Below, piece after piece: positions 1-64,000 of a stretch of 64,000 bases of DNA. The stretch is taken from positions 369,892,001-369,956,000 of the forward strand of contig OZ024741.1 of assembly GCA_964016885.1 (NCBI GenBank), read 5' to 3'. The position numbers and the translations under genes were made by a program. The notes under the pieces are model-generated. The model was not told the origin of the DNA, did no database searches, and was given only the letters and a program-made list of their open reading frames with translations. The stretch comes from Eledone cirrhosa. Lineage: Eukaryota. How positions within the stretch are numbered: the stretch's first letter is position 1; each line of letters begins with the position of its first letter.

Positions 1-691
1 TTTTTCATAGTTACTTCCCTTTAAAGGATTTGTCTATTTATGGCTAAATTCGAGATTTTCTGTCCTGGAGAAACACTCTATGCCCTGGAAAAAACTGTAT
101 TTTCTAAAAACAGAAATACCCATCTTTGTTTATATAACAGGGTAAATGCGTTGGGGCGCAAAACCCAACAAAACTTAAGTACCTGTATACATCACTGTTG
201 TCAGTAATTATACTTAACTCGTCCTATGGATTGAGTGTTCTTACCCTTGGGTTGTACTACAGTATACATATACATATATAATATATATATAAACACACAC
301 ATATATATTGATATATATATAAACGTTTGGAGTTAGAAGGCCAAAACAATGCAGGTGTGGATATAGAATATAAATACAAATGCAAAAGATATTGCTGACA
401 ATTAGTCTTTTACCTTAAATTTATTTGAATATCCTTAATTTTCGAGATAATATCTCTTCTTCGGAGGGAAGTAAAGGGGTTAATCCAGTGTTCTAATTAG
501 CTTGCTAAGTCATGCTGACAGGAAATAGTATAAAAATTCCATTCTATTTCTATGTCAAAGAGTGAAGGTTAGGTGGATAAAGGGTTGTCTCCCTTTAAAA
601 GGATTTGGATATGTATGTCTAAGTGTGTGTGGGAGAATAAAGCGATGAAATGCCTATGATGGTTGGAAGATCACTGATGAAGGACAAACTT

Positions 692-769
<78 letters not shown>

Positions 770-847
770 GTATACTATATATATATAAATATGTATACTA
801 ATAGATACATACATATATACACATACGCGCACTCGCCCCCCCCCACC

Positions 848-926
<79 letters not shown>

Positions 927-947
927 CATATATATGTAAACATACAA

Positions 948-1016
948 CTATCTGAAGAGAACATGTCAGCAGGTTATCATACTACCACTCTCACATCTAC
1001 GAAATACATATAACAG
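948..1016 (+). ncRNA. decayed type I hammerhead ribozyme motif
   Basis: ctat-CTGAAGA-gaacatgt...acatctac-GAAA-tacata-TA-acag; core intact, stems I and II carry mismatches. Confidence 0.45.
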
Positions 1017-1276
1017 AACTATGTAATAAACAGATTTACACATAAAACTGCCTCTCTTACTCATAATATATATATATTTCCTCTGTTTTCCTCTGTCCAG
1101 ATAACTTATTTTAGTTATCGCTCGCACAGATTTTAGGTATCTAGTCTTTAATGCGAAGAAATACCAACGATAATCAGCAGACTACTGATGACGTCTATTT
1201 TTATTCATATGTTCATATTCGCAACAACGCAGCACGGCATTTTACATATATATATATATTGTTATACTCAGAAACG

Positions 1277-1386
<110 letters not shown>

Positions 1387-1688
1387 GCGTGTGCGTTTGT
1401 GTATGTATGTATATATATATGTGTAGTTATATATATATATGTAGTTATACATATATATGTATGTATGTATATATGTGTATGTATATGTATGTATATGTGT
1501 ATATATATATATTTGCTGAATTCTTTATTGTAGAGTTTTTTCGGAATGTTTTTGACTGTTATTTCATGTAAACAAACATTCGTCTCATTCTGACGTCACC
1601 AGCCCTGTCTCCACATGTGCGTTTTATTTTCATAATTACGCATATAATTGGCATATTATAATCAGTGAGATTTTGGTTATCGTGTCGA

Positions 1689-1763
1689 GCTCTGCTGATG
1701 ATCCAACCGTGACCACCCCCACTGAAAGTTTCGTGAAATAGTCTTTTCAAGACTATACAGAGC
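1689..1763 (+). ncRNA. type I hammerhead ribozyme with stable stem III
   Basis: GCTCTG-CTGATGA-(33 nt, weak stem II)-GAAA-TAGTC ttttcaa GACTA-TA-CAGAGC; perfect 6-bp stem I, AUA cleavage triplet; 3' half recurs at ~52045-52155. Confidence 0.75.
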
Positions 1764-2059
1764 ATTTGTAGTTTTTCCAAATTGAAGGATGAGTATTTTA
1801 AACTTTATTTTATCATGAGCTAAGGCTCTATTTCCCTGGATTTCACTAAATTATGTGTGATGAATCTATATCCTGATTCTTTTTGAATTGAGTTTGAATT
1901 ATTTTTCCCGCATCTTACATTAACTATTTTCCCATTTTGACGTTATAGTCACTTATATATTATGAAATACTGTGTGCTTCTTGCTCATAATAATTTCTAT
2001 ACTTTTCATTTATATATATATATATATATATGGTATACATATATATATATATATATGGT

Positions 2060-2146
<87 letters not shown>

Positions 2147-2379
2147 TTAGAAACACACAGGTACATGCGGCCACACACATATATACATGAATGCATCCGC
2201 ACCCAACTGTGAGTTAAGGGTGCCAACTTCACCGATGTTGCTCAATGAATAACCGGGACAGACCAATTCAGTTGAACCAGACTGAACCAGTATCAGAGTT
2301 AAAAATACATTATGAAGAGAGAAGAAACATTTAGATATAATTAGTAATAAAATGTATCATACCTAAACTGCTCCTAAAT

Positions 2380-2469
2380 TCCTCGACTACGTAGTTTCGT
2401 GGCATAAACAAAAACAATATATCATAAAGATATAGAGTCCCTGCGAGGTCTGCCGACTTATCAAGAGGA
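2380..2469 (-). ncRNA. hammerhead ribozyme, U3:A8 core variant (unit 1)
   Basis: minus strand TCCTC-TTGATAA-GTcGGCA..(46 nt)..TGCCAC-GAAA-CTACGTAG-TC-GAGGA; predicted GUC cleavage between 2385 and 2384. Confidence 0.8.
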
Positions 2470-2974
2470 TACCTCATTTTACTAGTCTCAAGAACGCGTC
2501 TACACGACGTGAGAAAGAATCCCAAAAGGCGGAGGGGGAGATAGTCACGCGATATAACGGTCGAGAAACAGAGCTAAGCCTCTTATAACCACGAAGAAAA
2601 TACCACAGAGGCGGAGGGGGTATTCATATCGAGGCCGCAGAAGAGGTGGTGAAGAAGGCTAGAAGTATGAGTAATGGAAGCTTTCCAGTTGTCCCCACAC
2701 CTCAAAGATTGCTCGACCAGAGGGAGTTATTAACAATATATTTAGAAACACACAGGTACATGCGGACACACACATATATACATGAATGCATCCGCACCCA
2801 ACTGTGAGTTAAGGGTGCCAACTTCACCGATGTTGCTCAATGAATAACCGGGACAGACCAATTCAGTTGAACCAGACTGAACCAGTATCAGAGTTAAAAA
2901 TACATTAAGAAGAGAGAAGAAACATTTAGATATAATTAGTAATAAAATGTATCATACCTAAACTGCTCCTAAAT

Positions 2975-3064
2975 TCCTCGACTACGTAGTTTCGTGGCAT
3001 AAATAAAAACAATATATCATAAAGAAATAGAGTCCCTGCGAGGTCTGCCGACTTATCAAGAGCA
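2975..3064 (-). ncRNA. hammerhead ribozyme, U3:A8 variant (unit 2, one stem I mismatch)
   Basis: as unit 1, but the 5' strand of stem I reads TGCTC. Confidence 0.75.
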
Positions 3065-3569
3065 TACCTCATTTTACTAGTCTCAAGAACGCGTCTACAC
3101 GACGTGAGAAAGAATCCCAAAAGGCGGAGGGGGAGATAGTCACGCGATATAACGGTCGAGAAACAGAGCTAAGCCTCTTATAACCACGAAGAAAATACCA
3201 CAGAGGCGGAGGGGGTATTCATATCGAGGCCGCAGAAGAGGTGGTGAAGAAGGCTAGAAGTATGAGTAATGGAAGCTTTCCAGTTGTCCCCACACCTCAA
3301 AGATTGCTCGACCAGAGGGAGTTATTAACAATATATTTAGAAACACACAGGTACATGCGGACACACACATATATACATGAATGCATCCGCACCCAACTGT
3401 GAGTTAAGGGTGCCAACTTCACCGATGTTGCTCAATGAATAACCGGGACAGACCAATTCAGTTGAACCAGACTGAACCAGTATCAGAGTTAAAAATACAT
3501 TATGAAGAGAGAAGAAACATTTAGATATAATTAGTAATAAAATGTATCATACCTAAACTGCTCCTAAAT

Positions 3570-3659
3570 TCCTCGACTACGTAGTTTCGTGGCATAAACA
3601 AAAGCAATATATCATAAAGATATAGAGTCCCTGCGAGGTCTGCCGACTTATCAAGAGGA
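3570..3659 (-). ncRNA. hammerhead ribozyme, U3:A8 variant (unit 3)
   Basis: core and stems identical to unit 1. Confidence 0.8.
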
Positions 3660-4151
3660 CACCTCATTTTACTAGTCTCAAGAACGCGTCTACACGGCGT
3701 GAGAAAGAATCCCAAAAGGCGGAGGGGGAGATAGTCACGCGATATAACGGTCGAGAAACAGAGCTAAGCCTCTTATAACCACGAAGAAAATACCACAGAG
3801 GCGGAGGGGGTATTCATATCGAGGCCGCAGAAGAGGTGGTGAAGAAGGCTAGAAGTATGAGTAATGGAAGCTTTCCAGTTGTCCCCACACCTCAAAGATT
3901 GCTCGACCAGAGGGAGTTATTAACAATATATTTAGAAACACACAGGTACATGCGGACACACACATATATACATGAATGCATCCGCACCCAACTGTGAGTT
4001 AAGGGTGCCAACTTCACCGATGTTGCTCAATGAATAACCGGGACAGACCAATTCAGTTGAACCAGACTGAACCAGTATCAGAGTTAAAAATACAAATATT
4101 ATATCTAAATGTTTCTTCTCTCTTCATAATGTATTTTTAACTCTGATACTG

Positions 4152-4294
4152 AACCTTTAATATTCTACCATACTATTTCATTCTAATACCATTATACATT
4201 TTAAAGGATTGTAAATAAAACGAGTAAATCAGACAAAGCTGGAATTCCTTTTATTAATATAATCTTCTATACACAATCATACACACCCGTGTAT
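4152..4294 (+). mobile_element. 3' tail of PLE-like family A
   Basis: near-identical to 12388-12530 and to the reverse complement of 63657-63795; ends catacacacccgtg then TA-rich sequence. Confidence 0.8.
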
Positions 4295-4371
4295 ATTTTA
4301 TCTATCTATATATATATATACAAATATATGCATATATAGATACATATATATATACATACATATGTAGAAGT

Positions 4372-4715
4372 TATATTTAATTTGTTGGGATACAACAAGC
4401 AAATATTTGTATAACTGATATAAAGCACTCAACAAATTTTTGGAGTAAAAATACAATCAATATATTAACAAATGGAAACTATATTTATAAAACCATATTT
4501 CATTATACATATTTCCTAGGACACCAAACCAATCCAGGAGCTTCCAACCGACATGGTCGCATTCTTTAAGGGTATGTCAATATTTTTTTATAAAACTGAT
4601 CTGTATTATATATTATCTGATGAAAGCGCACCATAATTTGCTTTGGTGTCCTTGAAATATGTATAATGAAATAAATATGGTTTTATAAATATAGTTTCCA
4701 TTTGTTAATATATTG
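4372..4715 (+). mobile_element. PLE-like family C fold-back fragment with hammerhead
   Basis: inverted arms ~4458-4528 and ~4642-4715; related copies at 33655-33832 and 39884-40104. Confidence 0.7.
4613..4669 (+). ncRNA. type I hammerhead ribozyme
   Basis: TTAT-CTGATGA-AAGcGCACCA..TGGTGTcCTT-GAAA-TATGTA-TA-ATGA. Confidence 0.7.
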
Positions 4716-4719
4716 TATA

Positions 4720-4805
4720 CATACATATATATATATAGACATATATATATATATATATAAGTATGCATATATATGTATCTATATATGTATATGTATATTT
4801 ATATA

Positions 4806-4849
<44 letters not shown>

Positions 4850-5683
4850 ATGTACATACATATATATATATCTATATCTATATACACATATATACATATA
4901 CATATACATACACATACACATATATGCATGCATACATATATATGTATAACTACATATATATATACACACACTTACATATATATACATATGTATACATATA
5001 TATCTACTTATATATATATATACACATACATACATATACATACATACATACATATATACATACACACATACACACATACATACAAACATATACGTACATA
5101 CATACATACATACGATATATTCAGTACCAGTGTGTACACAGACAGTTCAAGTTCATTACTTTAACAATTTACGACATTTTAAATAACCAATTTATCAATC
5201 AAACATATTCGGTAAGAGAGCGTGTGTACCTGTATGTATCTCGCTATGTCAGTGTATGAATGTGTATGTGTATATGTGTATGTATGTGTGTATATGTGTG
5301 TGTACATGTATGTATGTGTACGCGTGTGTATGTGTGTGTGTACGTGTGCGTGTCTATATGTCTGTCTGTATGTGTGTATATATGTATGTGTACGTGTGTG
5401 TATGTGTACGCGTGTTTATGCGTGTGTGTACGTGTGCGTGTCTATATGTGTGTGTACGTGTGTGTAATGGTACGCGTGTGTATGTGTTTCGTGTGTATGA
5501 GTGTCTGTATGTCTGTGTCTGCGTGTGTGTATGTGTGTGTGTGCGTATGTGTATGTGTGCGTGTGTGTGTGTACGTGTGTATATGTGTATGTGTACGTGT
5601 GTGTGTGTGTGTACGTGTGTGTATTTGTGTGTGTACGTGTGAGTGTGCGTGTACATGTGCGTGTCTGTATGTCTGTGTGTGCA

Positions 5684-5716
<33 letters not shown>

Positions 5717-6529
5717 ACGTCTGTATGTGTGTACTTTAGTGTGTGCAATTGTGTATGTGTATATGCATGTGTATGTGTATGTGTATGTGTGTGTGGATGT
5801 GTATATATATGTGTGTGTGTCTATGTCTGTATGTGTGTGTATGTATGTATGTGTCTGCGTATGTTTATACGTATGTGTATGTATATGGATACGTCTGTGT
5901 TTGTGTATGTGTGTGTATGTGTATGTTTGTGTATGTGTGCATGTGTACATCTGTATGTGTGTGTGTGTTATATATTGTTGTTATTGCCATTAGTTTTATT
6001 TCGGATGTGATTAAATATCTCTTCCTTCCTTCCTGTCTGTATAAACACACACATACACACACATATACACACACATATATACACACATACACACATAGAC
6101 ACACATACACACACACATACATACACACATACACACATACACACACATACACACACAGATACACACACATAGATACACACATACACACACATACATACAC
6201 ACATACACACATAGACACACATACACACACAGATACACACACATACATACACACATACACACACATAGACACACATACACACACATATACACACACATAC
6301 ATACACACATACACACACATATACACATACACACACATATACACACACATACATACACACATACACACACATATACACACACATACATACACACATACAC
6401 ACACATATACACACATACATACACACATACACACGCATAGACACACATACACACACATACATACACACATAGATACACACACATACACACATACACACAC
6501 ACATACACACACATATATATACATATGTA

Positions 6530-6560
<31 letters not shown>

Positions 6561-6602
6561 GTAAGTGTGTATATATATATATATATATGTATGTGTATAT
6601 AC

Positions 6603-6634
<32 letters not shown>

Positions 6635-6647
6635 GCCTGTGTATATG

Positions 6648-6733
<86 letters not shown>

Positions 6734-6752
6734 GCCTGTGTATATGTATATA

Positions 6753-6818
<66 letters not shown>

Positions 6819-6856
6819 TGTGTGTATATATATATATATATGTGCCTGTGTATATG

Positions 6857-6951
<95 letters not shown>

Positions 6952-7051
6952 ATATATGCCTGTGTATATGTATATATATATATATATATATGTAAGTGTG
7001 TGTATATATATATGCCTGTGTATATGTATATATATATATATATATATGTAA

Positions 7052-7100
<49 letters not shown>
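4720..7100. repeat. compound (TA)n/(CA)n/(TG)n microsatellite field
   Basis: directly visible dinucleotide repeats. Confidence 0.95.
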
Positions 7101-7101
<1 letters not shown>

Positions 7102-7167
7102 CCTTTCTTTATAGGATCTGACAAAATCGATTCAATTCACTGTTAATTCAGTAAAAGTGTTTCTTTA

Positions 7168-9215
7168 ATGTTGTTGTTGTTGTGTTATGTGGCAGTGGTG
7201 GCGGTGGTAGTTGTGGTGGTGGTGGTGGTGGTGGTGATTCTGCTGGCGTTGGTTGTAATTGTGTCGGCGGTGGTGTTGGTGGACGTGTTGATGGTAGTGT
7301 TGAGGGTTATTGTGTTGGCGGTGGTGCTGGTTGTGGTGTTGGTGTGGTGCTGGTGTGGTGTTGGTGGTTATTATGTTTGCGGTGGTGTTGGTGGTTATTG
7401 TGTTGGCGGTGGTGTTGGTGGTTATCGTGTCGGCGGTAGTGCTGGTTGTGGTGTTGGTGTGGTGTTGGTGGTTATTGTGTTGGCGGTGGCGCTGGTTGTG
7501 GTGTTGGTGTGGTGTTGGTGGTTATTGTGTTGGCGGTGGTGCTGGTTGTGGTGTTGGTGTGGTGTTGGTGGTTATTGTGTTGGCGGTGGTGTTGGTGTGG
7601 TGTTGGTGTGGTGTTGGTGGTTATTGTGTTGGCGGTGGTGTTGGTGGTTGTGGTGTTGGTGTGGTGTTGGTGGTTATCGTGTCGGCGCTAGTGCTGGTTG
7701 TGGTGTTGTTGTGGTGTTGGTGGTTATTGTGTTGGCGGTGGTGCTGGTTGTGGTGTTGGTGTGGTGTTGGTGGTTATTGTGTTGGCGGTGGTGCTGGTTG
7801 TGGTGTTGGTGTGGTGTTGGTGGTTATTGTGTTGGCGGTGGTGCTGGTTGTGGTGTTGGTGTGGTGTTGGTGGTTATTGTGTTGGCGGTGGTGCTGGTTG
7901 TGGTGTTGGTGTGGTGTTGGTGGTTATTGTGTTGGCGGTGGTGCTGGTTGTGGTGTTGGTGTGGTGTTGGTGGTTATTGTGTTGGCGGTGGCGCTGGTTG
8001 TGGTGTTGGTGTGGTGTTGGTGGTTATTGTGTTGGCGGTGGTGCTGGTTGTGGTGTTGGTGTGGTGTTGGTGGTTATTGTGTTGGCGGTGGTGTTGGTGT
8101 GGTGTTGGTGTGGTGTTGGTGGTTATTATGTTGGCGGTGGTGTTGGTGGTTGTGGTGTTGGTGTGGTGTTGGTGGTTATCGTGTCGGCGCTAGTGCAGGT
8201 TGTGGTGTTGTTGTGGTGTTGGTGGTTATTGTGTTGGCGGTGGTGCTGGTTGTGGTGTTGGTGTGGTGTTGGTGGTTATTGTGTTGGCGGTGGTGCTGGT
8301 TGTGGTGTTGGTGTGGTGTTGGTGGTTATTGTGTTGGCGGTGGTGCTGGTTGTGGTGTTGGTGTGGTGTTGGTGGTTATTGTGTTGGCGGTGGTGCTGGT
8401 TGTGGTGTTGGTGTGGTGTTGGTGGTTATTGTGTTGGCGGTGGTGCTGGTTATTGTGTTGGCGGTGGTGCTGGTTGTGGTGTTGGTGTGGTGTTGGTGGT
8501 TATTGTGTTGGCGGTTATCTTGTCAGTGGTATTGCTGGTTGTGGTGTTGGCGGCGGTGTTGGAGGTTATCATGTCGGCGATATTGCTGGTGTTGGTGATG
8601 GTGTTGGTAGTGACATTGGTGGTGACGTTATTGCCTGTGGTGTTGGCGCTAGTGCTGGTGGTGTTTGTTTTGACGCTGGTGTTCTTTGTAGCTGATAGTG
8701 ACTGTGTCAGCGGCAATAGTGTTGGTGGTGGTGTTGTTAGCTGTGGTGGGGGTGTCGGCGGCGACAATAGTGTTGGTGGTGTTGGTGGTATTGATGGTAT
8801 TGATGGTATTGGTGGTATTGGTGGTATAGTGTTGGCGGTGGTGTTGTTAGCTGTGGTGGGGTGTCGGCGGAGACAATAGCGTTGGTGGTGTTGGTGATTG
8901 TCTGTGGTGGAGTTGATTTTGGAGTTGGCGCTGTTATAGTTGGTGGTGATGATTGTGATTATTTCGGTGGTGGTGTCGGTGCTGACATGTCGGCACTGAT
9001 ATAGTTGGTGGTGATTGTGGTGTTGATTGTGGTAGTTGAAGGAAATTGTGTTGGTGTCGGTGTTGGTTTTGGTGTTGGTGTCGGTGTTGGTGTTGGTGTT
9101 GGTGTTGGCTGCTGTGTTGGTGTTGGTATTGGTGTTGGTGTTGGTGTTGGTGTTGGTGTTGGCTGCTGTGTTGGTGTTGGTGTTGGTGTTGGTGTTGGTG
9201 TTGGCTGCTGTGTTG
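7168..9215. repeat. GGT/GTT-rich low-complexity region with 50-bp minisatellite
   Basis: tggttattgt recurs at 7721, 7771, 7821, 7871, 7921 (period 50); variant blocks recur about 502 bp apart. Confidence 0.9.
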
Positions 9216-9758
9216 GTTATGGAAGTTGATGGGAATTGTGTTGATGGCAACGTTGGTACGCCAGTCGAAGAAGATGCAGAAAAAATGAAAGCGAAACAAT
9301 CAGTTCTCTTAATTAGCAAAGTAATATTAGTTGGTATTTAACAGTCCCACTTTATCAAATTGATCGAAATAGTTGACTTTCTCTCATGCACAGCACAGTT
9401 ATTGGACTGATTGAGTGCTGCTACTTACAGCCATTCACGTTGAAATAGCAATGACAGGGGTGAGGGGAGTTGAGAGGGGAGGAGAAAGTGTGTAGTTGGA
9501 TGGAGGAGGAGGAGGAGGAGGAGGAGATGTTCACTATGTCGAGCGAGAGAATGCAGGCGGAGGAGGTGCAGGAAGAAATATGTAAGGAAGTCTATCATCG
9601 TACATATACATACATATATATATATGTGTGTGTGTGTGTCGGAGCGGCTTTGCATGTGTGTGTGTAAAATCTACGGTGCTGAGACCAGGGAGACCACAAG
9701 TCATGGGAGTACTCTTTGCATGGGAAGAAGCAGAGTTGGTATAGAGGGGAAAGAACTC

Positions 9759-9846
9759 GATGCCTAGCGGATTCCGCTTGTATTCGGCATTTTGAAGGAA
9801 ATACACCCTTGAAAATGCCGAATACAAGCTGAAACCTCTAGGCGTC
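9759..9846. repeat. ~40-bp-arm fold-back with hammerhead-like TTGAAAA...GAAAC motif
   Basis: gcttgtattcggcatttt / aaaatgccgaatacaagc arms; stem I not convincing. Confidence 0.5.
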
Positions 9847-10039
9847 ACGGTCAGCTTTTAAGCCCCCCCCCCCCCACTCCTCTCTCTTTCTCCCTCTCTC
9901 TCTCTGTATATATATATATATATTGTATACGTGTGTGTATACCACCTCCTTACATGTATATGTGTGTGTATACTACATATATATGTGTATTATGCCACTG
10001 TGTATATATATATATATATATATATAAACACACACGCAC

Positions 10040-10122
<83 letters not shown>

Positions 10123-10213
10123 GTAAAAAATTGAACGGGAACAAAACAGAGAGGCAGTACGAACAAAGGTTTATTAGTTTCACGCTCTTGAGAGTGGAGT
10201 GGTGGTGGTGGGG

Positions 10214-10247
10214 AACGACGTTTCGGGCATAAGCCCTTCTTCAGGTG
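10214..10247 (-). ncRNA. minimal PLE-type hammerhead motif
   Basis: minus strand cac-CTGAAGA-A-GGGC ttat GCCC-GAAA-CG-TC-gtt; stem I only 2 bp. Confidence 0.65.
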
Positions 10248-10484
10248 AAAAGTGTGTGGGAAGAGAGTTCCAAGGGTGTGTAGGGGAGTGGTGGAGAGAC
10301 ATATAGAAAAAAGGGGGTGAGAAGAAACGGTACAAATGAAATTAAATATAAAAGCATGATAAAAATAAAAATAAAAATACACATGAAGTAAAACAGGTGG
10401 TGGAAGGGTGTAGGGCGTGTAGGGGTGGTGGCGGGTGGAGTGGGGAGAGGGAGACGGGGTGTCCGAGCGGGGAGGGCTGAAGGT

Positions 10485-10526
<42 letters not shown>

Positions 10527-10551
10527 AAAGTAAGAGTTGGAGGAAGAACGG

Positions 10552-10622
<71 letters not shown>

Positions 10623-11212
10623 ATTTGTGTGTATACAACATATATATGCATAGCAGCAAAATATATATAAACCTTGAAACTGCCTATAAAATGGCGCTCA
10701 TACAAAAAATACCCCGTGGTATTTATTCCACCGTGTTGCACAGATGTTTTGATGTACAATTTATATAAACATTAGGTTACGGATAAAGCTGCGTGCAGGA
10801 TATGGATAAAGGAAGGTTTGAACTTACAACCTCCTGAACTACAGAATGCAAAGAGTTTGGGAGTCAGGGACTAGTTCAGGTTACATTTTGTTGCTCGACT
10901 TGCTGAAGATTGCAAGCTGTTAATGTACCAGTCGCTCTCTAAAAGGTTTATATGATAGAATCCAAAGCTGCGGAAGGATCTGGGTCCCTGAACCACCTCC
11001 CTGCTAATTGTGATCAGGATAGAGAAGGCCATCTGCAAAAAACAAAAGAAAAGGAGCCTAATGAATTAGACTGGCTCTTTCAACAGCACATCTGGAGTAA
11101 CAAACACATTCACAATTCTGTCCTCCGGTACAGTAAAGAAACATCCATCTGATGTTTTACAGAGTACATTAGATGGTAGTACTGGGGTGGCTTTTTTAGC
11201 ACATCTGCTTCG

Positions 11213-12030
11213 CTATCTTTCAGATAAAATGCTTAAATAGTCTTGAATATTAATTCTGCCATGAAGGGAAACCATTGGGCCGGCGGATTTCCAAGATATA
11301 GCACCCCAGATCATCACAGATCCTCCTCCATGTTTAACAGTTGGAAGAAGGCAGTCTGGGTCAAATGCTTCTTTTGGCTGTCTCCACACGTATACTCGGC
11401 CGGTGGTGGAAAATAAGGTAAAGGATGACTCGTCCGAGAAAATAACATTCTTCCACTGCTCTAGGGACCAGTTCTGTAGGTTTTTACTCCACTCTAAACG
11501 CTTTGCAACGTTTGTTTTTGAAAGTAGTGGTTTTCTGATTGAAGCCCTCCCGTGAAATCCGGCGAACAGTTTTTGTGGAAACTGGGTTCTTGAGGTGGTC
11601 ATTAAGCTCTGCAGTAATTTTGGGAGCTGTACTTTTGTGATCCTTTCTAACAATTCGCGTAAGAGTCCGACGGTCCCTATCTGAAAGTTTTGGCTTTCTT
11701 CCGGAGTTTTGTTTCTCAAAGGCTGTCATTACTTTCGAGACAGTATTTCTTGATACACCAAACATTTCGGCTGTTTTCGTTACGCTAGCGCCTGCCATAC
11801 GAGCACCAACAATTTGACCTCTCTGAAAGTCTGATAGATCTGTCATTTTAATGAATTTTAATTACCTTTTTCTGATGATATCTGAAAAGAAACAGCAATT
11901 TTAACAAAACATATTAAGCAACACTAATAATAAATCAAAAAACATAAAAATGAACAAGCTTTTCACGGGTTTATAGATATTTCAAAATTATGATGCTATG
12001 ATGCTAGGTGTTTCCATTATTTTGTCCAAC

Positions 12031-12034
<4 letters not shown>
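11213..12034 (-). mobile_element. Tc1-family DNA transposon, frameshifted and 3'-truncated transposase
   Basis: HTH N-terminus (MTDLSDFQRGQIVGARMAGASV, SGRKPKLSDRDRR), then WKNVIFSDES...TVKHGGGSVMIWG in another frame; TIR-like AGGGGTTGGACAAAATAATGGAAACACC next to TA at 12034. Confidence 0.92.
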
Positions 12035-12093
<59 letters not shown>

Positions 12094-12101
<8 letters not shown>

Positions 12102-12528
12102 TAAGAGGAATTCCAACTTTGTCTGATTTACTCGTTTTATTTACAATCCTTTAAAATTTATAATGGTATTATAATGAAATAGTATGATAGAATATTAAAT
12201 GTTAAGTGTTAATTGAACAAGTACTTTCATGCTTTCGCAATCTTCAGGTTCATATTCTGTGGTGACAGTCAAGTTTGCAATTTTCAACTGTGGATTTCCA
12301 CAGTTGAAAATTGCAAACTTGACTGTCACCACACATTATGAACCTGAATATTGCGAAAGCATGAAAGTACTTGTTCTATTAACACTTAACCTTTAATATT
12401 CTATCATACTATTTCATTATAATACCATTATAAATTTTAAAGGATTGTAAATAAAACGAGTAAATCAGACAAAGTTGGAATTCCTCTTATTAATATAATC
12501 TTCTATACACAATCATACACACCCGTGT
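12094..12528. mobile_element. PLE-like family A fold-back (201-bp arms, 2-nt spacer, ~30-nt tail)
   Basis: 12094-12294 is the reverse complement of 12297-12497 with a few mismatches; flanked by (TA)n and (TCTA)n. Confidence 0.9.
12214..12252 (-). ncRNA. minimal type I hammerhead ribozyme
   Basis: TGAAC-CTGAAGA-T-TGC gaaa GCA-T-GAAA-GTAC-TT-GTTCA; the mirror copy at 12339-12377 has CTGAATA (G8 lost). Confidence 0.8.
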
Positions 12529-12556
12529 ATATCTATCTATCTATCTATCTATCTAA

Positions 12557-12653
<97 letters not shown>

Positions 12654-42040: not shown

Positions 42041-43252
42041 TATATATGTATGTATGTATTTATAGGTGGTGGTGGATGCTAGTCAGTTGAAATCGTGTAT
42101 TGAGGAAGTGTACGGAATTAGGTTCAACGTTTGGGTTGGTAACAGTAGAACTTGTTGTGGTGGTGGTGATGGTGATGGTCAGAGGTGAAACGCTGTATAT
42201 GGTACACTCGTCTGTCTGTATAGATAGATAGGGGTAGGGAACACGTGACACATGGCCGTTTCGGGGGCCGGTCGAGTGTGGTGGTGTAGGGGTTTGAGAC
42301 AGACCTTTGGGAGTTTTACAAACTGATCACTGATGAGTCTAATGTTGACCGTTTAGAAATAGACATAACATGTGTGTGTATGTGCGTGTATGTGTGTGTG
42401 TATGTGTATATAGGTGTGTGTATGTATGTGTGTGTGTATGTGTATATAGGTGTGTGTATGTATGTGTGTGTGCGTGCGCGCGCGCGTGTGTCTGTGTGCG
42501 TGTGTGTGCATATTAGTGTATGAGTGTGAGTGTGAGAGTATGTGTGTTTAGATATGAGTGCGTGTAAATGTATGTATGTCTGAGTAAATACGTGTTTGTG
42601 TGAGTGTGTCTGAGAGAATGCGTGTGAGTGAGTGTGTGTGAGTGAGCGTGTGTGAGTGAGTGAGTGTGTGAGGGAGTGAGCGTGTATGTGAATATGTATG
42701 TGAAAGTGTTATGTGAGTGTGTAAGTGTATGCGTCAGTATATGAGTGTGAGTGTGTATGAGTGAGCGTGTATGTGAATATGTATGTGAAAGTGTTATGGG
42801 AGTGTGTAAGTGTATGCGTCAGTATATGTATGTGTGTACGCGGGTGTGTATGCGTGTGTGTGAGAGAGAGAAGGGGAAGATATAGAGTGACAATGCACAA
42901 ATCATTGTTGACAGTACCATTCGTTGTGTTGTTACTGTTGTTGAGATTGTTGTTGAGATTGTTGTTGTTACTGTTGTTGGTAATTACATTTAATTGCTAG
43001 TTTATTTTCCATAAAATTCATGACCACACATGAAGAGGAGAAGGGGGGGAAGACATTTTATATTTTTATCTTTCCTTTTCTCACCCATTTCTCACTCCAC
43101 CTCCCTCTCTCTCTTCCCCTTCTATCTCTCTCTATCTATCTATCTATATATATGTGTGTATGTGTGTGTGTGTATGTATGTGTGTGCGTGTATGTGTGTG
43201 TGTATGTGTGTGTGTGTGTTTGTGTATGTGTATGTGTGTGTGTGTGTGTGTA

Positions 43253-43283
<31 letters not shown>

Positions 43284-43311
43284 GTGTTTGCCGATATATA
43301 CCATATAATGG

Positions 43312-43905
43312 TTTCTTATATAGGCACAAGGCCAACAATTTTTGGGGGGTGAAAGTCGATTAAATCGACGCCAGTGCGTGACTGGTACTTTATTTTATCG
43401 ACCCCGTAAGGATGAAAGGCAAAGTTAACCTCGGCGGGATTTGAACTCAGACCGTAAAAGAGCGTAACTCTATGCTGCAAAGCATGGCGTCCGACCCTCT
43501 ACCGATACTGCCCATCCACCACCCTATAATATAATATCAAATAATTGTTTCTACTTTTGGCACAAGGCCAGCAAATACTCAGTGTATTACTGGTACTTTA
43601 TTTTATCGACTCCGTAAGGATGAAAGGCAAAGTTAACCTCAGCGGGATTTGAATTCAGAATGGAAAGGGCCGTAACTCTATACGTCAAAGCATGGCATCC
43701 GACCCTCTACCTATACTGTCAATAATTGTTTCTACTTTAGGCACAAGGCCAGCAATTACCCAGTGCATTACTGGTACTTTATTTTATCTACCCCGTAAGG
43801 ATGAAAGGCAAAGTCAACCTCGGCGGGATTTGAACTCAGATCGTAAAGGGACGTAACTATGCTGGAAAGCATGGCGTCCGACCCTCTACCGATACTGCCA
43901 ATCTA
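43312..43905 (-). mobile_element. three head-to-tail Meta-type SINE copies
   Basis: ctggtactttattttatc..aaggatgaaaggcaaagt..ccgaccctctacc repeated three times. Confidence 0.85.
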
Positions 43906-44035
43906 CTTATACTGTCAATAATACCCGATATGTTGGTTCGTTGGTCCGCCATTACGTTTGACAACATATATTGCGAGAGGGAGAGAAAGTACGAGTGAAA
44001 TTTAACACTTGGATTGAAGGATTACATATTCTGAA

Positions 44036-44760
44036 GGAAGAGGCTATGTAGCCGGTCCCGGTAAAATAGACTCCCAGGCTATTTAGTCGGTATGAGTATC
44101 AGAGACGATGAGTTGGGGTCTGAGTTAAGACAATTGTTAAGACAATTTGAAATCTTTTCCATCATCAATTGTTGAAAAACAAGTTAAAATCATTTAGTCA
44201 TCATCTTATTATAATTCCGCTTGTGATTCGTCCATTCGTAACGTACGAATGTACGCTTTAGTTACATAGACACACATCTACTGAGTTCCCTGGCTTAAGA
44301 ATTTTAGAGTGAAATATTTTCGAAATTAAGAATTTTAGCAGAAAGTCACGACCTGGGTTAAAGATAGTAGTCACTACCTGGGTTGTAAAACACTATTTAT
44401 TATTTAATAATAAAAAGGGCGGTAGACTGGCAGAATCGATAGAGCTTCGGGCAACATGCTTTGCAGCATAGAGTTACGGCTCTTTACGTTCTGAGTTCAA
44501 ATTCCGCCGAGGTTAACTTTGCCTTTCATCCTTACGGGGTCGATAAAATAAAGTACCAGTAACGAACTGGGTTCGATTCAATCGACTTTTTCCTCCCCCA
44601 GAATTGCTGGCCTTGTGCCTATAGTAGAAATCATTATTTAGTTGTAAAATAAGCTTCGGAGACCCCGGCTTGAGTTGCATCCCTGTAGGGATTTACCGGT
44701 AAAATAAGCTTAAAAAGCATGTTTGTCAATTTTGCCAGGACTGGCTACGTAGCCTATTCC
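44036..44760. mobile_element. non-autonomous DNA transposon, ~36-bp TIR, 9-bp TSD (MULE- or Merlin-like), with nested SINE at 44418-44635
   Basis: ggaagaggctatgtagccggtcccggtaaaatagac / gtcaattttgccaggactggctacgtagcctattcc; TSD tattctgaa. Confidence 0.8.
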
Positions 44761-45159
44761 TATTCTGAAAGAAATGCCAGACAAAGACAGAAAAAGGACA
44801 GTCAAAGAACGCTATACTGGCGCACATACACACGAACGCGATCTCGTCAGCTGATTGGTTTGTACGGCATTTAGGTCTTCTTTTCATCCTTTCTTCAATC
44901 GTTTCGCGGAATGGGTGTTTATATATGAAAATATATATTCCATTTGTCAGTTGCTTTCTTTAATAGTGTTTGAACGTGAACAACGTTATGAATCCTCCTA
45001 GCCAAATGCAAGCGGGGTGAATTAATATATTTTTATGTTTATATTTATACATGTTTAATTCATTTACCTACATTTAGCCAAGTATATACATAAATTAACT
45101 GCCATATGAAAGTTAAAACTCTAGTAAACACACACACACACACACATGCGCGCACACAC

Positions 45160-45271
<112 letters not shown>

Positions 45272-45338
45272 ACACATCAAGAATGATGTGTTCATACGCG
45301 GAGGTACTATAAAATAGCACATAAAATAGAGTGTAAAC

Positions 45339-45547
45339 CAGTAATGGGCAACCTTTCTCGAGAGGAGGGCCGTATGAGATATGGCTCATCATCAGGCGGG
45401 CCGCAACGTTGTTTTCCTCGATCGTAAAAATGATAGAAAGATAAATTACGACTGAAAAGTTGGGGTAAAAAACTCAGAAAGATTTCACTTAGGTGACTTA
45501 GGTGAGCCATACAGAAAGCTTCGCGGGCCGCAGGTTGCCCATGAATG
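45339..45547. mobile_element. hAT/Charlie-type MITE
   Basis: TIR cagtaatgggcaacct / aggttgcccatgaatg; TSD gtgtaaac. Confidence 0.85.
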
Positions 45548-45651
45548 GTGTAAACCCTTAAAAGACGGGAAGAGAAGCTGCCATCGGCGGCTATGAGGAA
45601 TCTAACCCAACACCTCCCAGACACCAAGAGATTGGCTACGTATACACGATG

Positions 45652-45755
<104 letters not shown>

Positions 45756-46050
45756 GTATATAAACGAAATTTTGACAAAGTCAATTTTACATAATTGTTT
45801 TATTGCATAATATATATTTCAATGACATTGTTAGTAATCATGCAATGGTTACATCAATGACAGTCTCCATGTGACATCATCGGATGTTCATACAATTATG
45901 ATATGTAGTTATGCTGGCATGCAGATATGCCGCTGGTAATGTATTTATTATGATCATTATGAGCAGGAAAGCTTTTAGTTCGCACCCTTCGCGGAGTCCG
46001 ACTTCTACATTGAATGGTTTCAATTTAGCACCATTTATCCAAACACACAT

Positions 46051-46390
46051 ATGACTGGCAAACGGCTGAGCGACCGTATATGTATCAGTGAGCTGCTCAA
46101 CATTACCAAACTTAGACCAAATACATCAATTGTCAAGTCAAGAGTACTCAAACTATACGGCCATATAAAAAGATCAACTCGTAGTGTGAGTAGGTTATGC
46201 CTGGAAGGAAGGCTGGCTGGTAGGAGAATCAGAGACCGGCAGACAAAACGACGGCTTGACAATGTCAACTTATGGACTGGACTTGATCTTTGCTCTTTGA
46301 ACTCTGCTGCTGGTGATCGAACTTTGTGGAGAGAGATATCACATGTTAATGCGCAGTCTGCAACTGGCGGAGTTTAGTGTCAGAAAGAAG
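46051..46390 (+). pseudogene. RTE-like LINE C-terminal fragment
   Basis: DRICISELL..VKSRVLKLYGHIKR..CLEGRLAGRRIRDRQTKRRLDNV..A.DRTLWR. Confidence 0.75.
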
Positions 46391-47533
46391 ATCCGAACAC
46401 ATATACTAAGGAATTCATATAGAGGCATCAGGGCAACATGAAGCCCTCCATACTCCTGCAAAACCTTCCACAACAAGTCCCGAGGAACGCGATCTTATGC
46501 CTATTCGAAGTCTACGAAGCAAGAATCTCTTGGTAGTACTCCCTTTACTGTTTCTACAGATTTCTTTAATTTTCTTAAGTTTTCATTAAATATATATAAG
46601 CTGTTCAGCTCTTCCAGTGACCCGTGGGCAAGGAGTTACGTGGTAGTGGTGATAATTATTGGGGTGACGGCGGAGAGAATTCAGATGGCGTTAGAGTCGG
46701 TCGCTGTTTTAATGAGCTACTCGATGGTTCTTACAGAGCGGCGCCGACGGTGATAGAAGTGGTGGAGGTGGTGATGAGACTGTCATATTTATATGCTGGT
46801 GGTATAGTGCTAGTGTGACTGGAGAAATTGATAGATAGAGATAGCGGGGGTAGAGGTCTGGTGCATGGAAGTTGTAGGCTAAGATAGAATTTGGAAGGGG
46901 CAGAGAGGGTTAATGAGGATAATGAGGGGGGGGGGGTATTATTGGGCATCATAACATAAAGAGTTTGAAGGAAGGAGTAGGAAGAGGGATAATGTCGAGG
47001 GAGGGAGTGTTGATGACTGAAGTAGGGAGAGGTGATAGTTTGTTATGACTGGTTTTTAATAAAGGAACAGAGAAATGATGCTGCTGGTCGTTGTGGTTGG
47101 GAGGAAGGAAGCTGTTAATATATATGTATATATATGTATATATATGTATATATATATATATATATGTATATATATGTATATATATGTATATATATATATA
47201 TGTATATATATGTATATATATATGTATATATATGTATATATATGTATATATATGTATACATATATGTATATATATGTATATATATGTATATATATGTATA
47301 CATATATGTTTATATATGTTTATATATGATTACATATATGTATATATATGTATATATATGTATACATATATGTATATATATGTATATATATGTATACATA
47401 TATGTATATATATGTATATATATGTATATATATGTATATATATGTATATATATGTATACATATATGTATATATATGTATATATATGTATACATATATGTA
47501 TATATATCTATATATACACATATATACAAAGAT

Positions 47534-47566
<33 letters not shown>

Positions 47567-48610
47567 CACATGTATATATATATATATAAATATATACATA
47601 TACAGTATATATATATATATATATATATATATACTGGGAGAGAGAAAAAGGGTGTAGGGAAACATGGTTGAGGTGGGGGTGGTTGGTGATGTTGCCCTAC
47701 CCCTACCCACACTCTCCACCCCCACCGCCACCGCCGCCACCGCCGCCACAGTTAATAAGTGAAATAGGAGATAAACGTTTATTGACAAGGCAATATATGA
47801 CGAGAGGAGGGGAGGGGGGGGGGGGGGGTAAGGAAGGGGGGGGGTTAGATATACTGCTGTTGTTGATGATGATAGTGGCCATGATGTTCATCGTGGTGGC
47901 GGTGGTAGCGGTGCCGGTAGTGGTTTTGGCATTGTGGTAGGTGTGTGTGTTGGTGTTGTAGGGGTTGTTGTTGTTAGTAGTGGTGGTGGTAGTGTTGCTA
48001 CTGTTACTAGTGGTGGTGGTGGTGGTGGTGGTGGTGGCGGCTGTCATGTGTTTTGGCCGGAGATATTGTTAATGTAATAACTACGCCATCTTTTGGTGGT
48101 GCTAGTCGGGATGTGTGGCGGTGGCGGTGGTGGGGGTGGTGGTGGCGCGGGAGTATGTATAATGGTGATGGGAGGGGGGGAGGGGTAGGTGTCGGAGAGA
48201 AGATGCATAACGGTAGCCATGTTCTAATTAATATCAGTGGCATAGAAGGTGAGAGATAAACGTCGAAACGTTAATTATAGTGGGAGTGGGGGGCGTGGGG
48301 GGATGGTGGTAGTTGTGGTCGTGGTTGTGCTGATGTTGGTGTTGGTGGTGGTGGTGGTAGCGACAGTGGTGTTGGTGGTGGTGGTGGTGGGGATTATTTG
48401 ACAACCACTCTCATGAAACTCTGCGACAACTGATATCCTTCTTCTGTTTCTGAGGAGGGAGCTGTGGTGGTTTAGAAACGTTAATACATTCATAGATTTA
48501 GGAAGGCAAATATTCGAAACTAAGTATAAAGAACTAATAAGGAATTATGAAAAATTCTTCGTAAAAGTGAACAAACTTGATCACAGTCGTGTTTCCAATA
48601 TAATGTATGG

Positions 48611-48907
48611 CAGGCATGTCAAACATGCGGCCTGTGGGCTTCATGCGGCCCTTTACAGTCACACCTGCGGCCCGCGAGCCTCATGCGGCCCTTTACAGTC
48701 ACACCTGCGGCCCGCGAGCCTCATGCGGCCCTTTACAAGCACATCTGCGGCCCACACAAAGGTTTTTACAGCTCGACCATGTTTTATCTTCGTAATATAA
48801 AATTTAAAAAATTGTTGTAATGTGCGCAACTAGTTGTCGTGTGTGGCCCTCAGACAATACATATGTGACCTATGTGGCCCTCGGGGCGCCCTCAGTTTGC
48901 ATGCCTG
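48611..48907. mobile_element. hAT MITE with internal 40-bp tandem expansion
   Basis: same family as 23779; perfect TSD atgtatgg. Confidence 0.9.
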
Positions 48908-49142
48908 ATGTATGGTCCCGTAACTCCTGATAGAGTCGTAGTAGCGCCGTATTGACATACAGCGTTTCTTGGGCATTTTAAGCCTGGCGGAGCCCATCCC
49001 TCTCCAGGCCTGGGGACAGCAGATGTCTTACAAAGAGACAGGACAGATACGTTTTTTAGCGACCTCGAAAGGATGAAAGGCAAAGATAACCTCGGCGGGA
49101 TTTGAACTCAGAGAGCAGAGAGCCGGATCGAATACTATAAAG

Positions 49143-49357
49143 CAGGCACGTCAAACATGCGGCCCGTGGGCTGCATGCGGTCCTTTACAAGCACACCTGC
49201 GGCCCGCACAAATGTTTTTTTACAGCGCGAGCATAATATAAAATAAAAAATAAAAAATATTAGTTGTAATGTGCACAATTAGTGGTCATGTGTGGCCCTC
49301 AGACAACACATATGTGACCCATGTGGCCCTCGAGGGACCCTCAGTTTGACATGTCTG
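49143..49357. mobile_element. hAT MITE inserted into a SINE
   Basis: TSD ctataaag; SINE halves at ~49058-49142 and ~49358-49410. Confidence 0.9.
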
Positions 49358-49675
49358 CTATAAAGCATCCTCTCTGATGTTCTAACAACTCTGGCAATTC
49401 GCCGCCTTAATTATACTTATACAATTCTTTAATTGTTGCTTTACACCGTCGGTTCCGACGACTTGTGCCCCAGTTGTTCAAACAACAAAACAGCCTCTTC
49501 ACGAAATTAACATGACTGAGCATTCCACAGACATGAGCAACCTTAACATATTTGTCTGTGTGACACAATGTGTGACAAGGCTCACCTTTGAACTACAAGT
49601 ACAACATAGTTTTGCCAGCTGAGTGGACTGGAACGACATAAAATATAGTGTTTTGCCCAAGGATATGACCTACCA

Positions 49676-49853
49676 TCGAGGGTGTGGTAAGATACCAAGT
49701 GGACCATAATCCACAAGAGTACTCGATACTTCGGGTGGTAGAGTAGGTAATATGATAAGATTCAGGACGCCGACGGCTGAGCTCTGGCCGTTTCGATAGT
49801 TCGGATCTGGCTGTCGAAAGGCCCGGAGCTCAGCCGCCGGTGTCCTGAATCTT

Positions 49854-49859
<6 letters not shown>
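49676..49859 (-). mobile_element. family B fold-back
   Basis: atatgataagattcaggac / gtcctgaatcttatcatat; hammerhead 3' half in both arms. Confidence 0.8.
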
Positions 49860-49897
<38 letters not shown>

Positions 49898-50395
49898 CGC
49901 AGGCAGCTCGCTTAGAAATCATGTGGCTCTGAGTTCAATTATATATACATGTATGTGTGTGTATGTTTGTGTATGTATGCATTTATCATGAACGTACACA
50001 CGTACAGATGTATATATGTATGTATGTATGTATATATATGTATATATGTATGTGTGTCCATTAAACAATGAATATGTGAATACATTATAAGAAATATAAG
50101 TCTAAATACAGTAAACATATCCGCATGAACTCCTCATTTATCTGATGTGCAAGGGACAATTGAATTATATCTCTCTCGGTTAAAGTGATAACACACACAC
50201 ACACACACACACAAACAAACACACACACACATTTATATATATATATATAGACCACCATACACACACAAACAGACACACACATACACACGCATTTATCTTT
50301 ACAGCCCCCTTTCCCTCTCTCTGTCTCCGTCACTCTTTCGGTCAAAGTGATAAGATATGAGTACACACAGACGGACCAACGCACACGCATACACA

Positions 50396-50463
<68 letters not shown>

Positions 50464-50597
50464 TATATATATTAATAGAGAGGGAAAGAAAGAGGGGTGG
50501 TTGCGGGGAGAATTTTGTTCTTTGATAACACATGGATATTCATTATCCCATTTTAACAGATATCCGACAGATAAATATCATCATGTGATATATATAT

Positions 50598-50657
<60 letters not shown>

Positions 50658-50813
50658 CATACATATATATGTGTGTATATTTATTTTTATATGCACGTCC
50701 ATACTTATACATACATGTTTCTCTCGTAATGAAGAGATCATTTAATATATATTATCACCAAAATGGCTGCCACAATATAATGATCATCGTTTGGTATTGC
50801 CTGTATATATATT

Positions 50814-50844
<31 letters not shown>

Positions 50845-50989
50845 GCATGTATGTATGTATGTATGTGCGTGTGTGTATGCGTGTGTGTGTGTTTCCTTTA
50901 TATATATTGCTAACTTAACTTATCTCTATATCTGTTTGATGGTCACATCAAACTACAAACTACACACGCTCACGCACAAATACACGTAA

Positions 50990-51054
<65 letters not shown>

Positions 51055-51262
51055 CACACACACACACTCACACACGCACACGTATATATACGAAAATAAA
51101 TATACGAAAACAAATACACGTACATACACACGCATATATACCATACATATATATATATATATATATATAAATTTATGATTCTGTTGTTTTGCTGCTGTTG
51201 TTGCCATTATGCCATTATTGATATTGCTGCTACTGATGCTATTACTAATATTTTTCCAAGTA

Positions 51263-51357
<95 letters not shown>

Positions 51358-51666
51358 TAGATAGAGATAGATAAATAGATATATGTCTGTGTGTGTGAAT
51401 GGCGGGGTATATAAAGCAAAACTAAAGGCTGTATTCTTTCCCACACACACATCATCCCCTCACTACTATCCCCTAACCGCCATAGTCTCTATTCCCCACC
51501 ACGGTTTATACCTCAGTACTGAAGTCCATCTGTTTCCGTCCATTTCTATATTTGCAGCTATTTAAGCCGAACACCAACCACATCCACCAGTTTAGCGTGT
51601 CTCACCAGTCGAGGAGATTCTGTGAAACTTATTGGCATTGCTCTTTTCTCAAGATTAATATATATA

Positions 51667-51742
51667 TTGGGTCGTCAAGTATGAATGTAGAAATTTGTTT
51701 TTCTTCTACAAATTTCTACAAATTCCATACTTGACAACCCAA
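51667..51742. mobile_element. mariner-type palindromic MITE, second copy
   Basis: ttgggtcgtcaagtatg / catacttgacaacccaa. Confidence 0.75.
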
Positions 51743-51974
51743 TATATCGACAGTCGATCGACTTTCGTCAAATCTGACTGAGGAAACAATGTTTCCGTTG
51801 GTCTTTCCGATTGCTAATACTATCTATCGGTCGCAACTCCAGGTAGAAGGAGCAACGTGAAATAAAGTGTCTTGCTCAAGGATATAACGCATCACCTGGT
51901 CCAGTAATCGAAGTGACAACCTCACGATTGCGAATCCAGGTCTCTAACCAATCAGCTACGCGCCTTCACGTGCG

Positions 51975-52038
<64 letters not shown>

Positions 52039-52859
52039 CCATCGCCACTGAAAGTTTTCATGAAATAGTCTTCAAGACTATACAGAGCATTTGATGTTTT
52101 TCCAAATTGAAGGATAAGTATTTTAGACTTTATTTTATCATGAGTTAAGGCTCTATCGATTTGACACCCTAACAATCTTCCAATTTGTTGTCTTTTGTTG
52201 CCTTTGATGAAAGCATAAGAAAGCAAATTGCCAATGGATTGGTGATTGCTTCAAGTCTTTCATTAAACACCCAAGAATCCTCCTGACATGAAACGTAACC
52301 TCGTGGGAGGAGCTGAAAAACTGAGAAGGTGTAAACCGTAACTACAAATCTGTGAGAGAGGATGGCTGAAGGGTTAAGCAGGTTTGTTTGCAATCATAAG
52401 ATACCGAGTTTGTTCCCACTGTGTGGCATCATGGACCTGTGTCATTTACCATAGCCTTAAATCGACCTTGTGAATGAAAGAGGGGAGATAGAAAAGAGCT
52501 AGGTAGCCTGTATGATGGACAGTACCTGTAATTCGAAGGACCACCCTTGTGACACACTGTTTCGTTAAGAGTACACATATTAGGGAATTCTCAGTTACTT
52601 ACATTATAATATAAGATAGATTGTATCTGTAATTCAAAGGTTCAGACTTGTCACGCACTATATCACGCAGACTCTCCCTGAGAATTTTGTTAAGAATACA
52701 CGTGTCTGTGAAATAAACAGTCAGTCAGGCTTTGATTTCATGAGCAGGCTATTGCGAAGGTAGGCTGGCCAGTTCATAAGCTGACTATGAAGGATTAATG
52801 CTTAAACTGTGAAATCTTGCATTAATTTCAACTCTTCTTATTACTTATAACTGCATTGT

Positions 52860-53241
52860 TCAAAGTACCGGTCGCTCTCCGACAGGTTCGCGGTCGTGCC
52901 CTTGGCAGTGGAGACATCTTGTGTCCTTAGCCCTAGAGCTACTTCCCTACTCACCACCATAATTGCTGAGCTGGCTAGCCGCAGGTGTGAGCCTCGCGAG
53001 TTGGAATGGTTCTTCCAGCGCATCTCTCTTACATTCTCCGGGGAAACGCCTTCTCCATTCTGTCCGCCGGGGCTGTGAGGAGGCAAGCACGTAGGACCCC
53101 ACTTGCTCACCATACGGAGAGATGGGGAGGGCGAGAGAGAGAGAGAGAGGGAGGCGATGACAATGGGAGGTCGGCTGTTCTTTCATGTTTACTTAGTTTA
53201 CTATTTTCTATAAATAACTTATAAAATATGGTGGAGACTCC
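52860..53241 (+). mobile_element. 5'-truncated CRE-like non-LTR element (restriction-like endonuclease C-terminus) with 18-bp TSD
   Basis: KYRSLSDRFAVVPLAVETS..FFQRISL/ILRGNAFSIL; tacttataactgcattgt at 52842-52859 and 53242-53259. Confidence 0.8.
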
Positions 53242-53532
53242 TACTTATAACTGCATTGTCTTTTTTTCAAGAACTATGTTGAACAATAAACCTAAATTGG
53301 TCATTCCATGAGAGTATCTTGATCAGCCTATGAACTATTCATCCGACTCTCGTATATTGCTCTAACTATTGGAACATTCGTCGTCGAATCTGACATAGGT
53401 TCATTTCCAAGATAGTGGGTACTACTGACATCATACAAGGACTAAGTGGAGGGGCTTTGCTCACCAACGACACGAACACTTTATGTTCCACCACAGTAAT
53501 AAATGTGAAACAGCCAGAGGTTTGTTGTATTT

Positions 53533-53752
53533 GACTGTGTGTTGAAACTAAAGTAATTACAGCGTGGAAGAGCCATTTTAGCCATAGTTGTACCTGTCTA
53601 GCAAGTGACTTGATCTGAGACTGTGTTGAAACTACAGCAATTACATCATGGAAGAGTCATTTTAGCCACAGTTGTACATGTAAGACAAGAGACTTGATCC
53701 GAGACTGTGTTGAAACTAAAACAATTACAACGTGGAAGAATCAATTTAGCCA
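53533..53752. repeat. ~83-87-bp tandem repeat, about 2.6 diverged copies
   Basis: gactgtgttgaaacta..aattaca..tggaaga..tttagcca repeated. Confidence 0.8.
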
Positions 53753-53869
53753 TTTAAATACACACCAAATCTGTTAATTTTACTTTATATTTATCATTTA
53801 TTTTCGTCGCCCTAACAACAACCTGGCTCCCGACACAGTTCTACAGCATTGATTCCAAGATACGGGCTT

Positions 53870-54030
53870 ACACAAGCTGGAGGTATTTCATCAAATAAAT
53901 ATTTGCTTTAGCCGAAAACTCCTTCATTGGATTTTGTGCCAAACTCCGAAATTCGTCGTCACTGTCGGATCGGTTCCTTCCAACAGCAACTCCTACTCAA
54001 AAGCCACCTCCGTTTGTTTGGTCACGCTCC
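53870..54030 (+). pseudogene. short RTE-like LINE fragment
   Basis: DFVPNSEIRRHC..LKSHLRLFGH. Confidence 0.55.
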
Positions 54031-54041
54031 TCCCCTCCTCA

Positions 54042-54099
<58 letters not shown>

Positions 54100-54100
54100 C

Positions 54101-54139
<39 letters not shown>

Positions 54140-54140
54140 C

Positions 54141-54201
<61 letters not shown>

Positions 54202-54524
54202 TCCTTGTCTCTTCCTTCTCTAAATTAATGACAACATCGTTTCAACTCCCTACACTTCTCTCTCCTGATCACCTACCTATCTAAAGCAAACCTACCCACC
54301 CTCTTACCAAAACAGCCACCCATCTACCTACCTACCTACCTACCTACCTTCCTACCCATCTGTATTCCCCACTATTCTTCATTAATCGATGCCCCTATGT
54401 TGTCAATAATGAACACAGATGGGCAAAACCCAACCCTAACATTACTTTTTTAAAATATTAAACACATCAAATACACACACAGACACATACATACATATAT
54501 ATACATATATATACATATGCACAT

Positions 54525-54575
<51 letters not shown>

Positions 54576-55225
54576 CACACACATACACACACTCATTTGT
54601 ATGCACACAGTCTGATACGCACAAACTCACGCACTTTCACTTTTTTCTACTCTTCCTCTTACCACTCGCATCTCCCCTTCTCCGTCTTGCTAAACCTATA
54701 TCTTCTCTAACTATCATCTCTCCCCACCCCACTACCATCATCCACCAGTCCGTCCTCATCACCTCATCACCTCCCATATCCCTCCACCACCACCCCTAGC
54801 ACCAGCAAGCCACCCCACACTCCACACAAACACAACATAATGTTTAAATAAAAGGATAAATAAATAAATATACCAACATATTAAAAAATAACAAAAGAGA
54901 TGAGGGGGAGGTAACTACTGTAACTACAGTAGCAGCCTGATTCCCCCTCGGGGGGTTTCATCATCTACTGCTATTATTACCCATAGTTCATAGCGGCGGC
55001 AGCGGCGGTGGCTGGTGGTGGTCACGTGCCACATCCATCTGTGAATAGTTTGACCTCAAACGTAAACAGTCGATTAAAGCGCCATTTTGCTTGTTTGCCC
55101 AACACACACACGCGTACACATACATACATCCATATACACACATACATACATGTACACATACATACATACACATATGTATGCACACATACATACACATATA
55201 TATACGCATGTACACATACGTATAT

Positions 55226-55257
<32 letters not shown>

Positions 55258-56015
55258 CCATATGTACACTCATGTATACTCACATAGACACACACTGCTA
55301 CACATACTTATGCACATACACACACATATATATATACACGCACACATACACACTTTCTCACACACGCACTCACGCACATACATATACTCACGAATGTACA
55401 GAAACATATAGGATGATATACTCACACATATACACGCGAACACACACTGGCACACATACTTATGAACATGCACATAAATATATATATACAAACACCAGTG
55501 CACACACGCTCACATACACACACTCATGCACATACATATACTCACGAATATATAGAAACATATAGCAATATACACACACATACACACGAGTACACACACA
55601 AATACAGACACATACACAAACACGTATCTAGCTGTCTTTGCCTCTTTTCCATTCACATACATATATTCCTTTAGATATAATTTTGTATAATTACATCAAT
55701 ACATCCATACACATACAGACAAGTACATACAAATATATATACATAGACTGCTGTCTTTTGCATATACATTTACATACACACGCACATTTATTTATTTATT
55801 TATTTATTTATTTTCTGAGTGTAAAGGTGAATGCATTTCTACCCACCAGTATTGAGTGCTTTATCAGTTCATGTTTAAATGTTTAAATGCTTTTGAATTG
55901 AATATTACAGTATTTTAAACACACATTCTAAACACAGATTTTAATACACACACAAACACACACAAACATATATATATACATACAAACTCTCTCTCTCTCT
56001 CTCACACACACACGA

Positions 56016-56050
<35 letters not shown>

Positions 56051-56052
56051 CA

Positions 56053-56132
<80 letters not shown>

Positions 56133-56151
56133 CATACAAACTCTCTCTCTG

Positions 56152-56194
<43 letters not shown>

Positions 56195-56348
56195 CATACA
56201 AACTCTCTCTCTCTCACACACACACACACACATATATATATACATACAAACTCTCTCTCTCACACACACACACACATATATATATACATACAAACTCTCT
56301 CTCTCACACACACACACACATATATATATACATACAAACTCTCTCTCT

Positions 56349-56380
<32 letters not shown>

Positions 56381-56529
56381 CATACAAACTCTCTCTCTCA
56401 CACATACGCACACACACACACACACATATATATATACATACACATGCACATATATATACACATACATCATCAGAGCATACACATTTATATATAACTACAC
56501 ATTCTACCCAGACAGCATTTTCCTTTATC

Positions 56530-57750
56530 GTTCTTCTTCTTCTTCTTCTTCTTCTTCTTCTTCTTCTTCTTCTTCTTCTTCTTCTTCTTCTTCTTCTTCT
56601 TCTTCTTCTTCTTCTTCTTCTTCTTCTTCTCTCTTATGTTCTACTCCCCTGGGACAGTAGGAGAGTCTTCCTCCATGACCATCACCACCACATACACCGT
56701 CCCCACCTTCATCGTTGCAACAACTGCCACCGATGGCTCTAAGGTCACCACCACCACCACCACCCTCACTACCAATGGCCCTACGACACCAACCTTAAAC
56801 ACCAACCCACTAGCTATAGCCATGAGATGACCTTAACCAACAGCACTGTCCCCTTCGCCACTAATATCCAACGAACCACCAACCCTACCATCACCAATAG
56901 CGTTAAGAACACCTTAAACACCTCCACCACCACCACCACCACCATCACCACCACCACTACCAGCACCAGTACCAGCACCACCACCAGCACCACCATCAGC
57001 ACCAGCACCACCAGCACCACCACCACCACCACCAGCACCACCATCACCATCACCACTACCAGCACCAGTACCAGCACCACCACCAGCACAACCACCAGCA
57101 CCTCCACCACCACCACCACCAACATAACCAGCACCAGCACCACCAGCACCACCAGCACCACCACCAGCACCACCTCCAGCATCACCAGCACCAGCACCAA
57201 CACCAGCACCAGTATCAACACCCCCCCCCCCCCCACCACCAACACCACCACCATCACCCCTCACACCACCACACCACCACCACCACCACCACCACCACCA
57301 CCACCTTAACCGATACAATTAGCATCACCATCACTAATAGCTAAAAACCATCTTAACCATCACTATCAACACCGACATCATCAGCACCAAAATCATCACC
57401 ATAGTCATTACCACGATCACCAATAGCTAGAAGACTGCCTTAACCATCACCATCATCATCAGTACGACGACGACCACCACCATGATCGCTATCACCACCA
57501 TCACCAATAGCTACATGACCGCCTTAACCATCACCATCATCATCAGTACGACGACCACCACCACCATGATCGCTATCACCACCATCACCAATAGCTACAA
57601 GACCATCTTAACCATCACCATCATCATCAGTACGACGACCGCCACCATCATCACCATCACCACCGCCACCAATAACTACAAGCTCACTTTAATCATAGCC
57701 ATCAACAACGTCAACATCACCAACATCAGTAAAATTACCGACATCACCTA
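56530..57750. repeat. (CTT)n then ACC/AGC-rich low-complexity region with ~87-bp degenerate repeats
   Basis: directly visible. Confidence 0.85.
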
Positions 57751-58011
57751 AAACTATCCAACAAACAATCAACAACACCCTGAACCCATCACTTCTACTA
57801 CTCCTCTTAACACAGGATTTATCATTGGAATTATTAAATTTGTTTTCCCATCAACTACTCTTACTCCCTCTGTGTTTCATTGAAGGTCACGTGATATAAT
57901 ACATCTAGTTCAATTAATTAATATCAGCACGTTGATTGGAGAAATATTCCCTCTTGTATCAAATACATTTCAATTTCGGACATAAATATTGAAAACTCTT
58001 CGGTCATTTAA

Positions 58012-58231
58012 CCTTTTAGCATTTACATTATTCCATATTTGCTATCATATTTGTGTGGCAAAGGCTTTACCTCACATAATTATCTCACATAATATCGAAT
58101 CTATGATATTATTTATTTTGAGAACAATACCCAATATCTTAACATCAGTATGAGTGGCTGGTAACAGCCGGTTTGAACAGAAAGATGTGAGAGAATTCTT
58201 GCCGGATACGGCTGGTTTAAATGCTAAAGGG
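58012..58231. mobile_element. piggyBac-type MITE
   Basis: TTAA-ccttttagcattta ... taaatgctaaaggg-TTAA. Confidence 0.75.
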
Positions 58232-58305
58232 TTAAACTTAGCTACTCAACACTAACGATAGTCACTAATATCCTTATTATCTAGAAATAGTAGTAGTAGT
58301 AGTAA

Positions 58306-58341
<36 letters not shown>

Positions 58342-58343
58342 AA

Positions 58344-58384
<41 letters not shown>

Positions 58385-58410
58385 TTTATACATATTAATA
58401 TATATATATA

Positions 58411-58549
58411 TAGGAAAATGTTCAGGACACCGACGGCAGAGCTCTGCCGTCGGGGTCCTGAACATTTTCCTGTTACCCACTCTATTACACAAAGTATAGA
58501 GTACTCTGGTGCGTTATGGTCCACCTGGTTCCTTACCACACTTCCTTCG

Positions 58550-58551
<2 letters not shown>
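58411..58551 (+). mobile_element. family B fold-back centred on the stem III palindrome AGAGCTCT
   Basis: aggaaaatgttcaggacaccgacggcagag|ctctgccgtcggggtcctgaacattttcct followed by an ~80-nt tail. Confidence 0.85.
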
Positions 58552-58605
<54 letters not shown>

Positions 58606-59434
58606 ATATTAAATACAAAGAAAAAACCCGAAGAGGGCTCGATAAGGACCGTACATATATATATAAGTATATATAAACCCGCAGAGCAAATATTTATGGT
58701 TAGTACAGATTAAAGTTTAAGCGAAGAACTTCTGCTTTCACCCTATACGGGGTATTTTAAAACTGAGAAAAATCAATCAGTTAATAGATGCAAGAACAAT
58801 TATCCTTGCACATATTTCACCCATTGCAAGAGAATGTCTCCACGTCCAGCCGTTATGGCTTCCTTTTTTCTTTTCGTCGTAAAGTTTTTTAAAATATATA
58901 TATATAACAAAAATATATCCGCAAATCACCAAACTGCTGCCCAGTAATATAAATCTGTTTTATAATCCAGCCACAGTCAAATCTAACATTGACCAGAACG
59001 GCATAGATTGCGCTGGGTTCAGAGGTAATCCATTTAAAATGAGATGCTACCAGCATAATCACACTTTTCGCATGTAGTTTGAGACTAACTCCCCGATCAA
59101 CATTTAGTATTTGAATAATTTAACGTACAATATCAAGTGACGTAATGTACAATATCAAATGACGTTTTGTTTTACTTCTAAATACAATTAAACTTATTTT
59201 GTTATTTATGCGAGTCTAGTTAAATGCTTATACGTAAAAATATTGTATGTGTATTCATATTCAGCCGTATTGTGAATCATATTATGTTAGTACATGAACA
59301 CATGCAACCACACACAAACATACACACACAGAGACCCACACACACACTTATACACATGAATGAATATGCTTTAATTGTTTCATTACGTACTCGCAGATGG
59401 CAGAATAGGCTTTTGTTTATCTGTATTTATGTCT

Positions 59435-59528
<94 letters not shown>

Positions 59529-59974
59529 TACACATATATATATATGTGTTTGTGTGTGTGTGTTAACTCTTAGAGTTCATCAGTGTAAGCCCCTCCTCTG
59601 CCATATGTAACACAGTTAAGTACACCCAAGCCTGCACACGCCACCACCGAGTTAGACACACGTGTATCTGCAATTGTGCATTTTATGCAGGCGTGTATTA
59701 TTTCTAATATATTCTACCTCGTATAATATATATTACTCACACTTATATGTACTCATATATACATATACACACTCGCTTCACACATATAAACTAACACATA
59801 CATATATAGATATTCACACACACCGACATACACAAATATACATACTGACACACAAACATACTCATAAACACACACACATATGACCACGAATATAATTACA
59901 TATATAGATATAGGCACACACACATATACACAATCATATACGCACGCACGTATGTATACATATATATATATGTG

Positions 59975-60012
<38 letters not shown>

Positions 60013-60017
60013 CATAC

Positions 60018-60049
<32 letters not shown>

Positions 60050-60199
60050 ATATATATATATACATATATATACATATATATACATATATATATATACATA
60101 TATATACATATATATATATATACATATATATACATATATATATATATATAAATATATATGTGTGTGTGTGTGTGTGTACATATGTGCATATATATATAT

Positions 60200-61630
60200 A
60201 GTGAAGTCGGACAAAACTAATAATCTTTATGGAGTACAAAAGGACATGTATAACGGCCTTATATTGAAAGAACTAAGGAAAAAGTACAAGGTAGCAAATA
60301 AGGACGAACTTGAAAAACTGAATACAGATGCATCTTGTATAATGCATGAATTAGACATTGAGAATAAAACACAACCCTTCATGCCTAGGAAACCTAAGAT
60401 CAATATGAAGGATCACAAAAGAAACTTTGAAAATGATTTACCAGTCAGATTAATTGCACCCTCTAAATCTGACCTGGGCAAACTTAGCAAAAATATTCTA
60501 GACAGGGTAATACAACAAATTAAAAACTTACCTAATTTATCTTACTTAAAACTATGGAAAGGGACTAGTGAGGTTATCGATTGGTTTAAAGAAATTAAAT
60601 ATAACTATAATAATAAGTTTATTCAGTTGGATATTGCTAACTACTACTAATCTATCACTCCTAATCTACTGAATAAGGCACTAAATTACGCATTTAAACA
60701 TACTGACCTAACTAGCAATGAAATGCACATTATACTATCGGCAAGGAAAACATTGATAGAATTTAATAACCAACTCTGGACTAGGGCAGATAGAAAAAAA
60801 TAATTTCGACATAACTATGAGATCATCAGACTCAGCTCAGGTAACGGACCTTGTGGGCCTATTTATAATTAATTCGCTACATAGAAAAATACCAGGTGTA
60901 ACCGGAGGCTTATATCGTGATGACATGCTTTTACTTATACAAACTAATAGCTGTGAACTAAATAGGAAAAGAAAACAAATTATACAATTTTTTTAATTAC
61001 CATAATCTAAAAATAGAAATAGAGAATAACCATAAAATAGTCAATTTTCTTGACGTAACACTAAATCTCAACACATGTCTTCATTATCCATTTCACAAAC
61101 TAAATGAGAACTTGAATTATGTTAATTTTAACTCTAATCACCCCAGATCTGTTAAAAATACTATAGTGAACTCTGTTCAAGAAAGAATTTCAAGAATTTC
61201 ATCTAATAAAAATATATTTGATGAAAAAGCGCAGTATTACAACGAAGCGTTAGGTAGAGCTGGATATAGAAATGAAATTAAATACATTGATAATAATAAT
61301 AATAAGCAAACTAGCCAAAATAATAACAATTTTAATTATGGTAACAACTTTAGCAACTATAATAGTAAACATTACAATAATTCCAAAAGCCGAAAAAGAA
61401 ATAGAACTAGAAACATATTATGGTTTTCTCCCCCTTTCTCACTAAATATTAAAACCCCTATTGCTAAACTATTCTTTAAAGCTCTTGACACACGCTTCCC
61501 TAGAACACATAAATATTACTCAATTTTTAATAGACACACTATATAATTAACTTACTCGTCCACCAAAAATTTAGCACAAAATATTAATAGAATTAATAAT
61601 AGAAATTTAAAACCTAACCAAAATACCAAT
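60200..61630 (+). pseudogene. Penelope-like element reverse transcriptase (probably Nematis clade), disrupted, GIY-YIG domain absent
   Basis: [113 protein letters not shown]; starts in (TA)n. Confidence 0.9.
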
Positions 61631-61764
61631 AATAACCCAAGCAATGTTCAATTGAATAACTGTATACGTGAAGCTTTTATAGTGAGCAAAGGCACTGCAC
61701 AAAGCCAGTCCCACTCTCTTAACCAAGATGATACATATATATATATATACATACACACACATAT

Positions 61765-61820
<56 letters not shown>

Positions 61821-62070
61821 CGTTTAAATATGCGTTTATTCAAATATATACACATTTATCAACCTCCGTCAAAGCCTGAGGAACAACGTAAAAAAACGGT
61901 CCCTATACTTCCGATGACAGTATCTAGCATACATTCTGTGTGTATGAGTACAGGCACATATGTACACCTGCATGGCTTCTTCTCTCTTTCCCCCTCTCTC
62001 TCATATATATACGTACATACATACATATATATATAATTACATACATACATACATATATATACATATATAT

Positions 62071-62133
<63 letters not shown>

Positions 62134-62299
62134 GGTATATACACACACATATATATATATATGTGTATGCATATATACACACATACGTACACACACATAT
62201 ATACACACACACATATATATATACATATATATAGATATATACACATATATATACATATATGTATTTATATATGTAAACATACATATATACATACATATA

Positions 62300-62467
<168 letters not shown>

Positions 62468-62686
62468 AAGAGAGAGAGAGAGAGTGGGGGAGTGAAAGAA
62501 AGAGGAGGTAATGTAGGTGTGTAGACGTGTGCGTATTTATTTGATATAGCATGTAACATCTGTACATCTGTCGCTCTCATCCGACCTATCTCTATATACT
62601 CCCATGGATATTTACATACATACATCGACTCCTTATACATTATTATTATCATCATTATTATTTATGCATAGTTTATTTATGTTATC

Positions 62687-62828
62687 CAGCATAGTTACGT
62701 CCCTTTACGATCTGAGTTCAAATCCCGCCGAGGTAGACTTTGCCTTTCATCCTTACGGGGTCGATAAAATAAAGTACCAGTAATGCACTGGATAATTGCT
62801 GGCCTTGTGCCTAAAGTAGAAACAATTA
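62687..62828 (+). mobile_element. Meta-type SINE, 5'-truncated
   Basis: gagttcaaatcccgccgagg..gcctttcatccttacggggtcgataaaataaagtaccag. Confidence 0.8.
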
Positions 62829-63354
62829 TTATTTATTCATAGTTTATTTTATATTTTTATATCTTCATTGTCAAATTAGTCTTGCCACTGTGCACTTTTA
62901 CTCGAAATTATTGTAAACCCCCACTGTCCCTGTCTTTGTATTGTCCCCTACATGTCGGCCCTTGTGGCTAATAAATGAAATCATCATTATTATTATTGCT
63001 GGCCTTGTGTCTTATATTAGAAACCATTATTATTATTATTGCTTTTGTTTTTCTTATCATTACTGATTTATATTATTATGTTTTTATATACGTCGTGCCC
63101 TGCAGATAATTCCTTCATCAGCTGTCAACTGGTAATCACAACGATTTCGACATCTGACAGACTTGATTCCTCCAGCGGTGCCGAGCATCATTCATGTCAC
63201 CATAGATCTCTGGATTCTTATGAGCCACAATGAAGCATAGGCATATGAATGTTAAAATATATGTATAATAAGAGAATATATATATATATATATGTATATA
63301 TATAACTTTATACAATTGCCTCCTGTGTTTTGTTTGTTCATTTTCAGCTATATA

Positions 63355-63421
<67 letters not shown>

Positions 63422-63572
63422 ATAATAATAAATTTGAAGACTAAAATCCAAAGAGGGTTCGATAAGGATGAATATATATCAAATATATAAGAACCGTAGA
63501 GCAAATATTTATTATTTTATTTAATAATATATATATATATATATACTCTTTAATATACATATATTTTAACAA

Positions 63573-63647
<75 letters not shown>

Positions 63648-63656
63648 TAAATAAAT

Positions 63657-64000
63657 ATACACGGGTGTGTATGATTGTGTATAGAAGATTACATTAATAA
63701 AAGGAATTCCAACTTTGTCTGATTTACTCGTTTTATTTACAATCCTTTAAAATTTATAATGGTATTAGAATGAAATAGTATGGTAGAATATTTAATTCTA
63801 AGTGTTAATTGAACAAGTACTTTCATGCTTTCGCAATCTTCAGGTTCATATTCTGTGGTGACAATCAAGTTTGCAATTTTCAACTGTGAAAATTGCACAC
63901 AGGAATGGGATATAAGATCACCTGCTGAAGGGGAAAAAGCAGGAGAACACCTATGAGTCATGACATAGGAAGGCTTAGTTCCCTTATAGCATTGGTTCCC
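63657..64000 (-). mobile_element. PLE-like family A copy, probably extending beyond the window
   Basis: 63657-63888 matches the 12094 fold-back arm plus tail. Confidence 0.8.
63810..63848 (-). ncRNA. minimal type I hammerhead ribozyme (family A)
   Basis: identical to 12214-12252. Confidence 0.8.

Follow-up and report, generated by a model that had tools for sequence, protein, structure and literature searches.

In the genome of Eledone cirrhosa, a stretch of 64,000 nt, which we analyzed as a whole and refer to as the window, contains a head-to-tail array of non-coding 595-nt units, each full unit with a predicted self-cleaving ribozyme. The locus raises the question of how such an array enters a genome, that is, from what RNA it was copied, by which enzyme and into which target. 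An earlier note on this DNA had proposed that the array is a retrozyme, that its transcript would be cut into monomers, and that a circle was copied back into DNA by the reverse transcriptase (RT) of a Penelope-like element (PLE) primed at (TA)n.

Structure of the array and extent of the family

The period of 595 nt extends over 2141-4094, which is 3 x 595 + 169 nt; unit positions are numbered here on the plus strand, starting at 2141. Pairwise, the window units differ at 4-7 per 595 sites (98.8-99.3% alike), in agreement with the ~3.3 units at ~99% identity counted in the earlier note, and its finding of no credible ORF also holds, with stop-to-stop frames of at most 80 aa. The 54-bp inversion at the far end (4098-4151) matches unit positions 148-201 exactly when read in reverse complement. 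The insertion was said to end there, but it extends further, through the 3' end of family B, one of the autonomous Penelope-like families described below, and the inversion is a stunted, chimeric second arm. On the left, the array does adjoin (TA)n (2011-2146), as had been noted, but the internal ATATAT described as its end is one of two fixed starts used throughout the family and not chance microhomology. Because TA tracts bound both sides, we treat the block 2141-4298 as one two-armed insertion (Table 1). The plus strand of arm 1 would be first-strand cDNA, with the RNA in the minus sense.

Table 1. Features of the insertion and its borders, in window positions.
Feature	Position	Strand	Basis or remark
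(TA)n target tract, putative primer of arm 1	2011-2140	.	115 of 117 canonical arm starts (77 loci) adjoin TA-rich DNA
Arm 1, 3.28 units from fixed site 1 (long, tailed start)	2141-4094	+	period, start sites, shared position-21 variant
164-nt "tail" between the two start sites	2141-2304	-	start-site mapping
Predicted hammerhead 1, predicted cut 2384/2385	2380-2469	-	sequence, descriptor, constrained fold
Predicted cut-to-cut monomers	2385-2979 and 2980-3574	-	42% GC; fold much better than shuffles
Predicted hammerhead 2, predicted cut 2979/2980	2975-3064	-	private G.G mismatch in stem I (3063)
Predicted hammerhead 3, predicted cut 3574/3575	3570-3659	-	descriptor
Filler, 3 nt, at head-to-head arm junction	4095-4097	.	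junction analysis
Inverted unit positions 148-201, retrozyme part of arm 2	4098-4151	-	exact reverse complement
Family B 3' end (long, tailed), outer part of arm 2	4152-4298	+	94% to L114 3' end
TA-rich tract bounding the insertion at right	4299-4363	.	sequence

The exact ribozyme 23-mer occurs 7,458 times genome-wide and its reversed control 0 times, so the family is not a product of chance. A search with the unit returned 1,810 candidates, and the 40 that were scored are 96-100% identical matches. Both searches find the unit dispersed and not confined to a single locus, and the dispersed copies, together with run contigs, rule out an assembly artefact or a local satellite. The first 100 places of the 23-mer make up 50 loci within 54 Mb, and we therefore extrapolate to roughly 3,000 loci in this genome of 3.0 Gb, which is rich in microsatellites and whose repeats have an octopus-like look. 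Identity to the window unit is 93-99% for long pieces (5th to 95th percentile), and the family is young, with thousands of copies. The 138 loci that we analyzed are the window, 50 unselected loci, 26 taken from the best matches, 60 picked for a site-165 end (see below) and locus L143. ARAGORN detected no tRNA in the unit, which therefore has no tRNA-derived SINE head. A 620-nt contig of run X5 that holds a whole unit without the family B end was considered as an RNA circle and rejected; since that run holds the host SINE at a ratio like that of DNA-like runs, we take the contig as trace DNA.

Other repeats lie elsewhere in the window. A highly homogeneous 42-bp minisatellite (55 copies, 98%) occupies 14426-16736 and a GT-rich array of 50-bp repeats 7333-8604, while at 1250-1290 a micro-insertion of ~20 bp in (TA)n consists of two opposed ends of another repeat family, ends that recur in L038 and L126. 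Four transposon remnants were noted at 11216-11725 (-), 31624-32472 (-), 40002-40871 (+) and 60962-61543 (+). Two of the four are a Tc1-type transposase and an RT fragment by weak Pfam matches under the cut-off, the other two are without a Pfam match, and the remnant at 60962-61543 weakly resembles a PLE protein.

The predicted hammerhead and the fold of the RNA

As the earlier note had stated, each full unit appears to carry a type I hammerhead on the minus strand, and the cuts are predicted where it had placed them. In the motif, a 5-bp stem I is combined with the core UUGAUAA and with a stem II that contains an insert of 46 nt; the remaining parts are GAAA, the palindrome of stem III and the cut site, UC. 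The description "minimal" is not appropriate, given the structured insert in stem II and the palindrome in stem III. The core is the U3-A8 variant in place of C3-G8, a compensated form with reported in vitro activity (Perreault 2011, PMC3088659) that also occurs in PLEs (Cervera and de la Pena 2014, PMC4209133). As described in those two sources, PLE hammerheads resemble the unit in the U3-A8 core and in a palindromic helix III suiting dimeric folding, but they are minimal, whereas stem II of the unit is long and branched and the unit itself is a non-coding tandem. Our own descriptor matched only two of the three window hammerheads, because the second has the stem I mismatch given in Table 1. 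The Rfam hammerhead models gave no match to the window motif even at E 10 (the Rfam matches were microsatellite miRNA noise), and the hammerhead call therefore rests on the sequence and our descriptor.

Constrained to the ribozyme, the fold lies 1.4 kcal/mol above the local MFE, and the duplex formed by the stem III palindrome is predicted at -12.9 kcal/mol. Compared with shuffles, the minus-strand monomer has z -5.5 as a linear and z -5.1 as a circular molecule, and the monomer is well folded on this strand only (-175 kcal/mol vs -126 on the plus strand). The active ribozyme is absent from the predicted global circular fold. Of 289 units, 268 have an intact core and stem III. Where common variants fall on paired sites, minus-strand pairing is kept in 32 of 37 cases, with 60% expected (p 0.0004), an outcome that A-to-G editing of A-U pairs alone would also favour; for the plus-strand fold, pairing is kept at 24 of 41 sites (p 0.46). 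True double-sided covariation is hardly seen because the copies are too young.

Insertion ends and Penelope-like partners

Among the 128 arms of the first 77 loci, 117 begin either at unit position 165 or, give or take a few bases, at position 1, and nearly all of these starts adjoin TA-rich DNA (Table 1). Genome-wide, exact (TA)n-plus-site-165 ends number 2,579, and site-1 ends number 1,053 as counted on the one strand free of overlapping matches; the forward site-1 count of 2,901 is inflated by overlapping matches and was left unused. Site 165 falls at 2305, 2900, 3495 and 4090 in the window units, and loose (TA)n ends in run X1 are found at 2305. Many loci have two head-to-head arms, and wherever both starts of an inverted junction are canonical (70 cases), site 1 is paired with site 165. 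Of these junctions, 39 come from the first 77 loci, among which one is duplicated, and the other 31 from the 60 further loci, which were picked for a 165 end and can test 165/165 versus 1/165 only. Nine further junctions have a non-canonical start. The inner arm ends are scattered and are joined via short overlaps or fillers. We infer that each arm represents a separate first-strand cDNA, with priming from opposite strands. Two side observations concern the junctions: in L043 the whole two-armed insertion was duplicated in tandem, 2,554 nt apart, after inserting, and in L074 (5606-5664) the junction filler is a short unit stretch repeated ~5x, which suggests RT or repair slippage.

Arm starts that adjoin TA-rich DNA at two fixed sites fit the (TA)n priming suggested in the earlier note, and its proposal of a Penelope-like enzyme agrees with the two RT starts, the one-sided tail and the inverted truncated second copy. 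In PLEs, an inverted copy and a one-sided tail have been described (Craig 2021, 10.1101/2021.04.23.441226), and in vitro the enzyme nicks and extends both strands, the tail being the interval between two internal RT starts (Frangieh 2024, PMC11167929). EN+ PLEs as described in these papers and the 595-nt family thus have in common the inverted truncated second copy, the tail at one end, TA-microsatellite or AT-rich targets, two internal starts and extension of both strands. Unlike them, the 595-nt family is without an ORF and its arms are multi-unit concatemers of one small unit, and its tail of 164 nt contrasts with EN+ PLE tails of 30-40 bp in print and 36-64 nt in the local families A-C.

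The same genome holds autonomous RT+GIY-YIG families, which we call A-D and whose 3' ends, one short and one long, both adjoin (TA)n. In families A, B and C the parts follow in the order hammerhead, short end, long end, and the distances from cut to short end and from short to long end are 82/64 nt in A, 125/36 nt in B and 127/39 nt in C, with 80/164 nt in the 595-nt unit. Inverted 5' arms stop at the short end in families A, C and D. The frames of family B match RVT_1 and GIY-YIG, and further family B 3' ends occur in the window at 12094-12542 (two-armed) and 63645-63887. Near-intact Penelope-like frames of 1,096 and 938 aa were found at L111:1875-5162 and L112:4809-7622, with a cysteine motif between RT and GIY-YIG that we take to be Neptune-type; the L112 frame is flanked by direct pseudo-LTRs with U3-A8 hammerheads.

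Several other hammerhead elements were observed. The one at L112:300-720 and L037:920, which may be a helper or a relative, carries a hammerhead of the U3-A8 type; in the core and in the closing pairs of stem II it comes closest to the 595-nt unit, and its end resembles site 1. At window 4446-4716 there is a small two-armed insertion with a canonical-core type I hammerhead (+, core at 4617), a long stem II and a palindromic stem III; it belongs to another PLE-type family, with relatives at window 33752 (-) and in L016, L038, L042 and L050. At L037:6200-7750, next to a copy of the 595-nt family, 310-nt units with a canonical-core hammerhead form a two-armed array, and yet another hammerhead family is present in L235 (minus strand, motifs 466 nt apart), L047:2704 and L025:2381.

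The outer part of arm 2 in the window is 99% identical to other young family B copies (962 candidates). It starts 15 nt beyond the predicted hammerhead cut of family B and ends in TA-rich DNA, and there is no (TA)n between the family B end and the 54-nt retrozyme piece. We lean slightly towards a template switch, in which arm 2 began on family B RNA and then passed to the retrozyme; otherwise, the retrozyme would have inserted beside a young family B copy, followed by a deletion. Several observations speak against a switch: a direct fusion to B is found at 1 of 138 loci, and L047 adjoins family A instead; family B ends are common, with three further matches in the window at two sites; both window arms would become long starts; and family A is nearer to the unit than B in core and spacing.

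The copied template and the place of the family among retrozymes

Based on these data, we believe that the array in the window is probably a retrozyme insertion, the minus-strand RNA of which would cut itself, likely form a 595-nt circle and likely be copied into (TA)n by a borrowed PLE RT/GIY-YIG enzyme. The minus-strand RNA is predicted to cut itself at the hammerhead, and the cut monomer would likely close into the circle. The borrowed enzyme would cut both strands of a TA tract, and the two DNA 3' ends would prime on the same RNA molecule, one at unit position 1 and the other at 165. Each cDNA would go round the template for a random length, after which the cDNAs would be joined head to head, either by microhomology or with a little filler sequence between them, unless one arm were lost.

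Whether a circle was copied can be approached at the cut sites. A cut site is crossed by 114 of 128 arms, at least 2 times by 49 of them, and there are 0 indels at positions 238-252 in about 308 crossings. Because the crossings are seamless, the template was continuous at the cut, either a ligated circle or an uncut multimer. Only 2 of 128 arms end within 5 nt of the cut, which is the chance level, and we reject a linear cut monomer as template, as the arms do not stop at the cut. In L081 and L204, A and B unit types alternate, as from a dimer circle (the last L081 unit breaks the pattern); DNA duplication could also give them. In L083, both arms copy one ordered series of different units, one of which seems locally duplicated, so uncut multimers also serve as templates. 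In vitro, cleavage is not needed for PLE insertion and no reads end at the cut, according to Frangieh 2024 (PMC11167929), and Li 2026 (bioRxiv 10.64898/2026.07.22.740005) reported cleavage in 1 of 9 retrozyme dimers.

Within a locus, the two arms are identical at 1,112 of 1,123 polymorphic sites (57 loci), compared with 77% for cross-locus pairs; L157, a locus with two insertions, accounts for 3 of the 11 differences. In 108 multi-piece loci, 40 rare variants are present in every covering piece of their locus, 22 of them spanning both arms, and they reach up to 8 pieces (L074); the other variants are 14 partial and 201 single. One 22-nt deletion is common to both units of L143, and all four units of the window carry one rare change at unit position 21, which is not of the editing type. 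A-to-G changes on the RNA strand account for 12 of 40 shared and 10 of 201 single-unit variants (p 2e-5; pieces below 92% identity and the duplicated locus L043 omitted), and 8 of the 12 follow a U, the preceding base that ADAR prefers. The opposite change is also raised, at 8 of 40 shared variants, and the strand bias is modest (12 vs 8, p 0.02-0.07 by threshold, with L043 and L157 omitted). Shared variants fit changes on one RNA that were copied into every turn, and a change fixed one generation earlier would look the same. Together, the haplotype, cut-site and alternating-unit data give indirect support for rolling-circle copying.

A more detailed proposal, which we hold tentatively and at somewhat less than even chances, is that a PLE RT dimer carries out double rolling-circle reverse transcription, with starts 164 nt apart on a hammerhead-made circle (sometimes a dimer), that it passes editing scars on to each turn in the two arms, and that it can switch between the enzyme's RNA and the retrozyme; the window would then record such a switch and name family B as the helper. 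Alternatively, the same element and enzyme may have used uncut linear multimers from existing arrays, with the ribozyme mostly idle and long uniform arrays renewed by DNA duplication. The L083 series with its seemingly duplicated unit is in line with this, seamless cut sites are equally compatible with it, and in vitro the main substrate of the PLE was unprocessed RNA (PMC11167929). We nevertheless consider it unlikely, as editing of a multimer should strike its units independently, while in L074 and L082 rare variants recur in as many as 8 pieces across both inverted arms, and A-to-G on the RNA strand is over-represented among such variants; truncation at each round would also shorten the arrays unless they were renewed, and the core is intact in 268 of 289 units. 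If the enzyme jumped from end to end of a single linear cut monomer and copied it again and again, this would mimic a circle and would also spread one haplotype across all units and both arms. Template jumps usually add or drop bases, however, which the indel-free crossings at positions 238-252 do not show, and arm ends are not in excess at the cut, and we give this reading very little credence.

It also seems highly improbable that the unit is the orphan pseudo-LTR of an unsampled autonomous PLE and the arrays by-products of tandem copying, a reading close to one that the earlier note had raised. The order of hammerhead, short start and long start is the same as in families A-C, and family A in particular has the U3-A8 core, a cut-to-short-start distance of 82 nt (80 in the unit) and a similar long end; moreover, 80 of 10,595 GIY-YIG candidates were examined. 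Within those 80 sampled loci, however, the unit is not the terminal repeat of any, and blastn found no homology to it, the best E-value of 0.036 lying in AT-rich sequence. The unit closes on itself without an ORF and is joined to no RT frame in 77 loci, 7 of which have RT-like matches in their flanks, all at least ~680 nt from the unit. A short-stem-II pattern gave 2 matches, both of them deletion copies of the 595-nt family.

Returning to the retrozyme reading, the tandem non-coding units with a predicted type I hammerhead each, the dispersed multi-copy distribution and the 42% GC all fit it, and by the criteria that can be tested the family is very probably a non-LTR retrozyme. Circle templates and PLE helpers were proposed for metazoan retrozymes by Cervera and de la Pena (2020, PMC7229834), to which Li, Clavereau and Pollet (2026, bioRxiv 10.64898/2026.07.22.740005) added phylogenetic links and sizes up to 972 bp. 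The non-LTR retrozymes portrayed in these two papers share with the 595-nt family tandem units that are non-coding and contain a single type I hammerhead, GC below 50%, thousands of dispersed copies, a strongly folded monomer and co-existing PLEs. The unit is longer than the 170-400 nt RNAs of PMC7229834, but 595 nt is within the published 51-972 bp (Li 2026, bioRxiv 10.64898/2026.07.22.740005), and a record size is ruled out. The U3-A8 core and the long stem II insert set it apart from retrozymes as these papers present them. Strict targeting of (TA)n, starts fixed at two sites and arms placed head to head are not described in the available part of 10.64898/2026.07.22.740005, and the words "inverted" and "microsatellite" have 0 occurrences in PMC7229834, in contrast to the inverted arms and (TA)n targets of the 595-nt family. 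Homology to a PLE pseudo-LTR, not found for the unit among the 80 GIY-YIG loci, is reported for 24 of 57 Xenopus retrozyme families. Among non-autonomous elements, Chlamys elements like MRC1 are similar to their autonomous partners in the 3' end, whereas the unit showed no homology to the 80 GIY-YIG loci, and the Chlamys clade is reported as free of hammerheads, whereas the 595-nt family carries a predicted one (Craig 2021). Our literature search found no octopus or cephalopod report, no paper on the 595-nt family and no genomic proof of circle copying, although supplements may hold related motifs. The retrozyme class, the U3-A8 core and the unit size range are already in print; what is unusual in this family is the clear mechanistic footprints of insertion.

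The genomic re-entry of animal retrozymes, with a circle as template and a PLE as helper, is a proposal in the papers cited here. The 595-nt family offers thousands of young events with countable footprints, in which both RT starts are fixed to the base, and candidate helper frames (938 and 1,096 aa, near-intact) occur in the same genome. This makes it possible to test in vitro whether a PLE enzyme copies circular RNA, and whether a tail and an inverted arm arise from one RNA primed on both strands. The window's own addition is a PLE end fused to a retrozyme arm, and a template switch there, if true, would tie the 595-nt element to the family B enzyme.

Follow-up and report, generated by a model that had tools for sequence, protein, structure and literature searches.

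The locus considered here raises the question of whether a short motif on the minus strand of Eledone cirrhosa DNA is a hammerhead ribozyme and, if so, what kind of element carries it and in which form it would cut. In the window, by which we mean the whole 64,000-nucleotide stretch analysed, a type I hammerhead can be read from the sequence at 2469-2380, and again 595 and 1,190 bases further on (2975..3064 and 3570..3659). On the minus strand its order is UCCUC, UUGAUAA, a 59-nt helix II, GAAA (2398-2395), the perfect palindrome ACUACGUAGU of helix III (2395-2386), C17 and GAGGA, with three helices enclosing the core. Helix I is open and consists of 5 bp (UCCUC/GAGGA), its 5' strand at 2465..2469 pairing with 2384-2380; the core strand U3-U4-G5-A6-U7-A8-A9 occupies 2458..2464, G10.1-C11.1 closes helix II, and A15.1-U16.1 is also present. 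The core consensus N3-UGA-N-N8-A ... GAAA ... UH is complete, with a Watson-Crick 3:8 pair, and when it is laid on the sequence, the cut triplet is GUC and cleavage is predicted between C17 (2385) and G1.1 (2384). Copy 1 equals the commonest genomic form, whereas in copy 2 one helix I pair is broken and helix II has two mismatches, and in copy 3 the middle segment of helix II has a single mismatch. The original prediction that the motif is a hammerhead was borne out by conservation of the core and stems and by a 21-nt core pattern that matches exactly at 6,021 places in the 3.0-Gb genome, whereas the reversed control matches nowhere.

Rfam assigned no hammerhead family to the motif, either at the gathering score or up to an E-value of 10, which is expected for a variant core and a helix II of 59 nt; the microRNA-type matches that Rfam did return were rejected as low-complexity noise. 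Relative to shuffled sequences, the monomer folds were unremarkable (z-scores from -0.6 to +0.95). A 48-codon frame running through the hammerhead was dropped from consideration, since it is interrupted in the 591-bp and C subfamilies by indels of 1 and 2 nt. The hammerhead of this repeat is probably active.

As had been noted, all three window copies have UUGAUAA as their core strand (2464-2458 in copy 1), and the view of U3:A8 as a compensatory pair was supported. Searches with the standard CUGANGA pattern do miss this hammerhead, as anticipated, and so does Rfam; because this family escapes both, retrozyme counts obtained in these ways are underestimates, and in this genome more than 6,000 copies are invisible to them. 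Among 147 distinct copies gathered by homology alone, U3 is present in 146 and A8 in 145, and none shows the C3/G8 combination that the original prediction had named as contrary evidence. In the genome, positions 3, 7 and 8 are unchanged in 6,021 of the 6,055 core matches, and freeing them adds only 34. A pattern search for a C3:G8 or short-helix-II form of this hammerhead gave no match, and two later candidates for such a form proved to be internal deletions of the same retrozyme family. Furthermore, where another base precedes the 3' core, all of the loci read (30 of 48) are members of this family.

However, the double change had also been taken as a sign of selection for activity and, by implication, as novel, and neither claim was supported. 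Coding Neptune elements in the same genome share U3:A8; the pair therefore probably descends from a Neptune terminal repeat and is no evidence of selection in this repeat, and the case for selection rests instead on the conservation of core and stems across subfamilies. Both U3:A8 and palindromic dimers have been published for Penelope hammerheads (PMC4209133). Natural U3:A8 covariation is described in section 8 of PMC3088659, where such ribozymes are reported to be active in vitro, and PMC4209133 reports that about 1,300 Schistosoma hammerheads of Penelope elements have the U3-A8 variant (for a review, see PMC6765202).

Helix II (2399..2457) was predicted to be a branched stem of about 60 nt enclosing two hairpins, CCU/AGG and an apical UAUAUC/GAUAUA. 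The size (59 nt) and the apical hairpin (94% of cells paired) are right, but the CCU/AGG hairpin is not, and alignment and folding both indicate an unbranched helix. Its base has 6 bp with a bulged C (2457-2451/2404-2399) and is followed by an internal loop, the middle part has 8 bp (2444-2437/2415-2408) followed by a 2x2 loop, and the apex has 6 bp (2434-2429/2423-2418) closed by a 5-nt loop. The branched form was rejected on pair probabilities, energy and alignment alike: the CCU/AGG pairs have a probability of 0.00 in all three window copies, branching costs 9 kcal/mol in copy 1 (-13.9 against -22.9 kcal/mol for the linear fold), and in an alignment of 22 copies, picked by hand for diversity, the CCU/AGG hairpin is only 50% paired, one of its three pairs being broken in 18 of the 22 copies and another in 15. 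In copy 1 these bases pair instead with a U-tract (probability 0.95-1.0). In the linear model of the hammerhead, 94.5% of 613 cells are paired, compared with 34-57% for slid partners. The changes within its pairs are mostly from A-U to G-U; one apical helix II pair goes U-A / U-G / C-G, as does one helix I pair, across subfamilies and with a true double change. Covariation was not above the control, since two pairs changed on both sides and 12 on one side, and 434 of 500 shuffles reached the same; the support for the linear fold is therefore thermodynamic, together with compatible changes. RNAalifold gave no active fold; it placed the ACCUC of the first internal loop opposite the core strand, which would be a third candidate partner for this segment. 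In other hammerhead families of this genome, helix II has 30-36 nt and the core has C3:G8, according to a descriptor scan run without a shuffle control.

Stem III (2386..2395) is, as had been seen, a perfect 10-nt palindrome. Its description as loop-less is correct for the dimer only; in the monomer, helix III has 3 bp and a 4-nt loop, with a probability of 0.08-0.30. The expectation that it favours a dimer was supported by the energies (+1.5 kcal/mol for the hairpin and -12.9 kcal/mol for the duplex), which describe an unstable hairpin in the monomer and a 10-bp duplex in the dimer, and by co-folds. Two copies of the first motif, co-folded without constraints, formed exactly the double hammerhead, at -61.7 kcal/mol compared with 2 x -22.9 kcal/mol, and the double hammerhead was favoured in five of the eight isolated pairs tested; the active fold was missed in the other three, namely window copies 2 and 3, one subfamily B copy and one subfamily C copy. 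Adjacent units could plausibly form the dimer, although folding of an 805-nt two-unit transcript yields paired palindromes (P about 0.96) and no helix I (P at most 0.01). The models thus favour a dimer at helix III, and helix I would need help that is invisible to a pseudoknot-free model. None of the eight inner positions of the palindrome is polymorphic among the 147 copies.

Two short elements may bear on helix I. The (U)GAGGU tail that precedes it (2471..2476) is conserved, as are the three bases before this tail, and the ACCUC of the helix II internal loop (2445..2449) is invariant. The tail, read 2476-2471, could base-pair with either the helix I strand or ACCUC(R) (2449-2444), giving a blocking hairpin in the first case and a candidate pseudoknot in the second. 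In the fold of the circular monomer, GAGG is turned back onto the helix I strand. The candidate pairing with the loop comprises 5-6 bp, with 97% of cells paired and a duplex energy of -6.9 kcal/mol, and none of the 10 tail and loop positions is polymorphic, compared with 54 of 143 positions in flanks, loops and linkers (p 0.011); no pair has changed on both sides, and the sixth goes U-A / U-G. Such a pairing would cross helices I and II, like the pseudoknots described in section 7 of PMC3088659. It is possible, and we propose it tentatively, that helix II works as a switch: the tail would block helix I in the monomer or circle, while the ACCUC loop of the dimer would capture the tail, free helix I and dock helices I and II. 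Several points speak against it: tail and loop show no compensatory change, the conservation extends to the three bases preceding the tail, RNAalifold assigns ACCUC to the core strand, and the tail may instead serve as a splice donor or a protein site. If the switch is real, this would be a tertiary-stabilised, self-gated Penelope-type hammerhead, which would explain how retrozyme circles escape self-cutting, and constructs trimmed at helix I would lose the tail element. How animal retrozyme circles avoid self-cleavage is left open in PMC7229834, as is in PMC4209133 the reason why Penelope hammerheads cut so weakly in vitro; the motif offers a small testable answer to both, with the tail hairpin as the off state and the tail-loop pseudoknot as the on state. 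Neither this family nor a tail-loop switch in a Penelope-type hammerhead was found in the literature searched, which comprised the main texts of open papers; long-helix-II or pseudoknotted variants may be present in the supplements of PMC4209133 and PMC3088659.

The hammerhead lies in an array (2140..4094, minus strand) of three full 595-bp units (2140-2734, 2735-3329 and 3330-3924) and a 170-bp partial unit. A query of one unit gave at least 140 matches from the 40 candidates scored among 1,887, the full-length ones being 98-100% identical. Three subfamilies, A, B and C, were recognised, which are 16-24% apart outside the core and stems; the older subfamilies B and C were extracted by homology. 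Comparison of their majority letters gave differences at 1 of 43 positions within the core and stems and at 85 of 505 outside them for A and B (p 0.005), at 2 of 43 and 120 of 496 for A and C (p 0.001), and at 3 of 43 and 79 of 496 for B and C (p 0.08), a test somewhat biased toward conservation as B and C were first reached via motif patterns. Within the 147 copies, none of the 13 core positions is polymorphic at the 8% level, compared with 47 of 129 flank positions. The array has no open reading frame of at least 150 amino acids, and tblastn with six Penelope-type proteins gave no hit (best E-value 0.75). The repeat or parts of it are also present in four further contig sets from three organisms, sets that are not informative on expression. 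By its sequence, the repeat is a young, high-copy, non-coding retrozyme with Penelope-like insertion marks.

These marks are visible at the ends of the array. The window insertion stops at 2140, the second of two fixed 3' ends (end 1 is at 2305), and the 165-nt tail between them is at 2140..2304; beyond it lies a (TA)n microsatellite, the insertion target (2011..2139). On the 5' side of the array there is an inverted 54-bp piece of the unit (4098..4151, plus strand), which abuts, without a (TA)n spacer, the 3' terminal fragment of a Neptune-type Penelope-like element (4152..4366, plus strand; 88-91% identical to L097/L084). This junction occurs once in the genome, so that a mobile retrozyme-Neptune chimera was rejected; it may be the result of a template switch or a deletion. 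Insertion ends were sampled at 50 loci of subfamily A and near relatives. Of the 71 distinct ends, 30 are at unit position 166, 24 are at position 1, 14 are 5' truncations and 3 are others, and of the 54 fixed ends, 52 lie directly next to (TA)n. Insertions are inverted in 23 of the 37 cases with both ends in view; 20 of these 23 combine the two end types, the remaining three, including that of the window, have one atypical end, and in no case are both ends of the same type. Partial tandems, an inverted 5' copy, a one-sided tail and a (TA)n bias make up the Penelope-type pattern described in PMC8557442, and the two fixed 3' ends fit the two reverse transcriptase start sites mapped for an anole element (PMC11167929).

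The 5' ends and the variants shared between units bear on the template. At the predicted cut site, 25 matches to a 5'-end pattern were found, and inspection of 20 of them showed a junction in every case; about 9/16 of the junctions are within reach of the pattern, which is confined to subfamily A. A control site 14 nt upstream gave 14 junctions in the 30 of 48 loci read, that is, about 22. Hence no pile-up of 5' ends was seen at the cut site, the excess being at most about twofold over the control and involving less than 1% of copies. Cleaved linear RNA as the main template of reverse transcription was therefore rejected, whereas a circular or uncut template fits. In five of 13 multi-unit insertions (14 groups of at least two full units, minus one that repeats the window), all units share variants that are absent from the other sampled insertions. 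In an 8-unit array (L003-L010, G000:C4:81321752-81326642), two variants alternate and a third recurs after four units; the template was therefore longer than one unit, perhaps dimeric or tetrameric, or there was local duplication. As a side observation, units 2 and 3 of the window (2735-3924) have seven private changes, five of which, a broken helix I pair included, lie within the 92 nt of hammerhead and linker; this clustering was noted post hoc.

GIY-YIG matches, which bear on the possible source of the retrotransposition enzyme, are abundant in this genome (150 of 10,597 candidates were scored); long frames with reverse transcriptase, a CxxxxCxxC linker and GIY-YIG belong to Neptune-type elements, following the definition of the linker in PMC8557442. 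One such element, L081, whose family is not that of the Neptune fragment next to the window array (L084/L097), has a 938-aa open frame between two terminal repeats, both of which contain a U3:A8 minimal hammerhead with a 6-nt palindromic helix III (1452 and 6431, minus strand); another Neptune hammerhead of the same type is at L055:2205 (plus strand). The first end of L081 lies about 80 nt past the cut site, that of the retrozyme 80 nt, and the terminal words are alike, the features common to the two being the U3:A8 core, this spacing and the short terminal words only. The unit has no DNA match to 30 GIY-YIG loci (a neighbouring copy aside) or to 20 longer Neptune loci, and no coding element with this hammerhead or unit was found among the 150 scored candidates.

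Several other elements were encountered on the way. In the window, 281-639 (minus strand) is a remnant of a Penelope/Poseidon-type terminal repeat, 83-87% identical to L091/L100, with a decayed minimal hammerhead; 1402-2010 is another repeat, 78% identical to L093:7041-7744, which ends in the (TA)n that is the target of the retrozyme and has hammerhead-like words of unclear order near 1690-1745. At about 4480-4720 and about 640-695 (both plus strand) there are decayed copies of two more C3:G8 hammerhead repeats, which resemble L015/L135 and failed the descriptor. Elsewhere, L068:6090-6710 (minus strand) is a distinct tandem repeat whose 310-bp units each contain a C3:G8 hammerhead, and a further hammerhead family (L071, L072, L086, L094, L095, L103 and L121), with a helix I of at least 8 bp, a helix II of 36 nt and an 8-nt palindrome, often adjoins retrozyme insertions. 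The window also contains weak Pfam matches, below the curated cut-off, to reverse transcriptase (31621-32472, minus strand) and to a Tc3 transposase domain (11213-11725, minus strand), and two minisatellites, 42 bp x 55 at 14426-16736 (98% match) and 50 bp x 25 at 7333-8604.

We consider it probable that this motif serves a non-LTR retrozyme as its type I hammerhead, which likely cuts the multi-unit transcript of the element at GUC as a palindrome-paired dimer. In such a cycle, the arrays would be transcribed, and two hammerheads would form a double hammerhead with a shared 10-bp helix III and swapped helix I strands, in which A8 would pair with U3 and yet still provide the 2'-OH general acid, the role of position 8 reported in PMC11300833. 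The freed 595-nt monomer would be closed into a circle, where the lone hammerhead would be off as a result of its weak helix III and the tail hairpin on helix I. A Neptune-clade RT/GIY-YIG protein would nick (TA)n on both strands, and the circle would be copied from two start sites, one per strand, to give tandem arrays with an inverted arm. Precedents for a retrozyme cycle are described in PMC4209133, PMC7229834 and bioRxiv 10.64898/2026.07.22.740005. As for the cleavage step, Penelope-type hammerheads are reported to cut weakly even as dimers (PMC4209133), eight of nine frog retrozyme dimers were uncut and one was active (bioRxiv 10.64898/2026.07.22.740005), and in vitro insertion did not depend on cutting (PMC11167929).

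These reports leave some room for a less likely version of the cycle, in which the same element and a Penelope enzyme are involved but the template is the uncut linear multi-unit transcript, the hammerhead being slow or protein-aided and kept as a folded signal for the enzyme. Hammerhead mutants of the anole element insert unchanged, and no RNA ends were seen there at the cut site (PMC11167929); in the present family, helix I is blocked in full-context folds, the alternating variants of the 8-unit array would suit a long template, and the lack of a 5'-end pile-up fits an uncut template as well as it fits a circle. However, no part of the motif varies less than its catalytic positions, a circle would more readily give rise to arrays that reach about eight units and share private variants (L080), and circles have been shown for other animal retrozymes (PMC7229834). 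Efficient cutting by the monomer, with the long helix II and the tail-loop pseudoknot offsetting the weak helix III, appears quite improbable to us. Helix III can reach 3 bp here, whereas dimer-dependent motifs typically have 1-2 bp (PMC4209133); rates rise by orders of magnitude when a pseudoknot links helices I and II (PMC3088659, section 7), and the tail and loop are both complementary and conserved; but helix III is seldom formed in the monomer folds described above, and all 10 palindrome positions are kept, including the four that would lie in the monomer loop, which fits selection for a duplex. Hardly any weight remains for a satellite that was spread by DNA recombination and contains a chance or dead hammerhead look-alike. 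The absence of an Rfam hammerhead and the unremarkable monomer z-scores would be natural for such a repeat, but its short arrays are dispersed over many contigs with fixed ends and inversions, and the full core consensus with 3:8 compensation is conserved across subfamilies; the conservation and the insertion-end data largely refute this reading.

The reading of a retrozyme hammerhead acting as a dimer can be compared with four groups of published systems. The Penelope-like hammerheads of PMC4209133 are alike in being type I, in G10.1-C11.1, in the U3-A8 variant, in a helix I of 4-5 bp (5 bp here) and in a palindromic helix III predicted to act as a dimer, which is the rule for Penelope elements; helix II contains a bulged base in Drosophila virilis Penelope, as it does here. 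Unlike the hammerheads described in that paper, the present one has no extra base between A9 and 10.1, a palindrome of 10 nt and a helix II of 59 nt with 20 bp in three segments (6-8 bp there), and it lies in a non-coding tandem unit rather than next to an open reading frame. Metazoan non-LTR retrozymes (PMC7229834, bioRxiv 10.64898/2026.07.22.740005) are likewise non-coding tandems with one type I hammerhead per unit, for which a circular intermediate and a Penelope origin have also been proposed; the hammerheads of axolotl retrozymes are dimer-dependent (PMC7229834), like the prediction made here, and the 595-bp unit is inside the reported range of 51-972 bp (bioRxiv 10.64898/2026.07.22.740005). 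As far as these reports describe, the published families were found with canonical or minimal descriptors, whereas the present one, known from DNA alone, combines U3:A8 with a long helix II. With the Neptune clade (PMC8557442) and the anole Poseidon element PAc (PMC11167929) the insertions share AT-rich or (TA)n targets, partial tandems, an inverted 5' copy, a one-sided tail and two fixed 3' ends read as reverse transcriptase start sites; they differ in having no open reading frame and a tail of 165 nt, compared with 30-40 nt in those elements and about 65 nt in L081, a Neptune family of the genome studied here. Finally, natural U3:A8 is found in Perreault et al. 2011 (PMC3088659), where a dimer with a 10-bp palindromic helix III is drawn for a mosquito repeat. 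The pseudoknots of that paper join the tips of helices I and II, whereas the pairing proposed here would involve an internal loop within a long helix II and shows no compensatory change; the statistics given there omitted repetitive type I motifs, and helix II in that set is usually short. Against this background, the long linear helix II, together with a possible gating pseudoknot, is what remains new in the present hammerhead.
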